Virus record (IMG/VR): IMGVR_UViG_2529292910_000010 | Coordinates: 1 to 41,736 of that record | DNA: 41,736 nucleotides | Reading direction: 5' to 3' (one strand) | Origin: a virus | Lineage: Duplodnaviria; Heunggongvirae; Uroviricota; Caudoviricetes | Shown here: one piece after another, positions 1-41,736 of the stretch | Position numbering within the stretch: the stretch's first letter is position 1 | How the letters are laid out: every line of letters begins with the position of its first letter | The notes under the pieces: model-generated | Told to the model about the DNA's origin: nothing | Database searches by the model: none | The model's input: only the letters and a program-made list of their open reading frames with translations | Program-made: the position numbers and the translations under genes

Positions 1-249
1 ATGCGTATTGAAATCTGCATAGCCAAAGAAAAAATGACTAAAATGCCAACCGGTGCTGTGGATGCGTTAAAGGAAGAATTAACCCGACGCATCAGTAAAC
101 GTTATGACGATGTAGAGGTGATCGTAAAAGCTACCAGCAACGATGGCCTTTCTGTTACGCGCACCGCCGATAAAGATTCAGCTAAAACTTTTGTTCAGGA
201 AACTCTGAAAGATACCTGGGAGTCTGCTGACGAGTGGTTTGTTCACTAA
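1..249 (+). CDS. DinI-family protein (DNA damage-inducible protein I-like)
   Basis: 82-aa ORF; C-terminal TWESADEWF motif and overall length match DinI family as recalled; common prophage accessory gene. Confidence 0.75.
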
Positions 250-384
250 TTAGCACGTAAAATCTGTAACGGCTGGAAATCATTCAATACTCGCACTATC
301 GGAAGTTCACCAGCCAGCCGCGGTACGTTCTTACATACGATGTACCGCTGTTCTCTTTACGATTTATAGCTGTACTGGTGAATT

Positions 385-717
385 ATGAGCAATCTGAATC
401 CATGCATGACGTGTGGTGCCTGTTGTGCATTTTCCGCGTCTCTTTTTACTGGGCAGAAGCTGACGATGCTGGCGGAAAGGTTTCGGTCAGTCTCACTGAG
501 CAAATATCTCCTTTTCATCGCTGTATGCGCGGCACCAATCAGAAAAATCCCCGATGTGGCGCTCTTGCCGGCCCCCCCCCCGGAGAAAACCGCATATTGC
601 TCTGTTTACAAAAACCGTCCGTCCACATGCAGGGAATTCGCAATGTCCGGAGAAAATGGCATCGCGAATGAAGCATGTAACCGCGCACGGGAAAAATATG
701 GATTTCCCAAAATCTGA
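385..717 (+). pseudogene. YkgJ/UPF0153-family cysteine-cluster protein, reading frame broken twice at homopolymer runs
   Basis: N-terminus CMTCGACC and C-terminus YxxRPxTCREF lie in the frame of 385..717, but the conserved middle ([15 protein letters not shown]...NPRC.ALAG) is only readable in the overlapping frame of ORF 378..671; shifts occur at a T-run near 440 and at the C10 tract 572-581. Confidence 0.55.
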
Positions 718-825
718 ATATTCTCCGCCGTGCAAAAATGCGAACAACATCACTTCACTAATCAGCCTGATATGGCATACTTAGCACGCTAACTATGATA
801 ACAAACTAATACCCTAAAACTCATG

Positions 826-852
826 GTTCCGGGACTGGTCGTGGTCCCGTTT
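826..852 (+). terminator. Rho-independent terminator after ykgJ-like gene
   Basis: hairpin cgggac-N8-gtcccg followed by a run of 8 T. Confidence 0.6.
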
Positions 853-858
853 TTTTAT

Positions 859-1467
859 TCAGCCAGCAGGCCATCCGACAGCATAACTGCGGATCGCCTT
901 CAGGTCTGTCAGCGCCTCAACCTCGGCTTTCATCTGCAACTGCCGTGTATTAATCTCCACTCCCTTCGCAAACATCGCCTGCTCTGTCGCATCTGCCAGC
1001 GCAATTATCTCCGCCGCCGTCACCGGCACCACATTATTATCCCCGTCGGTCCAGGCAAAACCTTCCGGAAGACGGTTATTCTCTGCCATCAGGCGTGTCG
1101 TGCTTATCCTGGACAACGTCTTCTTGCCGTAATCCCAGTTCCTTCCGTTGAATTCCATCACGTATTCCATATTCTCCTGCACATCACGCCAGATATTAAT
1201 CTCTTCCCGTTTCGCCGCCTTTGCCGCTTCCAGTACTGCTTCCGTGGCAACAAAGGCACTCACGCTTCCGTACGTTCCTGCTGTCAGCCCAGACCACAAT
1301 GCTTTTCCGTGTTCTGTATTATCCGTTTCCGTTGCAGTATACGGCAGCCATACCTGTTCCCCTTTTTCATTCACCGCGTCTTCAAACTGCACCTCACAGT
1401 TTATCCCGCCATATTCGTTGCTGGCTGCATTTCGTACTGCAAGAATCTCTTTTCCCTTATCCACCAT
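859..1467 (-). CDS. hypothetical protein downstream of side-tail-fibre remnant (possible tail fibre assembly/chaperone)
   Basis: ORF track 859..1554; start trimmed to the in-frame Met just after the stf-frame stop at 1476; function assigned by position only. Confidence 0.35.
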   Translation of the reverse strand: MVDKGKEILAVRNAASNEYGGINCEVQFEDAVNEKGEQVWLPYTATETDNTEHGKALWSGLTAGTYGSVSAFVATEAVLEAAKAAKREEINIWRDVQENMEYVMEFNGRNWDYGKKTLSRISTTRLMAENNRLPEGFAWTDGDNNVVPVTAAEIIALADATEQAMFAKGVEINTRQLQMKAEVEALTDLKAIRSYAVGWPAG

Positions 1468-1475
1468 GACCTCCT

Positions 1476-2550
<1,075 letters not shown>

Positions 2551-2656
2551 ACAGCCTTCCCCTGAATAAATTAACCGCCACTTGCCATTCCGTACAGAAG
2601 TCGGATATCCTTCGCCCGAAAAGCATGAAACACATTTCTGCCATGCTAAAGAGAAA

Positions 2657-2689
2657 CCCCGGTATCAGCAGATACCGGGGTTTTCTTTC
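2657..2689. terminator. bidirectional intrinsic terminator between I and J
   Basis: perfect 10-bp stem ccccggtatc/gataccgggg with 4-nt loop, T-run ttttctttc on plus strand and T-rich flank on minus. Confidence 0.7.
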
Positions 2690-2754
2690 ATGCCCACCGA
2701 TAATCCTGTTGGTTAAAACCGGTAATGGCATAAAAATTCTGAATATCTTCACAT

Positions 2755-2783
2755 TTTCACAAACTGACCGTGGCGCGTATAAT
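2755..2783 (+). promoter_or_regulatory. putative sigma70 promoter, antisense to the tail genes
   Basis: -10 TATAAT at 2778-2783; -35 TTCACA at 2756-2761 (16-bp spacer) or TTTCAC (17 bp); AT-rich upstream. Confidence 0.45.
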
Positions 2784-2789
2784 TTCTCT

Positions 2790-2892
2790 GCGTTAATTTT
2801 TTTGTCGTGATATAAGAATAATTCCTTACACTTAATCTTCGTAACTCTCCCGCAGTTCCTGTCCGCGATCACTGCGGGATTTTTTTATTCTT
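2790..2892 (+). ncRNA. candidate small RNA (~100 nt) running from the putative promoter to a terminator
   Basis: no ATG-initiated ORF between promoter and the hairpin cccgcagt-N14-actgcggg followed by T7 at 2849-2892. Confidence 0.3.
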
Positions 2893-2893
2893 T

Positions 2894-3574
2894 TTACCCC
2901 TGCCGCCCGATAACCACGACCTTTCCGCCCCCGCCTTCATCACGGGTGCTGATGTCCTGGGATATACGGCGGGAGCCAACCAGCATTTCCCCGTAAGGCA
3001 CCGGCATCGGGTTCCCCTGGGCAATCATGTTATCCAGCGAGGAAAAGTACGTGTTCTGTCTGCCGTTATCCGTTGCGCGGTAATCCGGTGTTTTTGCCTT
3101 CGGGGCCAGCATCTGGGCCACACCGCCCAGTATCATGCTGGCACCCAGTGAAAACAGCATCGTGGTGGCAGAAAAACCACCGGCACTCAGGGCTGTACCC
3201 CATAACGCCATCGAGCCTCCGGCCGTGAAGAAAGAGCCCACGATGGCTGCCGCCCCCAGCACAATCTGCAGTCCACCCTTTCCGGCCCCGGCCAGTCGCG
3301 GCACAATGTGGATGACCGTTCCCTCACCCAGCTGTTCGTGAAGACGGGCATACACCGCCTCCGGTGCCGTGTCATCACCGGCAATACGTATCTGGTACCA
3401 GCCTTCGTTCATCTGACGGCGAAAGCCCGGCATCTGCATCGACAGGGCGCGAATGGCTTCCGCTGCCGTGTTCACATACAGGCTGAGGCGGCGGCCAAAT
3501 CGTTGCAAATCCCCGTGAAGGCAGATGCGTGCCAGTGGCGGTGACGCCAGACAGAATGCGTTCGTCGTTGCCAT
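2894..3574 (-). CDS. I: tail assembly protein I
   Basis: 226 aa; ...RICLHGDLQRFGRR...IVLGAAAI.GSFFTAG... matches lambda gpI as recalled. Confidence 0.9.
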   Translation of the reverse strand: MATTNAFCLASPPLARICLHGDLQRFGRRLSLYVNTAAEAIRALSMQMPGFRRQMNEGWYQIRIAGDDTAPEAVYARLHEQLGEGTVIHIVPRLAGAGKGGLQIVLGAAAIVGSFFTAGGSMALWGTALSAGGFSATTMLFSLGASMILGGVAQMLAPKAKTPDYRATDNGRQNTYFSSLDNMIAQGNPMPVPYGEMLVGSRRISQDISTRDEGGGGKVVVIGRQG

Positions 3575-4215
3575 TTTTCGGAATACCTCTCCCGTTTACT
3601 CAGTTGTTCAGGCAGATGGTGAAGCAGCTCACCGTTGCCGCAGTAAATGGCGGCATGGTTCGGTACCGAAGCACCAAAGCAGCACAGCAGGATATCGCCA
3701 GGCTGTGCGGAAGGCAGGGAAATCCGGTAAAAGCCCGTTTCCTCCATATTGTCCAGATAGAGATTCTGACCGTTGCGCCACCAGTCATCCCCGCGATGAA
3801 AATCCGGCATCTCAATCCCCGCCAGATGATAAGCATCCCGGAACAGCGTGTAACAGTCTGTCACCCCGTGCTCAAAACGCCGCCCGGTGAGATGCGGCAC
3901 ACAGCGGAACTTATGAATCACTCCCCGGCAGACCAGCCACCACGGAAAATCACTCTGCACCTGCAGCCGCCTGTCTGCCTCACTCAGCCAGGGCAGACCA
4001 GCGGGATGACTGTGAACCAGCGCCACAATCTCCCCCGACATCTCTGCCCGCAGCCAGTCTTCCGGTGCGATACGAAAATACGCCTCCGGCTCTGCAGAAA
4101 TATTCACACAAGGGATATACCACTCCCCCTCCGGCGTGCTTATCACGAAGCCGCACGACTCCGCAGGCGCACACCGCCGGGCATGCGCCAGAATCGCTGA
4201 TTCAGTCTGTGTCAT
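3472..4215 (-). CDS. K: tail assembly protein K (NlpC/P60-like)
   Basis: starts MTQTESAILAHARRCAPAESCGF... (lambda gpK start); the ORF track entry 3472..4476 is an upstream extension overlapping L. Confidence 0.9.
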   Translation of the reverse strand: MTQTESAILAHARRCAPAESCGFVISTPEGEWYIPCVNISAEPEAYFRIAPEDWLRAEMSGEIVALVHSHPAGLPWLSEADRRLQVQSDFPWWLVCRGVIHKFRCVPHLTGRRFEHGVTDCYTLFRDAYHLAGIEMPDFHRGDDWWRNGQNLYLDNMEETGFYRISLPSAQPGDILLCCFGASVPNHAAIYCGNGELLHHLPEQLSKRERYSEKWQRRTHSVWRHRHWHASAFTGICNDLAAASACM

Positions 4216-4225
4216 AAACCGGGAT

Positions 4226-4924
4226 TTACTGCGAAAGTTTATTAATGGAAAGGAAACCGCCAAAATTGCCGACATTCCTGCGCAGTTCACACCCGCGCAT
4301 GCACTTGCTGCATCTGTCCTTACGGATATCCGTGGTGGGTTTATCGAACTCATCCGCCACAGCCCCGCCCGTGTAACCACACTCATCAGAGCGGTAGGTC
4401 CACATACAGGTGTTCGCCAGCATGATACGACCGGGAAACAGCGCCCCGTCCGTCTCGGTCGGTGTGGCCAGCACAAACGAGGCCGTCATGGCTGTCAGCT
4501 GCGACATCTGCTCCACCACCCAGCGGTCACTCAACTCCTGCTCCGGGTCCGCCGCCGGATTGCCCGCAACGAAATTCACCGCATCCAGAAAACGGGCATA
4601 CACCCGGCGGCGGACCACCGTGGCCCCCACCAGACTCTGCAGGTCTTCCGCCATCCCGGTGACCAGACCGAACAGATTGGACACCGTCAGCGACGGTCTG
4701 GCACTGCTGCCCTTCCCGCTCATCTCAAAACCGCTGCCGTCAATCGGGTATGCCTGATATTGCCGCCCCTGCCAGGTGACCGGCTCCCCTTTTTCATTCA
4801 GCTCATTACAGAAAAAATACCGCTCACCGCCCTGTACCGTCAGGTCGATTTCCCAGAGTACCACCCGCGGTGACTGCTCTGATTTAACCGACTCGCTCAG
4901 ACTTTCTTCGTGAATATCCTGCAT
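4226..4924 (-). CDS. L: minor tail protein L
   Basis: 232 aa, position and sequence consistent with lambda gpL. Confidence 0.9.
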   Translation of the reverse strand: MQDIHEESLSESVKSEQSPRVVLWEIDLTVQGGERYFFCNELNEKGEPVTWQGRQYQAYPIDGSGFEMSGKGSSARPSLTVSNLFGLVTGMAEDLQSLVGATVVRRRVYARFLDAVNFVAGNPAADPEQELSDRWVVEQMSQLTAMTASFVLATPTETDGALFPGRIMLANTCMWTYRSDECGYTGGAVADEFDKPTTDIRKDRCSKCMRGCELRRNVGNFGGFLSINKLSQ

Positions 4925-5253
4925 CAGTTCACCACCTGCTTAAACTCCGCGCTGAACTCAACGCGCAACATCCCGACCCGCGCAGACCACCCGGCACAGG
5001 TCACCTTTATCTGCCGGTATGCATAGGGTGGCTTCCACAAAAATGCCTTCCAGCCACCGTGCTCTGCCAGGAACGCTTCCAGATGCCGGGCCTCCTCCCG
5101 GGTCACGGAAAGCGTCACCCTGTATGTTTTCAGGTCAGCATTCAGCCCTGCCGCCATACGCTGTGAGTACCCGTCACCAAAACGCACTTCACGCACCGAT
5201 GGCTGCGAGTTCACCTCCATATCCGGCTTCACTTTCCAGCGAAAGGTTTTCAT
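4924..5253 (-). CDS. M: minor tail protein M
   Basis: 109 aa MKTFRWKVKPDMEVNSQPSVREVRFGDGY..., lambda gpM-like. Confidence 0.9.
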   Translation of the reverse strand: MKTFRWKVKPDMEVNSQPSVREVRFGDGYSQRMAAGLNADLKTYRVTLSVTREEARHLEAFLAEHGGWKAFLWKPPYAYRQIKVTCAGWSARVGMLRVEFSAEFKQVVN

Positions 5254-7862
5254 CCACCGCTCCCTGATAACATACCGCCATCACGCAACTGCAGCCGGAG
5301 TTCATCCTGTGCCCCCTTGCGGGCCATCTCATACACCGCTTTCATCAGCTGCGGCCCTGCCCGCCCGTTGGGGCCGTCGTTCTGAATCACCACGTGATTG
5401 TTCTGATTAAAATTAATGCCTTCCGCCCGCCGCATCTGCGCCGGACTTCCGGCACCGCCGACATAACCACCTTCCGCATAGCCCCGCATCAGGCGGTACA
5501 GATTGCCGACACCAATCCGGCTGGTCGCCTCCTTCGTGAAGACAAACTCCCCGCGATGAACAATCCCCGCAGGTTCATATTTACCCCCCGTCCCCGTAAA
5601 TCCCCCGGTCGCGAAATGGAAGTTCGCCGCCGCAGCCTGAATGGCTGTACCGCCTGACGCGGATGCGCCGCCACCAACAGCCCCGCCAATGGCGCTGCCG
5701 ATACTCCCGACTATCCCCACCATCGCCTGCTTCAGAAAAATCTCTGTCAGCATGGACAGCACAGAACGGGTGAAACCACGCCAGTTCTGTTCGCTGCCGG
5801 TCAGCATCGCTGCCATATTCTGTGCAATACCGTCAAAGGTCTGCGTGGCCGCGTTTTTAACCTGCGAAAAACTGTCCGTCGCACTTTCCGCCCACTCGCC
5901 CCAGCCGGACTTCATCCCGGCCATCCAGCTTCCACGAAGCTGCTCCTCCGCAGACCAGGTGTTCTTCAGTGCAGATGTGGCCTTCGCCAGCGCAGCCGGA
6001 TTATCACCGTACACCTCACGAAGGCGCTGCTCTTCCGACTCCCGCTGCGCCTGACGGTCGGTGAGTCCGCGGGCTTTTGCGCTGATTGCCGCCTGCTTCG
6101 CGCTCTGCTGCTGTTCAAACCGCGCCGCCTGCTGTGCCAGCTCATTCAGCCGTTTCTGGTGTTCAATCTTGTCGCCCAGCTCAGCCAGCTGGCGTTTGTA
6201 CTCCAGCGTTTCTTTCTCATGGGCCAGCAGGGATTTTTCCTGCTCAGATAACTGCCGTTTCGTGGCAGCCTCTTTCAGGACCGCATACTGACTTTCCGCC
6301 TTCCATAAATCACGGCGCTGCCGGCTGATTTTCTCATTCGCACCGCTGTGTTTTTCCAGCGTCCTGAGCTCAGCTTCAAGGGCAAGCAGAGCCTCTCTTG
6401 CCTGCTCCTCTTCCCTCTCCCCGGCAGAGCGCGTTTTCGGTGATGTATGCTTTTTACCTGTCAGCTCTTCAGCCAGACGGCTGACGGCTTCCTGCTGCCC
6501 AGGACCTTTGCTGACGCCTGTTGCACGCGAGCGGTTGATGTACCCCATTTCCCCCTGGCGTATACGCGCATCCCGTTCCGCAATGGATTTTCTCAGCGCC
6601 AGTTCATCGCGTTTTGTTTTCTCAATAAATACGCGGTTCTCTTCTGCCAGTTCACCAAACAACGCACCAACGCCGGGCACATTCTTTGTCGTTTCCCAGG
6701 CTGACTGAATAAATTCAGCCAGCGCCAGATCCCCCTGCACAAGCAGCAGCTTCACCTGTTCAACGGTTCCGGCCACCACGTCAGTGATCAGACTGAGTGC
6801 CCCCAGTGTATGATCACCTATCCATGCCCATGCGTCAGAAGTCCAGGTTTTAACATCGTCCCAGATTTTTTCCACCGGCGTGGCCGCTTTATCAAGTTGC
6901 TCCAGACGTGCATTCATGACATCCGCAAACAGGGACATCGCCTCCGTCACCGCAGCCTGTTTACCTTTCGTGCGCTCAAGCTCATCAATATGGCGTAACT
7001 GGGAAACGCTCAGGAAGTTATACTGCTGATTCAGGGAGGCCAGCGCCTTCACCGGATCTGCTGCAATCCCTTCAAAGGCTTTTTCCACCTTCCCGGCATC
7101 GTCCCCCACCGTCTGCAGCCATCTCTGAGAGGTTTCCCCCATGATCCGTAGCTGCCCGGCGGTATATTTCCCGCTTTCTGCCAGACGGGCCAGATTTTCT
7201 GCCGCCTGTCTGATACCACCACCGGCTTCATCGCTGATCACCCCGGCCATTTTCCACAATTCTGCCGTTGTGGTGGCAGCCGCCCCTCCGGTCAGGATCA
7301 GTGAACGCAATAAGGCCCGGTCAGCCTGCTCTGCCTGCCAGGCGGCGGCAGCAAGCGCGGCCAGTACGGCAACCCCGCCACCTGCCGCCACACGGGCCAC
7401 CGACATAAATCGTCCCAGCTCACCGGCATTCCGGGCATTTTCAGCCAGTGCATTTGCCGTATCTGACAGCGACTCCTCTGATGATTCAGAGGCATCCCTG
7501 ATCCCGAGAAGTTCCTCCTTCAGCAGGGTAAGCAGGCTGAGCGGTCCACCGAATGAATCGCTGATCTGCCCCCCCTGCTGCAGCATGATAAGGAAGGGAT
7601 TCTGACCACCGGCAAGCTGAGTGACAATATCCGTGAACTGTGCGGGCAGTGTGCGCATGGCAGCCTTATACTGTCCGACTGATATCCCGGCTTTTTGTGC
7701 AGCCAGCGCCTGTCGGCTCAGCCCCTGTTCAACAGTACTGGCGGTTTTTCTGGCATCCGCCTCCAGACTGGAAAAATGACGGCGTACCCGGGCCATCTGT
7801 TCATCAAACCGGGCCGCATCCAGACTCAAATCAATAACCAGATCACCCGCTGGCTGGGACAT
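5250..7862 (-). CDS. H: tail tape measure protein H
   Basis: 870 aa, coiled-coil rich, Gly-rich C-terminus, lambda gpH-like. Confidence 0.95.
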   Translation of the reverse strand: MSQPAGDLVIDLSLDAARFDEQMARVRRHFSSLEADARKTASTVEQGLSRQALAAQKAGISVGQYKAAMRTLPAQFTDIVTQLAGGQNPFLIMLQQGGQISDSFGGPLSLLTLLKEELLGIRDASESSEESLSDTANALAENARNAGELGRFMSVARVAAGGGVAVLAALAAAAWQAEQADRALLRSLILTGGAAATTTAELWKMAGVISDEAGGGIRQAAENLARLAESGKYTAGQLRIMGETSQRWLQTVGDDAGKVEKAFEGIAADPVKALASLNQQYNFLSVSQLRHIDELERTKGKQAAVTEAMSLFADVMNARLEQLDKAATPVEKIWDDVKTWTSDAWAWIGDHTLGALSLITDVVAGTVEQVKLLLVQGDLALAEFIQSAWETTKNVPGVGALFGELAEENRVFIEKTKRDELALRKSIAERDARIRQGEMGYINRSRATGVSKGPGQQEAVSRLAEELTGKKHTSPKTRSAGEREEEQAREALLALEAELRTLEKHSGANEKISRQRRDLWKAESQYAVLKEAATKRQLSEQEKSLLAHEKETLEYKRQLAELGDKIEHQKRLNELAQQAARFEQQQSAKQAAISAKARGLTDRQAQRESEEQRLREVYGDNPAALAKATSALKNTWSAEEQLRGSWMAGMKSGWGEWAESATDSFSQVKNAATQTFDGIAQNMAAMLTGSEQNWRGFTRSVLSMLTEIFLKQAMVGIVGSIGSAIGGAVGGGASASGGTAIQAAAANFHFATGGFTGTGGKYEPAGIVHRGEFVFTKEATSRIGVGNLYRLMRGYAEGGYVGGAGSPAQMRRAEGINFNQNNHVVIQNDGPNGRAGPQLMKAVYEMARKGAQDELRLQLRDGGMLSGSGG

Positions 7863-8256
7863 ATCTCACACCTCCGGAAATCCCCGCTGAAGCCATCATT
7901 AATGCAACATCATCCTCGCTGACATCCACCACATCCGCAGAAGGTGAAATATCGCGCCCTCCGTCCCCTCCGAACCGGACGCCTCCGGCAACTCCTGTCG
8001 CTTTCTGCATCAGCATTTCTTCCTCGTCCGGCATCTCCGTCTGCTCTTCCTCACACGCTGGAGCAAGCAGACTGAAATCCGCCGGATGAATATCCGGATC
8101 GCCAAAAAACAGGCTGAGTACGGCGTACATCAGCCCGGAAAAATGAGCGTCCAGTTGGGTATCCTGAAAATAATGCGTGCAGTAAAAACGTCGCCAGTCG
8201 GCATATTCGGTGGATGTCATCCCGGCAAGCATGGCGCGCCAGTCGGGTCTCCCCAT
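7843..8256 (-). CDS. T: tail assembly protein T (made as G-T fusion by -1 frameshift)
   Basis: 137-aa ORF in the -1 frame relative to G, immediately downstream of it. Confidence 0.8.
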   Translation of the reverse strand: MGRPDWRAMLAGMTSTEYADWRRFYCTHYFQDTQLDAHFSGLMYAVLSLFFGDPDIHPADFSLLAPACEEEQTEMPDEEEMLMQKATGVAGGVRFGGDGGRDISPSADVVDVSEDDVALMMASAGISGGVRYVPASG

Positions 8257-8282
8257 CTCTCGCGCCAGTTTCAGGACAAAGT

Positions 8283-8705
8283 TCAGCTCGCCTTCGAATG
8301 CTTTTTTGATGTTACCGGCTCAGTCGCTTCTGCTTTCCCGGTTTGTTCAGGATCGGCATCGTGCCGGTTATCCAGCATACCTGAAAGATAAAGCACCCGG
8401 TTCGTTGCCTGATTCAGTGCATCAGCAGGCCATCCCAGCATCACTTCACGGCGGATCTGCTGCATCTCTGTCTCCGGAGAGGCCAGAGTGCCTTTGAGGG
8501 AATGGGTATGCCATAGCGACATCGCCACAAGCAGGGATGCCGTTTCCAGATATCGCTGGTTAATGTGCACGACATCATGCTTCGTTGTCTCCTGTTGTTC
8601 TGCGTCTGAAACAAACTTTATATAATCAAACCGCTGCAGCGCAGACAATTCGGAAAGCGTGACGGACACACCGTTATATTCAAATTGTTCTGTTTTCAGA
8701 AACAT
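8283..8705 (-). CDS. G: tail assembly chaperone G
   Basis: 140 aa MFLKTEQFEYNGVSVTLSELSALQRFDY..., lambda gpG-like. Confidence 0.9.
   Translation of the reverse strand: MFLKTEQFEYNGVSVTLSELSALQRFDYIKFVSDAEQQETTKHDVVHINQRYLETASLLVAMSLWHTHSLKGTLASPETEMQQIRREVMLGWPADALNQATNRVLYLSGMLDNRHDADPEQTGKAEATEPVTSKKHSKAS
8334..8340 (-). other. G/GT programmed -1 ribosomal frameshift slippery site (GGGAAAG)
   Basis: minus strand reads acc ggg aaa gca near the 3' end of G; plus strand ctttccc. Confidence 0.7.
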
Positions 8706-8718
8706 GTATTACCTCCGT

Positions 8719-9471
8719 TTACCCTGCAGCGCCCGCTTCAGTAACGGTGACTTCAGCCACTGCGGCGAACTGACCATTTCCGCTCACCACAGGGATCTGC
8801 ACCTTACCTGTCGCCACGCCGTTTACCGTAATTGTCATATCTTTCACACTAATGGTGGCTTTCGACGGATCGGCGGAAACCGCTCTGAACGTCTTGTCGG
8901 TTGCACTTTCCGGCTCAAAAGAAACCGTCAGGGTGGTTGTTTTCCCTTTTGCCACCGTACCGGATGTCGGCGTCACCTTAATCGCACTGACCGGCGTAAT
9001 TTTGCTGCGTTCTTCCGCTACAGAAGGTTTACCCACGTTAGTGACTTTCACCGTGCGGGTGATCACTTCTTTCGCCGTCACGGCCTTACCGATACTGCTG
9101 ACCCAGCCACGAAACACATCCACCGTGCCATTCGGAAAACGGATTTTATAGGCCCGGACATCGCCGCTTTCAAACCAGCCTATAAGCCCTTTCTGGCCTT
9201 CCTCTCCCGGTTTCCAGGCCAGCGTAAAACTGGTATCACCTGCAGATTTCTGCCCCTGCCCGGTCGCGGTCCAGTCCGCGTCTTCATCATCCAGGTAGTT
9301 ATCATCGTAGGATTCTGCCGTCATCTCGCCCGGCGTCAGATCCTTCACCTTAGCCAGTCGCTGCCAGTCATCGTCTGACAACGGGTTTGCATAAGCATCA
9401 CCCTTGCCGTTGTAAACCCACAGAGTGGTACCGGCACCTTTTACCGGCTCAAGGGGATTTGGTGTTGCCAT
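8719..9471 (-). CDS. V: major tail protein V
   Basis: 250 aa, lambda gpV-like with C-terminal Ig-like region. Confidence 0.95.
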
Positions 9472-9478
9472 ATCGTCC

Positions 9479-9874
9479 TCACATCTCGTATGTAATGGAA
9501 TAAGTCAGATCTGCAGAACTCCATAACGCCATATCGTCATCACGACGATACTCATAGCCCTGCGTAACCATCGTGGTAATCAGTCCTGCCAGTGCCGGGA
9601 TCGCAGTCATCGCCGGGTAAATCCGGCTTTCCATCCACTGATCAAGCTCTGAATCCGGTACCTGTGCCGGTAAAAACACCTCAATATGCAGCGTGGCCCG
9701 CCAGGTATCTGCATCCAGCTCTTCACCGGTATACTCTGCATCCGTCAGATAAACCGCGATCGCAGGAAAATCCTCTTCGTCAAAAACAACGGGGCGACCA
9801 TCAAACAGCGTCGCCCCGTGTTCATGCTGCTCGAGTGCATCCAGCACTGCGGCACGAATGTCAGTGTGTTTCAT
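9479..9874 (-). CDS. U: tail terminator protein U
   Basis: 131 aa, lambda gpU-like. Confidence 0.9.
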
Positions 9875-10446
9875 CGTTTTATTGCAATCCTCAGTTGTTG
9901 TTTCAGCGCGTATGCCAGTTCTTTAGGCAGGCGTTCACGCCGGATACGGTCAACATTCTCATCAAATGCCTGTTTCAGTGGGGCCGCCATCGGGATTTTC
10001 ACCACCTGAATGGGAAGGCGATTACGCTTTTTCCTTCCCTTGCCGTCATTGCCCTCCTCATATCTGGCCTGGGGAAGACGTTGCATAACATGCCAGCGCC
10101 CATTATTTAATCGCTGGATAAATGCCCGCTGATAACGATGCTGACCGGCTTTGAGTATGCTGTTCGGACGACGTCCCAGCATTCTGATCCCCAGCTTAAT
10201 CACAGGGAGATCACCGCGGTTAACGATAATTCTGGCATTCGGATTTCTGACCGTCGCCCGTTTCAGTCTGGACCGTTCCTTTACCAGTTTCCGTCTCACC
10301 CTGGTTTCCCGGGCAACCTGTGACGAAGACTGATTAATCGCCGTTGTGGCCACGCGGTTAATCGTCATTGCTGAAGCCGCCGGAATGGCGTTTTTACGAA
10401 CCCGGCTCAGATTATCAATCGCCTGATCAAGCCCTTTTATCGCCAT
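9871..10446 (-). CDS. Z: tail completion protein Z
   Basis: 191 aa, lambda gpZ-like. Confidence 0.9.
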   Translation of the reverse strand: MAIKGLDQAIDNLSRVRKNAIPAASAMTINRVATTAINQSSSQVARETRVRRKLVKERSRLKRATVRNPNARIIVNRGDLPVIKLGIRMLGRRPNSILKAGQHRYQRAFIQRLNNGRWHVMQRLPQARYEEGNDGKGRKKRNRLPIQVVKIPMAAPLKQAFDENVDRIRRERLPKELAYALKQQLRIAIKR

Positions 10447-10461
10447 AATTTCACCCTGCGT

Positions 10462-10815
10462 TTATCGTCGCCGGTTAACAGCGGGTGGTTGCCCACGGTT
10501 GAGCCAGAGATGACAGCTTCCACCATCATCCGGCGAAACCCGGTCTATCCAGAAGTTTTCCTCACCGATGGTCAGCGTGTCTCCACGCCGCAGTTGCCGC
10601 ACATCATCAGTCCGGACAAACAGGGACGGGCTGGAGCCTTCAACGCGCACGCCCTGTCCGGCATAGCTGATATTTTCAGGGTCATCAAAAACACCACGTA
10701 TTACTGCGCCGGACTGCTCACCGGATGTCATGGTGGCTGACGTTCCCATGTACCCGCGTATCGTTTCATCAGCGCGGGCAATGGCAGCATCGAACAGGTT
10801 ATCGAAATCAGCCAC
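10462..10815 (-). CDS. FII: head-tail connector protein FII
   Basis: 117 aa MADFDNLFDAAIARADETIRGYMG..., lambda gpFII-like. Confidence 0.9.
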   Translation of the reverse strand: MADFDNLFDAAIARADETIRGYMGTSATMTSGEQSGAVIRGVFDDPENISYAGQGVRVEGSSPSLFVRTDDVRQLRRGDTLTIGEENFWIDRVSPDDGGSCHLWLNRGQPPAVNRRR

Positions 10816-10826
10816 AGCGCCTCCCG

Positions 10827-11213
10827 TTATTGCATTCTGGCCAGGCCACGTTCTGTCATTTCGGCTGCCACACCGGCAGAGACACGGAACGCCGTTCCCG
10901 GCAGCACAAATGCCACAGTGTCATCCCGCGTGGCGTGAAGTGCATCAGTATGCAGCGTCACCAGTGCCACAACCGTGACCAGATCAGCCGTATCAGTCAC
11001 GGTATCCGGCTGCGCTGATACAACCTCATTTTCATGTCCGGTCAGCGCATTTTCCGGGCTGATAGGGGTATCCTGATCGGCAGTGTCATCAAGCTCCTCT
11101 TCCAGCTCTGCCACACGGAGCGCCAGTTCTTCTTTCGTTCCCGTCAGGCTGACATCACGGTTCAGTTGCTCACCCAGCTCCTGAAGACGGGCAATCAGTT
11201 CATCTTTCGTCAT
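10827..11213 (-). CDS. FI: DNA packaging protein FI
   Basis: start placed at MTKDELIARLQELGEQLNRDVSLTG (lambda gpFI start) inside ORF track entry 10827..11252. Confidence 0.85.
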   Translation of the reverse strand: MTKDELIARLQELGEQLNRDVSLTGTKEELALRVAELEEELDDTADQDTPISPENALTGHENEVVSAQPDTVTDTADLVTVVALVTLHTDALHATRDDTVAFVLPGTAFRVSAGVAAEMTERGLARMQ

Positions 11214-11254
11214 GAACTCCTCCACAGAGAGAAAATGGCCCCGAAGGGCCACGA

Positions 11255-12280
11255 TTACGCCAGTTGTACGGAAACGAACTCATCAGGGTCAGCCAGCAGC
11301 ATCAGCGGTGCTGACTGAATCATGGTGAACTCACGCGCCGGATCGCCGGTGGTCACCCAGTTTTTCGGGTAACGGGCAGAGGCGTTAATGCCTTCGCGCT
11401 GTGCATCCGCATCCTGAATGCAGCCATAGGTGCGCAGACCGCGTGCATGAGTGTTACCCAGCACCATCGTGTTGTCCGGCAGGAAGTTCTTTTTGACGCC
11501 GTTTTCCACGTACTGTCCGGAATACACGACGATGGCCACATCGCCATACATTCCCTTATAAGACACCGCTTTGCCCAGGTCTTTTACCGCTGTCTCCAGT
11601 TCGGAATGAGAGCCGCGACGGGTATCCAGCTTCTCCCTGACGGCTTTGAAGGAACGGAACAGCGCCCAGCCTTTCGGGTCAAACACGATGATATTCACCA
11701 CGCCGCTGGCGTTCAGCGCGTAGGCTTCGATATCGTCGGTCGGGTCATACGTGGACTTGTCACGCTTGCTCCATTCCGTGTCGCCGGACTGTGTGATGTT
11801 GTTCGCCGCACTGCGGCCCATATCCACCTCAACCGGATCAAAGGCTTCACCGGTCATGGTGTATTTGCCCTTAAGCACGGCAGAAACTGCCTGCATCTCT
11901 TCGACCTGGGCAATGGCCAGCTCTTCGTCACGCATGTTCTGCATGATGATGCGACGGCGGCGGTAAGCCGGGTCCGCCAGATTCTGCGGATCTTCATCCG
12001 GCAGGCGACGCAGGGTCATCTGCGGATTCACCTCATGCTTCGGCTTGACATATCCCGGCGTAAATTCAGAGGTGGAGCCGCCACGGGAACGGATAACCTC
12101 ACCGGAAACAATCGGCGAAACGTACAGCGCCATGTTTACCAGTCCCGGAATTTGTGAGAGATAAACTTTCTCCGTGGTGAAGGGATAGCTCTCACGGAAA
12201 AAGAGACGCAGAAACAGCGGATCAAACTTAAATTTATGCTCATTTGCCGCCAGCAGCTGGGCGGTTGTGTACATCGACAT
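11255..12280 (-). CDS. E: major capsid protein E
   Basis: start at MSMYTTAQLLAANE...; 341 aa, lambda gpE-like. Confidence 0.95.
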   Translation of the reverse strand: MSMYTTAQLLAANEHKFKFDPLFLRLFFRESYPFTTEKVYLSQIPGLVNMALYVSPIVSGEVIRSRGGSTSEFTPGYVKPKHEVNPQMTLRRLPDEDPQNLADPAYRRRRIIMQNMRDEELAIAQVEEMQAVSAVLKGKYTMTGEAFDPVEVDMGRSAANNITQSGDTEWSKRDKSTYDPTDDIEAYALNASGVVNIIVFDPKGWALFRSFKAVREKLDTRRGSHSELETAVKDLGKAVSYKGMYGDVAIVVYSGQYVENGVKKNFLPDNTMVLGNTHARGLRTYGCIQDADAQREGINASARYPKNWVTTGDPAREFTMIQSAPLMLLADPDEFVSVQLA

Positions 12281-12335
12281 AAAAAAATCCCGTAAAAAAA
12301 GCCGCACAGGCGGCCTTTAGTGATGAAGGGTAAGG

Positions 12336-12668
12336 TTAAACGATGCTGATTGCCGTTCCGGCAAACGCGGTCCGTTTTTTCGTCTCGTCGCTGGCAGCCT
12401 CCGGCCAGAGCACATCCTCATAACGGAACGTGCCGGACTTGTAGAACGTCAGCGTGGTGCTGGTCTGGTCAGCAGCAACCGCAAGAATGCCAACGGCAGC
12501 ACCGTCGGTGGTGCCATCCCACGCAACCAGCTTACGGGTGGAGGTGTCCAGCATCAGCGGGGTCATTGCAGGCGCTTTCGCACTCAATCCGCCGGGCGCG
12601 GTTGCGGTATGAGCCGGGTCACTGTTGCCCAGCGGCTGGTAATGGGTAAAGGTTTCTTTGCTCGTCAT
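12336..12668 (-). CDS. D: head decoration protein D
   Basis: [27 protein letters not shown]..., lambda gpD-like. Confidence 0.9.
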
Positions 12669-12677
12669 AAACATCCC

Positions 12678-13977
12678 TTACACTGGTGTGTTCAGCAAAT
12701 CGTTAACGGCATCAGATGCCAGGTTACCTGCAGCCAGCGGTGCCGGTGCCCCCTGCATCAGACGATCCAGCGCAGTATCACTGCGCGCCTGTGCACTCTG
12801 TGGTGCTGCGGCCAGAATGCGGCGGGCCGTTTCCACTGTCATACCGGGGGTTTCTGCCAGCACGCGGGCCTGTTCTTCGCGTCCGTGAGCCTCCTCACAG
12901 TTGAGGATCCCCATAATGCGGCTGTTTTCTGCCGCAACCGCAGCGTTGATCTGCGCGTTCACGTCCGGCTGCGCCGCGCTGGCGTTTTCGCCCTCCATCG
13001 CTGGCACCACGCCAGTAACGTCAGCCTGCGAAGCAGTGGCTGAAACAGTTGTTGATTGAGTCTCTTTGGTCATTCGCCCTCCTGAGAGACGGGATTTACG
13101 TGCATCCAGTGCATCACGCATGATGGTGATCGCATCGGTACTGTTAACAAGTTCATCAGCCAGTCCGGCATCAATGGCCTCCTGACCGCTGTACACTGCA
13201 GCCTCGGTATCCAGCACAGCCTGCACGGACAGGCCGGTATATGCCGACACCTTCTGTGCAAACATCCGGCGGGTTGCATCCATCCGGGACTGCAGTGTTT
13301 CCCGGACATCATCCGGTAGATGGCTGTAGGGGTTGCCATCCACCTTATGGCTGCCGCTGTAAATCAGCGTGATTTCCACGCCCTGTTTCTCCAGCGCAGC
13401 ACCGTAATTACTGTGAGCCATCATGACGCCGATGGAGCCTGTCCGGGCGGTCTGCGTGACCAGACGCCGGGAGGCGGCACTGGCAAGCAGCTGACCTGCG
13501 CTGCAGTTCATGTCATTGGCCAGCGCCCATACCGGCTTTATGTCACGCACACGGGCGATGATGTCAGCGCAGTCAAATGCCCCTGCCACCATTCCGCCGG
13601 GCGTGTCCATATCCAGCAGAATGCCGTCCACCATCGGGTCGCTGGCAGCCTGTTGCAGACGGGCGATAATGCCGTTGTAACCGGTCATCCCCGAATACGG
13701 CTGCAGCGCCCGCGTCCGGCAGACCAGCGTGCCGGACACCGGCAGCACGGCGATGCCGTTCATGACCTGATAACTGCGTGCCTGTCGTGGTCCGTCATCA
13801 TTAACGGATAACGCCAGCTTCGCGGGTGCCTCTCCGGCAGTCAGGCTGTCACCGGACACCGCATCCGTCAGGCGGCTGATCCCAAGCTGGCCTGCAAGCG
13901 CACAAAAGAAAACCCGCGCATAGGCGGGTTCAAGCATAAGCGGCTCATTAAAGGCCATGCTGGCAATATGCGGGAGA

Positions 13978-13997
<20 letters not shown>
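12678..13997 (-). CDS. C: capsid maturation protease/scaffold C (S49 peptidase; nested Nu3 scaffold frame at its 3' end)
   Basis: start at GTG-coded VTAELRNLPHIASMAFNEPLM (lambda C start), overlapping the end of B by 20 nt as in lambda. Confidence 0.88.
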
Positions 13998-16737
<2,740 letters not shown>

Positions 16738-16741
<4 letters not shown>

Positions 16742-17148
16742 GCTGTCAGGCGGTTCCCGTCGAGAATACTGGCAATTTCACCTGCGATCCGCGACAGCAC
16801 GAAAGTACAGAATGCGGTTTCCACCACTTCAGCTGAGTCTCTGGCATTCTTCAGTTCCTGTGCGTCGGCCTGCGCACGCGTAAGTCGATGGCGTTCGTAC
16901 TCAATAGTCCCTGGCTGGAGATCTGTCTCGCTGGCCTGCCGCAGTTCTTCAACTTCCCGGCGCAGCTTTTCGTTCTCAATTTCAGCATCCCTTTCGGCAT
17001 ACCATTTTATAACGGCGGCAGAGTCATAAAGCACCTCATTACCCTTGCCACCGCCTCGCAGAACGGGCATTCCCTGCTCCTGCCAGTTCTGAATGGTACG
17101 GATACTCGCACCGAAAATGTCAGCCAGCTGCTTTTTGTTGACTTCCAT
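16738..17148 (-). CDS. nu1: terminase small subunit Nu1, truncated (136 aa, altered C-terminus)
   Basis: MEVNKKQLADIFGASIRTIQNWQEQGMPVLRGGGKGNEVLYDSAAV... matches lambda Nu1 up to ...IASILDG, then NRLTA-stop instead of the remaining ~47 residues. Confidence 0.85.
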
Positions 17149-17149
17149 T

Positions 17150-17340
17150 GTTCATTCCACGGCCCAAAACAGAGAAAGGAAACGACAGAGGCCCAAAAGT
17201 TCGTTTTCAGCACCTGTCGCTTCCTTTCTTTTCAGGGGGTATTTTAAATAAAAACATTAAGTTACGACGAAGAAGAACGGAAACGCCTTAAACCGGAAAA
17301 TTTTCATAAATAGCGAAAACCCGCGAGGTCGCCGCCCCGT
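17150..17340 (-). other. cos site (cosB region plus cosN GGGCGGCGACCT at 17326-17337)
   Basis: reverse complement reads GGGGCGGCGACCTCGCGGGTTTTCGCTATTTATGAAAATTTTCCGGTTTAAGGCGTTTCCGTTCTTCTTCGTCGTAACTTAATG..., matching the lambda left end/cos as recalled. Confidence 0.85.
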
Positions 17341-17543
17341 AACCGGTCGGATCGCCGGAAAGGACCCACGAAATGATAATGATTATCATCTATATAAGGT
17401 TTATCACAACATGTGTGTACGCCATCAAACCACGAGAAATAATCAATTATGACGCAGGTATCGTATTAATTGATCTGCGTCAAATTAACGTAAAAGCAAC
17501 TTCTGATAATACAAATCAGCAACACTGAATATGGGGAAACATT

Positions 17544-17729
17544 ATGTCATCAAAGAACAGAACGCGCAGAACAACAACCCGCAACATCCGATTTCCAAAC
17601 CAGATGATTGAACAAATTAACATCGCTCTTGATCTGAAAGGTTCAGGAAACTTTTCAGCGTGGGTTATTGAAGCCTGCAGAAGAAGGCTGTCAACAGAGA
17701 GTTCGGGTATGAATTACATAATTAAGTAA
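17544..17729 (+). CDS. small ribbon-helix-helix-like DNA-binding protein
   Basis: 61-aa ORF with basic N-terminus (NRTRRTTTRNIRF) followed by PNQMIEQINIALDLKGSGNFSAWVIEACRRRL; SD-like gggga upstream; sits in AT-rich island. Confidence 0.4.
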   Translation: MSSKNRTRRTTTRNIRFPNQMIEQINIALDLKGSGNFSAWVIEACRRRLSTESSGMNYIIK

Positions 17730-18352
17730 CATGGTGTTCACAGAACACGCAGTTACCGGACACATCAGTTTTCCATTCGCTCCCTGGCAGTACAGGCTTC
17801 CCCTCTGACGGGATAGCCTGAAAAAATAACACAGAAAATTATTTGTTATAATTAATATAACTTACTCAAAAAAAAGCGACGAGAAAATCAGCATCAACGA
17901 ACAATAAGCGCCAATACGTGATAACAAATGGCAGCCATATTTATCTGCAGTATAAGCAATGGACAGGATAACCACACCAGAAACCGTCAGCATAAAATCC
18001 ATTTGAACTTCCCCGGACAAAATCGACTCATCTAAAGATTTACAGCTCTTTTTATTATCAATATGTTAAAAGTAAAATAAACAGATGTTCAATAACACGA
18101 ATACAAAAACGTGCTGAAATTCAATGAATCCATTTCTGTGTCATCAATTAATAGTGATAAACATCCGGCTTCTTCCACCATCGCACCGGACAGGCGACTA
18201 TGAGGGGACAACGCCGCGCTCCGTTAACGCGGTAAACCCCGGTGTGTATCGTTTTTGATTATCCCCGCACACTCGCGCAGAGGAGTCTCCCTGTCGGGCT
18301 GCGGTCTCTGTTAATGCGGGGATACGGCGACAATACCGCGCATCAGCAAAAC

Positions 18353-18820
18353 TTATTTCAGGCACTGAGTGCGGATATAGTCCTGTGCCCCTTCCAGTTG
18401 CTTCTGCATCGTCATCAGCCGCTCTCTGAGGGTGAAATAATCCCGTGTAACGGTGTCTGCCAGTTGGGGGCCGGTTGCATTATCCACGCGGGCGGTGCCG
18501 GTGGCTTCACGCACGGGACCTGGACAGGTGGCGTTGATCCGCAGGCTGCGGTGACCAGCGGCAACGTCAGCGCGAAGAGTTTCATTTTCAGCTCTCGCAT
18601 CGGCTAATTCCCTCGAGTATCTGGCATCAAGTGCAGCAACATCACGCTGGCGCTGCTGCATATCAGTAATGGTTGCATTTGCCAGCTCCAGCTCACTGAC
18701 TTTTTTATCGCGCTGCTCTTTGTAGGTTATGGCGTTATCACGGTAATGATTCAGCCCCAGACTAAGCGCACCACAGGCCACCAGCAGGGCAATGATGACC
18801 ACGCACAGTACGCGGTTCAT
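18353..18820 (-). CDS. Rz: i-spanin Rz
   Basis: 155 aa, N-terminal TM helix then coiled-coil periplasmic domain. Confidence 0.85.
   Translation of the reverse strand: MNRVLCVVIIALLVACGALSLGLNHYRDNAITYKEQRDKKVSELELANATITDMQQRQRDVAALDARYSRELADARAENETLRADVAAGHRSLRINATCPGPVREATGTARVDNATGPQLADTVTRDYFTLRERLMTMQKQLEGAQDYIRTQCLK
18415..18600 (-). CDS. Rz1: o-spanin Rz1 (lipoprotein embedded in Rz in another frame)
   Basis: 61 aa with signal peptide and lipobox LVTAAC, Pro-rich mature part, fully inside Rz. Confidence 0.75.
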   Translation of the reverse strand: MRELKMKLFALTLPLVTAACGSTPPVQVPCVKPPAPPAWIMQPAPNWQTPLHGIISPSESG

Positions 18821-18999
18821 TTCACCACCAGCGTATCTGACCGATGAAATAACCGGAGGCCATAATCACAAACACCAGCCAGATAAGAATGAACTTCCAG
18901 GTGGATAATTTTTCAGCCATCACTCGAATCTCCCGAATCAGTTTGCTAAAATCAAACACACTTTCTCCTTTGACTTTTCCAGAGTCAGGAAACACAAAA

Positions 19000-19031
19000 C
19001 CCCGCTTGCAGCCAACAAACGGGGTTTTTAC
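19000..19031. terminator. hairpin with T-runs on both strands between endolysin and Rz
   Basis: 9-bp stem ccccgcttg/caaacgggg (one mismatch), 7-nt loop, tttttactttt downstream on plus strand and U-rich flank on minus. Confidence 0.5.
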
Positions 19032-19118
19032 TTTTATTCACTTAGTTTTTGTCAGTTCGCAGGATTTCGTGTTATCCGCCCGCGTGGCCATACCTTATTT
19101 TTCAGCAAAATATTCTGC

Positions 19119-19652
19119 TTATCTGTCGATACCCCAGCACGCCAGCGCGCTCTCCTGGTCACGACGGGATACCTGACCGTAGCAGTTGTTTGAACGAATA
19201 CGGCAGTCTCTGCCACCGTCCTTAATCCACCAGCGAATCGCCTCACACGCTCCCCTGCGATCACCTGCATTAATTCGTTTATAAAACGTCGACGGAAAAC
19301 ACTTACCGGGGCCAATGTTGTACGGACAGAATGACGCGATCCCCGCTTTCTGGGGTTCACTCAATGGCACTCTGATGTTTTTCTCCACCCATGCCAGCGC
19401 CTTATCACGCTCAATGGCGTTAACCCGGTCGCATTTTTCCTTCGACAACTTCATGCCCGGGACGACAGGTTTACTATCCACCAGGATGGCACCGCGGCAG
19501 ATGGTCCAGATACCCGCGCCATCACGGTATGCCGTGGTGTGGTTACCTTCCTTTTCATCCAGAAACTGGTCGAGGATTTCAGGCGCAGGCGCACCTGCGG
19601 CAATCAGCGCCAGAACGGCAGCCGACAGGCCGTATTTGATTTTGGTGTTCAT
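19119..19652 (-). CDS. R: SAR endolysin (lysozyme R, phage 21 type)
   Basis: 177 aa; N-terminal signal-anchor-release segment KYGLSAAVLALIAAGA then lysozyme-like domain. Confidence 0.9.
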   Translation of the reverse strand: MNTKIKYGLSAAVLALIAAGAPAPEILDQFLDEKEGNHTTAYRDGAGIWTICRGAILVDSKPVVPGMKLSKEKCDRVNAIERDKALAWVEKNIRVPLSEPQKAGIASFCPYNIGPGKCFPSTFYKRINAGDRRGACEAIRWWIKDGGRDCRIRSNNCYGQVSRRDQESALACWGIDR

Positions 19653-19702
19653 GGATATTTATCAGGGTTTATCGATTTCAAATCCCTGGATATGTTAAGT
19701 CT

Positions 19703-20047
19703 TCAGGCCAGCGGTGGAGTCTTCAGAGAACCAGTAATTATTCCCGGTAGTTTTCCTCTGTAGGTTATCAACACATCCTGCGCCTCTAAAATTACGGGGC
19801 GCTTTTCCGGCAACGGACCATCCCCTTCACATAACCCGGCAGCAACATCCATGAAAAACTGCTTCGCCTGCTTTTTCGCCTCAGCTTCGTAAAACTCCAG
19901 CGTGGCATCTTCAGTACGGTCAAGACTAATCGCCACATCTGGCAACAACAGTGACGGATACCCACCAATTTCCAGTGCCACAGTAACAGTAATCTTATTC
20001 GGGTAATTATTTATCCCTTTAACAACCAGTTCGTATTTTTTCTTCAT
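19703..20047 (-). CDS. hypothetical protein inside the lysis cassette (between holin and endolysin)
   Basis: 114-aa ORF tightly packed between S and R; no family recognised. Confidence 0.5.
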   Translation of the reverse strand: MKKKYELVVKGINNYPNKITVTVALEIGGYPSLLLPDVAISLDRTEDATLEFYEAEAKKQAKQFFMDVAAGLCEGDGPLPEKRPVILEAQDVLITYRGKLPGIITGSLKTPPLA

Positions 20048-20051
20048 CGCT

Positions 20052-20267
20052 TTACTCTCCCCGCGCCGCCTTACGACGGTCCTCTCTGATTTTGAAATAC
20101 AGGTTAGTCAGATATGTCAGCAGCCCAAACAACAGACTCCCCAGCACGCCTATTGCCGCCCACTGAGACGGGGAAACCCTGTCCAGCAGCTGCAGGAACC
20201 AGTAGCCCGTCCCCACCGCTGACGTGGTGTATGACACACCTGTTGTGATTTTTTCCATCTGGTACAT
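20052..20267 (-). CDS. S: class II holin / pinholin (S21-like)
   Basis: 71 aa ...[51 protein letters not shown] matches phage 21 holin as recalled. Confidence 0.9.
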
Positions 20268-20342
20268 ACCCCGTCTCCCGCAATCCGGAAGCTCACAACA
20301 ACAAGTGGGGCATCAGCTCACACCGACACCCCCTGCGCATGG

Positions 20343-20612
20343 TTACATCATCATTTCGCCGTCAGGCTGAGGCCCTTCACTACCGTCAGGCTGAGACCCG
20401 ACGCCATCTGAAACAGCACTGTCATCCGCAATGCCTTCCGGCTCCGGAACAGTCGGTGCGCCCAGCAGTTCATCCAGAATTGAATCCACTTCTGCATCAA
20501 GACGCGCCTCAAGGTTCTGCCGAAGTTGCTGTTTCAGTGCGCTCCGGACTTCTTCAGAGCGCAGAACTTCCTTCACTGCCTCAGCAGTGACCAGCGATTT
20601 TATTTCTGACAT
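20343..20612 (-). CDS. hypothetical small protein with acidic C-terminus
   Basis: start placed at MSEIKSLVTAEAVKEV... inside ORF track entry 20343..20786. Confidence 0.45.
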   Translation of the reverse strand: MSEIKSLVTAEAVKEVLRSEEVRSALKQQLRQNLEARLDAEVDSILDELLGAPTVPEPEGIADDSAVSDGVGSQPDGSEGPQPDGEMMM

Positions 20613-20637
20613 AGGATTTTCTCGTTGAAATGGGTTA

Positions 20638-20832
20638 TTAAGAAGGTTGTTCCGGAATGAGTGGGGCTTCTGTTTTTGCTCCGGCTGACTGACTGGCGCT
20701 GATTTTCTCTGCGGCCCTTTTATCAATCTGCCTGCGCCAGAAATCGCGCACTGCCCTGTACCCACCCGAAAGAAGATACAGCACACAGACCGCCGTACAG
20801 AAGTACAGCATCACCTGATGAATAAATGTCAT
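20638..20832 (-). CDS. hypothetical small membrane protein
   Basis: 64 aa with one hydrophobic helix (VMLYFCTAVCVLYLL). Confidence 0.4.
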   Translation of the reverse strand: MTFIHQVMLYFCTAVCVLYLLSGGYRAVRDFWRRQIDKRAAEKISASQSAGAKTEAPLIPEQPS

Positions 20833-20967
20833 AGTTTCTTACCGTTATGGTTGACAATGAGAACTGTTTTCATTTAAAAAACCGATATACGAAAGCATCT
20901 TTTCTTTACATTCTCCATTGGGATTACCTCCGCCAGCTTCCGTTCCTGCCGCTGGCGGCTTTTTTTA

Positions 20968-22929
20968 TCATGCCGCGGCATCCGCGTTGTTCACTTCCAC
21001 CTTCACACTGTCAATCAGCAGCGTATATGTCGCCGCCTTTGATATGCCTGTCAGTTGCAGTTTGTCCGCCGCCCCTGATGCCGGAGATTTCACCAGTGTG
21101 AACGGCGTCCCCCGTTTCTCATCCAGTACCGGCGTCACCTGAATGCTGTTGTTTCCGGCAAACTCAAAAGCCAGTGTGTGCCATCCGTTATCAAAGACCC
21201 CGAACGTATCCAGCTTCGCATTCGGCTTCTTGTGGTACATCGCGTTCAGGTTCGTCGCATCCGTCTGCAGGAAGAAGGACATCAGCATGTCGTTGCCTTC
21301 CTCTGCCAGCGTCACTCCCTCCGGCAGGGACGACAACTGCCAGTAAATGCCCAGGGCAAACCGATTCGGCACCAGTGAACCCGGCAACTTAAACCGTACG
21401 CTCACACGTCCCCCCTTCTTCAGTAACTCCACTCCCTGTCCGGCTGCATCATGCTCCAGAAACCAGATGTGGTTTTCCGGTTTATTCAGTTGCAGGGCCT
21501 TACCTCCCGTAGCCCCCGCATCACTGACCACCGCTTCAGCAATGTTTTTGTTAACATTGTCTCCGCTCGCCGGTTTGTGATAATAGCGCCAGCCCTGTGA
21601 TGCCAGGTCTTCGCCGGACGCCAGCAGACTCATCAGGGTTCGGTTACTGACCGGGGCTTCCGGCTCTCTCTCCGTACCTTCACCGGAAGGTCCGGTGGGC
21701 TTCACCGTATCAGGCTGTTTTCCGGTAATGAATTCAGCGGTTCTCCCGGCATGCACAAGAATCGCCGTTGCCAGACGGTCGGAAATAATCCCACGACGTG
21801 CCCATGATCCAAAATGCGTTTTACGGTCGGCCGTCGTCCAGGTTTTGGCGTCCGTTCGACCACCGGCTCCGTAATACCCAATATCCGCAACATCCGGATC
21901 TTCTGACGGCTCGTTGGTACCCACATTTCGCCCGTTTTCATCCGTCATAAACGGCACAAAGAAGATTTTTTTTGCGGATTTCGTCTTGTATGCACCATAC
22001 ACCGCATCGTATTGCGAAGAATAAGTCTGCTTCCAGTAGTAGGTCGTGTCGCCACAAATCCAGGGAACCGATGACGGAGAGCCCCCGAGACACTGACCTC
22101 CGGATTCCGACAGGTCAGAACGATATTTTTCCACCATGGAATCAAACAGCCCCGGCTGAGTGGCGTATGCACCCTGTTTCAAATCAAACTCGCCCTGCAT
22201 CCAGACCACTGCAAGCAGAATATTTTTAGGGTTAGCCTTCAGTGCGGCCTGAGTACGGGTAAGCAGGTCCTTGTACAGTGGCTTATCTACACCCCAGCGT
22301 GCCGAGGTCTCGCTTGCGCCGGTGGATTCGCTGAAGGTACCTTCATCGCCCGCCAAAAATGCAGAACCACCACGGCAGCACGGAACCAGAAGAATACCGG
22401 CATTCGCCGGAATAAACGGCAACAATTTCTTCGCGATATGTAATCCCTGCCCCACGCATCCATACTGAGCTGCGCTAGCTTTCGGGTGTGAAAACTTACT
22501 CAAATCCTGAACATCATGCAGGCAGTGGTCCGCAGGAATAATGTCATTGTAGTTACAGGACGCACCACCCGGCGTGACAGTGCTGCGACGCGCCAGCTGT
22601 TTAATACGCGGGTCCGGACGGTCATATGTCTCCGGCAGCGGAAGCCCTTCACCATACGCCATACCGTTTGACTGCCCGGCCAGGGCAACAACAAAGTAAT
22701 ACTCCGGGTTGCTGGTGGTGCTGATAACTGCGCCTTCTCCATCCGACGGCTTCACCACCACAGGTGTGGTGACATCACCTTCCGCCGCAATGGCCTGCAT
22801 CAGGGTATAAGGCGTGATGGCCACCGGACTGCCAAATGGCTGCCACCCCTCCTTCAGTTTTTGTGTCAGTCGCTCCGCAAGGTCTGACGGCGACGCCGCC
22901 CTGACCACGTCATAGTGTTTAAATGCCAT
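20968..22929 (-). CDS. nanS: prophage 9-O-acetylneuraminic acid esterase NanS-p-like (DUF1737 N-terminus plus SGNH/SASA esterase plus C-terminal domain)
   Basis: 653 aa beginning MAFKHYDVVRAASPSDLAERLTQKLKEGWQPFGSPV; size, N-terminus and position (between tRNA genes and holin) match the Stx-phage NanS-p/YjhS-like gene as recalled. Confidence 0.8.
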   Translation of the reverse strand: MAFKHYDVVRAASPSDLAERLTQKLKEGWQPFGSPVAITPYTLMQAIAAEGDVTTPVVVKPSDGEGAVISTTSNPEYYFVVALAGQSNGMAYGEGLPLPETYDRPDPRIKQLARRSTVTPGGASCNYNDIIPADHCLHDVQDLSKFSHPKASAAQYGCVGQGLHIAKKLLPFIPANAGILLVPCCRGGSAFLAGDEGTFSESTGASETSARWGVDKPLYKDLLTRTQAALKANPKNILLAVVWMQGEFDLKQGAYATQPGLFDSMVEKYRSDLSESGGQCLGGSPSSVPWICGDTTYYWKQTYSSQYDAVYGAYKTKSAKKIFFVPFMTDENGRNVGTNEPSEDPDVADIGYYGAGGRTDAKTWTTADRKTHFGSWARRGIISDRLATAILVHAGRTAEFITGKQPDTVKPTGPSGEGTEREPEAPVSNRTLMSLLASGEDLASQGWRYYHKPASGDNVNKNIAEAVVSDAGATGGKALQLNKPENHIWFLEHDAAGQGVELLKKGGRVSVRFKLPGSLVPNRFALGIYWQLSSLPEGVTLAEEGNDMLMSFFLQTDATNLNAMYHKKPNAKLDTFGVFDNGWHTLAFEFAGNNSIQVTPVLDEKRGTPFTLVKSPASGAADKLQLTGISKAATYTLLIDSVKVEVNNADAAA

Positions 22930-23378
22930 GAATCCTCCCGGCCTGGATAATATTGTGAGTAAAATGAGGAGCGGGCTGAAGTCCGGAAGTTACAGGACAA
23001 TGGCAGAAGATAGACAACAGCCCGCAATACGAAAAAGGCCGCGCTATTGCGCAGAGTGATTACTGTCGGATATTATTCGCCAGCTGAAATATTACTTCAC
23101 GTTTTGTTGTTTATTCCTTGCCGCCCGCGTCTCCCTGCGCGGGCTTTTTTTGTCCATAAGAAAGCCCCTCCGGAGAGGGGCTGGAGAGTGGCACTATGTG
23201 CCATTGCATGGTGCCGGGTGCCTCCCGGTGAATTCAGTACCAGCACCTGAATCCGCGATTATCCCATATACCTACTCGCTGATTGCCCCTCCGCACAGGG
23301 GGATTCACCATGCCAGTTTCTTTTAACAAACTCCCCGCAAACCAGACAACAGTCAACCGCCTGAATTGTGAGACATTT

Positions 23379-23402
23379 AAAAAAAAGCCCGCAAAAGCGA
23401 GC
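23379..23402 (-). terminator. intrinsic terminator downstream of the tRNA cluster
   Basis: minus strand gctcgc-tttt-gcgggc hairpin followed by U8. Confidence 0.6.
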
Positions 23403-23417
23403 CAGGGAAAATAAGTG

Positions 23418-23494
23418 TGGCGCGTTCTACTGTATTCGAACCAGTGACCGATTGCTTAGAAGGCAATTGCTCTGTCCGGCTGAGCTAACAACGC
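23418..23494 (-). tRNA. tRNA-Arg (anticodon UCU)
   Basis: reverse complement GCGTTGTTAGCTCAGCCGGACAGAGCAATTGCCTTCTAAGCAATCGGTCACTGGTTCGAATCCAGTAGAACGCGCCA; cloverleaf with anticodon loop CTTCTAA, T-loop TTCGAAT, encoded CCA. Confidence 0.85.
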
Positions 23495-23508
23495 AGGATA
23501 CAGATAAT

Positions 23509-31467: not shown

Positions 31468-31688
31468 GCTGCACCTCCGAGATGCTTCATGTTTTTTCCG
31501 GAGCAAAAGGCTATAAGCGGCATACTGATGCGGTAATTACGGCCCAGCGGTTCACAAATCACCTTCTGACATTCACGGTCAACCAGGCTAACACGTAGAA
31601 CATGCCCTGCAGGCGTGGTGTACCACTGACCCGGACGAGGACAACGGAAAGTATGATTGGTAAACCGTTTGAAAATATTCCGGATCAT
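31464..31688 (-). CDS. hypothetical protein (74 aa)
   Basis: ORF with ATGA start/stop overlaps to both neighbours. Confidence 0.4.
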   Translation of the reverse strand: MIRNIFKRFTNHTFRCPRPGQWYTTPAGHVLRVSLVDRECQKVICEPLGRNYRISMPLIAFCSGKNMKHLGGAA

Positions 31689-32830
31689 TTGCGCCCCCTT
31701 ACCTCTGAAGGGTTCAGCGACAAATTTATGAGACTGGCCAGTAGCGCCGCGTCGTTGATGCGGTCATACAGACTTACAGCCAGCGGGGATTCGGCTTTTG
31801 CCAACATGGGATAAAGCTGCTGCAGCCAGACCTGATGAATTGATGAAATGTAGGAATAGAGAACGCTGGCGTTATGTGCAACGTCGCTCAGTACAGAGGG
31901 ATTTGAAAGCTGTTTCTCCATCTGGTTAAAGGCATTGATGTATGCCTCTTTGAACCGGGCAGCACGTTTCCCCGTGAAGCCCATGGCAAGAAACGCAAAA
32001 CCGTCGCGGGTGATTTGGTAACAAGGGAGTTTGCGGCCTGTGCAATCGGTGTAATCACTGGGCTGAAAATTCAGCTCAGTGAATTCAACAGAGCACTCAA
32101 GCGTCTGGATTTTTTGAATAACGTTTTTGTGCTGCTTGCAGAAATATTCGGCAACGGCCAAAGAAGAGGTAACAGCCTTCCCATGGATAACATCAATTTT
32201 AGGGTGAGTTTGGGTAGGGGTGGTTGCCATAGTGACATCCTCATGTGCGAATTTTGAAAACTCACCACATGGGACGCCAATCACAGAGGTGGTGAGACGT
32301 ACAGGGTTGGCGTAACCGGTCGCACATGACCCCGGCGCATCTTTCGATGCCCCTGCACGCCCCACCATAATTTGGATGTGAGGAAACGTGCGCAAAAAAA
32401 CCGCTGAAGCGCGGTTATGCGCATGTGCGAATTTCAGGACGCCAATCCCGGCACCCGCTTTATAAGGTGCCTGAACAGTGTAACGTCCCGGAATTGCAGA
32501 ATCAATATGCTGGTGGTCCTTCACACTCAACAAAATCACGCCTGAATTTCCACAAAGGACTAAAGCACTCATGCGGGTAGTCTTTGCGAAGATAGATAAC
32601 GCGCTGTGTTTCTGGCTCCCAACGAATAACATGGACATAAAGCCCTCTTCCGTCACGAAACCAGCGGTTAAGTTCCTGCACAACTCGCCCCCCACAGTCA
32701 GGTAAAGTTCTCTGTGGTTACTTACAGCCAGGTGATTTGGTAATCTGCATTCATGCCGTAACAACAGGTGTTCAGCGACGCTGACCACCAGCTGTTGCGA
32801 CAAACGGTTATTTGCCGTTAAACTATTCAT
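31685..32830 (-). CDS. Rha-family phage regulatory protein with an unusual ~200-aa N-terminal extension
   Basis: residues ~201-300 (MATTPTQTHPKIDVIHGKAVTSSLAVAEYFCKQHKNVIQKI...YQITRDGFAFLAMGFTGKRAARFKEAYINAFNQMEKQL) look like the Rha domain; frame is open for 200 more codons upstream and the ATG at 32830 overlaps the upstream stop (ATGA). Confidence 0.6.
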   Translation of the reverse strand: MNSLTANNRLSQQLVVSVAEHLLLRHECRLPNHLAVSNHRELYLTVGGELCRNLTAGFVTEEGFMSMLFVGSQKHSALSIFAKTTRMSALVLCGNSGVILLSVKDHQHIDSAIPGRYTVQAPYKAGAGIGVLKFAHAHNRASAVFLRTFPHIQIMVGRAGASKDAPGSCATGYANPVRLTTSVIGVPCGEFSKFAHEDVTMATTPTQTHPKIDVIHGKAVTSSLAVAEYFCKQHKNVIQKIQTLECSVEFTELNFQPSDYTDCTGRKLPCYQITRDGFAFLAMGFTGKRAARFKEAYINAFNQMEKQLSNPSVLSDVAHNASVLYSYISSIHQVWLQQLYPMLAKAESPLAVSLYDRINDAALLASLINLSLNPSEVRGRK

Positions 32831-33384
32831 GCGTTAGTTTCTCCACAACCAGAAGCAATCGACGCCACGACGCCCGGAGCTGCACACTCGCGGGCGTTAC
32901 TCTTTTCTGGAGCGCAGAAGATTTTGTAGACCAGTGCTGCATGCTCCTGGAGCTTCGAAATTGAAAGATACAGTTCGTCGTTAATTGCTGTCTTCTCATG
33001 CGGTTCCACTACACCGTCTTCGATTGCTGAACGAATCTGTCTGGAATAACTGCCGATCTGTTCAATGACTTCCAGCAGGCGCTGGTTTATATCGGCGTTC
33101 TCTACTGCCTCAATTTCAGGAAGCGATACGAACACCCCACCAGCAGACTGTGCGACAGCATCCGCAATGTAGTGAGTGCCAGCCGCACGCTGTAAAACCA
33201 TTGCCCATCCCAGCGGGAAAATCTGATCGCCATCTGCACGAAGGCGGTTGAATAATGCGTTCTCTGTTACATCCAGCCACTCAGCAGCTTCAGCGTAACC
33301 CCCCGGCAACGCCGCGATAGTTTTTCTGACAGCTTTCACGTACCACTCAGGCTGTTTTTCCACTTTCCAGTGATGATTACCCAC
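32827..33384 (-). CDS. hypothetical early regulatory protein (in the cII position; YdaT-like guess)
   Basis: 185-aa ORF immediately after the cro-like gene. Confidence 0.45.
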   Translation of the reverse strand: MGNHHWKVEKQPEWYVKAVRKTIAALPGGYAEAAEWLDVTENALFNRLRADGDQIFPLGWAMVLQRAAGTHYIADAVAQSAGGVFVSLPEIEAVENADINQRLLEVIEQIGSYSRQIRSAIEDGVVEPHEKTAINDELYLSISKLQEHAALVYKIFCAPEKSNARECAAPGVVASIASGCGETNA

Positions 33385-33637
33385 GGCTTACCTCCTGTTC
33401 CTGTGGTTTAAACCCATTCTGGTTTTGGCTAGATTGAAAACGTGCCGGATAAAGAATCTGCATTTCGCTGATTTCACCCTTAAAAAAATTGGCCAGACGT
33501 TCTGCAAGATCGATAGATGGAATTTGTTCCAGTCTTTCAATACGACTCAGCGTCGCTGGATTGACCTGAACGCCCGCAGCAACATGCTGCAAAGTAAATC
33601 CGTGCGCCTTACGCACATTCCGTAATGGTGATTGCAT
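33377..33637 (-). CDS. Cro-like HTH repressor
   Basis: 86 aa with HTH (FTLQHVAAGVQVNPATLSRIERLEQIPSIDLAERLANFF); divergent from the cI-like gene; SD ggaggt. Confidence 0.75.
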   Translation of the reverse strand: MQSPLRNVRKAHGFTLQHVAAGVQVNPATLSRIERLEQIPSIDLAERLANFFKGEISEMQILYPARFQSSQNQNGFKPQEQEVSRG

Positions 33638-33734
33638 ATAACCTCCACATATTGCGTGATGAGCATATTATTTCACGCAAATATTTTGCGCAAGTTGATT
33701 TGCTTAACGCGCAATAAAGAAATGTAATAAACGC
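33638..33734. promoter_or_regulatory. oR-like operator/promoter region between cro-like and cI-like genes
   Basis: repeated TTGCG/CGCAA half-sites: attgcgtga...tcacgcaaat, ttgcgcaa palindrome, aacgcgcaat; cI start codon has no obvious SD. Confidence 0.55.
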
Positions 33735-34427
33735 ATGAACATAGGAAACCGAGTCAGACAACTTCGCCAGGCGAAGAACATGAAAATCGCCGATCTCGCT
33801 GAAGCAATAGGAGTGGATGCGGCGAATATCTCACGCCTGGAAACAGGTAAGCAGAAACAATTCACTGAACAAGCCCTGAGTAATATTGCCAGGAGCTTAG
33901 GTGTTGATATCGCTGATCTCTTTACCTCAGACGTCAAAAGTAATACTGTATGTAAAAACAGTATTGGTGAGGATGTTGCGCAGGTGAAGGATGTATTCCG
34001 TATTGAAATGCTGGATGTCAGTGCCAGTGCGGGAAATGGCCTTATCCAGGGCGGTGATGTCATTGATGTGATTCATGCCATTGAATACAGAACTGATAAT
34101 GCTGTATCGATGTTTGGCGGACGGCCAGCCAATCACATTAAAGTTATCAACGTTCGTGGGGACAGTATGTGTCCAACCATTGAGCCAGGAGATCTCATCT
34201 TCGTTGATATCAGTATCAATCAGTTTGATGGGGATGGTATATATGTATTTGGTTTTGATGATAAAATTTACGTCAAACGACTGCAAATGATACCTGATAA
34301 ACTGCTGGTAATTTCTGATAATCAGATTTACCGCGAATGGGGAATTACCAGCGAAAACGAACATCGGTTTATGGTCTTTGGAAAGGTCTTAATCAGTCAG
34401 TCACAAACCCTTAAGCGACACAATTAA
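33735..34427 (+). CDS. CI-type prophage repressor (HTH_XRE plus S24 LexA-like peptidase domain)
   Basis: 230 aa; N-terminal HTH (MKIADLAEAIGVDAANISRLETGKQ), C-terminal S24 signature (RGDSMCPTIEPGDLIFVD ... KRL). Confidence 0.9.
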   Translation: MNIGNRVRQLRQAKNMKIADLAEAIGVDAANISRLETGKQKQFTEQALSNIARSLGVDIADLFTSDVKSNTVCKNSIGEDVAQVKDVFRIEMLDVSASAGNGLIQGGDVIDVIHAIEYRTDNAVSMFGGRPANHIKVINVRGDSMCPTIEPGDLIFVDISINQFDGDGIYVFGFDDKIYVKRLQMIPDKLLVISDNQIYREWGITSENEHRFMVFGKVLISQSQTLKRHN

Positions 34428-34448
34428 CCCCTACCTCAACATCAATTA

Positions 34449-34472
34449 GCCACCAGAAGGTGGCTTTTCATT
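34449..34472 (+). terminator. intrinsic terminator after the cI-like gene
   Basis: gccacc-agaa-ggtggc hairpin plus ttttcatt. Confidence 0.7.
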
Positions 34473-34481
34473 ACCCACCAA

Positions 34482-34522
34482 ATTGCATATCTCGCAATAA
34501 AAACACTTGCATAATGCGCAAC
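34482..34522 (+). promoter_or_regulatory. oL/pL-like region (operator half-sites similar to oR)
   Basis: ttgcatatctcgcaat and ttgcataatgcgcaa resemble the oR motifs; precise -35/-10 not assignable. Confidence 0.4.
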
Positions 34523-35129
34523 TTCATTTTATCTTTCTTTCCAGACATACAAACAAGGTACTAACAAAATTTGGTTGTAACACGGCGTATGGCACATGCG
34601 TCGTTAGCGGTCTGGTGACGTTAAAGGGGACAATCCACTCCTTGCTCGGGCAAACAAACCAGGTAGCCGGAATGTGCAAGTCAATGATGATGCTGATAAG
34701 ACGCCTAACCAGCGTGGCGATCCGGTTTGACGCCTGGGAAGAGACCAGGGTGCAACGATGAGGGCATTTATGGAACCGCGACAAAGTGTGGTGCCGTAAC
34801 TGGCTAAGTGCTCTCAGCGTTGTGGTAATCCGCGAAATGGCGCGGCGGTAAGTATGGCGGGGTTACTCTTTCCCCGTTGAGGACACCGGATTGTCAGGTT
34901 GACCATACGCCTGAGTGACAACCCCACCACAACAGCCACTGCTTTGGCGGTACCAGTTTGTACCCTTGCTTCCGGCTGGTACCGCTCTTTTTACAAAACA
35001 GAGAAGAGCATCACCGGACGACGGGCTCATAACCCAATCCATCCGGGCGGCTGTCACCGCAGGTGTTCTTCTCTGTTTTGTGGAGAAACCAACCGACCTT
35101 GCAGGGTCGGTATGATGAGGAGCAGCAAA

Positions 35130-35492
35130 ATGGCTAGCGTACGCAGTACTGATGTGCAGGTATTTATCGTAGAACTGGACGGCGGCGTATTTGAAACCAA
35201 ACTCGGCGCAGTTCTCAGTGAAGTCGCTTCCGGTGTGATGAACACGAAAAACAAAGGTAAAGTCTCGGTCAATCTGGACATCGAACCGTTTGATGAGAAC
35301 CGTGTGAAAATCAAACACAAACTCTCATATGTTCGCCCGACTAACCGCGGGAAAATCTCCGAAGAAGACACCACCGAAACGCCGATGTATGTCAATCGAG
35401 GTGGTCGCCTGACTATTCTGCAGGAAGACCAGGGACAATTACTGACTCTTGCCGGTGAACCTGACGGAAAACTCCGCGCAGCAGGTCATTAA
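35130..35492 (+). CDS. hypothetical protein (first gene of the early-left operon)
   Basis: start at MASVRSTDVQVFIVELDGG with SD gagga; ORF track entry 34899..35492 is an upstream extension. Confidence 0.55.
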   Translation: MASVRSTDVQVFIVELDGGVFETKLGAVLSEVASGVMNTKNKGKVSVNLDIEPFDENRVKIKHKLSYVRPTNRGKISEEDTTETPMYVNRGGRLTILQEDQGQLLTLAGEPDGKLRAAGH

Positions 35493-35557
35493 TATCGTTC
35501 TTAATTAACTGATTATTTATCTCATCACTGAATATCTTAATATAGTGAGGACTTATT

Positions 35558-36382
35558 ATGTCTCAGAACTTAGACGCAACCGCAATTAATCAAATCCATG
35601 CCCTTATTTCTGCTCAGGGTGTTAATGAAATTATCAGTAAGATTGGTGCCGATGCTGTGGCATTGCCTGAGAATTTCCGCATTCATGATCTGGAAAAATT
35701 TAATTTAAATCGCTTCCGTTTCCGTGGTGCGCTTTCCACTGCCAGCATCGATGACTTTACCCGTTATTCTAAAGATCTTGCAGATGAAGGCACCCGCTGC
35801 TTTATCGATGCCGATAATATGCGTGCCGTCAGTGTGCTTAACCTGGGTACTATTGGTGAACCAGGTCACGCAGATAACACCGCCACACTCAAACTGAAAA
35901 AGACAGCACCGTTCTCTGCTCTGTTGTCTGTTAACGGCGAGCGTAACTCCCAGAAGTCACTGGCAGAATGGATTGAAGACTGGGCCGACTATCTTGTGGG
36001 CTTTGATGCTAATGGTGACGCTATTAAGGCAACAAAAGCGGCTGCGGCAGTCCGTAAAATCACGATTGAAGCAAACCAGACCGCTGATTTTGAAGATAAT
36101 GACTTCAGCGGCAAACGCTCTTTGATGGAGTCTGTCGAAGCGAAAACCAAAGACATTATGCCAGTAGCATTTGAGTTTAAATGCGTTCCGTTTGAAGGCC
36201 TGAAAGAACGTCCGTTTAAATTACGCCTCAGCATTATCACTGGTGATCGCCCTGTACTGGTTCTGCGCATTATTCAGCTGGAAGCGGTGCAGGAAGATAT
36301 GGCTAACGAATTTCGTGATCTGCTTGTTGAGAAATTCAAAGACAGCAAAGTAGAAACCTTTATTGGTACTTTCACCGCCTGA
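35558..36382 (+). CDS. DUF2303-like protein (YfdQ-like)
   Basis: 274 aa; size and sequence character resemble the CPS-53/KplE1 yfdQ product as recalled. Confidence 0.6.
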
Positions 36383-36509
36383 TTTCATTACTGCAAATGC
36401 CCCTGCGGGGGCATTTATGGAAACGTAATTAACTCAATAATCACCGGATGGTGAGGGCTTCCTTTTACCCAAATTCAGCGCGGTGCAGCGCATATACGTG
36501 GAGAACAAA

Positions 36510-37046
36510 ATGTCATTTATTAAAACTTTTTCCGGGAAGCATTTTTATTATGACAAGATAAATAAAGATGACATCGTTATTAACGATATCGCGGTTTCCC
36601 TTTCAAATATCTGTCGCTTTGCCGGTCATCTTTCTCACTTCTACAGCGTCGCCCAACATGCGGTGCTTTGCAGCCAGCTGGTGCCGCAGGAATTTGCTTT
36701 TGAAGCGTTAATGCATGATGCAACAGAAGCGTATTGCCAGGACATCCCAGCTCCACTGAAACGCCTTCTTCCTGACTATAAACGGATGGAAGAAAAAATA
36801 GACGCCGTAATCCGTGAGAAATACGGGTTACCTCCTGTTATGAGCACGCCAGTGAAATATGCCGATCTCATTATGCTGGCAACCGAACGTCGCGATCTCG
36901 GGCTTGATGATGGCTCTTTCTGGCCTGTACTGGAAGGTATCCCGGCGACAGAGATGTTCAAAGTTATTCCACTGTCACCAGGCCATGCCTACGGGATGTT
37001 TATGGAACGTTTTAACGAGTTATCGGAGTTACGCAAATGCGCATGA
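36510..37046 (+). CDS. HD-domain phosphohydrolase (YfdR-like)
   Basis: start MSFIKTF...; HD motif region (HLSHFYSVAQHAVLCS ... MHDATEAYCQDIP). Confidence 0.7.
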   Translation: MSFIKTFSGKHFYYDKINKDDIVINDIAVSLSNICRFAGHLSHFYSVAQHAVLCSQLVPQEFAFEALMHDATEAYCQDIPAPLKRLLPDYKRMEEKIDAVIREKYGLPPVMSTPVKYADLIMLATERRDLGLDDGSFWPVLEGIPATEMFKVIPLSPGHAYGMFMERFNELSELRKCA

Positions 37047-37399
37047 ATGTTTTCGAAATGGAAGGGTTTCTTCGCGGGAAATGTGTACCACGAGATCTGA
37101 AAGTGAATGAAACAAATGCTGAGTACCTGGTACGTAAATTCGATGCGCTTGAAGCTAAATGTGCGGCACTGGAAAACAAAATAATACCAGTGTCAGCTGA
37201 ACTGCCGCCAGCAAATGAAAGTGTTCTGTTATTTGATGCTAACGGAGAAGGCTGGCTAATTGGCTGGCGTTCTCTCTGGTACACCTGGGGACAAAAAGAA
37301 ACCGGAGAATGGCTGTGGACATTTCAGGTCGGGGACCTTGAAAACGTCAATATCACTCACTGGGCAGTAATGCCGAAAGCACCGAAGAATAAAAAATGA
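37037..37399 (+). CDS. hypothetical protein (YfdS-like position)
   Basis: 120-aa ORF overlapping the previous stop. Confidence 0.5.
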   Translation: MRMNVFEMEGFLRGKCVPRDLKVNETNAEYLVRKFDALEAKCAALENKIIPVSAELPPANESVLLFDANGEGWLIGWRSLWYTWGQKETGEWLWTFQVGDLENVNITHWAVMPKAPKNKK

Positions 37400-37599
37400 G
37401 CGTGATAAAAACTCATACAGGAATTGTTATCACCCGAGACGGTCCGCAGGTAAAAAAACTGCACCAGACAAAGCGGATGTGGGTCGTCGGAAAAAACGAG
37501 TTTTACCACAAAGAAACCGGACGCCGCCACTTTGCAGAAAATACTCGCCGCCGACTGCTGATCGATACCATCAAGCCTATCGAGGTGAAGCATGTTTAA
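37396..37599 (+). CDS. hypothetical protein
   Basis: 67-aa ORF, start overlaps the previous stop. Confidence 0.45.
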   Translation: MSVIKTHTGIVITRDGPQVKKLHQTKRMWVVGKNEFYHKETGRRHFAENTRRRLLIDTIKPIEVKHV

Positions 37600-37831
37600 A
37601 CAGAACGAAAAATCTATCGCTCAAATTGCTGAGTATATCCCGCGTGCGTGCCGGGATATGCAGTTGCAGGAAGCCAAAGCACGCCTGGAGAAAAAAATTG
37701 CGCTCTATATCGATGACGGCTGTGATGCCGCCGTTCTTAACGCGGCGTTCGCGCCAGCTCTTAACAGTCATACGCGAAAGTCTTTTTTTTCGTGCATCGC
37801 AGCGCAGATCCGTAAAGGAGGCAACCAGTGA
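37592..37831 (+). CDS. hypothetical protein
   Basis: 79-aa ORF, overlapping starts/stops with neighbours. Confidence 0.45.
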   Translation: MFKQNEKSIAQIAEYIPRACRDMQLQEAKARLEKKIALYIDDGCDAAVLNAAFAPALNSHTRKSFFSCIAAQIRKGGNQ

Positions 37832-38376
37832 GCAACATTAACTATCAGGTACTGCGTGAAAAGGCAGAGAAAGCAACTAAAGGAAGCTACATCGTAGGGC
37901 ATACATCTGTTAACCAACACGGCAATTTAACAGGAGTTTTTGTTTGTCAAAAATGGAAAGGAGAACCCGGTGGCGTGATTGCGGAATGTCATGTTAACTG
38001 CCTGATTGAATCAGATGCTCAGGCTTATGCAAACGCTGAATTCATAGCAGAGGCTAACCCGGCTACCGTGCTGGCACTGCTGGATGAACGGGAAAGAAAC
38101 CAGCAATACATCAAACGCCGTGACCAGGAGAACGAGGATATTGCGCTAACGGTAGGGAAGCTGCGTGTTGAGCTTGAAGCAGAAAAACAGCGGGCAAAAG
38201 TTCTATTTATGGAAAATGCTCGGCTTAAGTCAGGCATAGCCGGTCTGATACACCTCGGTATTCGATATGCAGATGTTGAGGTCATGAAAATTGCTGGAGA
38301 TGCCCAGCTTTCTACCCCATGCACTGACAGCATCATAAACAGCATTGCAACAGGCATTCGCATCAAAGGAGAGTGA
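37828..38376 (+). CDS. Ead/Ea22-like protein
   Basis: 182 aa starting MSNINYQVLREKAEKATKGSY, resembling the Ea22-like N-terminus as recalled; coiled-coil C-terminal half. Confidence 0.55.
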   Translation: MSNINYQVLREKAEKATKGSYIVGHTSVNQHGNLTGVFVCQKWKGEPGGVIAECHVNCLIESDAQAYANAEFIAEANPATVLALLDERERNQQYIKRRDQENEDIALTVGKLRVELEAEKQRAKVLFMENARLKSGIAGLIHLGIRYADVEVMKIAGDAQLSTPCTDSIINSIATGIRIKGE

Positions 38377-38377
38377 T

Positions 38378-38893
38378 ATGGCGTTAACACACCACGAACT
38401 CTGTCAGATTGCGTACAAGTTCCTTAAGCGCAACGGGTTCAAGGTTTGCTTTCATGACCGCTTTGTTGCTGTAACCAGTACCGGAGAACAGCCAGATGCT
38501 ATGGGATTCAGAAATTCAGCATCATGCCTGATAGAGGCGAAGTGTTCTCGTGCTGACTTGTTGGCAGATAGAAAAAAGCGTTTCCGTAAAAATCCCTCAC
38601 TTGGCATGGGCGACTGGCGATTCTTTATTAGTGAGCCGGAAATTATTTCAGTTGAGGATTTACCTCCCGGCTGGGGATTACTTCACGTTGTTAACGGAAG
38701 AGTACGGAAAGTACATGGATGGCCCAGGGGTAATTGCTGTTGGGGTAATCCTGACGATAAGCCATTTACTGGGAATAAGCAGGTTGAATGCGATTACATG
38801 TTATCTGCATTAAGGCGCATGGAGTTGAGAGGGCACCTTAATGAAATATATGACGGTGTGATTGTTAATAAGAAAGAAGGAAACGCGGCATGA
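38378..38893 (+). CDS. putative PD-(D/E)xK-family nuclease
   Basis: start MALTHHELCQIAYKF with strong SD aggag; D...EAK-type motif (QPDAMGFRNSASCLIEAKCS). Confidence 0.45.
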   Translation: MALTHHELCQIAYKFLKRNGFKVCFHDRFVAVTSTGEQPDAMGFRNSASCLIEAKCSRADLLADRKKRFRKNPSLGMGDWRFFISEPEIISVEDLPPGWGLLHVVNGRVRKVHGWPRGNCCWGNPDDKPFTGNKQVECDYMLSALRRMELRGHLNEIYDGVIVNKKEGNAA

Positions 38894-39648
38894 TCACTAT
38901 TACCAAAGGGCGACTGCTGACAATCAAGCAGTGGCGCGAAACATACGGACCGGGTAGCAACGTTGTACTGCCAGCAGAAGAAGCGGAAGAACTGGCACGA
39001 ATTGCACTGATATCGCTGGAAGCAGAGCCGGTGGCAAAGATTATAGCTCATTACCCATTAGGAGTTGACGTAGGCAAACAAAAGTTCGTGCAGGCCATTG
39101 GAGAGCTTCCTGACTTTGGCGGATATCTATTTGCCGCCCCGCCAGCGCCGGTAGTGCCGGAAGAAGCAACTCCGGAAAACGTAGAAATGCTCTCTGGCTA
39201 TGTTTCCACGTACAAATTAACCGATAGCGAGCGCGATATTGCTGCCGAAATATGGAACGCCTGCCGCACCGCCATGCTTCAGTCCGGAAACTTTCGGGAA
39301 AGCAAGAATTCGTCAACCAATAATTTTCGGGAAATCCCGGAAGCGTCAACCAGCTCTCCGGTAACTCCGGCTCTTCTGCCTGGTGGTTTCACCATTGAGG
39401 AGGCGAAGGAATTACATGAAGACCTGGTACGCAGCCACATAAGCAAGGCCTTAAGTGGCGAAAAGATGAAAAAGAAAGATCGCGATGCTGATTTGCGCTG
39501 GATTCATGGCGTTATAGTTCAGGCAGCGTGGTTTGTAAAAGCATCACTGGAGCAGAATGCACTATCGGGCAACTCTCCGGTAACTCCGGATGGTTGGATA
39601 AGCTGTAGTGAGCGAATGCCGGACGACAGGCAGGAGGTGAATCAATGA
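38890..39648 (+). CDS. hypothetical protein
   Basis: 252-aa ORF with internal repeats (NSSTNNFREIPEASTSSPVTP / SGNSPVTPDG). Confidence 0.5.
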   Translation: MITITKGRLLTIKQWRETYGPGSNVVLPAEEAEELARIALISLEAEPVAKIIAHYPLGVDVGKQKFVQAIGELPDFGGYLFAAPPAPVVPEEATPENVEMLSGYVSTYKLTDSERDIAAEIWNACRTAMLQSGNFRESKNSSTNNFREIPEASTSSPVTPALLPGGFTIEEAKELHEDLVRSHISKALSGEKMKKKDRDADLRWIHGVIVQAAWFVKASLEQNALSGNSPVTPDGWISCSERMPDDRQEVNQ

Positions 39649-39732
39649 GCTGGCCTGATGCAATCGTAACTCTGGGGGTGGTATTCGCAGCAGCGTTTGT
39701 TGTGTTCTCGATTTGTCGATGGGGATAACCAC

Positions 39733-39975
39733 ATGTTCGCTTTGATTCAACGCGGTCAGATATACACGGACAGAGCCGGATACCCCGTGGTGATTACTCG
39801 CATCACTGAGCACTCAGTGTTCTTTCGACGGATGGACGGACGATCCGGGCGGGTACGCATTGGTGAGTTAAACTGCCTGTTCGAACATATTGACCACCAG
39901 GAGTACCGCAAAATTCTCGCGGACACTGAGCAGGAAAAGCACCTGAAAAAATTACGAGCCATAAAAAGGAAGTAA
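39733..39975 (+). CDS. hypothetical protein
   Basis: start MFALIQRGQIYTDRAGYPVV inside ORF track entry 39697..39975. Confidence 0.45.
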   Translation: MFALIQRGQIYTDRAGYPVVITRITEHSVFFRRMDGRSGRVRIGELNCLFEHIDHQEYRKILADTEQEKHLKKLRAIKRK

Positions 39976-39978
39976 AGA

Positions 39979-40125
39979 ATGAATAAAGCATTTGAACGAT
40001 GGGTCCACCAGCGTTACGGCAATCGCTATGACCTGACGCGAGATGTTGACGGCTTCTACTGTCGTGAAGTTGTGAAGCGAATGTTTGAAGTGTGTTGCCA
40101 CTGCCGTGGGCTGAGTGTTGTGTGA
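39979..40125 (+). CDS. hypothetical small Cys-rich protein (48 aa)
   Basis: ATG 39979 with SD aagga; MNKAFERWVHQRYGNRYDLTRDVDGFYCREVVKRMFEVCCHCRGLSVV; below the size cutoff of the ORF track. Confidence 0.4.
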   Translation: MNKAFERWVHQRYGNRYDLTRDVDGFYCREVVKRMFEVCCHCRGLSVV

Positions 40126-40133
40126 GGTAATAC

Positions 40134-40370
40134 ATGGGCAATGTGATTCAACTGGCTCCCAATGAATGGGTTTGTGAAAGCGTTCTTATCGCAATTACCG
40201 GGCTCAAACCAGGCACAATTCTTCGGGCCCGGAAAGAATGCTGGATGGTTGGAAGAGAGTATATTCACGTATCACCAGACGGTAATCCAAAGCCTTCCAG
40301 TGAATGTATGTATAACAGAAAAGCAATAGATGCCTGGGTCGCCTCAATGAAAAACAAACAACCCAGGTGA
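40134..40370 (+). CDS. xis: excisionase-like protein
   Basis: 78-aa protein immediately upstream of int; KECWMVGREYIHV motif resembles excisionase-like proteins as recalled. Confidence 0.65.
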   Translation: MGNVIQLAPNEWVCESVLIAITGLKPGTILRARKECWMVGREYIHVSPDGNPKPSSECMYNRKAIDAWVASMKNKQPR

Positions 40371-40425
40371 TTTAATATCATGAAATATGTAAGCTCGTAT
40401 CGCTCTTGGGCGTCTGGAGGTATCG

Positions 40426-41736
40426 ATGGATAAAGTCAAATATCCAACAGGCGTCGAAAACCACGGCGGCACATTACGCATCTGGTTTAATTTTAAAGGT
40501 AAACGTGTCAGGGAAAATCTTGGTGTCCCTGACACTGCCAAGAACAGGAAGATCGCCGGGGAACTGCGGACATCAGTATGTTTTGCCATCCGCACAGGAA
40601 GCTTTGATTATGCTGCACAGTTCCCTGACTCCCCCAACCTTCAGGCTTTTGGGGTAAGTAAAAAAGAAATTACGGTGAAGGAACTTGAAGAAAAGTGGCT
40701 GGATCTGAAACGAATGGAAATCTCTGCAAATGCATTCAATCGCTATGAATCCGTTGCAAGAACGATGGTTCCGAAAATTGGAGGCAGTAGACTGGTGTCA
40801 TCGGTAACCAAAGAGGAATTGCTGTATATCAGGAAAGATTTGCTGACCGGGTATCAGAATTCAATGAAAAACAAAGCAGCAAAAGGACGGAGCGTTGTTA
40901 CTGTAAATTATTACATGACGACAATCGCTGGAATGTTTCAGTTTGCTGCAGATCACGGTTACTTAGAAGCAAATCCCTTCCAGGGAATTAAGCCTCTTAA
41001 AAGAGCCAGGGCAGAGCCAGATCCGCTAACTCGTGACGAATTTATTCGCCTGATAGATGCTTGCCGACATCAGCAGACGAAAAACCTGTGGTCATTGGCT
41101 GTGTACACAGGAATGCGTCACGGTGAACTGGTCTCCCTGGCCTGGGAAGATATCGATCTGAAGGCAGGAACAATTACCATCAGGCGCAATTATACGAAAC
41201 TTGGTGAGTTCACTCTACCGAAAACTGAAGCAAGCACAAACAGGGTTGTGCACCTTATCCAGCCCGCTATCAGTGTCCTGAAAAATCAGGCTGAAATGAC
41301 AAGACTGGGTAAGCAGTACAACATCAAGGTGCAACTACGTGAATATGGACGTTCAGTGAACCATGAATGTACTTTCGTGTTTAACCCTCAAGTGGTTAGA
41401 AAAAGCGAACAGGTAGGTTTTGTCTACAAAGTCGATTCTGTAGGTGACTCATGGGAAACAGCCATTAAGCGTGCAGGGATCAGGCATCGAAAGGCATACC
41501 AGTCACGACACACTTATGCGTGCTGGTCATTATCTGCCGGAGCAAACCCAAGCTTCATTGCCAGCCAGATGGGCCATGCAAGTGCCCAGATGGTATTCAA
41601 TGTATACGGAGCATGGATGACTGACAGCAATGCAGAACAGATCGCAATGCTGAATCAGAAGCTGACAGATTATGTCCCAATGATGCCCCATAGTCACCAA
41701 AGTGACACCAGAGGCTTATTAAAATCAGTAAGTTAA
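40426..41736 (+). CDS. int: tyrosine-type site-specific integrase
   Basis: 436 aa; C-terminal catalytic region with conserved R...HxxR...Y context (RHGELVSL..., SRHTYACWSLSAGANPSFIASQMGHASAQMVFNVY); resembles Rac/IntR-type integrases as recalled. Confidence 0.9.
   Translation: MDKVKYPTGVENHGGTLRIWFNFKGKRVRENLGVPDTAKNRKIAGELRTSVCFAIRTGSFDYAAQFPDSPNLQAFGVSKKEITVKELEEKWLDLKRMEISANAFNRYESVARTMVPKIGGSRLVSSVTKEELLYIRKDLLTGYQNSMKNKAAKGRSVVTVNYYMTTIAGMFQFAADHGYLEANPFQGIKPLKRARAEPDPLTRDEFIRLIDACRHQQTKNLWSLAVYTGMRHGELVSLAWEDIDLKAGTITIRRNYTKLGEFTLPKTEASTNRVVHLIQPAISVLKNQAEMTRLGKQYNIKVQLREYGRSVNHECTFVFNPQVVRKSEQVGFVYKVDSVGDSWETAIKRAGIRHRKAYQSRHTYACWSLSAGANPSFIASQMGHASAQMVFNVYGAWMTDSNAEQIAMLNQKLTDYVPMMPHSHQSDTRGLLKSVS

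What the first reader, a model, noticed from the sequence alone, without database searches (positions are those of the whole stretch)
385..717. ykgJ-like gene interrupted by two compensating frameshifts at homopolymer tracts, including a C10 run
The conserved N- and C-terminal Cys motifs are in one frame and the conserved middle in another; the switches coincide with a T-run (~440) and the ten-C tract at 572-581. Long poly-C tracts are classic slipped-strand phase-variation sites but also classic sequencing-error sites, so this is either a phase-variable or pseudogenised locus or an assembly artefact.
Basis: seen in the sequence. Interest (0 to 1): 0.4.

Follow-up and report, generated by a model that had tools for sequence, protein, structure and literature searches.

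The report
Decayed prophage ykgJ copy, variable poly-C
This is a broken copy of a small cysteine-rich gene (ykgJ) carried at the end of a defective E. coli prophage, inactivated by an inherited one-base loss and containing a run of C's whose length differs from strain to strain; it is an ordinary decaying gene, not an assembly error or a working genetic switch.

Summary
Window 385-717 is open in one frame (110 aa), yet codons 17-69 are out of frame relative to intact prophage ykgJ alleles.

The two frame-changing lesions are:
- loss of one T at 430-433 (T4 instead of T5);
- gain of one C at 590-591.

The C10 tract (572-581) lies between them and is an in-frame +3 variant of the usual C7. An intact allele with T5 and C10 exists (WP_198798526.1, 110 aa).

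T4 is inherited: at least 20 independent assemblies carry it, and RefSeq labels them 'frameshifted'. Window 1-589, including T4 and C10, is 100% identical to an independent IMG/VR contig. The rest of the window shows no homopolymer-length errors. A wholesale assembly artefact is therefore very unlikely.

The extra C is unique to this window. It sits at the crossover between two prophage lineages and cannot be verified without reads.

The poly-C run is truly hypermutable: C6 to C11 among copies with zero flanking substitutions. In this copy no tract length can restore the native protein, so it is drifting, not switching.

Verdict: a pseudogene in a tail-deleted prophage. Low interest.

The parts
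1..249 (+). DinI-like gene (82 aa). It is the left-hand neighbour and part of the dinI-ykgJ' end module of the prophage.
   Evidence: PF06183 DinI, E=1.1e-19. The same arrangement is annotated in L001 and L003.
250..384 (+). Intergenic region homologous to the chromosomal ykgJ-ecpE intergenic region. It is the type of segment described as the secondary attachment site attB-in-PP_2 in lambdoid prophages.
   Evidence: Window 192-701 aligns at 84% to the chromosomal ykgJ locus L069. Nakamura et al. 2021, PMC8112680. That it equals attB-in-PP_2 is inferred and was not aligned to their sequence.
385..717 (+). ykgJ-like ORF: 333 nt, 110 aa, open in one frame, but a pseudogene. Codons 17-69 are read out of frame.
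   Evidence: Pfam PF03692 scores 30.4 bits in two pieces as-is, against 42.5 bits full-length after two single-base repairs.
430..433 (+). T4 run. It is a one-base deletion relative to the T5 of intact alleles and is the first, inactivating frameshift.
   Evidence: Alignments. T4 is shared by L001-L004, L028-L034, L038-L040 and L154-L156. The exact 71-mer occurs in 6 complete genomes.
433..591 (+). Out-of-frame segment (codons 17-69). The native reading survives in the frame of ORF 378-671.
   Evidence: 45 residues differ, and 28 of the 63 positions conserved at 90% or more are destroyed, including the invariant Cys58.
572..581 (+). C10 homopolymer. It is a hypermutable tract and an in-frame +3 variant of C7 (Gly-Pro-Pro-Pro-Gly in the native frame).
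   Evidence: C6 to C11 among relatives, with zero flanking substitutions between C6, C9 and C10 copies. An intact T5+C10 allele is L149. L034 has the identical T4+C10.
590..591 (+). CC where all other alleles have a single C. This +1 insertion returns translation to the native C-terminal frame. It is unique to this window.
   Evidence: The pattern has 0 hits in metagenome contigs and viral contigs. No exact match in 5,426 complete E. coli genomes. It lies in the crossover interval 585-614.
615..622 (+). CCGTCCGT direct repeat, intact here. One unit is deleted in most T4 alleles.
830..856 (+). Stem-loop plus T7 tail. It is a terminator-like site between the convergent ykgJ' and DUF4376 genes. 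The T tail is T6, T7 or T8 among relatives.
   Evidence: scan; length variation.
859..1554 (-). DUF4376 tail-fibre-assembly-type gene, the right-hand neighbour. It marks the gene's position at the tail end of the prophage.
   Evidence: PF14301, E=7e-17. Zero differences from L005.

Best explanation
Window 385-717 is a prophage-borne paralogue of ykgJ (PF03692, CxxCxxCC zinc/iron-chelating domain). It sits in the dinI-ykgJ' module at the tail-fibre end of a lambdoid E. coli prophage, and it is a pseudogene.

Relative to intact prophage alleles it has exactly two frame-changing lesions. A T5 run has lost one T (now T4, 430-433), and one C has been gained at 590-591. Codons 17-69 are therefore translated in the wrong frame, which eliminates the conserved core ([24 protein letters not shown]).

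The C10 run between the lesions is a replication-slippage hot spot. It arose when GGAACTCCGGG (Gly-Thr-Pro-Gly, the chromosomal state) mutated to GGCCCCCCCGG (C7). It changes length much faster than the flanks accumulate substitutions. On the intact backbone it is mostly C7. On the already-dead T4 backbone it drifts freely from C6 to C11.

The window's allele is a mosaic. Positions 1-589 are identical to one T4/C10 lineage, and positions from 592 on match the intact-allele lineage. The extra C lies in the crossover interval.

Shown: the lesions, their inheritance, the tract polymorphism and the mosaic structure. Inferred: that the frame restoration is fortuitous rather than selected, that the 110-aa product is non-functional, and that slippage is the mechanism of tract change.
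For: - Lesions: mapped against the intact alleles WP_032169753.1 and WP_198798526.1.
- Repair test: two single-base repairs give a full-length PF03692 match (42.5 against 30.4 bits) and 102/110 identity to the intact C10 allele.
- Damage: 28 of 63 positions conserved at 90% or more in 78 species are destroyed, including the invariant Cys58.
- Inheritance: T4 is present in at least 20 independent assemblies, which PGAP annotates 'frameshifted'. Window 1-589 is identical to L034, including T4 and C10.
- Assembly quality: 0 gaps in 14,986 b and 3 gap-opens in 14,853 b, with 125 homopolymers of 5 or more unaffected.
- Tract mutability: C10, C9 and C6 copies have 0 substitutions over about 610 nt, as do C8 and C7 copies.
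- No frame preference: T4 alleles fall in all three frame classes, with roughly one third restoring the C-terminal frame, as neutrality predicts.
- General decay of the family: only about 18 of 60 IMG/VR loci are intact. The others are frameshifted or are N- or C-terminal remnants.
- Defective prophage: the tail genes J, lom and stf are deleted.
Against: - The extra C at 590-591 is seen in no other sequence and cannot be verified without reads.
- Two of the three long G/C runs in the window (C10, C8) differ from the nearest relatives' lengths. This fits either true mutability or length-dependent miscalling.
- The ORF is open and keeps the N- and C-terminal Cys motifs, so a residual or new activity of the 110-aa product is not formally excluded.
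- Some tract-length differences among public assemblies could be sequencing noise. Against that, identical lengths recur in independent genomes.
Confidence: 0.8

Rival explanations
1. Sequencing or assembly artefact. One or more of the three indels (T4, C10 length, extra C) is a base-calling or polishing error, or the chimeric 5'/3' structure is a misjoin between two prophage copies in the same genome. The true gene would then be either intact or a simpler T4 pseudogene.
For: - Long homopolymers are error-prone.
- The extra C is unique and lies exactly where similarity switches from the L034 type to the L005 type.
- E. coli genomes carry a median of 2 and up to 8 copies of this region, which invites misassembly.
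- The C8 at 24504 also differs from its relative.
Against: - T4 and C10 are reproduced base for base over 589 nt in an independent contig, and T4 occurs in at least 20 assemblies.
- There is no homopolymer discrepancy in 125 other runs of 5 or more across about 30 kb.
- The same dinI-5' plus L005-like-3' arrangement exists in complete O104:H4 genomes, so the mosaic is natural.
- Even if the extra C were an error, the gene would remain a T4 pseudogene.
Confidence: 0.12
2. Functional phase-variable (contingency) gene. Slippage in the C10 tract reversibly switches expression of a useful product on and off.
For: - The tract is polymorphic (C6 to C11) among near-identical copies.
- On the intact T5 backbone, C7 and C10 are ON and C8 is OFF.
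Against: - In this copy the upstream T4 frameshift means no tract length restores the native protein.
- C10 is in frame relative to the intact allele, and the frame change is at 590-591, not in the tract.
- Intact alleles are overwhelmingly C7, about 21 of 24 listed. That looks like purifying selection against length change rather than an evolved switch.
- T4 alleles show no frame preference.
- The literature search found no report for this locus.
Confidence: 0.04
3. Programmed recoding. Ribosomal frameshifting or transcriptional slippage at the T run and near the C tract produces the native YkgJ-like protein from the two-frame gene.
For: C10 is long enough for some RNA-polymerase slippage (general knowledge). 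The native middle frame is still open.
Against: - Intact single-frame alleles are the norm in 78 species and in other prophages.
- T4 is too short and is not a canonical slippery site.
- The two-frame arrangement is not conserved. Other T4 alleles end in different frames.
- The second shift site (AAAACCGC) is unique to this window.
Confidence: 0.01
4. A new functional small protein. The frame-restored 110-aa product, with its native Cys-rich termini and a novel middle, is expressed and selected.
For: - The ORF is open.
- The frame was restored independently in several T4 alleles: the window, the O104:H4 86-aa ORF, and the C6/C9 alleles with the CCGT deletion.
Against: - Restoration frequency is about one third, as chance predicts.
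- The restored products differ from each other.
- The exact protein is absent from 5.8 billion protein clusters.
- The prophage is degenerate.
Confidence: 0.03

Closest known systems
Prophage 'YkgJ family cysteine cluster protein' alleles WP_032169753.1 (109 aa, C7) and WP_198798526.1 (110 aa, C10), found in potB-site lambdoid prophages of E. coli
   Same: - Same gene and same position next to the DUF4376 tail-fibre-assembly gene.
- The 3' part from 592 onward and the downstream 1.3 kb are nearly identical to L005.
- The repaired translation is 102-104/110 identical.
   Different: The window copy has T4 and an extra C, so codons 17-69 are scrambled. Its 5' half and upstream flank come from a different, dinI-linked lineage.
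RefSeq pseudogenes annotated 'YkgJ family cysteine cluster protein; frameshifted' in E. coli 55989 (EC55989_RS29525), cM8a, NMBU-W12E19, JKHS016, O111:H21 15A, JE86-ST02 and O104:H4, plus IMG/VR contig IMGVR_UViG_2526164670_000018 (L034)
   Same: - The same inherited T4 frameshift and the same poly-C tract, at C6 to C11.
- L034 is identical to window 1-589.
   Different: Most of them also carry the 4-bp CCGT deletion and a different 3' end. None has the extra C at 590-591. O104:H4 lacks the poly-C run and has a 68-bp deletion.
Chromosomal ykgJ of E. coli (PF03692 / UPF0153) and its orthologues across Enterobacterales
   Same: 84% nucleotide identity over window 192-701, including the upstream intergenic region. 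The Cys motifs are the same.
   Different: The chromosomal gene has GGAACCCCGGG (Gly-Thr-Pro-Gly), no long C run and T5, and it is intact. The window copy is prophage cargo and is broken.
attB-in-PP_2 segment of lambdoid prophages (Nakamura et al. 2021, PLoS Pathog, PMC8112680)
   Same: [quoted passage not shown] Stx-phage records match window 254-474 at about 84%.
   Different: That work concerns the intergenic att sequence as an integration target, not the state of the ykgJ ORF. I did not align their 96-bp attB to the window.
Homopolymer contingency loci of Neisseria, Haemophilus, Campylobacter and Bordetella (for example PMC1891110)
   Same: An intragenic poly-C/G tract of 8 or more whose length differs between very close relatives and changes the reading frame.
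   Different: Here the gene is already inactivated upstream. Intact alleles are mostly fixed at C7. No within-culture switching or phenotype is known. E. coli is not known for this type of switch (own knowledge).

Membership tests
YkgJ family / Pfam PF03692 (CxxCxxCC putative zinc- or iron-chelating domain) | N-terminal CxxCxxCC motif | tested here: met
   Residues 7-14 are CMTCGACC in the ATG frame. These positions are invariant in 78 orthologues.
YkgJ family / Pfam PF03692 (CxxCxxCC putative zinc- or iron-chelating domain) | Full-length domain match in a single reading frame | tested here: not met
   The as-is protein scores 30.4 bits in two pieces, the best covering profile positions 51-85 only. 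The repaired protein scores 42.5 bits over positions 1-85, and intact alleles score 45-46 bits.
YkgJ family / Pfam PF03692 (CxxCxxCC putative zinc- or iron-chelating domain) | Conserved central core ([19 protein letters not shown], invariant Cys58) | tested here: not met
   28 of 63 positions conserved at 90% or more are lost in the translated frame. They are still encoded in the other frame.
Pseudogene (decaying gene copy) | Frame disruption relative to intact orthologues that removes conserved residues | tested here: met
Pseudogene (decaying gene copy) | Lesion inherited or shared across independent genomes, so not a sequencing error | tested here: met
   T4 occurs in at least 20 assemblies. 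Window 1-589 is identical to L034. The extra C at 590-591 is not shared.
Pseudogene (decaying gene copy) | Further independent lesions accumulating in the same lineage | tested here: met
   The lineage shows the CCGT deletion, the 68-bp deletion in O104:H4, tract drift from C6 to C11, and many truncated remnants in IMG/VR.
Simple-sequence-repeat contingency (phase-variable) locus | Long homopolymer within the ORF or promoter | tested here: met
   C10 at 572-581.
Simple-sequence-repeat contingency (phase-variable) locus | Tract length polymorphic among very close relatives | tested here: met
   C6, C9 and C10 copies have 0 substitutions in about 610 nt, as do C7 and C8 copies.
Simple-sequence-repeat contingency (phase-variable) locus | Tract-length change toggles an otherwise intact ORF between ON and OFF | tested here: not met
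   In the window the T4 lesion lies 140 nt upstream, so no tract length yields the native protein. C10 is in frame relative to the intact allele. On the T5 backbone of other strains, C7 and C10 are ON and C8 is OFF, but about 21 of 24 are C7.
Simple-sequence-repeat contingency (phase-variable) locus | Reversible high-frequency switching within a clonal population, with a phenotype | not testable with these tools
   This needs reads or cultures.
Programmed frameshift / recoding site | Two-frame organisation and shift sites conserved among homologues | tested here: not met
   Homologues are single-frame. T4 alleles end in different frames. The second shift site is unique to the window.

The most novel reading that the evidence does not exclude
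The poly-C tract of the intact prophage ykgJ paralogue could be a genuine slipped-strand ON/OFF switch in E. coli, a species generally thought to lack homopolymer contingency loci. On that reading C7 and C10 would be ON and C8 would be OFF, and the window's copy would be a burnt-out descendant of the switch. The tract was created from Gly-Thr-Pro-Gly by three substitutions. It varies between otherwise identical copies, and OFF variants exist on the intact backbone.
Probability: 0.1. Interest if true: 0.5.

Novelty: new member of a known kind. Interest (0 to 1): 0.15.

Why it matters
The main value is practical.

- **Annotation trap:** two compensating frameshifts leave a clean 110-aa ORF that still passes the Pfam gathering threshold (30.4 bits against 23). 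A gene caller will report it as an intact YkgJ-family protein, although half of its conserved core is scrambled.
- **A natural mutational hot spot:** the locus documents a long G/C homopolymer in E. coli prophages that ranges from C6 to C11 among copies with identical flanks. It could serve as a fast-evolving marker for closely related strains. It also cautions against reading every homopolymer-length difference as sequencing error.

Biologically it is an ordinary decaying cargo gene in a defective prophage.

Tried and rejected
- **Same allele elsewhere:** nothing found. The 110-aa protein is absent from the 5.8-billion-cluster protein search. The 24-mer spanning the extra C has no hit in metagenome contigs or viral contigs. 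The best match in 5,426 complete E. coli genomes is 96.7%.
- **PHROGs and PADLOC on the intact protein:** no hits, so there is no phage-function or defence annotation to lean on.
- **Promoter scan:** no convincing sigma-70 site upstream of the gene. The only site, at 772-799, is downstream and at chance level.
- **Literature:** 'ykgJ' gave only the attB-in-PP_2 context. The search for homopolymeric tract, prophage, E. coli and phase variation gave nothing on this locus.
- **C10 as the second frameshift site:** considered and rejected. Alignment to the intact T5+C10 allele shows the tract is in frame.
- **General homopolymer miscalling in the assembly:** considered and rejected after the whole-window indel and run-count control.
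- **Method notes:** my first regular-expression tally of tract lengths missed many alleles and was replaced by alignment. Genome contigs returned almost only chromosomal orthologues. These were useful for conservation but not for tract variation.

Full report
**What is in the sequence**

Window 385-717 (+) is a single open reading frame of 110 codons. Its N-terminus ([16 protein letters not shown]) and its C-terminal 41 residues ([41 protein letters not shown]) match the YkgJ family, PF03692. The middle does not. The family's conserved middle ([53 protein letters not shown]) is encoded in the frame of ORF 378-671. The gene is not interrupted by a stop.

**Where the frame actually changes**

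I aligned the window to intact prophage alleles:
- WP_032169753.1, 109 aa, in L005, L006 and L007;
- WP_198798526.1, 110 aa, in L149.

Three length differences appear:
1. T4 at 430-433 where intact alleles have T5 (-1).
2. C10 at 572-581 where most intact alleles have C7 (+3, in frame).
3. CC at 590-591 where every other allele has one C (+1).

Strain S19-651 carries T5 + C10 as an intact 333-nt gene annotated as a protein. Relative to that real allele, the window differs by exactly two indels, the lost T and the gained C. The second switch is therefore about 10 nt downstream of the C10 tract, not in it. The first is the T4 run at 430-433, not the unchanged T5 run at 443-447.

Adding one T and removing one C gives a protein that is 102/110 identical to WP_198798526.1. 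It has a full-length PF03692 match of 42.5 bits, against 30.4 bits in two pieces as-is.

**What the lesions destroy**

I compared orthologues from 78 species (loci, aligned). Of 63 positions conserved at 90% or more, 28 fall in the scrambled codons 17-69. These include the invariant Cys58 and the invariant FRVS-YWAE, GG, R-M-GT and G motifs. A functional YkgJ-type fold is very unlikely.

**Artefact or real?**

- *T4 is inherited.* It is present in cM8a, NMBU-W12E19, O104:H4 strains, 55989, JKHS016, O111:H21 15A, JE86-ST02 and eleven IMG/VR contigs. The exact 71-mer occurs in six complete genomes. PGAP labels these genes 'frameshifted'.
- *T4 and C10 are reproduced independently.* Window 1-589, including both, is 100% identical to IMG/VR contig L034.
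- *The assembly is clean overall.* Against its closest relatives it shows 0 gaps in 14,986 b at 99.2% identity and 3 gap-opens in 14,853 b at 98.9%. Those regions hold 125 homopolymers of 5 or more and 12 of 7 or more, none with a length discrepancy.
- *The extra C is unverified.* It is found nowhere else and would need reads to confirm.

Even if the extra C were an error, the gene would remain a T4 pseudogene.

**The poly-C tract is a genuine hot spot**

The ancestral sequence at this point is GGAACTCCGGG (Gly-Thr-Pro-Gly). It is seen in the chromosomal ykgJ, in L012/L013 and in O104:H4. One prophage lineage converted it to GGCCCCCCCGG (C7).

Alleles found:

| Backbone | Tract | State | Examples |
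|---|---|---|---|
| T5, intact backbone | C7 | intact | many |
| T5, intact backbone | C8 | frameshifted | SHP24, JNEC-KY204 |
| T5, intact backbone | C10 | intact, +1 Pro | S19-651 |
| T4 with CCGT deletion | C6 | dead (T4) | 3 copies |
| T4 with CCGT deletion | C7 | dead (T4) | 3 copies |
| T4 with CCGT deletion | C8 | dead (T4) | 6 copies, one reading CCCTCCCC |
| T4 with CCGT deletion | C9 | dead (T4) | 2 copies |
| T4 with CCGT deletion | C10 | dead (T4) | 1 copy |
| T4 with CCGT deletion | C11 | dead (T4) | 55989 |

L034 (C10), L038 (C9) and L039 (C6) have zero substitutions over about 610 aligned bases. So do L155 (C8) and L156 (C7). Tract length therefore changes much faster than point mutation. 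The same lengths recur in independent genomes (C8 four times, C6 three times), which argues against pure sequencing noise.

**Why this is not a working phase switch here**

- The T4 lesion lies 140 nt upstream of the tract, so no tract length can restore the native protein.
- T4 alleles fall in all three frame classes. About one third restore the C-terminal frame, which is what chance predicts.
- On the intact backbone about 21 of 24 listed copies are C7 (match lengths). That looks like selection against change rather than an evolved switch.

The tract is best seen as a mutational liability. It sometimes kills the intact gene (C8), and it drifts once the gene is dead.

**Mosaic structure**

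- Window 1-589 equals L034, the T4/C10 dinI-linked lineage.
- Window 592-1554 equals L005, the intact-allele lineage. It has 0 differences in the DUF4376 gene and differs only in the T7/T8 terminator tail.
- The last L034-type marker is A584, and the first L005-type marker is CCGT at 615-618.
- The unique extra C at 590-591 falls inside that 30-nt crossover interval.

Complete O104:H4 genomes show the same pairing of flanks, so the mosaic is natural. Whether the extra C arose during recombination or repair, or is a coincidental indel, cannot be told.

**Context**

- The gene lies between a DinI-like gene (1-249) and a convergent DUF4376 tail-fibre-assembly gene (859-1554), with a terminator-like hairpin at 830-856.
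- The same module sits at different chromosomal sites in other strains: next to btsS, potB, yecD, tRNA-Ser/hyaA, and a HAD/NUDIX hydrolase pair. It is therefore prophage cargo.
- Window 192-701 is 84% identical to the chromosomal ykgJ locus, including its upstream intergenic region. Nakamura et al. 2021 (PMC8112680) describe prophage segments derived from the ykgJ-ecpE region as the secondary attachment site attB-in-PP_2.
- Stx-phage records retain only window 254-474. About half of the IMG/VR loci are N- or C-terminal remnants. The ORF is evidently not what is being maintained.
- The prophage is itself defective. At about 1915 the 3' part of the tail-fibre gene is fused to the first ~216 codons of J, which removes most of J, lom and the 5' part of stf.

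**Verdict**

This is an inherited, compensated-frameshift pseudogene of a prophage ykgJ paralogue, containing a truly hypermutable poly-C tract.
- It is not an assembly artefact as regards T4 and C10.
- The extra C is unverified.
- It is not a functional phase-variable gene in this copy.

Interest is low. The points worth keeping are the annotation trap and the naturally variable C6-C11 tract in E. coli prophages.

Noticed in passing
window ~1555-2550 (junction near 1915): The prophage is tail-defective. Window 700-1917 matches the DUF4376 gene plus the 3' collagen-like-repeat part of the tail-fibre gene (99.2% to L005). It then jumps to the first ~216 codons of gpJ (99.1% to L007 7489-8274). 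Relative to L007, about 5.8 kb is missing: most of J, lom and the 5' part of stf. ORF 1732-2550 (-) carries only the FNIII-A_GpJ domain.
   Followed up: partly
window 192-249 and L069 1308-1365: The chromosomal ykgJ upstream region of E. coli aligns with the last ~55 nt of the prophage dinI-like gene as part of one 84% alignment. The chromosomal ykgJ-ecpE spacer therefore seems to contain a dinI 3' remnant. This raises the question of which direction the ykgJ module moved between chromosome and phage.
   Followed up: no
window 24504-24511: This is the second-longest G/C homopolymer in the window. It is C8 here and C7 in the 99.6%-identical relative L008. By L008 annotation it lies in an intergenic stretch between an HTH gene and a small hypothetical gene. 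It is another length-variable C run.
   Followed up: no
window 850-856: The T tail of the terminator-like hairpin between ykgJ' and the DUF4376 gene is T7 here. It is T8 in L005, L003 and L004, and T6 in L039, so this run also varies in length.
   Followed up: partly
window ~24983-26751: The cargo slot near the Q antiterminator differs from the closest relative. The window has a DUF6731 protein (25251-25964, PF20505, E=3e-7) plus a 147-aa ORF with no Pfam hit (25968-26411). L008 and its relatives carry instead a pair that some records annotate as 'nucleoid-associated anti-phage protein' and 'anti-phage protein'. This may be an exchangeable defence-gene hotspot.
   Followed up: partly
L036 and L037 (IMG/VR), gene at 1501-1771: A much more divergent ykgJ-like copy, about 77% identical, also has T4 instead of T5 at the same run, plus other degenerate features. 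The T5-to-T4 loss has probably occurred more than once, or it has spread by gene conversion.
   Followed up: no
L003 (O104:H4 C227-11) 1636-1896; protein P0001: The outbreak-lineage O104:H4 copy has T4 and the ancestral AACTCC in place of the poly-C run. A 68-bp deletion restores the frame and gives an 86-aa ORF. PGAP splits it into a pseudogene fragment plus a 'hypothetical protein'.
   Followed up: partly
window 4216-4220: A 5-bp insertion (AAACC) relative to L007. Mapped onto the L007 annotation, it lies in the short spacer between the C40-peptidase and minor-tail-L genes. It is the only non-homopolymer indel in about 15 kb of conserved structural genes.
   Followed up: no

What the first reader, a model, noticed from the sequence alone, without database searches (positions are those of the whole stretch)
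2551..2893. Small promoter-plus-terminator island between tail genes I and J, a candidate prophage sRNA locus
In lambda, I and J are nearly contiguous; here ~340 bp intervene. The interval contains a perfect 10-bp-stem bidirectional terminator (2657-2689), a near-consensus sigma70 promoter on the plus strand (TTCACA, 16 bp, TATAAT at 2756-2783) and a second plus-strand terminator (2849-2892), with no plausible ORF between promoter and terminator. That predicts a ~100-nt antisense-oriented RNA, and possibly a second RNA from the I 3' UTR ending at the first terminator. Prophage late regions of pathogenic E. coli are known to encode regulatory sRNAs; whether this corresponds to a described one I cannot tell from memory.
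Basis: partly seen in the sequence, partly recalled or inferred. Interest (0 to 1): 0.6.

Follow-up and report, generated by a model that had tools for sequence, protein, structure and literature searches.

The report
Prophage small-RNA gene, PasB family
The 343-bp gap between two phage tail genes holds a self-contained small regulatory RNA gene that belongs to a known, experimentally detected prophage sRNA family (PasB in EPEC, EcOnc22-24 in EHEC), here as a common sequence variant that the published surveys appear to have missed.

Summary
Window 2551-2893 is the gap between tail genes J (start 2550, minus) and I (stop 2894, minus). It is 343 bp, against 60 bp in lambda. It holds an 11/12-match sigma70 promoter (2756-2783), a Rho-independent terminator (stem 2849-2855/2872-2878, U7 2880-2886) and an upstream 10-bp hairpin (2657-2680).

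The predicted 97-nt plus-strand RNA (2790-2886) is a member of the PasB sRNA family. PasB was found in EPEC E2348/69 (83 nt, Northern-verified, Hfq-dependent, RIL-seq targets). By my coordinate mapping, the EHEC Sakai sRNAs EcOnc22/23/24 (~85 nt, Hfq-bound) lie at the same I-J position.

A covariance model built only from those other alleles hits 2790-2886 at 59 bits (E 2e-12).

Promoter, 5' leader and terminator are conserved. The 45-50-nt body that carries the probable seed is only 60% identical to PasB, while four-fold sites of the flanking genes are 91-92% identical. The alleles and the upstream modules occur in all four combinations.

The window allele occurs in 800 of 5,426 complete E. 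coli genomes. The word-size-28 BLAST used in the 2026 PasB survey does not find it.

Verdict: real, a known kind, an uncatalogued allele, function still unknown.

The parts
1901..2550 (-). 5' part of tail-tip gene J (first ~216 codons); downstream flank of the cassette in late-operon direction
   Evidence: ORF list. 99% match to the annotated gpJ of L001. 96.9% identity to E2348/69 J.
2551..2736 (.). Upstream module 'U1' (186 nt): J ribosome-binding region plus spacer plus hairpin. It is interchangeable with an unrelated 83-84-nt module 'U2' in other prophages.
   Evidence: U1 is in 60+ of the IMG/VR loci. U2 is in E2348/69, Stx1a/Stx2c phages and Sakai.
2648..2689 (.). Bidirectional terminator-like hairpin: 10-bp perfect G+C-rich stem 2657-2666/2671-2680, loop AGCA, A-run 2648-2656 and T-run 2681-2689.
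   Evidence: Fold dG -28.7 (plus) and -30.8 (minus) kcal/mol, z about -6. The analogous tail-sense terminators in U2 modules are flagged by the scan. One locus (L064) lacks exactly this hairpin.
2582..2611 (+). Weak promoter-like site TTGCCA-18-TATCCT (9/12); not considered functional
   Evidence: No supporting evidence.
2737..2789 (+). Conserved sRNA promoter region: -35 TTCACA 2756-2761, 16-nt spacer, -10 TATAAT 2778-2783.
   Evidence: The identical hexamers and spacing occur upstream of PasB in E2348/69. Alignments.
2790..2886 (+). Predicted 97-nt sRNA, PasB/EcOnc22 family, 'type-1' allele. The annotated 5' end of E2348/69 PasB aligns to 2805, giving an 82-nt form.
   Evidence: CM R1 hit at 59.3 bits, E 1.7e-12, model positions 1-94 of 94. 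Alignments.
2814..2848 (+). Probable Hfq distal-face / seed region: AAGAAUAAU (2814-2822, ARN repeats), UCCUU (2823-2827, anti-Shine-Dalgarno-like), family-invariant AAUCUU (2834-2839), then allele-specific CGUAACUCU.
   Evidence: Invariant columns. Predicted mostly single-stranded. PasB-target complementarities map to the equivalent PasB segments. Functional assignment is inferred.
2849..2886 (+). Rho-independent terminator: stem CCCGCAG/CTGCGGG with 16-nt loop, then A and U7. The 3' end lies 7 nt from the I stop codon.
   Evidence: The stem is invariant in 18 distinct family sequences. 22 of 23 bases (positions 2-23) of the reverse complement of the PasB Northern probe match 2861-2882; the first probe base falls in an indel next to the terminator loop.
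2894..3475 (-). Tail assembly gene I (193-aa form as PGAP annotates it; the longest ORF extends to 3574); convergent with the sRNA
   Evidence: In 80 of 80 IMG/VR loci with an I protein at least 96% identical, a family RNA follows directly on the opposite strand.

Best explanation
Window 2737-2886 (plus strand) is an autonomous sRNA gene, a 'moron' without an ORF, inserted between lambdoid tail genes I and J and pointing against the late operon. A near-consensus sigma70 promoter should fire in the lysogen and give a 97-nt primary transcript (2790-2886). That transcript may be trimmed to about 82 nt (5' end near 2805). It ends at a Rho-independent terminator with a U7 tail. The RNA is an allele of the PasB / EcOnc22-24 family.

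By analogy with those members, it is bound and stabilised by Hfq, through the 3' U-tail and probably the AAGAAUAAU ARN motif. It then acts in trans by imperfect base pairing of its single-stranded middle (UUCCUUACACUUAAUCUUCGUAACUCU) with host and horizontally acquired mRNAs.

The promoter, the 5' leader, AAUCUU and the terminator are shared scaffold. The sequences around them differ between alleles, so this allele probably has a target set different from that of PasB. The upstream hairpin (2657-2680) is a terminator that insulates the cassette and, on the tail-gene strand, stops non-antiterminated transcription before J.

Shown: the anatomy, the homology, the distribution and the allele shuffling. 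Taken from the literature for homologues only: the transcript, Hfq dependence and trans targets. Inferred: the seed, the allele-specific targets and the insulator role.
For: Anatomy:
-.

Same locus as PasB:
- PasB coordinates and probe.
- I ends at 1466255 and J starts at 1466496 in NC_011601.
- The alignment shows the promoter and terminator conserved, and the PasB ends map to window 2805 and 2886.
- E2348/69 has the same TTCACA-16-TATAAT.

Experimental support in homologues:
- Northern blot, Hfq-dependent stability and 37 RIL-seq interactions.
- delta-hfq log2FC of -6.79 and -2.39.
- Targets bfpB, bfpI, ftsZ, galE, ler, perB and rplX.
- pasB baseMean 482-1082, against 4.8 for I and 15 for J, which indicates an autonomous promoter in the lysogen.

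EHEC:
- EcOnc22/23/24 are Hfq-CRAC peaks, with a Northern band of about 85 nt that is destabilised in delta-hfq.
- All three lie in the 240-bp I-J gaps of Sp15, Sp14 and Sp11.
- After a +137 to +146 coordinate offset, calibrated on AgvB, they fall on the family RNA.

Membership:
- CM R1, built from 10 non-window-type sequences, scores 59.3 bits on 2790-2886. The next best hit in the window scores 18 bits.
- 80 of 80 related I loci carry a hit.

Allelic structure:
- 32 distinct RNAs in IMG/VR.
- Body 31/51-52 identical to PasB, against four-fold-site identity of 0.91 and 0.92 in I and J.
- All four U-module x body combinations exist.
- Allele counts are 800, 918 and 542 of 5,426 genomes.

Seed hint:
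- Perfect complementarities of 7-10 nt between PasB and its RIL-seq partners fall in CUCCUUCACA and AUCUUCAUUU.
Against: - No expression, Hfq-binding or target data exist for this allele, and I could not access raw RNA-seq.
- The 5' end is uncertain: the predicted start is 2790, while the coverage-based PasB 5' end is equivalent to 2805.
- Whole-fragment duplex energies between PasB, or the window allele, and RIL-seq partners were no better than shuffles (z from -1.8 to +1.1).
- The short perfect complementarities are anecdotal. About 0.3 chance 8-mers are expected per target.
- The 5' hairpin has only weak covariation support, and the terminator stem never varies, so structure is not proven by covariation.
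- No physiological function has been shown for any family member.
- The equation of EcOnc22-24 with this family rests on an offset calibrated 0.2-1 Mb away from the three sites.
Confidence: 0.8

Rival explanations
1. The cassette works mainly in cis. Convergent transcription from the strong promoter, and/or the perfect 97-nt duplex between the sRNA and the I-J stretch of the late polycistronic mRNA, together with the tail-sense terminator, keeps J-lom-stf silent in the lysogen. Alternatively it triggers processing of late mRNA, possibly of a superinfecting relative that carries the same allele. This could coexist with a trans role.
For: - The RNA is fully antisense to the late transcript, as the sequence shows directly.
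- Every module type keeps a hairpin plus T-run on the tail-gene strand between the sRNA promoter and J. Compensatory T-A to C-G changes occur between U2 variants.
- Allele diversity with a conserved scaffold is what an allele-specific antisense interaction could select for.
Against: - The RNA does not overlap any coding sequence or ribosome-binding site. It ends 7 nt from the I stop and starts 240 nt from the J start.
- Q-antiterminated polymerase is expected to read through intrinsic terminators (established lambda biology).
- RIL-seq found PasB joined to unlinked mRNAs, and no I-J intergenic partner was seen in the part of the table that is held.
Confidence: 0.15
2. The interval encodes two sRNAs. 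Besides the PasB-like RNA, there would be either a second plus-strand RNA of about 75 nt from the weak promoter 2582-2611 to the first hairpin, or a minus-strand I-3'UTR RNA ending at that hairpin.
For: - The hairpin has T-runs on both sides and is very stable.
- A 9/12 promoter-like site sits 46 nt upstream of the stem on the plus strand.
- 2618-2697 folds with z = -6.5.
Against: - The promoter match is poor (TATCCT as the -10).
- No minus-strand promoter-like site exists in 2000-3500.
- U1 is nearly invariant, so it gives no evolutionary signal.
- U1 is replaced wholesale by the unrelated U2 module, and its hairpin is deleted in L064, without loss of the sRNA gene.
- Rfam matches there are far below threshold (STnc310 19 bits against a gathering score of 40).
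- The tail genes are nearly silent in the E2348/69 lysogen.
Confidence: 0.08
3. The signals are chance matches, or the interval is the remnant of a decayed ORF.
For: Mechanical ORFs of 113 aa (minus) and 94 aa (plus) cross the interval. Two phage records annotate a CDS over it.
Against: - No Pfam or PHROG match for these ORFs.
- RefSeq annotates nothing there in the genomes listed.
- The left 180 bp are replaced by unrelated sequence of a different length in other prophages, so no frame is conserved.
- The promoter and terminator are conserved while the body varies. This is the opposite of what coding decay would give.
- Homologues are transcribed as discrete sRNAs.
Confidence: 0.02

Closest known systems
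PasB (pathogenicity-associated sRNA B) of EPEC O127:H6 E2348/69, prophage PP6 (Pearl Mizrahi et al. 2021, PMC8550237; Zhu, Shabalina & Storz 2026, bioRxiv 10.64898/2026.05.13.724894)
   Same: - Same I-J intergenic position and the same orientation against the tail operon.
- Same TTCACA-16-TATAAT promoter and same GCGUUA-U-run leader.
- Same CCCGCAG/CTGCGGG-A-U7 terminator and similar length.
- The shared motifs UCCUU and AUCUU(C).
   Different: - The body between the U-run and the terminator is only 60% identical, with indels. This includes the stretch just upstream of the terminator where Zhu et al. place the PasB seed (AUUUGUCUGUC there, GUAACUCU here).
- The terminator loop is 16 nt here and 11 nt in PasB.
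- The upstream module is U1 (186 nt) here and U2 (84 nt) in E2348/69.
- blastn with word size 28 finds nothing, and word size 11 finds only the 25-nt terminator at 43% query coverage. [quoted passage not shown]
EcOnc22 / EcOnc23 / EcOnc24 of EHEC O157:H7 Sakai prophages Sp15 (Stx1), Sp14 and Sp11 (Tree et al. 2014, PMC4104026, Table S2)
   Same: - I-J intergenic position on the strand opposite to the tail genes.
- About 85 nt, Hfq-bound and Hfq-stabilised.
- Same terminator stem and U7, and the AAUCUUC core.
   Different: - A third body allele (GAUGCCUGAAAAAUAACUCCAUAACGUUAAUCUUCAUCGUUCUCU), 68% identical to the window body.
- The -35 region is diverged, and the scan finds no promoter-like site there.
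- The identification of EcOnc22-24 with this RNA is my inference from coordinates. I found no paper that states it.
AgvB / AsxR anti-sRNAs of EHEC prophages (Rfam RF02702, RF02703)
   Same: They are prophage 'moron-like' Hfq-dependent sRNAs transcribed against the late operon. They form a family with a conserved 3' part and a variable, ARN-containing 5' part that sets specificity.
   Different: - Different locus: downstream of the stx/moron site near PR', not I-J.
- Different sequence, with no Rfam hit in 2400-3050 even at E <= 10.
- They are 51-60 nt long.
- Sponge activity against a core sRNA has not been tested for this family.
Lambdoid 'morons' (Juhala et al. 2000; for example lom and bor of lambda)
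   Same: Extra DNA relative to lambda between two conserved late genes, with its own promoter and terminator, expressed from the repressed prophage.
   Different: It carries an RNA gene rather than an ORF, and it is oriented antisense to the operon.

Membership tests
PasB / EcOnc22-24 prophage sRNA family | Gene lies in the gap between lambdoid tail genes I and J, on the strand opposite to them | tested here: met
   for the window, a 100% identical genome and E2348/69. for Sakai.
PasB / EcOnc22-24 prophage sRNA family | Detectable sequence and structure homology to experimentally detected members | tested here: met
   A covariance model built without any window-type sequence hits 2790-2886 at 59.3 bits, E 1.7e-12, over the full model length. 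The promoter and terminator align.
PasB / EcOnc22-24 prophage sRNA family | Own sigma70 promoter and a Rho-independent terminator with a U-tail of at least 6 | tested here: met
   11/12 promoter match and stem plus U7. The same elements are present in E2348/69.
PasB / EcOnc22-24 prophage sRNA family | Discrete transcript of about 80-100 nt whose abundance depends on Hfq | not testable with these tools
   Shown only for homologues.
PasB sensu stricto (variants catalogued by Zhu et al. 2026) | Found by blastn with the 83-nt E2348/69 PasB, word size 28, query coverage above 75%, differing from PasB by a few nucleotides | tested here: not met
   No hit at word size 28. At word size 11, only 25 nt match at 43% coverage. 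The body is 60% identical.
PasB sensu stricto | Same seed and target set as PasB (ler, perB, bfpB/I, ftsZ, galE...) | tested here: inconclusive
   The PasB segments complementary to partners (CUCCUUCACA, AUCUUCAUUU) are only partly kept here (UUCCUUACAC, AUCUUCGUAA). The longest matches to ler and bfpI drop from 9-10 nt to 7 nt. Energies are not significant.
Rfam families (4,227 models, including AgvB, AsxR, STnc100, IsrK, C4) | Score at or above the gathering threshold | tested here: not met
   No gathering-level hit in 2551-2893. The best sub-threshold hits score 15-20 bits. I saw no hit to any PasB model in Rfam 15.
cis-antisense RNAs overlapping a coding gene (lambda OOP type) | The RNA overlaps the coding sequence or ribosome-binding site of the gene on the other strand | tested here: not met
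   The RNA at 2790-2886 lies wholly between the I stop (2894) and the J start (2550).
Phage moron | Insert absent from the reference phage at that junction, bounded by its own promoter and terminator | tested here: met
   The lambda gap is 60 bp and the window gap is 343 bp. Promoter and terminator.

The most novel reading that the evidence does not exclude
The I-J cassette may be a recombining 'seed-swap' locus. A fixed scaffold (promoter, leader, AAUCUU, terminator) carries at least three old, interchangeable body alleles. Together these sit in roughly a third or more of complete E. coli genomes. The window allele (800 genomes) would be a functionally distinct, so far uncatalogued paralogue of PasB with its own regulon. 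The allele diversity could be maintained by selection, either by retargeting of host mRNAs or by allele-specific antisense interference between related prophages.
Probability: 0.3. Interest if true: 0.5.

Novelty: new member of a known kind. Interest (0 to 1): 0.3.

Why it matters
The result assigns an unannotated 343-bp gap, present in about 30% of complete E. coli genomes, to a known class of Hfq-dependent prophage sRNAs. The gene is not annotated in any of the RefSeq genomes listed, and Rfam gave no match.

It links two literatures that I did not find connected: EcOnc22-24 (EHEC, 2014) and PasB (EPEC, 2021).

It also suggests that the published picture of PasB as the least diverse Pas sRNA comes from the BLAST word size used. 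The locus has at least three divergent alleles of similar prevalence, shuffled by recombination and differing in the probable seed. If those alleles have different targets, closely related strains would differ in post-transcriptional regulation according to which tail-region allele their prophages carry.

The biological function of every family member remains unknown.

Tried and rejected
- Rfam, at gathering level and at E <= 10 over 2400-3050, gave nothing meaningful.
- AgvB/AsxR were my first lead from memory. I rejected it: they lie at a different locus (the moron site near stx) and give no Rfam hit here.
- A full-text search for the terminator, hairpin and promoter sequences found no paper.
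- RNAduplex of PasB and of the window allele against six RIL-seq partner fragments gave long, loop-rich duplexes no better than shuffles (the first attempt timed out). I replaced it with a perfect-complementarity scan, which is only anecdotal.
- The genome-contig scan with the terminator 25-mer found only E. albertii and a probably contaminated Streptomyces contig. The representative-genome collection is therefore uninformative for distribution.
- Covariation analysis: the terminator stem is invariant and the 5' helix is only weakly supported, so neither is proof of structure.
- Coding potential of the crossing ORFs: no family match.
- A search for a genome sharing the window's J'-tail-fibre junction found none.
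- I did not read the non-activating-condition PasB target list. The file part is unknown and look-ups were limited.

Full report
**1. The observation**

The tail genes in this part of the window are on the minus strand. J starts at 2550, and I ends with its stop codon at 2894-2896. A complete E. coli genome with a 100% identical interval is annotated the same way: gpJ, then a 343-bp unannotated gap, then 'tail assembly protein'. In lambda the I-J gap is 60 bp.

The scan finds TTCACA-16-TATAAT at 2756-2783 on the plus strand, 11 of 12 matches. It also finds a plus-strand terminator at 2862-2878 followed by ATTTTTTTAT. Folding shows the longer stem CCCGCAG (2849-2855) / CTGCGGG (2872-2878), followed by A and U7 (2880-2886).

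The first hairpin is a perfect 10-bp stem at 2657-2666/2671-2680. An A-run precedes it and a T-run follows it. dG is -28.7 kcal/mol on the plus strand and -30.8 on the minus strand, z is about -6, and none of 200 shuffles is as stable. The simple scan misses it, probably because the A-run and T-run pair with each other.

Between 2790 and 2886 there is no reading frame longer than two codons. The mechanical ORFs that cross the gap match no Pfam or PHROG family.

**2. What it is**

Rfam has no match here, either at gathering level or at E <= 10. The literature does have one. Pearl Mizrahi et al. 2021 (PMC8550237) list PasB in EPEC E2348/69 prophage PP6. It runs from 1466343 to 1466261 on the minus strand of NC_011601, is 83 nt long, and lies between E2348C_1436 and E2348C_1437. 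In the RefSeq annotation those two genes are tail assembly protein I (ends at 1466255) and gpJ (starts at 1466496).

I aligned the two gaps.
- The region from 2730 to about 2805 is nearly identical. It holds the same -35 and -10 hexamers with the same spacing and the leader GCGUUA-U-run.
- The terminator is also nearly identical. The exact run TCCGCGATCACTGCGGGATTTTTTT covers positions 5-23 of the reverse complement of the PasB Northern probe, up to the probe's end.
- The PasB 5' and 3' ends map to window 2805 and 2886.

PasB was verified by Northern blot and ranked 15th by number of RIL-seq interactions (37). In delta-hfq it drops by log2 6.8 (activating condition) and 2.4 (non-activating condition). 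Its read count (baseMean 482-1082) is far above that of the flanking I (4.8) and J (15) genes. This fits a promoter of its own that is active in the lysogen.

**3. A second, older record**

Table S2 of Tree et al. 2014 (PMC4104026) lists three homologous Hfq-CRAC peaks in EHEC Sakai: EcOnc22 (Sp15), EcOnc23 (Sp14) and EcOnc24 (Sp11). EcOnc22 is about 85 nt on a Northern blot and is destabilised in delta-hfq.

In NC_002695.2 all three coordinates fall inside the 240-bp I-J gaps of those prophages, on the strand opposite to the tail genes. The paper used an older genome version, so I calibrated the offset with AgvB1. The paper gives 1941783-1941835, and the Rfam hit in version 2 is at 1941920-1941981. 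That is an offset of +137 to +146.

With that offset the three peaks fall on the body and terminator of the family RNA. Its predicted length in Sakai is 91 nt. I found no paper that equates EcOnc22-24 with PasB, so this equation is my inference.

**4. Membership test**

I built a covariance model from ten sequences of the PasB type and the EcOnc22 type, leaving out every window-type sequence. I then scanned the whole window with filters off. Window 2790-2886 (plus) scores 59.3 bits, E 1.7e-12, over model positions 1-94. The next best hit scores 18 bits.

Among 80 IMG/VR loci chosen only because they encode an I protein at least 96% identical to the window's, all 80 have a model hit directly after I on the opposite strand.

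**5. How this copy differs**

A scan of IMG/VR with the promoter 25-mer gave 119 loci and 32 distinct RNAs.
- Invariant or nearly invariant parts are the leader, an A-rich ARN-like stretch, UCCUU (in most sequences), AAUCUU, and the terminator stem and U-tail.
- The sequences between these parts, and the terminator loop (4-16 nt), vary.

The window RNA is the commonest variant in that sample (38 loci). Against PasB, the body between the U-run and the terminator is 31/51-52 identical, about 60%. Four-fold degenerate sites of the flanking genes are far more similar: 0.911 in I and 0.924 in the 5' part of J. The body has therefore been exchanged rather than drifted in place.

The stretch between J and the promoter also comes in two unrelated forms. 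U1 is 186 nt with the perfect hairpin, as in the window. U2 is 83-84 nt with a different hairpin. All four combinations exist:

| Source | Upstream module | Body allele |
|---|---|---|
| Window | U1 | type 1 |
| PPompW phage | U1 | type 2 (PasB-2) |
| Stx2c/Stx1a phages | U2 | type 1-like |
| E2348/69 | U2 | type 2 |

Counts of each body type among the 5,426 complete E. coli genomes:

| Body type | Genomes |
|---|---|
| Type 1 (window) | 800 |
| Type 2 (PasB) | 918 |
| Type 3 (EcOnc22) | 542 |

The 2026 survey by Zhu, Shabalina and Storz searched bacterial genomes with word size 28 and required more than 75% query coverage. It reports that PasB variants differ by only a few nucleotides, and that PasB is the least diverse Pas sRNA. 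Its PasB-2 is the C27A variant that I also see. With those settings PasB does not hit this window at all. The window allele therefore lies outside their catalogue.

**6. How it probably works**

Literature evidence on homologues shows Hfq-dependent abundance. It also shows chimeras with unlinked mRNAs (bfpB, bfpI, ftsZ, galE, ler, perB and rplX in the activating condition).

The following is inferred for this copy.
- Transcription starts near G2790, 7 nt after the -10 hexamer.
- Hfq binds the U7 tail, and probably also AAGAAUAAU (2814-2822).
- Pairing uses the single-stranded middle of the RNA.

Perfect complementarities between PasB and its partners fall in two segments. In CUCCUUCACA they are 9 nt for ler, 7 nt for perB and 7 nt for bfpI. 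In AUCUUCAUUU they are 10 nt for bfpI and 8 nt, twice, for ler. The second segment is where Zhu et al. place the seed. In the window these segments read UUCCUUACAC and AUCUUCGUAA, and the matches shrink to 7 nt.

This evidence is weak. Chance 8-mers are expected at about 0.3 per target, and whole-fragment duplex energies are not better than shuffles. I commit to trans-acting, Hfq-dependent base pairing with an allele-specific target set as the most likely mechanism. Its physiological role is unknown for the whole family.

**7. The first hairpin**

E2348/69 and Sakai have a different hairpin at the equivalent place. The scan calls it a terminator on the tail-gene strand. Variants of that hairpin keep the stem through a T-A to C-G double change. 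A tail-sense terminator between the sRNA promoter and J is therefore a conserved part of the cassette.

In the window's U1 module the hairpin is also terminator-like on the sRNA strand. I read it as an insulator. It stops non-antiterminated transcription before J, and in U1 it also shields the sRNA promoter from read-in.

The only candidate promoter is a 9/12 match with TATCCT as its -10. No minus-strand promoter-like site was found. The module is dispensable in other prophages.

**8. Rivals**

- A mainly cis role, through convergent transcription or an antisense duplex with late mRNA, cannot be excluded and could coexist with the trans role. However, the RNA overlaps no coding sequence or ribosome-binding site.
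- Chance, or a decayed ORF, is effectively excluded by the conservation pattern and by the transcribed homologues.

**9. Verdict**

The kind is known: PasB from 2021, and probably EcOnc22-24 from 2014. This copy is a common allele that is not catalogued, not annotated in any of the RefSeq genomes listed, and unmatched in Rfam. I rate it a new member of a known kind, with modest interest. The value lies in the annotation, in linking two literatures, and in showing that the locus is much more polymorphic than reported.

Noticed in passing
window 896-2550: The J gene is truncated. Window 1901-8893 matches L001 5353-12343, and window 896-1917 matches L001 1-1022 (tail-fibre / DUF4376 genes). About 4.3 kb is therefore missing: most of J, lom and the 5' part of the tail-fibre gene. 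J codon ~216 is fused to tail-fibre sequence, so the prophage is probably tail-defective while keeping the sRNA cassette. No complete E. coli genome shares the junction.
   Followed up: partly
window 23152-23342 (-): Rfam STnc100 hit at 140 bits. STnc100 is a relative of PasD according to Zhu et al. 2026. It lies next to three tRNA genes at 23418-23667 (Arg-UCU, Arg-UCG, Met-CAU).
   Followed up: no
window ~23090-23157 (+): Convergent with STnc100 lies CACGTTTTGTTGTTTATTCCTTGCCGCCCGCGTCTCCCTGCGCGGGC-T7. It closely matches the RIL-seq sRNA candidate E2348C_1409.E2348C_1408.IGR of E2348/69, noted there as a homologue of EcOnc08/21/42. There is no Rfam family for it. It was picked up as the second-best hit of my model (18 bits), through its terminator.
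   Followed up: partly
window 20851-20966 (+): A TTGACA promoter-like site and a strong terminator (GCCGCCAGC...GCTGGCGGC-T7) abut the 3' end of the 653-aa minus-strand ORF 20968..22929. This is the position where PasA/PasC/AgvB/AsxR-type convergent sRNAs sit in related prophages. There is no Rfam hit, so it is a candidate further sRNA.
   Followed up: no
window 32285-32470 (-): Rfam C4 antisense RNA (75 bits) and IsrK (62 bits) lie side by side in the early region of the prophage.
   Followed up: no
L033 (IMG/VR 2534681940_000025), at the sRNA promoter: An insertion that starts a transposase-like reading frame interrupts the promoter spacer right after TTCACAAACTGA. This is a natural knock-out of the sRNA promoter.
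   Followed up: no
L064 (IMG/VR 2671180417_000014), U1 module: A 47-nt deletion between TTTCT repeats removes exactly the U1 hairpin and leaves the sRNA gene intact.
   Followed up: no
L123 (NZ_JBHTEB010000006.1, 'Streptomyces flavalbus', 3.4-kb contig): This contig carries the complete E. coli-type I-J cassette (U1 plus a hybrid sRNA allele). It is most likely contamination of that assembly with enterobacterial prophage DNA.
   Followed up: no
window 2657-2689; scan_promoters_terminators tool: The consensus terminator scan does not report this very stable hairpin on either strand. The probable reason is that its flanking A-run and T-run are absorbed into the stem, so bidirectional terminators of this type may be systematically missed by that scan.
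   Followed up: partly

What the first reader, a model, noticed from the sequence alone, without database searches (positions are those of the whole stretch)
17350..18352. AT-rich island between cos and Rz carrying an RHH-type gene and a small hydrophobic ORF on the opposite strand
A 61-aa plus-strand ORF with a basic N-terminus and ribbon-helix-helix-like core (17544..17729) lies ~130 bp from a 46-codon minus-strand ORF encoding a hydrophobic peptide (17862..18002, MDFMLTVSGVVILSIAYTADKYGCHLLSRIGAYCSLMLIFSSLFFE, SD ggaag upstream). A small DNA-binding protein next to a small membrane peptide is reminiscent of toxin-antitoxin or regulator-effector modules, but both calls are weak.
Basis: inference. 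Interest (0 to 1): 0.45.

Follow-up and report, generated by a model that had tools for sequence, protein, structure and literature searches.

The report
Cargo slot beside lambda-type cos
The AT-rich island at the right end of this defective lambda-like prophage holds a well-conserved small DNA-binding gene (ylcI family), an unrelated swappable E. coli-only mini-gene for a hydrophobic peptide, and a conserved folded RNA; the two genes are not a toxin-antitoxin pair.

Summary
The 61-aa ORF (17544..17729 +) is a clear DUF3950 / YlcI-YnfO family member. It is under strong purifying selection (omega 0.05) and has an unannotated counterpart beside cos in phage lambda itself. Several weak but concordant lines support a ribbon-helix-helix fold. 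The 46-aa hydrophobic ORF (17862..18002 -) is an E. coli-restricted ORFan with moderate evidence of being a real gene (omega 0.25-0.31; frame kept in 71-74% identical alleles). It lies in a variable cargo slot that starts inside the 3' end of ylcI. In other prophages that slot holds a TonB_C lipoprotein, a DUF1398 protein or nothing. ylcI occurs far more widely than the peptide (155 versus 2 phage records), and the peptide occurs without ylcI on two contigs. The genes are convergent and neither matches any TA or defence family, so the toxin-antitoxin / regulator-effector reading is not supported. The unexpected find is the GC-rich 185 nt next to Rz (18162..18346). It is a three-hairpin RNA structure on the late-transcript strand, supported by covariation. 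It is present in about 76% of complete E. coli genomes and in lambda, and it is absent from Rfam.

The parts
17326..17337 (-). cosN 12-nt cohesive-end sequence (GGGCGGCGACCT on the minus strand). The mature right end of the phage chromosome is at 17338.
   Evidence: Read directly from the sequence. Window 17338 onward aligns with the right end of lambda (L007 position 1 = lambda 48502). That this 12-mer is the lambda cohesive end is established knowledge.
17361..17367 (+). cosQ-like heptamer AGGACCC (GGGTCCT on the phage forward strand)
   Evidence: It aligns with lambda 48473-48479. The identification as cosQ rests on my recollection of the Feiss laboratory's mapping and was not tested here.
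17373..17389 (.). Perfect 8-1-8 palindrome ATGATAAT-G-ATTATCAT, conserved in lambda and DLP12. Role unknown (a cos-associated site or an operator).
   Evidence: unique in the window; 0.01 matches expected by chance. It is absent upstream of ylcI in HNH-type prophages.
17544..17729 (+). ylcI/ynfO-family gene (DUF3950), 61 aa. Conserved RHH-like core is residues 1-49; the lineage-specific tail is residues 50-61.
   Evidence: Pfam PF13132 E 9e-19. NCBIfam NF041551 35.2 bits against a cut-off of 30. phrog_949 E 9e-32. Omega 0.05, with 19 of 21 differences at third codon positions. RefSeq WP_001329960.1. Fold evidence.
17691..18161 (.). Variable AT-rich cargo segment. It starts inside ylcI just after codon 49 and ends at the conserved RNA element.
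   Evidence: In DLP12 and L003, ylcI is followed by the element after 43-57 bp; here the gap is 428 bp. The YlcI tail co-varies with the cargo class. Alternative cargo is a TonB_C lipoprotein or a DUF1398 protein.
17862..18002 (-). 46-aa hydrophobic ORF (MDFMLTVSGVVILSIAYTADKYGCHLLSRIGAYCSLMLIFSSLFFE) with two hydrophobic segments. It is an E. coli-only ORFan oriented with the late operon.
   Evidence: RefSeq WP_000347013.1. Only E. coli relatives were found, even with a profile. Present in 734 of 5426 genomes. Omega 0.25-0.31. Synonymous excess P 0.002, or 0.02-0.08 allowing for transition bias. No family hit in Pfam, NCBIfam, PHROGs or PADLOC.
18162..18346 (-). Conserved ~185-nt structured RNA element in the sense of the late transcript. 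Long bipartite hairpin at 18246..18336, variable middle hairpin at about 18214..18232, and a third hairpin at 18164..18190 with the conserved loop GGAAGAA.
   Evidence: Present in 4145 of 5426 E. coli genomes and 398 phage records including lambda and Salmonella phage SPN3UB. 98.6% of cells paired, against 35-57% when the partners are slid. 164 G.U cells against 4 A.C cells, so 98.6% canonical pairs on the minus strand and 87.3% on the plus strand. 9 of 31 pairs have double changes in the divergent alignment. No Rfam hit.

Best explanation
The island is the right-end accessory region of a lambda-like prophage. It is built from three independent modules, not a two-gene system.

(1) ylcI. This is a cos-proximal, strongly conserved gene transcribed away from cos and antisense to the late operon. 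It most likely encodes a dimeric Arc/CopG-like ribbon-helix-helix DNA-binding regulator made in the lysogen (inferred).

(2) A recombinational cargo slot. It begins right after the RHH core of ylcI. In this lineage it carries a 46-aa ORFan oriented with the late operon and with no convincing promoter of its own. The ORFan is therefore most likely translated from the Q-dependent late transcript after Rz/Rz1, giving a small inner-membrane peptide (inferred).

(3) A conserved three-hairpin RNA structure in the late transcript. It bounds the slot on the Rz side and most likely acts in cis on that long transcript, in processing or stability (inferred).

The only plausible coupling between ylcI and the peptide is indirect. 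No terminator separates the convergent genes, so ylcI transcription would run antisense over the peptide ORF, as reported for the ybcW-ylcI excludon of K-12.
For: Shown:
- ylcI family membership and strong constraint.
- ylcI lies next to cos in lambda (48127..48303 complement, unannotated), in DLP12 and in Stx phages, and beside three different packaging modules.
- ylcI is transcribed and overlaps its convergent neighbour in K-12 (PMC12288877).
- Slot architecture and alternative cargo, with the junction directly after RRRL at residue 49.
- The peptide is separable from ylcI: 155 versus 2 phage records, and the peptide occurs without ylcI in L256 and L257.
- Peptide coding signal.
- No terminator-like site on the plus strand between ylcI and Rz, and no promoter-like site upstream of the peptide on the minus strand.
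- RNA structure.
Against: - There is no direct evidence that YlcI binds DNA. The palindrome I considered as its operator is missing from HNH-type contexts.
- The peptide's length is not beyond chance and its hydrophobicity is partly compositional. Only one deep allelic split exists, so the omega test has little power. One allele is frameshifted (L059).
- The simple promoter scan can miss real promoters.
- MFE z-scores for the RNA are not significant.
- The YlcI tail co-varies perfectly with the cargo. That could mean a functional link rather than mere linkage.
Confidence: 0.6

Rival explanations
1. One reading: the RHH protein and the hydrophobic peptide form a toxin-antitoxin or dedicated regulator-effector pair. 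The peptide is a membrane toxin or effector, and YlcI represses or neutralises it.
For: - The peptide is small and hydrophobic like type I toxins.
- Within peptide-bearing loci that have ylcI, the YlcI C-terminal tail is specific to that cargo.
- Convergent transcription could supply an antisense RNA.
Against: - ylcI is present in far more phages and genomes than the peptide.
- The same slot carries TonB_C, DUF1398 or nothing.
- The peptide occurs without ylcI within 1.5 kb in L256 and L257.
- The genes lie on opposite strands, not in an operon.
- Neither protein hits PADLOC, and the peptide hits no Pfam, NCBIfam or PHROG family.
- The tail-cargo co-variation is what a recombination junction after codon 49 would give without any functional link.
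Confidence: 0.06
2. The hydrophobic ORF is not a gene. It is a chance open frame on the T-rich strand of an AT-rich spacer, and the 428-bp insert is non-coding (a remnant, a regulatory spacer or an unrecognised RNA).
For: - 43% of shuffles give an ORF at least this long, and chance ORFs on this strand are already hydrophobic (mean GRAVY 0.61).
- The ORF is no better conserved than its flanks between the window and L004 (about 81% versus 80-85%).
- Differences fall 8/6/10 by codon position, which is only weakly periodic.
- The Shine-Dalgarno-like sequence is weak and altered in L004.
- There is no homologue outside E. coli.
- A poly-T tract makes the 3' end unstable, and one allele is frameshifted.
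- The peptide was not found in the Sakai translatome supplements.
Against: - The frame stays open in alleles that are 71-74% identical at the protein level, with conservative hydrophobic substitutions and an invariant central LLSRIGAYC.
- Omega is 0.25-0.31 in the deep comparisons and 0.10 within a clade. In most comparisons it is the lowest of the six frames.
- Synonymous excess P = 0.002.
- The module is kept intact in three different packaging backgrounds.
- PGAP calls it.
Confidence: 0.3
3. The conserved GC-rich segment is not an RNA element. It is conserved boundary DNA, either a recombination linker between modules or the promoter/5' region of bor/iss, and its apparent structure is incidental.
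For: - It sits at module junctions, with different flanks on both sides.
- In lambda, DLP12 and ColV plasmids it lies 130-180 bp upstream of bor/iss.
- MFE z-scores are unremarkable.
- Only a few pairs show double changes among E. coli copies.
Against: - The wobble asymmetry is strand-specific: 164 G.U cells against 4 A.C cells across 13 variable pairs. A DNA site or the plus-strand bor leader would not produce that.
- Salmonella phage SPN3UB keeps helices 2 and 5 through five double changes.
- The middle hairpin is replaced by unrelated sequences that still form a hairpin.
- The element is retained here and in many prophages that have no bor at all.
Confidence: 0.15

Closest known systems
YlcI (DLP12) / YnfO (Qin) of E. 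coli K-12; Pfam DUF3950, NCBIfam NF041551, phrog_949
   Same: Same family by curated cut-offs. It has the conserved IRFP...NFSAWV.EAC core and the same position next to the Nu1/nohD-type small terminase gene across cos.
   Different: The C-terminal tail (STESSGMNYIIK) is lineage-specific and linked to the peptide cargo. The family has no experimentally assigned function.
Arc / Mnt / CopG ribbon-helix-helix repressors and RHH antitoxin DNA-binding domains (TacA, CopA_SO, ParD)
   Same: A basic N-terminal arm, then a strand motif N-I-R-F-P aligned with Arc N-L-R-W-P, then helix, G-turn and helix. The top structural neighbours are all RHH proteins.
   Different: No match is statistically significant. 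Dimerisation and DNA binding were not shown. No cognate toxin or defined operator was found.
Lambda morons / accessory genes at the right end (bor, lambdap78 = DUF1398/ybcV, lambdap79/ybcW)
   Same: Same genomic slot between Rz and cos. Composition is AT-rich and presence is variable among relatives.
   Different: The cargo here is a 46-aa ORFan. No promoter or terminator of its own was detected, and it is oriented with the late operon, unlike bor.
Type I toxins (Hok, TisB, Ldr, Ibs, ZorO)
   Same: A small hydrophobic peptide in a prophage, with possible antisense transcription from a convergent gene.
   Different: It has two hydrophobic segments and no charged tail. There is no family match, no dedicated antisense sRNA and no evidence of toxicity. 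The comparison with those toxins' features is from my own knowledge.
ybcW-ylcI convergent excludon of E. coli K-12
   Same: ylcI converges on a small late-strand gene in the same slot, and overlapping transcripts were reported from RNA-seq (PMC12288877).
   Different: The neighbour here is an unrelated ORF, and there are no transcript data for this prophage.
Cis-acting phage RNA structures (RNase III sites such as lambda sib; HK022 put)
   Same: Multi-hairpin structure inside a long phage transcript, with conserved unpaired stretches. This is a resemblance from my own knowledge.
   Different: Different location (after the lysis genes), no sequence relationship, no Rfam family and no functional data.

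Membership tests
DUF3950 / YlcI-YnfO family | Pfam PF13132 match above the gathering score | tested here: met
   67.5 bits against a cut-off of 25, E 9e-19, residues 21-49. All 15 members of alignment A3 match.
DUF3950 / YlcI-YnfO family | NCBIfam NF041551 match above the curated cut-off | tested here: met
   35.2 bits against a cut-off of 30. RefSeq names the identical protein 'YlcI/YnfO family protein'.
DUF3950 / YlcI-YnfO family | Synteny: next to cos and the small terminase gene, transcribed away from it | tested here: met
   Seen in the window, L001, L002 (DLP12), L004 and lambda, and also next to HNH plus TerS in L003, L005 and L254. Not met in Xenorhabdus homologues.
Ribbon-helix-helix (Arc/MetJ/CopG) superfamily | Strand-helix-helix topology of about 45 residues | tested here: inconclusive
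   The AF2 monomer model has an extended segment at 14-18 and helices at 19-32 and 37-54, with pLDDT 68. The strand would form only in a dimer, which could not be modelled.
Ribbon-helix-helix (Arc/MetJ/CopG) superfamily | Significant sequence or structure similarity to a solved RHH protein | tested here: inconclusive
Ribbon-helix-helix (Arc/MetJ/CopG) superfamily | Dimerisation and operator DNA binding | not testable with these tools
   Needs biochemistry. The candidate palindrome at 17373..17389 is not consistently associated with ylcI.
Type II toxin-antitoxin module | Antitoxin and toxin adjacent on the same strand in one operon | tested here: not met
   ylcI is on the plus strand and the peptide on the minus strand. 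They are convergent, 132 bp apart.
Type II toxin-antitoxin module | The two genes co-occur across relatives | tested here: not met
   155 phage records for ylcI against 2 for the peptide. Other cargo or none in the slot. Peptide without ylcI in L256 and L257.
Type II toxin-antitoxin module | Match of either partner to a known TA or defence family | tested here: not met
   No PADLOC hits. Only a weak HicB-like RHH hit, E 0.012.
Type I toxin-antitoxin module | Small hydrophobic toxin ORF | tested here: met
   46 aa, GRAVY 1.11, two hydrophobic segments. The hydrophobicity is partly compositional.
Type I toxin-antitoxin module | Dedicated antisense sRNA, and toxicity on overexpression | not testable with these tools
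   No sRNA family was found. Read-through from ylcI is only inferred.
Phage moron / accessory cargo | Variable presence at a fixed slot among related phages, with deviant base composition | tested here: met
Phage moron / accessory cargo | Own promoter and terminator | tested here: inconclusive
   The consensus scan finds none for the peptide ORF, but the scan is crude.
Known RNA family (Rfam 15) | Covariance-model match for the 18162..18346 element | tested here: not met
   Nothing relevant at E up to 1 in 16500-19500, and nothing at gathering score there.

The most novel reading that the evidence does not exclude
The GC-rich 185 nt between the cargo slot and Rz (18162..18346, minus strand; about 46868-47033 in phage lambda) is a previously undescribed, functional three-hairpin RNA motif of lambdoid late transcripts. 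It is conserved from E. coli and Shigella phages to a Salmonella phage. It acts in cis, for example as a processing or stability element that separates the lysis-gene message from the long untranslated cargo/cos stretch, or it controls the late-strand cargo downstream, such as the 46-aa peptide that travels with it.
Probability: 0.45. Interest if true: 0.55.

Novelty: new member of a known kind. Interest (0 to 1): 0.33.

Why it matters
For the finding as written, little changes. It is an annotated family gene plus an ORFan in a known accessory region, and it is not a new TA system.

Three by-products may be useful:
- Phage lambda's reference record lacks an annotation for a strongly constrained ylcI-family gene 200 bp from its right end. 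By established knowledge of lambda, that is the end of the DNA that enters the cell first.
- The ylcI core ends exactly at a recombination junction, which defines a cargo slot that can be mined for small accessory genes.
- A widespread, covariation-supported RNA structure in the late transcript of lambda-like phages, including Stx phages, has no Rfam family and no known role.

Tried and rejected
- Rfam at permissive E-values across 16500-19500 gave only chance hits (rimP, mir-192, PVT1_3).
- PADLOC gave nothing for either protein.
- Pfam, NCBIfam and PHROGs gave nothing for the peptide.
- PDB sequence and profile searches for YlcI gave nothing.
- TGATAAT palindrome as the YlcI operator: it is conserved beside lambda-type cos but missing from HNH-type ylcI upstream regions, and the copy near the start codon is not conserved. 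I dropped it as evidence.
- Element as a protein-coding region: the 55-aa minus-strand ORF and a 10-codon mini-ORF are broken by indels or start loss in lambda-type and L132-type copies.
- Element as an intrinsic terminator: no U-tract follows any hairpin.
- Element as a Pas, STnc100 or AgvB-type sRNA: those map near Q and the holin gene.
- The Sakai translatome supplements do not contain the peptide sequence.
- A literature search for lambda ribosome-profiling evidence of the ylcI-like ORF found nothing usable.
- Many 'distant' ylcI representatives and genome hits turned out to be lambda control-DNA contamination or noisy reads, and I excluded them from alignments.

Full report
**Context.** The window is a lambda-like prophage of E. 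coli read in reverse. Nu1 (16738..17148 -, Pfam Phage_Nu1 E 1e-81) and Rz (18353..18820 -, Phage_lysis E 6e-48) flank the region. The reverse complement of 17326..17337 is GGGCGGCGACCT, the lambda cohesive end. Window 17338 onward aligns with the extreme right end of lambda. So the finding covers the last ~1 kb of the phage chromosome, between cos and the lysis genes. GC falls to 0.37-0.43 there, against 0.55-0.59 on either side.

**The 61-aa ORF is a solid gene.**
- It matches Pfam DUF3950 (E 9e-19, 67.5 bits against a cut-off of 25), NCBIfam YlcI_YnfO_N (35.2 against 30) and phrog_949 (E 9e-32).
- Against the 86%-identical copy in strain SHP24, 19 of 21 differences in the core are at third codon positions and omega is 0.05.
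- tblastn finds it in 155 phage records. One is lambda itself, at 48127..48303 on the complement strand, where the reference record has no annotation.
- In Escherichia prophages it always lies just inside the right end and is transcribed away from cos. This holds whether the packaging module is Nu1/A-type or HNH plus TerS/TerL-type.
- One distant member is fused to a Terminase_2 N-terminal region. Xenorhabdus homologues instead sit beside an AntA antirepressor and a D5-type primase.
- The family is small: 106 representatives among 1.84 billion proteins.

**Is it ribbon-helix-helix?** No single test is significant, but all point the same way.
- The AF2 model (15-sequence alignment, pLDDT 68) has an extended segment followed by helices 19-32 and 37-54.
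- All 22 Foldseek hits are RHH or RHH-like proteins (ParD2, NikR, Arc, TCP domain), with E at least 3.
- hhalign puts YlcI 11-33 on Arc 8-30 in the expected register, N-I-R-F-P on N-L-R-W-P (E 0.011, probability 3.7%).
- PHROGs gives a weak hit to the RHH part of HicB-like antitoxins.
- I put the RHH assignment at about 0.8. DNA binding is inferred.
- A K-12 RNA-seq analysis lists ybcW-ylcI as a convergent excludon. So the K-12 orthologue is transcribed in a lysogen and overlaps its convergent neighbour (PMC12288877).

**The 46-aa ORF is probably real, but it is an ORFan.**
- It hits no family in Pfam, NCBIfam, PHROGs or PADLOC.
- Searches of 5.8 billion proteins, with the single sequence and with a profile, return only 13-16 E. 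coli clusters.
- tblastn finds it in only 2 of 50,697 phage records. Its DNA is in 734 of 5426 complete E. coli genomes.
- Length alone is not significant: 43% of shuffles give an ORF at least this long. Part of the hydrophobicity is compositional, because chance ORFs on this T-rich strand average GRAVY 0.61. The joint probability is 2.4%.
- In favour of a gene, alleles that are 71-74% identical keep the frame, make conservative hydrophobic substitutions and preserve an invariant LLSRIGAYC centre.
- Omega is 0.25-0.31 across the deep split and 0.10 within a clade. In most comparisons it is the lowest of the six frames.
- Of 33 inferred changes, 16 are synonymous against 24% expected (P 0.002, or 0.02-0.08 if transition bias is allowed for).
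- Against a gene, the ORF is no better conserved than its flanks. A poly-T tract makes the C-terminus variable, and one allele is frameshifted.
- I put the probability of a real gene at about 0.65.

**Architecture and the TA question.** Surveying about 130 ylcI loci shows a fixed frame with a variable middle.
- In DLP12 and L003, ylcI is followed after 43-57 bp by a conserved GC-rich segment. Here 428 bp of AT-rich DNA carrying the peptide ORF is interposed.
- Other prophages carry about 600-650 bp with a TonB_C lipoprotein gene. Others carry a DUF1398 (ybcV-like) gene, and lambda has lambdap78 (DUF1398) plus lambdap79.
- The junction lies inside ylcI. All proteins share residues 1-49, up to RRRL. 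The tail after that co-varies perfectly with the cargo class.
- The peptide module is found beside Nu1/A-type and HNH-type packaging genes. In L256 and L257 it lies directly upstream of a third terminase type, with no ylcI within 1.5 kb.
- So ylcI and the peptide are separable in both directions, they lie on opposite strands, and they hit no TA or defence model. The toxin-antitoxin or dedicated regulator-effector reading is not supported (confidence about 0.06).
- What remains possible is indirect coupling. There is no terminator-like site on the plus strand after ylcI and no promoter-like site in front of the peptide ORF. The likeliest picture is that the peptide is read from the Q-dependent late transcript after Rz/Rz1, and that ylcI transcription in the lysogen runs antisense across it. 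Both steps are inferred.

**The conserved GC-rich segment (18162..18346).** This part of the finding's interval turned out to be the most interesting.
- Distribution: it occurs in 4145 of 5426 E. coli genomes, with up to 11 copies per genome. It occurs in 398 phage records including lambda, Stx phages, Shigella phages and Salmonella phage SPN3UB. It also occurs next to iss on ColV-type plasmids, as part of a lambda-derived fragment.
- Not coding: candidate ORFs are broken in other lineages.
- Fold: on the minus strand, which is the sense of the late transcript, 51 distinct copies fold into a long bipartite hairpin (window 18246..18336), a variable middle hairpin and a third hairpin (18164..18190) with a conserved GGAAGAA loop.
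- Pairing: 98.6% of cells are paired, against 35-57% when partners are slid by 1-3 columns. No shuffle out of 500 reaches the observed pairing or covariation score.
- Strand asymmetry: variants are overwhelmingly G.U (164 cells in 13 variable pairs) rather than A.C (4 cells). The same helices would be only 87% paired on the plus strand. That asymmetry is what selection on an RNA of the minus strand predicts.
- Covariation: adding divergent copies, 9 of 31 pairs show changes on both sides with pairing kept. In SPN3UB, helix 2 goes from CCCC/GGGG to CAUC/AAUG with one mismatch. Helix 5 changes three pairs. The middle hairpin is replaced by unrelated sequences that still form a hairpin.
- Caveats: MFE z-scores are not significant, and no promoter or terminator of its own is visible.
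- Prior description: Rfam 15 has no match. The recently described Pas and STnc100 prophage sRNAs map elsewhere.
- I put the probability that it is a real RNA structure at about 0.85. Its function is unknown. My best guess is a cis-acting processing or stability element in the long untranslated stretch between the lysis genes and Nu1.

**Verdict.** The RHH idea is reasonable. The module interpretation is wrong. The island is an ordinary accessory region at the right end of a lambdoid prophage. It contains a known-family gene of unknown function, a swappable ORFan and an unrecognised conserved RNA structure. Interest in the finding as stated is low to moderate. The RNA element and the unannotated lambda ylcI homologue are the parts worth following up.

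Noticed in passing
window 18162..18346 (-); lambda NC_001416 about 46868-47033 (+): Conserved three-hairpin RNA structure on the late-transcript strand. It is present in about 76% of complete E. coli genomes and in 398 phage records, is supported by covariation and a 164:4 G.U to A.C asymmetry, and has no Rfam family.
   Followed up: yes
L007 200..391 (= lambda NC_001416 48112..48303, complement): Phage lambda's reference record has no annotation for its own ylcI/DUF3950 homologue (64 aa, 81% identical to the window's protein), which lies 200 bp from the right cohesive end.
   Followed up: partly
window 15779..17148 (-): The prophage is packaging-defective. The Nu1 ORF stops at 136 aa (Pfam model positions 1-133 of 164). 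The next ORF (320 aa, GTG start) contains only the GpA nuclease domain. This indicates a roughly 1.1-kb deletion that removes the Nu1 C-terminus and the terminase ATPase domain.
   Followed up: partly
window about 17297: The window is 100% identical to prophage L001 (NZ_CP018991.1) from 17297 rightwards, but has no megablast match to it leftwards. This points to a mosaic junction inside cos, between the cohesive end and cosB/Nu1.
   Followed up: partly
window 17373..17389: Perfect 8-1-8 palindrome ATGATAAT-G-ATTATCAT, 6 bp from the cosQ-like heptamer AGGACCC (17361..17367). It is conserved in lambda and DLP12, unique in the window, and absent from HNH-type ylcI upstream regions. Its role is unknown.
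   Followed up: partly
window 17691..17729 and loci L002-L249: The C-terminal tail of YlcI, after RRRL at residue 49, co-varies perfectly with the downstream cargo class (peptide, TonB_C, DUF1398 or none). The recombination junction therefore lies inside the gene, immediately after the RHH core.
   Followed up: yes
L010-L049 (genome-contig hits): About 30 assemblies of unrelated organisms (Streptomyces, Cohnella, Flavobacterium, Shewanella, MAGs and others) contain contigs 99.6-100% identical to the right end of lambda. One is a 3,566-bp 'plasmid unnamed1' of Arcanobacterium hippocoleae (CP136411.1). Most are about 3.5 kb or 48.4 kb, the sizes expected for sequencing control DNA. Many 'divergent' DUF3950 proteins in the big protein libraries are error-laden reads of this DNA.
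   Followed up: yes
L253 (NZ_CP047003.1 plasmid pTEM, 27910-31004): The right half of the RNA element lies upstream of iss on a ColV-type plasmid, next to Rz/Rz1 remnants. The iss locus therefore carried part of the lambdoid element with it.
   Followed up: partly
window 23152..23342, 23421..23667, 32285..32372, 32394..32470 (all -): Rfam gathering-score hits elsewhere in the prophage: STnc100 sRNA, three tRNA genes, C4 antisense RNA and isrK.
   Followed up: no
L112 3333..3674 (-): In some prophages the same cargo slot carries a 113-aa lipoprotein-like ORF with a TonB C-terminal domain (Pfam TonB_C E 1e-14), on the late strand like the peptide.
   Followed up: partly
P0206 (129 aa, from the representative search): A distant DUF3950 protein continues into a Terminase_2 (small terminase) N-terminal region. 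This is either a true fusion or a read-through of adjacent co-oriented genes, and it hints at a link between this family and packaging modules.
   Followed up: no

What the first reader, a model, noticed from the sequence alone, without database searches (positions are those of the whole stretch)
18822..19118. Extra 32-codon membrane-peptide ORF and a terminator hairpin inside the lysis cassette
Between the endolysin stop (19119) and the Rz start (18820) lie ~300 bp, unusual for a 21-type cassette. It contains a hairpin with T-runs on both strands (19000-19031) and a minus-strand ORF at 18822..18920 (MAEKLSTWKFILIWLVFVIMASGYFIGQIRWW) with SD ggag, ending 1 nt before the Rz ATG. This could be an additional lysis-timing factor or a remnant; the terminator would attenuate Rz/Rz1 expression.
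Basis: seen in the sequence. Interest (0 to 1): 0.35.

Follow-up and report, generated by a model that had tools for sequence, protein, structure and literature searches.

The report
Antisense-guarded small membrane-protein cassette in phage lysis genes
The "extra ORF plus hairpin" between the endolysin and Rz genes is a real, conserved, mobile mini-cassette: a 45-residue membrane protein gene that travels with its own RNA control leader and probably an antisense RNA, resembling a type I toxin-antitoxin unit and not described in the papers searched.

Summary
Both observed features are real. The conserved start is the GTG at 18959, giving 45 aa, not the 32 aa read from the ATG at 18920. The gene is under purifying selection (dN/dS about 0.1) and matches PHROG 6632, function unknown.

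The hairpin (19028-18996) belongs to the ORF, not to R or Rz. Hairpin, a second hairpin over the SD, the start codon and the ORF move together as a ~215-bp unit. The unit sits between endolysin and i-spanin in lysis cassettes with at least four holin/endolysin combinations. It also sits in tail, baseplate and head operons and next to type II TA genes.

On the opposite strand, codons 3-5 read as an extended -10 (TGCTAnnnT). It is kept in every member examined, including ~40%-identical GC-rich metagenomic ones. A transcript from it would cross the start codon and SD and stop at the same bidirectional terminator (~78 nt).

Best reading: a type I TA-like, antisense-guarded late gene, silent in the lysogen and expressed only by Q-antiterminated transcription. 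The protein's role (membrane depolarisation, lysis timing?) is inferred. Attenuation of Rz by the terminator is unlikely.

The parts
19119..19652 (-). Endolysin (R21-like lysozyme, 177 aa); upstream neighbour, not part of the cassette
   Evidence: ORF list; PF00959 and PHROG 7
19039..19118 (-). 3' flank that travels with the endolysin. It is shared by cassettes that carry other cargo after the hairpin and is absent from the tail and baseplate copies.
   Evidence: Partial matches covering query 1-171/198; alignments
18990..19038 (.). Left end of the mobile cassette: a bidirectional intrinsic terminator. A-tract 19038-19029, stem-loop 19028-18996, T-tract 18999-18990.
   Evidence: covariation; present upstream of every family member examined
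18964..18992 (-). Second hairpin that buries the SD. Outer stem UUUCCU (18992-18987) pairs with AGGAGA (18969-18964); inner stem GACU (18986-18983) pairs with AGUC (18975-18972).
   Evidence: Folds. The inner stem changes on both sides between lineages (TGACT/AGTCA, GCCTT/AAGGC, CCTTG/CAAGG, CCTG/CAGG, CGTTA/TAACG, CCTTCTG/CAGAAGG, CCTAT/ATAGG). The stems were read from individual folds, so the evidence is descriptive.
18965..18970 (-). Shine-Dalgarno AAGGAG for the GTG start
   Evidence: SD (GGAG/GAGG) conserved in all aligned relatives
18822..18959 (-). 45-codon gene (GTG 18959; stop TGA 18824-18822). N-terminal amphipathic helix (residues 4-17), kink, transmembrane helix (20-44), C-terminal RWW. 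PHROG 6632.
18918..18934 (-). This is codon 14, an invariant Met, and a possible second start giving a 32-aa form.
   Evidence: some gene callers annotate 32-aa forms (P0022, P0023)
18944..18952 (+). Extended -10 promoter element TGCTAAAAT, antisense to codons 3-6 of the gene
   Evidence: Best -10 score on either strand in all 11 independently retrieved 282-nt segments. TGCTAnnnT is kept in all 14 lineages; only hexamer positions 3-5 vary.
18958..19035 (+). Predicted cis-antisense RNA (~78 nt). Its 5' tail is complementary to the start codon and SD; it then has a small stem-loop, the terminator hairpin and a U-run.
   Evidence: Inferred from the promoter and terminator positions; fold -21.9 kcal/mol, z -4.4. 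No transcript data available.
18353..18820 (-). Rz i-spanin (with Rz1 o-spanin embedded at 18415-18600). Its ATG lies 1 nt after the small gene's stop (TGAaATG).
26435..26812 (-). Q antiterminator gene upstream of the same late operon
   Evidence: PF06530, E 5e-52

Best explanation
Window 19038-18822 is one copy of a compact, mobile gene cassette that has no sense promoter and has inserted between the endolysin and Rz genes.

Shown:
- It encodes a real 45-aa single-pass inner-membrane protein: a cytoplasmic amphipathic helix, a TM helix and a C-terminal RWW.
- The gene always travels with a 5' leader made of a bidirectional intrinsic terminator followed by a hairpin that occludes the SD.
- The first ~60 nt of the ORF are constrained at the nucleotide level.
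- A sigma-70 extended -10 element (TGCTAnnnT) on the opposite strand, at codons 3-5, is invariant across the family.

Inferred:
- That promoter makes a ~78-nt cis-antisense RNA. It starts in the start codon, is fully complementary to the SD, and ends at the same terminator.
- In the lysogen, the terminator stops stray sense transcription, and the SD hairpin plus the antisense RNA block translation of whatever leaks through.
- After induction, Q-modified RNA polymerase reads through the terminator. Late mRNA then outruns the antisense RNA and the protein is made late.

This is the logic of a type I toxin-antitoxin pair (SymE/SymR-like geometry; compare P22 sar/ant). The three-layer off-switch suggests the protein harms a growing cell. 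The most likely action is on the energised inner membrane, which would advance holin triggering or help lysis. That last step is the weakest.
For: A coding gene. dN/dS is 0.050/0.63 (window vs L007), 0.092/1.08 (vs L013) and 0.071/0.63 (L224 vs L226). The gene matches PHROG 6632 over its full length. The family has 48 representatives at 50% identity with a conserved motif SK(L/I)(I/V)rE.R.M.e.L..W(K/R)F. AlphaFold gives helix 4-17, a kink, and helix 20-44 (pLDDT 82). The N-terminal hydrophobic moment is 0.47 and the TM segment has mean KD 2.0.

An accessory, mobile unit.
- It is absent from K-12 Qin, where rrrQ and rzpQ overlap.
- It is absent from SEN34's own lysis genes, although SEN34 carries it in its baseplate operon.
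- Its GC is 0.435 against 0.55 in the flanking genes.
- It occurs 1 nt upstream of PF03245 and DUF2514 i-spanins, next to S21-type, HP1-type and holin_8 holins and to lysozyme or GH19 endolysins. In Enterobacter it follows holin_8/holin_3_7 genes and a GH19 endolysin, 22 nt before an unassigned ORF.
- It also occurs in a lambda I/J tail gap, in spike/W baseplate gaps, before a head connector and beside type II TA genes.
- Homology starts at the A-tract and ends at the stop codon.

The leader. The SD hairpin, with stems changed on both sides, is present in most of the 16 leaders folded, though not evident in L240 and differently placed in L239. The same leader precedes unrelated small TM ORFs and forms tandem arrays.

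The antisense promoter.
- dS in codons 2-21 has a median of 0.36, while codons 22-45 are saturated. The adjacent spacer diverges freely.
- The site is the top -10 score on both strands in 11 of 11 segments retrieved by protein identity (10) or blastn (L007).
- Variants are TAAAAT, TAATAT, TAAGAT, TAGAAT and TAATGT. T1, A2, T6 and the TG are invariant, including in GC-rich ~40%-identical members.
- The Ser codon in the motif is AGC in 14 of 14 lineages, while other Ser codons in these ORFs are mostly TCN. Where the next residue is Arg it is AGR, which preserves the TG; most other Arg codons are CGN.
- Other cargo families also carry antisense TATAGT/TATACT or TAGACT/TAAAAT at their 5' ends.

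Q context. A Q gene is present in the window, in L013-16, in SPN3UB and in SEN34.

Precedent. The prophage type I TA hokW-sokW assists Sp5 lysis and phage release (PMC8621323).
Against: No transcript data were available. The antisense RNA, its start site and its effect are predictions.
- The -35 is poor (TCGAAT, 3 of 6), so activity would rest on the extended -10.
- Part of the 5' nucleotide conservation could serve other ends, such as the internal SD and ATG or mRNA structure.
- The N-terminal peptide is itself highly conserved, which limits codon freedom.
- The SD hairpin is only marginally more stable than shuffles. Part of its outer stem follows trivially from a U-rich terminator tail facing a purine-rich SD.
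- G.U counts do not say which strand's hairpin is selected.
- Toxicity is unproven, and there is no hit to any TA, defence or holin model.
- Unlike classical type I toxins, the gene has no promoter of its own.
- Many sequences in the large alignment were retrieved with the conserved core as bait. Only the protein-retrieved sets are unbiased.
Confidence: 0.5

Rival explanations
1. Ordinary moron. The small membrane protein is a conventional accessory gene, for example for superinfection exclusion or another late membrane function. The hairpin is only an insulator or terminator that is co-inherited with it. The antisense -10-like motif is not a working promoter, and its conservation comes from the conserved N-terminal peptide and translation-initiation constraints.
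For: It is extra DNA between genes that abut in relatives, has lower GC and occurs in many late-operon positions. The N-terminal peptide is strongly conserved. The -35 is weak. There are no transcript data.
Against: There is no sense promoter, and the terminator lies upstream rather than downstream, unlike the classic promoter-gene-terminator moron. The pattern T1, A2, T6 plus TG invariant with positions 3-5 variable is the sigma-70 signature. It is held through amino-acid changes (D/N/H, F/I/L/S) and in GC-rich genomes. The A-tract that gives the plus strand its U-run is conserved too.
Confidence: 0.25
2. The ORF is a dedicated lysis-timing factor of the 21-type cassette, and the hairpin is an internal terminator that lowers Rz/Rz1 expression.
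For: The position between R and Rz. The stop-start arrangement TGAaATG suggests translational coupling to Rz. The same arrangement is kept in Salmonella and E. fergusonii. The hairpin is terminator-like in the sense direction.
Against: The hairpin-plus-ORF unit also sits in tail, baseplate and head operons with no spanin nearby. It accompanies at least four different holin/endolysin combinations and two i-spanin families. The late operon is under Q, and Q-modified polymerase ignores such terminators (established knowledge of lambdoid late transcription). Where checked, the phages carrying the cassette in essential structural operons have Q, so the terminator cannot be strongly polar during lytic growth.
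Confidence: 0.15
3. Coupling uORF. The peptide is unimportant, and the ORF exists to deliver ribosomes to the Rz start after an insertion separated R from Rz.
For: The 1-nt stop-start spacing. The conserved 3' end TGGTGGTGA resembles an SD for the next gene.
Against: Purifying selection acts on the whole peptide. The family is conserved where the next gene starts 7-70 nt away or is unrelated. TAG-ending copies have no adjacent ATG.
Confidence: 0.05
4. A chance ORF or decaying remnant beside a leftover terminator.
For: Most annotation pipelines skip it.
Against: dN/dS is about 0.1. The reading frame is intact across genera and in metagenomes. PHROG 6632 matches it. The leader shows covariation.
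Confidence: 0.02

Closest known systems
Type I toxin-antitoxin systems with a 5'-overlapping cis-antisense RNA (SymE/SymR geometry; Hok/Sok, including prophage hokW-sokW, PMC8621323)
   Same: A small gene is silenced by a short RNA made from the opposite strand, whose promoter lies in the first codons and which covers the SD and start codon. As in Hok-type toxins, the protein is a <60-aa single-pass membrane peptide. The mRNA has an SD-occluding structure. The setting is a prophage. hokW-sokW shows that such a pair can assist phage-mediated lysis.
   Different: There is no sequence similarity to any known toxin family. The toxin gene has no promoter of its own and depends on read-through of a terminator by antiterminated polymerase. 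The antisense RNA and the upstream operon share one bidirectional terminator. Toxicity and the RNA itself are unproven. The SymR geometry is recalled from my own knowledge, not tested here.
P22 sar RNA / ant (immI region)
   Same: A phage-encoded ~70-nt antisense RNA starts inside the 5' end of its target gene and covers the ribosome-binding site. The target gene is transcribed by read-through from an upstream gene (own knowledge).
   Different: The target there is a cytoplasmic antirepressor, not a membrane peptide. There is no sequence relationship. The comparison rests on memory and was not tested.
Morons of lambdoid phages (Juhala/Hendrix sense)
   Same: An extra, lower-GC segment sits between genes that are adjacent in relatives, in the late operon, and spreads horizontally between unrelated phages.
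   Different: Classic morons carry promoter-gene-terminator and are expressed from the prophage. Here the terminator is upstream, no sense promoter is detectable, and the only conserved promoter points backwards.
Holin/antiholin dual-start genes (lambda S105/S107, S21 68/71)
   Same: A small membrane protein in a lysis cassette with two conserved in-frame starts, each with an SD (GTG codon 1, ATG codon 14).
   Different: It has one TMD and only five residues after it, so it lacks the charged C-terminal tail typical of holins. It is not tied to lysis cassettes. The window already has an S21-type holin (20267-20052). Use of the second start is untested.

Membership tests
Type I toxin-antitoxin system | Small (<60 aa) hydrophobic, membrane-targeted toxin ORF | tested here: met
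   45 aa; TM segment residues 22-40 with mean KD 2.0; AlphaFold TM helix 20-44
Type I toxin-antitoxin system | Antisense RNA gene overlapping or adjacent to the toxin mRNA | tested here: inconclusive
   A conserved extended -10 on the opposite strand plus a bidirectional terminator predict a ~78-nt RNA. No transcript evidence; no Rfam family.
Type I toxin-antitoxin system | Toxin mRNA structure that limits translation | tested here: inconclusive
   An SD-occluding hairpin with stems changed on both sides in most lineages. Stability is only about 1 sd below shuffles.
Type I toxin-antitoxin system | Over-expression is toxic and the RNA neutralises it | not testable with these tools
   Needs expression experiments
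Type I toxin-antitoxin system | Homology to a described toxin family (Hok, Ldr, TisB, Ibs, ShoB, Zor, DinQ and others) | tested here: not met
   No Pfam, NCBIfam or PADLOC hit. No mention in Fozo 2010. If it is a type I system, it is a new family.
Lambdoid moron | Extra DNA between genes that are adjacent in related phages | tested here: met
   rrrQ and rzpQ overlap in K-12 Qin. SEN34 endolysin and Rz overlap. R and Rz are contiguous in PhiR49_2.
Lambdoid moron | Own promoter upstream and terminator downstream of the gene | tested here: not met
   No conserved sense promoter. The terminator is upstream, and the next gene starts 1-70 nt after the stop.
Lambdoid moron | Base composition differing from the flanks | tested here: met
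   GC 0.435 against 0.549 (R) and 0.556 (Rz)
Holin / antiholin | At least one TMD plus a charged, hydrophilic C-terminal domain | tested here: not met
   Only QIRWW follows the TMD. No holin Pfam or PHROG match.
Holin / antiholin | Obligate residence in lysis cassettes | tested here: not met
   Copies occur in tail, baseplate, head and TA-island contexts
Holin / antiholin | Dual-start motif producing two products | tested here: inconclusive
   The codon 1 start is conserved (GTG, ATG or TTG). Met14 is invariant and in most members has an SD-like GAG(G) 5-9 nt upstream. L226 lacks the GGAG. Translation was not measured.
PHROG 6632 (function unknown) | Full-length profile match | tested here: met
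   E 1.2e-29, residues 1-45 on profile positions 1-45 of 45

The most novel reading that the evidence does not exclude
The cassette represents an unrecognised class of promoter-less small-gene cassettes. Its portable leader (bidirectional terminator, SD-occluding hairpin and an antisense promoter in the first codons) carries several unrelated single-pass membrane peptides. The cassettes spread among Q-antiterminated late operons and stack into arrays at the endolysin/spanin junction. Functionally it would be a new type I TA family whose toxin is licensed only by antitermination, and which tunes lysis timing by depolarising the membrane and so triggering the holin.
Probability: 0.3. Interest if true: 0.7.

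Novelty: new variant of a known kind. Interest (0 to 1): 0.55.

Why it matters
Lysis cassettes of lambdoid and Shiga-toxin phages are treated as holin, endolysin and spanin, plus the occasional antirepressor gene. This unit is present in about one in six complete E. coli genomes and in H-19B and many Stx1/Stx2 phages, yet it is mostly unannotated.

If the antisense model holds, it adds a new type I TA-like family. It also adds a new regulatory idea: a toxin licensed by transcription antitermination rather than by its own promoter. And it offers a candidate modifier of lysis timing, and so of toxin and phage release in STEC.

The portable leader with exchangeable small membrane-protein cargo would also show how phages trade very small genes. 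Separately, the case shows that gene callers miss or mis-start this gene (32, 45 and 57-76-aa calls all exist).

Tried and rejected
- Rfam at gathering threshold on the whole window, and at E up to 10 on 18700-19300. Nothing was found at the locus. The best hit is a sub-threshold rimP-leader match on the plus strand, driven by the hairpin.
- The scan's plus-strand promoter-like site at 18837-18866 (CTGACC-18-CATAAT) was my first antisense candidate. It is not conserved in L007, L009 or L013 and was dropped.
- A window-specific stem AAAGUCAAA:UUUGAUUUU that encloses the SD and start codon is not conserved in other lineages.
- A sense promoter between the hairpin and the SD: none found, and none conserved.
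- Pfam, NCBIfam, PADLOC and PDB sequence searches for the protein and for four other small cargo proteins: no hits.
- Literature. No paper holds WP_000459345, the peptide motifs, phrog_6632 or SEN34_23. The EHEC prophage sRNAs of Tree et al. 2014 lie at the PR' moron site, not here. The Stx-phage lysis-cassette survey (PMC8136144) and Fozo 2010 do not mention the gene.
- I looked for a copy in O157 Sakai so that published dRNA-seq could be used. Sp14 and Sp15 lack the 45-aa gene and carry other small TM ORFs before Rz.
- A second copy in the window: none (nhmmer and a WW-stop scan).
- G.U against A.C counts, to decide which strand's hairpin is selected: not decisive for the core helix (9 against 5).
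It was rerun with permitted ones.

Full report
**What is in the window.** On the minus strand the lysis region reads as follows:
- S21-type holin (20267-20052)
- a DUF1327/YdfR-like ORF (20047-19703)
- a Phage_lysozyme endolysin (19652-19119)
- a 298-bp gap
- Rz (18820-18353), with Rz1 embedded (18600-18415)

A Q antiterminator gene lies upstream at 26435-26812. The window matches a prophage of E. coli FORC_069 at 100% over the 381-bp query.

There is a 14-bp stem-loop at 19028-18996 with an A-tract before it and a T-tract after it. There is also a minus-strand ORF that ends 1 nt before the Rz ATG. Taken alone, the terminator-like pattern is not above chance for this region (4 found, 2.2 expected). 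The hairpin does fold far better than shuffles on both strands (z -4.1 and -4.4).

**Correcting the ORF.** Across relatives the conserved start is the GTG at 18959, 5 nt after AAGGAG, and it gives 45 aa.
- This form matches PHROG 6632 (function unknown) over its full length (E 1e-29).
- It is what PGAP annotates when it annotates anything (WP_000459345.1).
- Pairwise dN/dS is 0.050/0.63, 0.092/1.08 and 0.071/0.63 for independent pairs, so this is a translated gene and not a remnant.
- AlphaFold on the family alignment gives an N-terminal helix (4-17), a kink at the conserved L-P/S, and a TM helix (20-44), with pLDDT 82.
- The N-terminal helix is amphipathic (muH 0.47), and the charge distribution mildly favours N-in.

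The family is small. It has 48 representatives at 50% identity among 1.84 billion proteins, from Enterobacterales and from metagenomes. It has no Pfam, NCBIfam, PADLOC or PDB relative.

**It is accessory and mobile, and the hairpin belongs to it.**
- K-12 Qin has the same holin/YdfR/lysozyme order but rrrQ overlaps rzpQ. R and Rz are also contiguous in phage PhiR49_2.
- The 381-bp segment is nevertheless common. At least 80% of it is present in 871 of 5426 complete E. coli genomes and in 39 phage records, including H-19B, CP-1639 and many Stx1a, Stx2a and Stx2c phages. It usually carries no annotation.
- Relatives retrieved by protein identity sit in very different places:
  - 1 nt upstream of a PF03245 Rz, behind an HP1-type holin and a lysozyme, in Salmonella
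  - 1 nt upstream of a DUF2514 i-spanin, behind a holin_8 and a GH19 endolysin, in E. fergusonii
  - after a GH19 endolysin in Enterobacter
  - between the lambda-like tail genes I and J in Citrobacter
  - between the baseplate spike and the W-like gene in Klebsiella, Salmonella and E. coli myoviruses, including phage SEN34 gene 23 and Rac-SA53 rac58
  - before a head connector gene
  - beside ParE, YafQ, HicB and YhaV modules
- In every case homology begins at the A-tract and hairpin and ends at the stop codon. The unit is about 215 bp, and its GC is 0.435 against 0.55 in the flanks.
- The hairpin shows real covariation: 92% of cells are paired, 6 of 18 pairs change on both sides, and the covariation score is 0.28. 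Shuffles give 0.18 (0 of 500 reach the observed value) and slid structures give 0.06-0.13.

**A structured leader.** Between the terminator and the start codon lies a second, smaller hairpin whose 3' arm runs into the SD.
- In the window, UUUCCU (18992-18987) pairs with AGGAGA (18969-18964) around an inner GACU:AGUC stem.
- The inner stem differs on both sides between lineages: TGACT/AGTCA, GCCTT/AAGGC, CCTTG/CAAGG, CCTG/CAGG, CGTTA/TAACG, CCTTCTG/CAGAAGG and CCTAT/ATAGG.
- I read these stems from individual folds, and their stability is only about one standard deviation better than shuffles. I treat this as descriptive support.
- The same leader also precedes unrelated small TM ORFs: MKESSNK...WVKWW in L013, the NYKRILLRLTMKNG... 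family in L005 and L229-233, and MDFRPLVDF...AAIRWW in L240.
- The units occur in tandem: two in L013, three leaders in L240, and an array of four small TM ORFs before Rz in L006.

**The antisense promoter.**
- Synonymous divergence is strongly suppressed in codons 2-21 (median dS 0.36; 0.08 for window vs L007). It is saturated in codons 22-45. The spacer just upstream diverges freely in the same sequence pairs. Recent shared ancestry therefore does not explain the pattern.
- On the opposite strand, codons 3-6 read TGCTAAAAT (window 18944-18952), a sigma-70 extended -10.
- In all 11 independently retrieved 282-nt segments (ten by protein identity, L007 by blastn) it is the best -10 score on either strand.
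- Across 14 lineages, including ~40%-identical members from GC-rich metagenomic contigs, the motif is TGCTA-nnn-T. The hexamers are TAAAAT, TAATAT, TAAGAT, TAGAAT and TAATGT. Only positions 3-5 vary, and these are the positions sigma-70 tolerates. The encoded residues meanwhile change (D/N/H; F/I/L/S).
- The Ser codon in the motif is AGC in 14 of 14 lineages, although other Ser codons in these ORFs are mostly TCN. Where the next residue is Arg it is AGA or AGG, which keeps the TG, while most other Arg codons are CGN.
- The -35 is weak (TCGAAT), as is usual for extended -10 promoters.
- A transcript from this promoter would start at about 18958, inside the start codon. It would run across the SD (5'-ACACUUUCUCCUUUG...) and end at the plus-strand face of the same hairpin, near 19030-19035 (~78 nt).
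- This accounts for four otherwise odd facts: the hairpin lies upstream of the gene, its A-tract is conserved, the cassette's left border is the terminator, and the first codons are frozen.
- The other cargo families carry comparable antisense hexamers at their 5' ends: TATAGT/TATACT, TAGACT and TAAAAT.

**Mechanism proposed.**
- Shown: the gene, the leader, the mobility and the conserved antisense -10.
- Inferred: in the lysogen the terminator stops stray sense transcription, and the SD hairpin plus the antisense RNA block translation. After induction, Q-modified polymerase reads through the terminator and the late message titrates the RNA.
- Where I could check, the cassette lies in an operon governed by a Q-type antiterminator (window; L013-16; SPN3UB; SEN34). 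This explains why a terminator is tolerated inside essential tail and baseplate operons.
- Such a tight off-state implies a product that is harmful to growing cells. A small depolarising membrane peptide made late would advance holin triggering. The type I pair hokW-sokW of prophage Sp5 is a precedent for helping lysis and phage release (PMC8621323). This last step is conjecture.
- The invariant internal Met14 with its SD-like sequence leaves open a second, 32-aa product that the antisense RNA would not cover.

**Known or new.** I found no Rfam family at the locus, no curated protein family, and no paper in the library naming the protein, its motifs or its PHROG. The EHEC prophage sRNA survey, the Stx-phage lysis-cassette survey and the type I TA census do not describe it. 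It works like a type I TA or sar/ant-type antisense switch. It fails the homology test for every described toxin family and the promoter-gene-terminator test for a classic moron. I therefore file it as a new variant of a known kind.

**Limits.**
- No transcriptomic or functional data could be consulted.
- The big alignment was baited with the conserved core, so my arguments rest on the protein-retrieved loci.
- Which strand's structures are under selection cannot be decided from G.U counts.

Noticed in passing
window 32285-32470 (-) and 31685-32830 (-): Rfam gathering-level hits to C4 antisense RNA (32285-32372) and isrK (32394-32470) lie directly upstream of an ORF with Rha and Ash domains. 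This looks like a P1 c4/ant-like or Gifsy IsrK-like antirepressor control module.
   Followed up: no
window 23152-23667 (-): STnc100 sRNA (140 bits) lies next to three tRNA genes, downstream of Q and upstream of the NanS-p-like esterase (20968-22929). This is the usual Stx-phage moron site, but no stx genes showed up among the ORFs examined.
   Followed up: no
window 25251-26411 (+) and 23696-24409 (-): Two plus-strand ORFs (a 237-aa DUF6731 protein and a 147-aa protein with no Pfam hit) sit in inverted orientation between Q and the late genes. An AraC-family regulator ORF sits inside the late region. Both are candidate defence or regulatory morons.
   Followed up: partly
window 19703-20047 (-): A DUF1327/YdfR-like ORF (114 aa) is wedged between holin and endolysin, as in K-12 Qin (ydfR). 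Its function is unknown, and it is a second non-canonical resident of this lysis cassette.
   Followed up: no
window 18889-19176 (+): This 95-aa plus-strand ORF crosses the hairpin and overlaps the small gene in antisense. It is annotated as a hypothetical protein in phage CP-1639 (EC_CP1639_38). The codon-position pattern of substitutions supports the minus-strand gene, so this call is probably spurious.
   Followed up: partly
L006:2540-3190; L005:2540-3045; L017:4749-4895; L100:26728-27054: The endolysin/Rz junction of other E. coli prophages, including Sakai Sp14 and Sp15 (ECs_2740, ECs_5740, ECs_5741), holds one to four other small single-TM ORFs. Their families include MSDKLIT..SGLLG..DISRALAFAIKWVAVG....AIRWW and a 44-aa paralogue ending AIKG. 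Several start within 1-2 nt of the preceding stop.
   Followed up: partly
L240:1400-1930; L013:2660-3140: Tandem cassettes occur. L240 has three successive leaders with two different cargo ORFs, both ending IRWW-stop. L013 has a 50-aa cargo (…WVKWW) cassette directly upstream of the 45-aa cassette. Each cassette ends TGGTGGTGAnATG or similar.
   Followed up: partly
L203:~1955: One copy has the start codon changed from GTG to GCG while the rest of the ORF is intact. Only the internal ATG (codon 14) is left as a start. This is either a pseudogene or evidence that the 32-aa form can be made.
   Followed up: no
L235:1418-4124; L236; L238:1001-1708: Distant family members lie among type II TA genes (ParE/TraY-like, YafQ/RelB, HicB, PrlF/YhaV) in prophage accessory regions. 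This association fits a TA-like nature.
   Followed up: no

What the first reader, a model, noticed from the sequence alone, without database searches (positions are those of the whole stretch)
31685..32830. Rha regulatory domain carried on a 381-aa protein with a 200-residue N-terminal extension of unknown type
The recognisable Rha-like segment starts at an internal Met (32230), yet the frame stays open for 200 further codons upstream and the first ATG (32830) overlaps the stop of the upstream gene in an ATGA coupling arrangement, the same pattern used throughout this operon. An open 600-nt frame by chance is unlikely. The extension has no domain I can name; it may be a novel sensor or antirepressor module fused to Rha, or a separate gene fused by loss of a stop.
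Basis: seen in the sequence. Interest (0 to 1): 0.5.

Follow-up and report, generated by a model that had tools for sequence, protein, structure and literature searches.

The report
Rha gene behind antisense-RNA immunity cassette
The "200-residue extension" is not a protein domain but a reading frame kept open across a small overlapping gene and a phage antisense-RNA immunity switch that controls the real 181-residue Rha gene, the same layout as the eta/kil genes of satellite phage P4, so it is real but of a known kind.

Summary
The 381-codon ORF (31685..32830, minus strand) exists as described, and RefSeq annotates it. It has 0 stops, against 13 and 10 in the other two frames, and its ATG overlaps the TGA of the upstream ymfL/cII-like gene.

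The 200-codon "extension" is a composite:
- codons 1-50: a ymfM-like N-terminus;
- codons 51-110: overlapped by a DUF4222 gene in another frame, which is the constrained frame (dN/dS 0.10-0.19, against 1.3-2.1 for the long frame);
- then a conserved sigma-70 promoter;
- an IsrK/seqA-like sRNA with terminator;
- a C4/CI-type antisense RNA (99.7% of pairs kept, 13 of 27 compensatory);
- its a2/b2 target on the Shine-Dalgarno of the true rha start (ATG 32230).

The C4 loops co-vary with their targets in 22 diverse cassettes.

The amino-acid sequence over the RNA part evolves neutrally. The frame itself is selected: 20 of 24 diverse cassettes have no stop, where about 5 are expected, and their lengths differ only by multiples of 3.

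This is the phage P4 eta/kil arrangement, with relatives in P1 c4-ant and Gifsy-1 isrK-orf45-anrP. Pfam "Ash" is the translation of this cassette.

Verdict: observation confirmed. The "novel sensor domain" reading is rejected. This is a new member of a known kind.

The parts
32827..33384 (-). Upstream ymfL / CP76 cII-like gene. Its TGA overlaps the ATG of the long ORF (ATGA).
   Evidence: Pfam PF06892 3e-15; PHROG 101 'CII-like'; RefSeq names it 'protein YmfL'.
31685..32830 (-). Long 381-codon ORF, the analogue of phage P4 eta. The frame is kept open from the ymfL stop through the RNA cassette into rha.
   Evidence: Selection against stops and lengths differing only by multiples of 3. Same layout as P4 ORF199 (eta).
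32682..32830 (-). ymfM-like 5' part of the long ORF (codons 1-50). This is the only stretch of the extension with a hint of protein-level constraint.
   Evidence: The first 39 nt are conserved with the start of e14 ymfM. BLASTP against e14 YmfM gives 3e-8. A weakly conserved motif is seen across 6 lineages. dN/dS is 0.24-0.6, but the codon positions show no periodicity, 17/19/19 variable sites.
32502..32681 (-). DUF4222 gene (59 aa, GTG start), read in a different frame from the long ORF.
   Evidence: Pfam PF13973 9e-14; PHROG 1343 2e-36. dN/dS is 0.10-0.19 in its own frame, against 1.3-2.1 in the long frame. Variable sites by long-frame codon position are 6/25/10. RefSeq WP_001379286.1.
32477..32505 (-). 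Internal sigma-70 promoter, the analogue of PisrK and P4 PLE: -35 TTGATT at 32505-32500, a 17-nt spacer, -10 TACACT at 32482-32477, +1 at 32470. The DUF4222 stop codon lies inside the -35 hexamer.
   Evidence: Both hexamers and the spacing are conserved in 20 diverse loci, while the sequence upstream of the -35 is unrelated. With 8 of 12 consensus matches it falls below the threshold of the generic scan.
32394..32470 (-). IsrK / P4-seqA-like sRNA. It carries a1 (32445-32439) and b1 (32430-32422), and ends in an intrinsic terminator (stem 32416-32399, then a T run).
   Evidence: Rfam RF01394 62.3 bits (gathering 50); c4-a1b1 weak. Terminator. a1/b1 complementarity.
32285..32372 (-). C4 / P4-CI-type antisense RNA: b' loop at 32331-32320, a' at 32313-32307. 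The conserved AUG at 32368-32366 is in frame with rha (46 codons) and corresponds to the first AUG of Gifsy-1 orf45.
   Evidence: Rfam RF01695 75.1 bits (gathering 45). 99.7% of pair cells are paired and 13 of 27 pairs show compensatory change; slid controls give 31-48%. AUG in frame. Gifsy-1 comparison.
32238..32280 (-). C4 target region: a2 at 32280-32274, b2 at 32250-32241, which abuts and overlaps the Shine-Dalgarno GAGGA (32242-32238) of rha.
   Evidence: Perfect complementarity to a' (7 nt) and b' (10 nt), with duplex energies of -10.3 and -16.1 kcal/mol. The same relation holds in 22 cassettes with 18 different b' loops. The local hairpin in the minimum-free-energy fold also buries the Shine-Dalgarno.
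31685..32230 (-). rha proper, the nested in-frame gene (181 aa), analogue of P4 kil. It is a Rha-family antirepressor-type regulator.
   Evidence: Pfam PF09669 1e-32 at residues 21-106; TIGR02681. dN/dS is 0.08-0.27 with a third-position excess. Distant homologues align from residue 1 with a conserved ATG. Rha domains in other phages sit at the N-terminus. PHROG anti-repressor families match.

Best explanation
The locus is a P4-eta/kil-type nested-gene immunity module placed in the early rightward operon of a lambdoid prophage of E. coli O104:H4.

Shown:
- A conserved promoter lies inside the long ORF (-35 32505-32500, -10 32482-32477).
- From it come an IsrK/seqA-like RNA ending at an intrinsic terminator and, on read-through, a C4/CI-type antisense RNA.
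- The two single-stranded elements of C4 (a', b') are exactly complementary to a1/b1 in the IsrK-like RNA and to a2/b2 just downstream. b2 abuts the Shine-Dalgarno of the true rha start (ATG 32230).
- These six elements co-vary as a set among relatives.
- rha (181 aa) is the only long-frame stretch under ordinary protein constraint.
- A DUF4222 gene is read in another frame under codons 51-110.
- The long frame is kept free of stops, and its length changes only by multiples of 3, although its amino-acid sequence over the RNA part drifts freely.

Inferred, by analogy with P4 (Forti et al. 1999, as summarised in PMC10111431), P1 c4-icd-ant and Gifsy-1 isrK-orf45-anrP (PMC4825925):
- In the lysogen, transcripts from the internal promoter mostly stop at the IsrK terminator. 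C4 pairs with a2/b2 and keeps Rha untranslated. The short IsrK-like RNA can titrate C4 and switch Rha on.
- After derepression, transcripts arrive from the upstream early rightward promoter. Ribosomes finishing ymfL re-initiate at the overlapping ATG 32830 and translate the whole 381-codon frame.
- Their passage through the terminator, C4 and a2/b2 makes read-through into rha and the downstream replication genes insensitive to the RNA immunity.
- On this view the extension matters as a track for ribosomes, not as a folded domain.
For: RNA families:
- Rfam C4 75.1 bits and isrK 62.3 bits, both above gathering score.
- The same pair sits at a fixed distance before rha in all 19 of the 20 scanned loci that have a cassette, from Citrobacter to Endozoicomonas.
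- C4 structure: 99.7% of cells paired and 13 of 27 pairs with changes on both sides; slid controls give 31-48%.
- b' against its own b2 gives a mean of 9.3 nt of perfect pairing (minimum 7), against 4.0 for foreign b2. There are 18 distinct b' loops and 11 distinct a' elements.

Promoter and terminator:
- Promoter hexamers are conserved in 20 loci while the upstream flank is not.
- Terminator found.

Protein constraint:
- DUF4222 frame 0.10-0.19; long frame over the same bases 1.3-2.1; long frame over the RNA part 0.6-2.1; rha 0.08-0.27.

Frame selection:
- 0 stops in the rha frame in 20 of 24 cassettes (expected 5.0), and in 11 of 14 cassettes below 80% identity (expected 2.7). No simulation of 2000 or 3000 reached the observed value.
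- The other two frames behave as simulated.
- The distance from the -35 box to the ATG is 278, 281, 284, 287 or 365 nt in every open cassette.
- All four indels among close relatives are 3 or 6 nt.

Coupled starts:
- The long frame starts on or next to the upstream gene's stop in independent contexts: the window (ATGA), P4 (ATGA), L012 (ATGA), L006 (ATGA), and L133b/L083b (TAA-ATG).

P4 homology:
- P4 ORF199 (eta) has the same parts in the same order, and its nested kil begins MATTLTPSHPE, against Rha MATTPTQTHPK.
- PMC10111431 states that full-length Eta is coupled to the upstream gene, is made only from the upstream promoter, and that its translation prevents termination.

Gifsy-1:
- orf45 starts at the same AUG inside the C4 homologue, and its translation is needed for the antirepressor.
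Against: - There are no expression data for this prophage. Translation from ATG 32830 and its effect on termination are inferred.
- Four of 24 cassettes (L061, L017, L016, L013) and Gifsy-1 have stops in this frame, so an open frame is not obligatory.
- Some of those are from degenerate symbiont genomes. This rests on my own knowledge and was not tested.
- The resampling test treats sequences as independent. Shared descent inflates its significance, although the result holds in the set below 80% identity.
- Retention of the open frame upstream of the promoter (codons 1-116) among close relatives is not significant on its own (P about 0.27).
- The long frame must be translated across a DUF4222 gene read in another frame, and through an intrinsic terminator.
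- The Forti et al. 1999 paper itself could not be read.
Confidence: 0.6

Rival explanations
1. Annotation artefact only. The RNA cassette, DUF4222 and the 181-aa Rha are real, but the long frame is never translated. It is open because the conserved RNA sequence happens to lack stops in one frame, and the ymfM stub happens to be in phase.
For: - dN/dS is near or above 1 over codons 51-200.
- Retention of openness among close relatives is not significant by random-substitution simulation: 0.27 for codons 1-116 and 0.10-0.16 for the RNA part, per lineage.
- Some relatives have stops or frameshifts (L016, L013, L061, L017, L088, L090).
- PGAP itself also annotates a shorter form.
Against: - Resampling that preserves column composition, and so keeps the RNA conservation, still predicts about 38 stops in 24 cassettes. 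Only 14 are observed, all in 4 sequences, while the two control frames match expectation.
- Cassette lengths differ only by multiples of 3.
- Start codons repeatedly abut the upstream stop in unrelated contexts.
- The P4 precedent shows that such a frame is translated.
Confidence: 0.25
2. A true fusion protein with a functional N-terminal YmfM module. Loss of the ymfM stop joined a YmfM-type cell-division-inhibitor N-terminus to Rha, and the fused protein has a combined function.
For: - Codons 1-50 align with YmfM proteins of e14, Eeyore, L006 and L015, with dN/dS 0.24-0.6.
- ymfM is a separate ORF with its own stop in e14, SfII, Eeyore and L083.
- The ymfM ORF causes filamentation when expressed (bioRxiv 10.1101/2020.11.19.390815).
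Against: - About 150 residues of unconstrained sequence would separate the two parts.
- Seg A shows no codon periodicity.
- An internal promoter, a terminator and processed RNAs lie between them.
- Other cassettes start the long frame only about 100 codons upstream, without any YmfM part (L012, L006, P4).
Confidence: 0.1
3. One reading: residues 1-200 are a novel folded sensor or antirepressor domain fused to Rha.
For: - The long frame is open and conserved.
- Pfam Phage_ASH hits residues 117-211 above its cut-off.
- PHROG 'transcriptional regulator' families cover the extension.
Against: - The Ash model matches the P4 ORF that overlies the CI RNA, and the conservation is explained by RNA pairing.
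- dN/dS is near or above 1.
- The hypervariable b' loops and a/b targets change the 'protein' freely.
- Another gene is read in a different frame under residues 51-110.
Confidence: 0.03

Closest known systems
Satellite phage P4 immunity region: eta (ORF199) with nested kil, promoter PLE, seqA, CI RNA, seqC
   Same: - The long ORF starts by ATGA overlap with the stop of the upstream gene.
- There is an internal constitutive promoter.
- The isrK-type (seqA) and C4-type (CI) RNAs lie inside the ORF, in the same order and the same frame.
- The nested in-frame gene has its Shine-Dalgarno at the downstream target, and begins MATT.T..HP in both.
- The functional logic is as described in PMC10111431.
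   Different: - The nested gene here is a full 181-aa Rha-family protein, not the 65-aa Kil.
- The long ORF begins 116 codons upstream of the promoter, with a ymfM-like start, and crosses a DUF4222 gene.
- The module sits in the early rightward operon of a lambdoid prophage, between the cII-like gene and the replication genes.
- P4 has an extra 87 nt between seqA and CI.
Phage P1/P7 immI: c4 antisense RNA with a1/b1, a2/b2, icd and ant1/ant2
   Same: - The C4 RNA family is the same (Rfam RF01695).
- There are two recognition elements complementary to sites both upstream and downstream.
- The downstream site covers the ribosome-binding site in front of an antirepressor.
- Specificity is set by the loop sequences.
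- The P1 details are from my own knowledge (Citron and Schuster 1990).
   Different: - In P1 the blocked ribosome-binding site belongs to icd, to which ant is coupled. Here b2 abuts the Shine-Dalgarno of rha itself.
- The regulated protein family differs.
Salmonella Gifsy-1 isrK-orf45(STnc1160)-anrP
   Same: - isrK, the C4 homologue and an antirepressor lie in the same order.
- orf45 starts at the same conserved AUG at the 5' end of the C4 homologue.
- Experiments show that orf45 is translated and coupled to the antirepressor, and that short IsrK activates it in trans.
- The a' element (TTACGCCAA) is identical.
   Different: - AnrP is an ORF6N protein, not a Rha protein.
- orf45 ends by AUGA at the anrP start, rather than being fused in frame.
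- The frame is closed two codons upstream of the orf45 AUG, so there is no eta-like long ORF.
- The locus is downstream of Q, not in the early operon.
e14 YmfM (SfiC cell-division inhibitor) and the DUF4222 ORF it overlaps
   Same: - The ATGA junction with ymfL is the same.
- The first 39 nt are homologous.
- The phase relation to a DUF4222 ORF is the same.
   Different: - In e14 the frame stops after 112 codons, and no RNA cassette or rha follows.
- In the window the stop is absent and the frame continues.
P22 Rha and Rha-family antirepressor-like regulators (PF09669 / TIGR02681)
   Same: Residues 201-381 carry the family domain at their N-terminus, as in stand-alone Rha proteins of many phages.
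   Different: - Most family members are not preceded by a C4 cassette or an in-frame upstream ORF.
- The molecular target of this Rha is unknown.

Membership tests
C4 antisense RNA (Rfam RF01695; P1 c4 / P4 CI) | Covariance-model score at or above the gathering score | tested here: met
   75.1 bits against 45, with the full model 1-87 matched, at 32372-32285.
C4 antisense RNA (Rfam RF01695; P1 c4 / P4 CI) | Long closing stem enclosing two hairpins, supported by compensatory change | tested here: met
   99.7% of cells are paired, 13 of 27 pairs change on both sides, and no shuffle of 500 reached this. Slid controls give 31-48%.
C4 antisense RNA (Rfam RF01695; P1 c4 / P4 CI) | Two single-stranded elements (a', b') complementary to a1/b1 upstream and to a2/b2 downstream, the latter at a ribosome-binding site | tested here: met
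   a' pairs over 7 nt and b' over 9-10 nt with both sites. b2 ends inside the Shine-Dalgarno GAGGA. The elements co-vary in 22 cassettes.
C4 antisense RNA (Rfam RF01695; P1 c4 / P4 CI) | Matured from a longer transcript by RNase P (own knowledge: Hartmann 1995, Forti 1995) | not testable with these tools
   Only the conserved 3' CACCA(CC) motif is visible.
IsrK / P4 seqA RNA (Rfam RF01394) | Covariance-model score at or above gathering, own promoter, intrinsic terminator | tested here: met
   62.3 bits against 50. Conserved -35 and -10 with a 17-nt spacer in 20 loci. Terminator stem 32416-32399 followed by a T run.
P4 eta/kil-type nested genes over an immunity RNA | Long ORF starts upstream of the internal promoter and is coupled to the preceding gene | tested here: met
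   There is an ATGA overlap with ymfL at 32830-32827, and P4 eta has an ATGA overlap with ORF88.
P4 eta/kil-type nested genes over an immunity RNA | The same frame runs through seqA, CI and seqC into a shorter nested gene with its own Shine-Dalgarno | tested here: met
   Eta aligns with the long ORF from the C4 region into the first 11 residues of Rha/Kil.
P4 eta/kil-type nested genes over an immunity RNA | The frame is maintained by selection although the peptide is not | tested here: met
   20 of 24 cassettes are open against 5.0 expected, and lengths agree mod 3. dN/dS is 0.6-2.1.
P4 eta/kil-type nested genes over an immunity RNA | Translation of the long ORF from upstream transcripts prevents termination and overrides immunity | not testable with these tools
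   Known for P4 only (citing Forti 1999).
Rha family (PF09669 / TIGR02681) | Domain match above the curated cut-off | tested here: met
   113 bits against 29.9, and 116 bits against 45.95, for the 181-aa form.
Pfam Phage_ASH (PF10554) as a protein domain | HMM score above the gathering score | tested here: met
   54.6 bits against 26, at residues 117-211.
Pfam Phage_ASH (PF10554) as a protein domain | Conservation due to constraint on the amino-acid sequence | tested here: not met
   dN/dS is 0.6-2.1 in this frame, with no codon periodicity. The model maps onto the promoter, IsrK and C4. In P4 it maps onto the ORF that overlies the CI RNA.
YmfM (e14 cell-division inhibitor) | Small ORF of about 110 codons, coupled to ymfL, with its own stop | tested here: not met
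   The start and N-terminal similarity are present, but there is no stop before 31685.
DUF4222 (PF13973) | Domain match and purifying selection in its own frame | tested here: met
   51.1 bits against 27; dN/dS 0.10-0.19. It lies in a different frame from the long ORF.

The most novel reading that the evidence does not exclude
Translation 'for its own sake' across a C4/IsrK RNA cassette may be a general switch in lambdoid prophages, not a peculiarity of P4.

On this reading Rha is made in two forms:
- a 381-aa form from ribosome-covered early transcripts that ignore the RNA immunity;
- a 181-aa form from internal-promoter transcripts, made only when IsrK-like RNA titrates C4.

The two forms could differ in activity, as with P4 Eta/Kil or P1 Ant1/Ant2. 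The 'Rha/Ash domain proteins' next to cI in Stx-converting phages would then all be such dual RNA/protein loci.
Probability: 0.3. Interest if true: 0.55.

Novelty: new member of a known kind. Interest (0 to 1): 0.4.

Why it matters
- It corrects a common annotation. 'Rha family protein, 381 aa' and 'Rha/Ash domain protein' in E. coli, Salmonella and Stx-phage genomes hide an unannotated promoter, two regulatory RNAs, their targets and a small overlapping gene.
- Recent papers still treat the Ash domain as a protein domain of unknown function (PMC8951638), or use it as a marker for P4 epsilon (PMC8628076).
- It places a P1/P4-type RNA immunity switch, with many specificities (18 b' loops among 22 cassettes), in front of the antirepressor-like gene of a prophage of the 2011 outbreak lineage. 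That gives testable sites for studies of prophage induction.
- It is a clean example of a sequence where RNA structure, a frame kept open for ribosome transit, and a second protein frame are all under selection at once.

Tried and rejected
1. I first concluded that the long frame was a pure annotation artefact and that Pfam Ash was spurious. I dropped this after four results:
- the resampling test;
- the length pattern in multiples of 3;
- the recurring ATGA junctions;
- the P4 eta precedent.

2. The random-substitution simulation of stop creation between close relatives was not significant, so it could not decide the question.

3. The generic promoter scan found nothing. The promoter was recovered only by comparing 20 loci.

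4. NCBIfam gave nothing for the extension, YmfM or DUF4222.

5. Literature:
- Forti et al. 1999 (PMC94026) is not held.
- A search for 'ash' with 'CI RNA' found nothing.

6. The frameshifted relatives L088, L090, L094 and L130 carry single-base indels, one at a G run. They may be sequencing errors, so I did not use them as evidence either way.

7. The very long open frames in the Edwardsiella and Izhakiella loci (300-400 codons) look like shadow frames of opposite-strand genes. I did not count them.

8. No structure prediction was run, because the amino-acid sequence is demonstrably unconstrained.
Full report
**1. The observation**

The ORF 31685..32830 on the minus strand is 381 codons long. 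Its ATG overlaps the TGA of the upstream CP76/cII-like gene (ymfL) in the sequence ATGA. The Rha domain starts just after the internal Met at 32230, which is codon 201 (PF09669 residues 221-306, TIGR02681 residues 210-309).

In the 600 nt upstream of that Met the long frame has no stop, while the other two frames have 13 and 10. From base composition the chance of this is 6e-5.

The window is identical to a prophage of E. coli O104:H4. There RefSeq annotates the same DNA in two ways: as one 381-aa 'Rha family' protein, or as a 295-aa form plus a DUF4222 protein. Four-base overlaps link most genes of the operon.

**2. What lies under the 'extension'**

Reading 5' to 3' on the minus strand:

(a) 32830-32682 (codons 1-50).
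- The first 39 nt are shared with the start of ymfM in e14, SfII and other phages. There ymfM is a separate ORF of 108-112 codons, also joined to ymfL by ATGA.
- A weak N-terminal motif is shared by six lineages.
- dN/dS is 0.24-0.6, but variable sites show no codon periodicity (17/19/19).

(b) 32681-32502: a DUF4222 gene in a different frame (Pfam 9e-14, PHROG 2e-36).
- Variable sites fall 6/25/10 by long-frame codon position. The excess is at DUF4222 third positions.
- dN/dS is 0.10-0.19 for DUF4222 and 1.3-2.1 for the long frame.

(c) 32505-32477: a promoter, TTGATT-17 nt-TACACT.
- It is conserved in 20 loci whose sequences upstream of the -35 box are unrelated.

(d) 32470-32394: an IsrK/seqA-like RNA (62.3 bits, gathering 50) ending in a terminator.

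(e) 32372-32285: a C4/CI-type antisense RNA (75.1 bits, gathering 45).

(f) a2 (32280-32274) and b2 (32250-32241), the latter running into the Shine-Dalgarno GAGGA (32242-32238) of ATG 32230.

**3. The RNAs are real**

- On 24 C4 copies (22 distinct rows after identical ones are merged), 99.7% of pair cells are paired. Thirteen of 27 pairs show changes on both sides. When partners are slid by 1-3 columns, pairing drops to 31-48%.
- Across 22 cassettes with 18 different b' loops and 11 different a' elements, each C4 is perfectly complementary to its own b2 (mean 9.3 nt, minimum 7) and its own a2 (7 nt). Against foreign cassettes the mean is 4 nt. The upstream a1/b1 follow the same rule.
- isrK and C4 stand at a fixed distance before rha in every Enterobacterales relative scanned, and in an Endozoicomonas locus.
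- The 256-nt transcript folds with z = -4.5. It forms the C4 stem and a hairpin that buries a2, b2 and the Shine-Dalgarno.

**4. The true rha**

- From ATG 32230 onward, dN/dS is 0.08-0.27 with a clear third-position excess.
- Distant homologues align from residue 1 with a conserved ATG and a conserved GGAGG-type Shine-Dalgarno.
- In other phages the Rha domain sits at the N-terminus.

**5. The only Pfam hit in the extension**

Phage_ASH matches residues 117-211, which is exactly the stretch from the promoter to the first residues of Rha. The same model matches the old phage P4 'cI gene product' ORF over the stretch that contains the CI RNA. Over this stretch the long frame has dN/dS of 0.6-2.1 and no periodicity. 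The family's conservation is therefore imposed by the RNAs, not by a protein fold.

**6. Why the frame is nevertheless open**

My first reading was that the frame was a frozen accident. Simulating random substitutions between close relatives did not contradict that. Four results changed the picture.

- All indels among close relatives are 3 or 6 nt.
- I resampled each alignment column independently, which keeps the RNA conservation.
  - In the full set, the rha frame should carry about 38 stops in 24 cassettes, with about 5 cassettes open. Observed were 14 stops, all in 4 sequences, and 20 cassettes open.
  - In a subset below 80% identity, 11 of 14 were open against 2.7 expected.
  - No simulation reached either observed value, and the other two frames matched their simulations.
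- The distance from the -35 box to the ATG is 278, 281, 284, 287 or 365 nt in every open cassette, the same residue mod 3.
- The long frame begins at a start codon on or next to the stop of whatever gene lies upstream: ymfL here, a 510-aa gene in L012, a 63-aa ymfM-like gene in L006, the preceding rha in tandem cassettes, and ORF88 in P4.

**7. The precedent**

Phage P4 ORF199 (eta) starts by ATGA overlap with ORF88. It runs through PLE, seqA (isrK model), CI (C4 model) and seqC. It ends as the nested 65-aa kil, which begins MATTLTPSHPE, compared with Rha MATTPTQTHPK.

PMC10111431 summarises Forti et al. 1999 as follows:
- the internal constitutive promoter gives transcripts that terminate early and yield CI;
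- Kil is translated on occasional read-through;
- full-length Eta is coupled to the upstream gene and made only from the upstream promoter;
- its translation prevents termination.

I could not read the 1999 paper itself.

In Gifsy-1 the same RNAs precede the antirepressor AnrP. orf45 starts at the same AUG inside the C4 homologue and must be translated for AnrP to be made. The short IsrK RNA activates in trans. The P1 c4-icd-ant system is the founding case; this rests on my own knowledge.

**8. Most likely mechanism**

Shown: the parts, their complementarity, the nested frames, and the selection on the frame.

Inferred:
- In the lysogen the internal promoter makes the IsrK-like RNA and, by read-through, C4.
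- C4 binds a2/b2 and keeps rha untranslated. IsrK-like RNA can titrate C4.
- After derepression, ribosomes coupled from ymfL translate the 381-codon frame on early transcripts. This carries transcription and translation through the terminator and the C4 target into rha and the replication genes.

Confidence in the anatomy is above 0.9. Confidence that the long frame is translated for this purpose is about 0.6.

Evidence against:
- there are no expression data;
- four of 24 cassettes and Gifsy-1 are closed in this frame;
- the test ignores phylogeny;
- the frame crosses another gene and a terminator.

**9.

The argument against chance and the coupled start are supported. The 'novel sensor or antirepressor module' is not.

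The fallback, a separate gene fused by loss of a stop, holds for the ymfM part. L083 carries the same cassette and a 97.8%-identical Rha, but has an e14-type ymfM with its own stop 10 nt before the next in-frame ATG.

**10. Novelty**

This is a new member of a known kind: P4 eta/kil combined with a C4 cassette, here with a full Rha gene and inside a lambdoid early operon. Its main value is corrective, for 'Rha/Ash' annotations, and as a testable RNA switch in an outbreak-lineage prophage.

Noticed in passing
L152 (E. coli K-12 e14) 2323-2681; also L155, L156, L158: The e14 'cell division inhibitor' gene ymfM (112 codons) overlaps a 59-codon DUF4222 ORF in another frame (TTG start, AAGGAG Shine-Dalgarno 8 nt upstream). 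Among e14, 720R4 and SfII, every nucleotide difference in the overlap is silent for DUF4222 and changes YmfM. The filamentation study cloned the whole ORF and, in the text I searched, reports no frame-specific mutants. Which ORF causes the SfiC phenotype therefore seems open.
   Followed up: partly
L151 (phage P4) 8168-8584 and 7888-8175: Pfam PF10554 'Ash' matches the P4 ORF that overlies the CI RNA, whereas the P4 epsilon protein matches PF25738. A survey of P4-like satellites used PF10554 as the profile for epsilon/Ash (PMC8628076). That marker actually detects the RNA immunity region.
   Followed up: partly
L083 and L089 2261-3312; L133 1386-2443; L015 2252-3399: Some prophages carry two isrK-C4-rha modules in tandem with different b' loops. 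In each case the second long frame starts right after the stop of the first rha, with the first 12 codons of the 74-aa gene (MIRNIFK...) fused in frame.
   Followed up: partly
window 31464-31688 (-): The 74-aa ORF after rha (PHROG 1153, no Pfam hit) loosely resembles DUF4222 by eye and is ATGA-coupled on both sides. The cassette may sit between two related small genes. This was not tested by profile comparison.
   Followed up: no
window 32821-32803 (-): Just after the ymfL stop there is a small hairpin, AACGG-CAAATAA-CCGTT, followed by TTG. It lies inside the 39 nt that stay nearly invariant even in the most divergent relatives. Its function is unknown.
   Followed up: no
window ~32696-32690 (-); L088, L090: A run of G just before the DUF4222 start differs by one base in two IMG/VR contigs of one genome, which breaks the long frame. 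This is either sequencing error or natural length variation.
   Followed up: no
window 23152-23342 and 23421-23667 (-): There is an Rfam STnc100 sRNA match (140 bits) and three tRNA genes elsewhere in the prophage.
   Followed up: no
L009 912-1056: One cassette reads the C4 region in a different phase from all the others (two offsetting shifts), yet remains free of stops and returns to the rha frame. This is consistent with selection on openness rather than on the peptide.
   Followed up: partly

What the first reader, a model, noticed from the sequence alone, without database searches (positions are those of the whole stretch)
34440..35129. Long structured leader with no N-like gene between pL/oL and the first early-left gene
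After the cI terminator and oL-like motifs there are ~600 bp before the first convincing gene (35130), with no Arg-rich N-type ORF. The region contains a 10-bp-stem hairpin followed by TCTTTTT (34947-34992, terminator-like) and then a 17-bp imperfect inverted repeat (34994-35010 versus 35064-35080) enclosing 53 nt of GC-rich sequence just upstream of the SD. This could be a cis-acting antitermination RNA (as the put RNAs of HK022 are), an attenuator/riboregulator, or a protein-binding site controlling early-left expression.
Basis: partly seen in the sequence, partly recalled or inferred. Interest (0 to 1): 0.55.

Follow-up and report, generated by a model that had tools for sequence, protein, structure and literature searches.

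The report
DicF-like noncoding RNA array after pL
The 600-base "gap" behind this prophage's early-left promoter is a string of conserved, folded noncoding RNA modules, including a relative of the cell-division small RNA DicF and a widespread pseudoknotted RNA matching no Rfam 15 family, so many enterobacterial phages seem to share an RNA "operon" whose largest part has no known function.

Summary
There are about 590 nt between pL/oL (34483-34535) and yfdP (35130), with no N-like gene, a strong hairpin plus U-tract, and a long inverted repeat.

The interval is not a put-type leader. It is a mosaic of four conserved RNA modules:
- **A (34564-34754):** a ~170-nt RNA with a covariation-supported pseudoknot. 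It matches no Rfam 15 family. It occurs in lambdoid, P1-like and epsilon15-like phages of Enterobacterales.
- **B (34819-34933):** a cloverleaf-shaped pseudoknotted module. It is the conserved flank upstream of dicF in K-12 Qin and overlaps the "dicF-like region" annotated in P1.
- **C (34943-34993):** a DicF-locus hairpin-terminator with a diverged loop.
- **D (34988-35111):** a 25-bp stem that includes the terminator's U-tract. It is analogous to the stem where RNase III cuts to give 72-nt DicF in Qin.

In epsilon15-like phages a tRNA-Arg sits exactly where B sits, and there the array looks like a stand-alone RNA operon.

Best reading: a co-transcribed, processed ncRNA array whose terminator also partly attenuates early-left transcription. 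Put membership was tested and failed. A put-like function for A or B is not excluded.

The parts
34448..34472 (+). Terminator of the cI-like repressor gene: hairpin AGCCACC-AGAA-GGTGGCT followed by TTTTC.
   Evidence: Terminator scan; sequence.
34483..34535 (+). oL operators (TTGC-N7-GCAA at 34483-34497 and 34507-34521) overlapping a putative pL promoter (-35 TTGCAT 34507-34512, -10 TATCTT 34530-34535). The inferred transcription start is near 34542.
   Evidence: Pattern search gives 9 sites against 1.5 expected, three of them in the immunity region. The promoter hexamers were read from the sequence and are inferred; the consensus scan did not call them.
34564..34754 (+). Module A, a conserved pseudoknotted RNA with a core of about 170 nt. 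P1 is 34583-34590/34596-34603 with loop GGCAC. P2 is 34607-34615/34659-34667 with a variable tip. The invariant stretch GGUAGCCGGAAUGUGCAAG is 34662-34680. P4 is 34701-34704/34712-34715, and its loop pairs with 34724-34727 to form pseudoknot PK2. P5 is 34733-34737/34745-34749 with loop GAAGAGA.
   Evidence: Model R1 scores 145 bits, E = 2.7e-45. On 99 distinct relatives the structure is 94% paired against 24-42% when slid; the covariation score is 0.253 against 0.107 for shuffles (0/500); 13 pairs change on both sides. No Rfam match at E<=10. No conserved ORF.
34755..34818 (+). P6 stem-loop: GAUGAGGGCA... pairs with ...UGCUCUCAGC. It links module A to the next cassette and ends in the shared junction AGCGTTGTGG.
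   Evidence: Fold -27.2 kcal/mol, z = -2.7. Conserved in epsilon15-like phages up to the junction.
34819..34933 (+). Module B, a four-way junction. The 7-bp closing stem is 34819-34825/34927-34933. H1 is 34830-34834/34841-34845. H2 is 34858-34862/34872-34876. H3 is 34888-34896/34916-34924. A pseudoknot pairs GUAUGG (34852-34857) with CCAUAC (34903-34908).
   Evidence: 89% identical to the flank immediately upstream of dicF in K-12 Qin and related to P1 68739-68832. Structure is 92% paired against 32-54% when slid; 8 pairs change on both sides (0/500 shuffles).
34943..34993 (+). Module C, the DicF-locus hairpin-terminator: UUUGGCGG..., 13-bp stem 34946-34958/34974-34986, loop containing UACCCUUGCUUCC, tail CUUUUU.
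   Evidence: Fold -21.2 kcal/mol, z = -4.2. Local alignment to DicF nt 13-58. Every cluster of module B relatives is followed by such a hairpin with a variable loop. Not matched by Rfam DicF.
34988..35086 (+). Module D: a 25-bp closing helix (34988-35012/35062-35086) that uses the terminator's U-tract as its 5' strand, plus two inner hairpins. This is the proposed RNase III site.
   Evidence: Fold -64.2 kcal/mol, z = -7.9. The consensus structure has 42 pairs, 11 with compensatory changes. The analogous Qin stem contains the position of the 72-nt DicF 3' end (PMC5069750).
35092..35111 (+). Small covarying hairpin ACCGACC-UUGCAG-GGUCGGU, just upstream of the yfdP Shine-Dalgarno sequence.
   Evidence: Stem pairs change on both sides in relatives (AU<->CG, CG<->GC); fold.
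35117..35492 (+). SD GAGGAG (35117-35122) and yfdP (ATG 35130; 120 aa), the first early-left gene.
   Evidence: ORF list; phrog_204, E = 2.5e-48; RefSeq annotation of the identical locus.

Best explanation
The interval is a co-transcribed array of noncoding RNA cassettes placed between pL and the early-left genes. It is not a simple 5' leader. The order is pL, then module A, P6, module B, the DicF-type hairpin-terminator (C), the long stem D, then yfdP.

**Shown:**
- A, B and D are conserved RNA structures supported by compensatory changes.
- B plus C is the counterpart, at the same locus, of the region upstream of dicF plus dicF in the Qin prophage.
- A same-strand tRNA-Arg occupies the slot of B in epsilon15-like phages.

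**Inferred mechanism:**
- After derepression, RNA polymerase starts near 34542.
- A fraction of transcripts end at the C terminator (about 34992). This gives a precursor of about 450 nt. RNase E cleavage 5' of the hairpin, as for DicF, would release a short Hfq-type base-pairing sRNA whose loop is the variable, C/U-rich seed.
- The remaining polymerases read through, as they must at the dicF terminator in Qin to express dicB.
- In read-through RNA the U-tract and following bases pair with 35062-35086 to form a 25-bp helix. RNase III cuts this helix, as in the formation of 72-nt DicF. The cut separates the sRNA from the yfdP mRNA.
- The terminator therefore also acts as a constitutive partial attenuator of early-left expression.
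- Module B, like the tRNA in its place elsewhere, most likely acts as a folded spacer or processing module that separates A from the sRNA.
- Module A is most likely released as a stable structured RNA that binds a conserved host factor. Its invariant loops are shared by three unrelated phage types.
For: - **Mosaic homology:** each sub-segment of the interval has its own distribution in phages and in E. coli genomes.
- **Module B next to dicF:** B lies immediately 5' of dicF in K-12. Rfam DicF was detected there as a positive control.
- **Module B in P1:** B lies about 45 nt downstream of the C1-controlled Pban promoter, overlaps the annotated 'dicF-like region', and is followed by a terminator.
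- **Terminator coupling for B:** all 17 clusters of module B relatives (122 instances; 77 distinct downstream sequences examined) carry a hairpin plus U-tract 20-70 nt downstream. The GGCGG...CCGCC frame is usually kept, except in P1-type copies, while the loops vary.
- **Terminator coupling for A:** about 79 of 119 module A loci have the same type of hairpin 130-610 nt downstream.
- **Covariation:** A, B, D.
- **tRNA-Arg in the slot of B:** the flanks are shared on both sides.
- **Stand-alone operon:** in TL-2011b the array is followed by a second terminator and no protein gene is annotated on its strand within it. The upstream promoter there is inferred from a TTGACA hexamer only; the consensus scan found none.
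- **RNase III analogy:** position 72 of DicF falls in the 5' strand of the long stem GTGAATTTTGTGATG/CATCACAAAATTCAT in Qin. RNase III is reported to generate that end and RNase E the 5' end (PMC5069750).
- **Related target:** one family member has an 11-nt perfect complement to the ftsZ SD/start region.
- **Not coding:** no coding signal for A and no Pfam match for any ORF in the interval.
Against: - No transcript data were available. Ends, processing sites and termination efficiency are all inferred.
- The hairpin is not recognised by the Rfam DicF model even at E<=10. It lacks DicF's first 12 nt and has only 5 nt of contiguous complementarity to the ftsZ RBS, so its target is unknown.
- Its long perfect stem leaves only the loop free as a seed.
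- Module B is not detected as a tRNA. It has no T-loop or D-loop motifs and no NCCA end, so RNase P processing is speculative.
- The function proposed for module A is inferred from conservation alone.
- A's constant position upstream of a terminator is also what an antiterminator would show.
Confidence: 0.5

Rival explanations
1. Module A, or module B, is a cis-acting RNA that modifies RNA polymerase in the way HK022 put does. It would fold on the nascent pL transcript, bind RNAP and let it read through the C terminator and later ones, replacing N in these N-less phages.
For: - There is no N-like ORF.
- In 55 of 127 loci, module A starts 60-155 nt after the stop codon of a same-strand S24-type repressor gene. 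These loci span several repressor lengths (218-239 aa) and sequences, and the position corresponds to pL.
- A lies upstream of a terminator hairpin in most non-P1 loci, and B always does.
- Invariant loops shared across unrelated phage types imply a host target.
- By eye, A's P1 stem (CGGCG...AUGCGUCG) equals putL stem I.
Against: - Model R1 gives no hit on putL or putR.
- The put stem-II motif is absent from the window.
- Only one copy is present, with none behind pR.
- In P1, A lies 2.3 kb downstream of the terminator that follows B.
- In TL-2011b the array is followed by a second strong terminator and has no protein gene within it.
- The Lys8385Vzw genome has the same terminator, D and yfdP but no module A.
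- Qin expresses dicB past the dicF terminator without A.
Confidence: 0.2
2. Module A is an independent trans-acting RNA, for example a decoy or inhibitor of a host enzyme or defence system. It would merely be carried in the same transcription unit as phage tRNAs and sRNAs, and the yfdP leader context would be incidental.
For: - A is found next to tRNA genes in 45 of 127 loci. A tRNA-Ile(CAU) lies 14 nt upstream in P1-like elements, and a tRNA-Arg lies 55-120 nt downstream in epsilon15-like phages.
- It appears as part of a stand-alone RNA operon in TL-2011b.
- The core is invariant across many Enterobacterales genera.
Against: - No partner has been identified.
- The number of GGA motifs is at chance level, so it is not a CsrA sponge.
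- There is no similarity to any Rfam family.
- This reading overlaps with the best explanation rather than excluding it.
Confidence: 0.2
3. The interval is a decayed tRNA/sRNA gene cluster, that is, mosaic debris kept only by recent common ancestry and without present function.
For: - Junction sequences are shared with tRNA genes.
- tRNA T-arm-like fragments lie inside P6 of SPN9TCW.
- SfII holds a degenerate remnant of A.
- Many copies are nearly identical to one another.
Against: - Compensatory base changes keep the helices of A, B and D in diverged copies.
- The invariant loops persist down to about 40-50% overall identity.
- The element is present in about 18% of complete E. coli genomes and in many genera.
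Confidence: 0.06
4. The interval encodes protein. Candidates are the 197-aa N-terminally extended YfdP (TTG 34899), the 66-aa ORF 34915-35115, and the antisense 151-aa ORF 34863-35318, all of which some records annotate.
For: - PHROG families exist for two of these ORFs: phrog_33599 and phrog_3651.
- Some RefSeq records annotate long YfdP forms over this DNA.
- Three frames stay mostly open across the short D core.
Against: - No Pfam match.
- The ORFs run through a terminator hairpin and helices that evolve by compensatory changes.
- Module D is followed by different genes in different phages.
- A strong SD and ATG at 35117-35132 starts the conserved 120-aa YfdP.
- The PHROG families can be explained by conserved DNA that was mis-called as ORFs.
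Confidence: 0.03

Closest known systems
DicF sRNA locus of the Qin (Kim) prophage, dicBF operon of E. coli K-12
   Same: - The same ~110-nt structured module B lies immediately upstream (89% identity).
- The hairpin-terminator frame is shared: UUUGGCGGUAxCAGUUU ... CCGC.CUUUUU.
- A long helix starts just after the U-tract, and the first protein gene lies beyond it.
- The unit lies in the early-left operon of a lambdoid immunity region.
   Different: - The loop (seed) differs and DicF's first 12 nt are missing.
- The hairpin is not matched by Rfam RF00039.
- There is no extended complementarity to ftsZ.
- Here the unit lies directly behind pL and is preceded by module A, whereas in Qin it follows ydfABC.
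- The downstream module differs: D here, an STnc100-like region in Qin.
Phage P1 ban operon non-coding regions: the 'dicF-like region' after Pban, and the trnI-ban spacer
   Same: Both modules occur in one C1-repressed early operon. B lies about 45 nt after the promoter and is followed by an intrinsic terminator. A lies 14 nt after tRNA-Ile(CAU).
   Different: - The order is reversed and the two modules are 2.3 kb apart.
- The P1 terminator hairpin is unrelated in sequence to DicF.
- P1 has no module D.
- In the window there are no tRNA genes in the array.
HK022 putL/putR antiterminator RNAs
   Same: - Both are structured RNA made from the first bases of the pL transcript of an N-less lambdoid phage, upstream of terminators.
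- A's P1 stem (CGGCG/CGUCG plus AUG) equals putL stem I.
   Different: - No covariance-model or motif similarity.
- About 170 nt with pseudoknot(s), against about 70 nt with two stems.
- A single copy.
- It also occurs in P1 and in what appears to be a stand-alone RNA operon.
Phage tRNA gene clusters that co-encode stable RNAs. The example from my own knowledge is the T4 tRNA cluster with species 1 and 2 RNAs. The example found here is the epsilon15-like A, tRNA-Arg, sRNA island.
   Same: Structured RNAs of unknown function are co-transcribed with tRNAs and would be separated by processing. The window's array shares both flanks with the epsilon15-like island.
   Different: - The window has no tRNA in the array; module B fills the tRNA slot.
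- No sequence relation to the T4 RNAs was tested.
STnc100 / PasD prophage sRNAs (Rfam RF02076; bioRxiv 10.64898/2026.05.13.724894)
   Same: These are prophage-borne structured RNAs near tRNAs. The window has a true STnc100 copy at 23152-23342(-). The Qin region that is analogous in position to module D gives a sub-threshold STnc100 hit.
   Different: Module D itself has no STnc100 hit at E<=1. The Pas sRNAs lie in the late region, near Q, holin and structural genes.

Membership tests
HK022 put RNA | Sequence and structure: about 70 nt, two stems, conserved stem-II loop (UCARGGAUGA...CAAUG). | tested here: not met
   Model R1 gives no hit on putL (L129 3742-3813, minus strand) or on putR. The stem-II consensus has 0 matches in the window with 3 mismatches allowed. 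blastn with putL finds 21 phage records; none of those listed is a phage of this window's type.
HK022 put RNA | Two copies, one downstream of pL and one downstream of pR. | tested here: not met
   Only one copy of each module was found in the window, by BLAST for the whole interval and by covariance model for module A.
HK022 put RNA | Promoter-proximal position in an N-less lambdoid phage, upstream of terminators. | tested here: met
   Module A begins about 20-40 nt after the inferred pL start. In 55 of 127 loci it lies 60-155 nt after a repressor gene. A terminator follows.
HK022 put RNA | Suppresses termination in cis and depends on the RNAP beta' zinc-binding domain. | not testable with these tools
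   Needs reporter assays or in vitro transcription.
DicF sRNA (Rfam RF00039) | Matches the family covariance model at or above the gathering score. | tested here: not met
   No hit at E<=1 over 3.5 kb or at E<=10 over 111 nt. The positive control in Qin scores 76.7 bits.
DicF sRNA (Rfam RF00039) | Same genomic locus: conserved upstream flank, with a terminator hairpin as the 3' end of the sRNA. | tested here: met
   Module B is 89% identical to the flank of dicF. The hairpin aligns to DicF nt 13-58. A hairpin-terminator follows B in all relatives, with a DicF-like GGCGG...CCGCC frame in most.
DicF sRNA (Rfam RF00039) | Base-pairs with the ftsZ ribosome-binding site. | tested here: not met
   The longest contiguous complementarity of the window hairpin to ftsZ -28..+15 is 5 nt. 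A relative (L157) has 11 nt. Only contiguous pairing was scored. By that measure DicF itself also reaches only 5 nt, so the test is crude.
DicF sRNA (Rfam RF00039) | Hfq binding, with RNase E and RNase III processing. | not testable with these tools
   Inferred by analogy only (PMC5069750).
tRNA / tRNA-like structure (for module B) | Recognised by tRNA detectors. | tested here: not met
   ARAGORN finds 0 genes. No Rfam tRNA, tmRNA or YrlA hit at E<=10.
tRNA / tRNA-like structure (for module B) | Cloverleaf topology: a 7-bp closing stem plus three arms and a long-range tertiary pairing. | tested here: inconclusive
   The four-way junction with a 7-bp closing stem and a pseudoknot is supported by covariation. 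However, the junction lengths differ from a tRNA's, and there is no T-loop, D-loop or NCCA end (read from the sequence).
tRNA / tRNA-like structure (for module B) | Occupies a tRNA position in a polycistronic RNA precursor. | tested here: met
   A tRNA-Arg replaces B between identical flanks in TL-2011b and SPN9TCW.
Lambda N / nut antitermination | An Arg-rich N protein gene as the first pL gene, plus boxA and boxB. | tested here: not met
   No such ORF is present. A boxA-like CGCTCTTTTTACAA at 34983-34996 is not conserved; relatives have CGCCCTTTTTAC.
STnc100 (Rfam RF02076) (for module D) | Matches the family covariance model. | tested here: not met
   No hit at E<=1 in 33000-36500. A true copy lies elsewhere in the window.

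The most novel reading that the evidence does not exclude
Module A is a new class of phage RNA that binds a conserved enterobacterial host machine. The target could be RNA polymerase, which would make it a second, put-unrelated RNA antiterminator. It could instead be an RNA-processing enzyme or a defence factor. On this reading three unrelated temperate phage lineages (lambdoid, P1-like, epsilon15-like) acquired it horizontally as part of a portable RNA operon of A, a tRNA or tRNA-like module, and a DicF-type sRNA. DicF would then be only the long-known tail end of that operon.
Probability: 0.3. Interest if true: 0.85.

Novelty: new variant of a known kind. Interest (0 to 1): 0.62.

Why it matters
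**DicF in a new light.** DicF has been studied for 35 years as an isolated 53-nt sRNA of a defective prophage. These data place it inside a modular, widely exchanged RNA array. The conserved parts of that array (A, B, D) match no Rfam 15 family and, apart from the P1 note "dicF-like region", carry no annotation I found. The array is common. About 18% of complete E. coli genomes carry the window's version, and nearly 90% carry some part of it. It sits at the very start of the early-left transcript of N-less lambdoid prophages, so it must shape induction, expression of early-left genes, and possibly host physiology through the sRNA.

**Practical consequences:**
- The alignments made here (A2/A4, A5, A6) could seed up to three new RNA families in the databases.
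- ORFs called over this DNA, including long YfdP forms, phrog_3651 and phrog_33599, are probably artefacts.
- Whether phages without N use RNA-based antitermination beyond HK022 becomes directly testable with a defined 170-nt candidate.

Tried and rejected
- **Rfam 15:** searched at gathering score, at E<=1 and at E<=10. Nothing matched anywhere in 34430-35130.
- **tRNA/tmRNA:** ARAGORN found nothing.
- **put homology:** rejected by covariance model and by motif search. The eye-catching identity of A's P1 stem with putL stem I is too short to count as homology.
- **Second copy behind pR:** none found.
- **CsrA sponge:** 9 GGA motifs against 7.5 expected.
- **boxA/nut:** the boxA-like motif is not conserved in relatives.
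- **Protein coding:** no Pfam match. No frame stays open across module A relatives. The open-frame test on module D was uninformative because the region is short and GC-rich.
- **RNAalifold's long-range GCACAU/AUGUGC helix in A:** rejected as a helix in favour of the local hairpin P1, which has a perfectly covarying pair (GC 69 sequences, AU 30, none broken). Four of its pairs are kept as a possible pseudoknot, PK1. Both sides are invariant, so PK1 is neither supported nor refuted.
- **Full-length duplex prediction against ftsZ:** it gave long, non-specific duplexes and was discarded.
- **Literature:** searches for dicF-like regions, put-like RNAs, yfdP and prophage sRNAs (AgvB, AsxR, Pas) found nothing that describes modules A or D. 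Three key older papers are not in the library: Faubladier & Bouche 1994, Lobocka 2004 and King 2011. Prior description there cannot be ruled out.
Full report
**1.

The window carries a lambdoid immunity region.
- The cI-like repressor is at 33735-34427(+), with HTH and Peptidase_S24 domains.
- A Cro-like HTH gene is at 33377-33637(-), and a CII (CP76) gene is at 32827-33384(-).
- The repressor gene ends in a terminator hairpin at 34448-34465.
- Two TTGC-N7-GCAA palindromes at 34483-34497 and 34507-34521 match a third at oR (33700). The window holds 9 such sites against 1.5 expected.
- I read a pL promoter as TTGCAT (34507-12), 17 nt, TATCTT (34530-35). The consensus scan did not call it, so it is inferred.

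The next convincing gene is yfdP. Its ATG is at 35130 behind GAGGAG, it matches phrog_204, and yfdQ and yfdR follow. Nothing in between matches Pfam.

The hairpin has a 13-bp stem (34946-58/34974-86) and the tail CUUUUU. It folds at -21.2 kcal/mol, z = -4.2. The 126-nt element around it folds at -64.2 kcal/mol, z = -7.9. The whole leader folds with z = -5.4 on the + strand.

**2. The interval is a mosaic of separately distributed modules.**

BLAST against phages and against 5426 complete E. coli genomes shows this.
- 34430-34562 is specific to the immunity type.
- 34563-35135 is 99% conserved in Ayreon, cdtI, 2H10 and the Stx2c phages.
- 34569-34746 recurs in P1 and P1-like plasmids and in epsilon15-like phages.
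- 34819-34925 occurs in almost every E. coli genome.
- 34945-35135 recurs in front of yfdP in further phages.
- 999 genomes carry at least 80% of the interval.

**3. Module B and the hairpin are the DicF locus.**

- The near-universal segment maps in K-12 to the Qin prophage between ydfC and dicB, ending about 25 nt before dicF. Rfam finds DicF there as a positive control at 76.7 bits.
- In P1 the homologous segment lies about 45 nt downstream of the C1-controlled Pban promoter. It overlaps the feature annotated 'dicF-like region' and is followed by an intrinsic terminator.
- The window hairpin aligns with DicF nt 13-58. The stretch TTTGGCGGTAxCAGTTT and the CCGC.CTTTTT end are shared.
- It is not matched by the DicF model even at E<=10. 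It lacks DicF's first 12 nt and has no extended complementarity to the ftsZ RBS. Another family member has 11 perfect nt there.
- I examined 122 copies of module B (77 distinct downstream sequences, 17 clusters). Every cluster has a hairpin plus U-tract 20-70 nt after B. The stem frame is usually kept, except in P1-type copies, and the loops vary. By eye the loops are C/U-rich with CUCC or CCC motifs.

So B plus a variable hairpin is a conserved cassette, and DicF is one allele of it.

**4. Module B is a real structure.**

Sixteen diverse copies support the following elements:
- a 7-bp closing stem (34819-25/34927-33);
- three hairpins;
- a pseudoknot pairing GUAUGG (34852-57) with CCAUAC (34903-08), which is GCAUGG with CCAUGC in P1.

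The model is 92% paired against 32-54% when the partners are slid. Eight pairs change on both sides, a count reached by 0 of 500 shuffles.

**5. Module A is a widespread RNA absent from Rfam.**

- The invariant 19-mer GGTAGCCGGAATGTGCAAG (34662-80) retrieved more than 120 viral contigs, giving 99 distinct sequences.
- It also retrieved 24 genome contigs. Twenty-two come from 12 Enterobacterales genera. The other two are MAG contigs labelled Oscillospiraceae and Bacillota, probably mis-binned.
- The structure has five elements: hairpin P1 with loop GGCAC; P2 with a variable tip; P4, whose 7-nt loop pairs downstream to form pseudoknot PK2 (CACC/GGUG, or AACC/GGUU in the window); and P5 with loop GAAGAGA.
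- It is 94% paired against 24-42% when slid. The covariation score is 0.253 against 0.107 for shuffles (0/500). Thirteen pairs change on both sides.
- Covariance model R1 scores the window at 145 bits and 23 of the 24 genome contigs at 107-173 bits.
- No Rfam family comes near it.
- It is not coding. In every frame at least 60% of relatives carry stop codons, and lengths fall in all classes mod 3.
- One caveat applies. The 19-mer is invariant by construction, because it was the search key.

**6. Context of module A across 127 loci.**

- In 55 loci an S24-type repressor gene of several lengths and sequences ends 60-155 nt upstream on the same strand. This is the pL-proximal position seen in the window.
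- 18 loci are P1-like, with tRNA-Ile(CAU) 14 nt upstream and ban downstream.
- 27 loci are epsilon15-like, with tRNA-Arg 55-120 nt downstream.
- About 79 of 119 loci have a DicF-frame hairpin-terminator 130-610 nt downstream of A.

**7. The tRNA slot.**

In TL-2011b and SPN9TCW the order is A, P6, tRNA-Arg, about 40 nt, then a DicF-type hairpin-terminator. The flanks are shared with the window on both sides, up to the junction AGCGTTGTGG and from TTGGCGG onward. The tRNA therefore sits exactly where B sits.

In TL-2011b a possible promoter (a TTGACA hexamer) lies upstream; the consensus scan did not call it. A second strong terminator follows the array, and no protein gene is annotated on its strand within it. 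There the array looks like a stand-alone RNA operon.

In Lys8385Vzw the same closing stem (GTTGTGG/CCACAAC) encloses a different cargo. That genome has the same hairpin, D and yfdP but no module A.

**8. Module D.**

Thirteen diverse copies give a consensus of 42 pairs, 11 with compensatory changes.
- The 25-bp closing helix has the terminator's U-tract as part of its 5' strand.
- There are two inner hairpins, then the conserved stretch GGAGAAACYAAC, then a small covarying hairpin (35092-35111).
- The gene that follows differs between phages.

In Qin a comparable long helix (GTGAATTTTGTGATG/CATCACAAAATTCAT) begins just after the dicF U-tract. Position 72 of DicF falls in its 5' strand. The literature reports that RNase III cleavage of the read-through dicBF mRNA makes the 72-nt DicF, and that RNase E makes the 5' end (PMC5069750). 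I therefore infer that D's helix is the RNase III site that releases the sRNA from read-through transcripts.

**9. The put hypothesis.**

I reconstructed putL and putR from the HK022 genome. The numbering agrees with the cryo-EM paper PMC9378689.
- R1 does not hit either of them.
- The stem-II consensus is absent from the window.
- blastn with putL retrieves only HK022-type phages among the records listed.
- There is no second copy of any module behind pR.

Membership in the put family is therefore rejected. A put-like function remains possible for A or B, because both sit upstream of terminators and near promoters. Four observations argue against it:
- the order of the modules in P1;
- the apparently stand-alone operon in TL-2011b;
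- the A-less Lys8385Vzw genome;
- the natural read-through of the dicF terminator in Qin.

**10. Conclusion and limits.**

The best-supported reading is a co-transcribed, processed ncRNA array whose terminator doubles as a partial attenuator.
- **Shown:** the structures, the homologies and the syntenies.
- **Inferred:** the transcript ends, the nucleases involved, the sRNA function of C, the spacer or processing role of B, and host-factor binding by A.

No expression data were available. Three key older papers could not be read, so earlier descriptions of B, and perhaps of A, cannot be excluded.

Noticed in passing
window 32285-32470 (-), inside ORF 31685-32830 (-): Rfam C4 antisense RNA (32285-32372) and isrK (32394-32470) lie inside the 381-aa ORF that RefSeq calls a 'Rha family regulatory protein'. 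This resembles an antirepressor control region of the P1 immI / Gifsy IsrK type. The N-terminal part of that ORF may not be coding.
   Followed up: no
window 23152-23667 (-): Three tRNA genes (23421-23667) are followed by a terminator and a full STnc100 RNA (23152-23342, 140 bits). The STnc100 model also gives sub-threshold hits between dicF and dicB in Qin (L001 3182-3391) and in P1 (L004 2581-2700).
   Followed up: partly
window 34928-34934: The 3' strand of module B's closing stem reads CACAACA. This is the consensus target of the GcvB R1 seed that the prophage anti-sRNA AgvB carries (PMC4104026). It lies just 5' of the DicF-like hairpin. This could be chance.
   Followed up: no
window 34608-34621; L002 3198-3212: Part of module A (GGUCUGGUGACGUU) nearly repeats the 5' end of DicF (UUUCUGGUGACGUUU). 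A similar TTTTCTGGTGA follows module A in P1-like plasmids. This holds only in some A subtypes.
   Followed up: no
window 34863-35318 (-), 34915-35115 (+), 34899-35492 (+): phrog_3651 and phrog_33599, and long 'YfdP' CDSs in some RefSeq genomes, cover the DicF-like hairpin and module D. These are probably families of mis-called ORFs over conserved noncoding RNA.
   Followed up: partly
L006 (SPN9TCW) 1620-1710: The interior of the P6 stem holds tRNA T-arm-like pieces (CTGGTTCAATTCCAG and GTCAGTTCGATTCGGAC). This suggests decayed tRNA genes inside the array.
   Followed up: no
L157 (IMG/VR contig), hairpin after module B: One DicF-type variant has an 11-nt perfect complement (AGTTTCTCTCC) to the ftsZ SD/start region GGAGAGAAACT. 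That is longer than in DicF itself.
   Followed up: partly
L243 and L255 (genome contigs): Two MAG contigs labelled Oscillospiraceae and Bacillota carry the module A 19-mer. L255 scores 173 bits with R1, while L243 gave no R1 hit at E<=0.01. They are likely mis-binned enterobacterial phage DNA.
   Followed up: no
window 34983-34996: A boxA-like string CGCTCTTTTTACAA overlaps the terminator tail. Relatives read CGCCCTTTTTAC, so it is not conserved.
   Followed up: yes
L234 (SfII) 2120-2160: SfII has a degenerate remnant of the start of module A (…GGTTGCAACACGGTGCATGTGTCGTAAGCAG…) behind the same type of pL/oL, followed by unrelated DNA. R1 does not detect it.
   Followed up: partly
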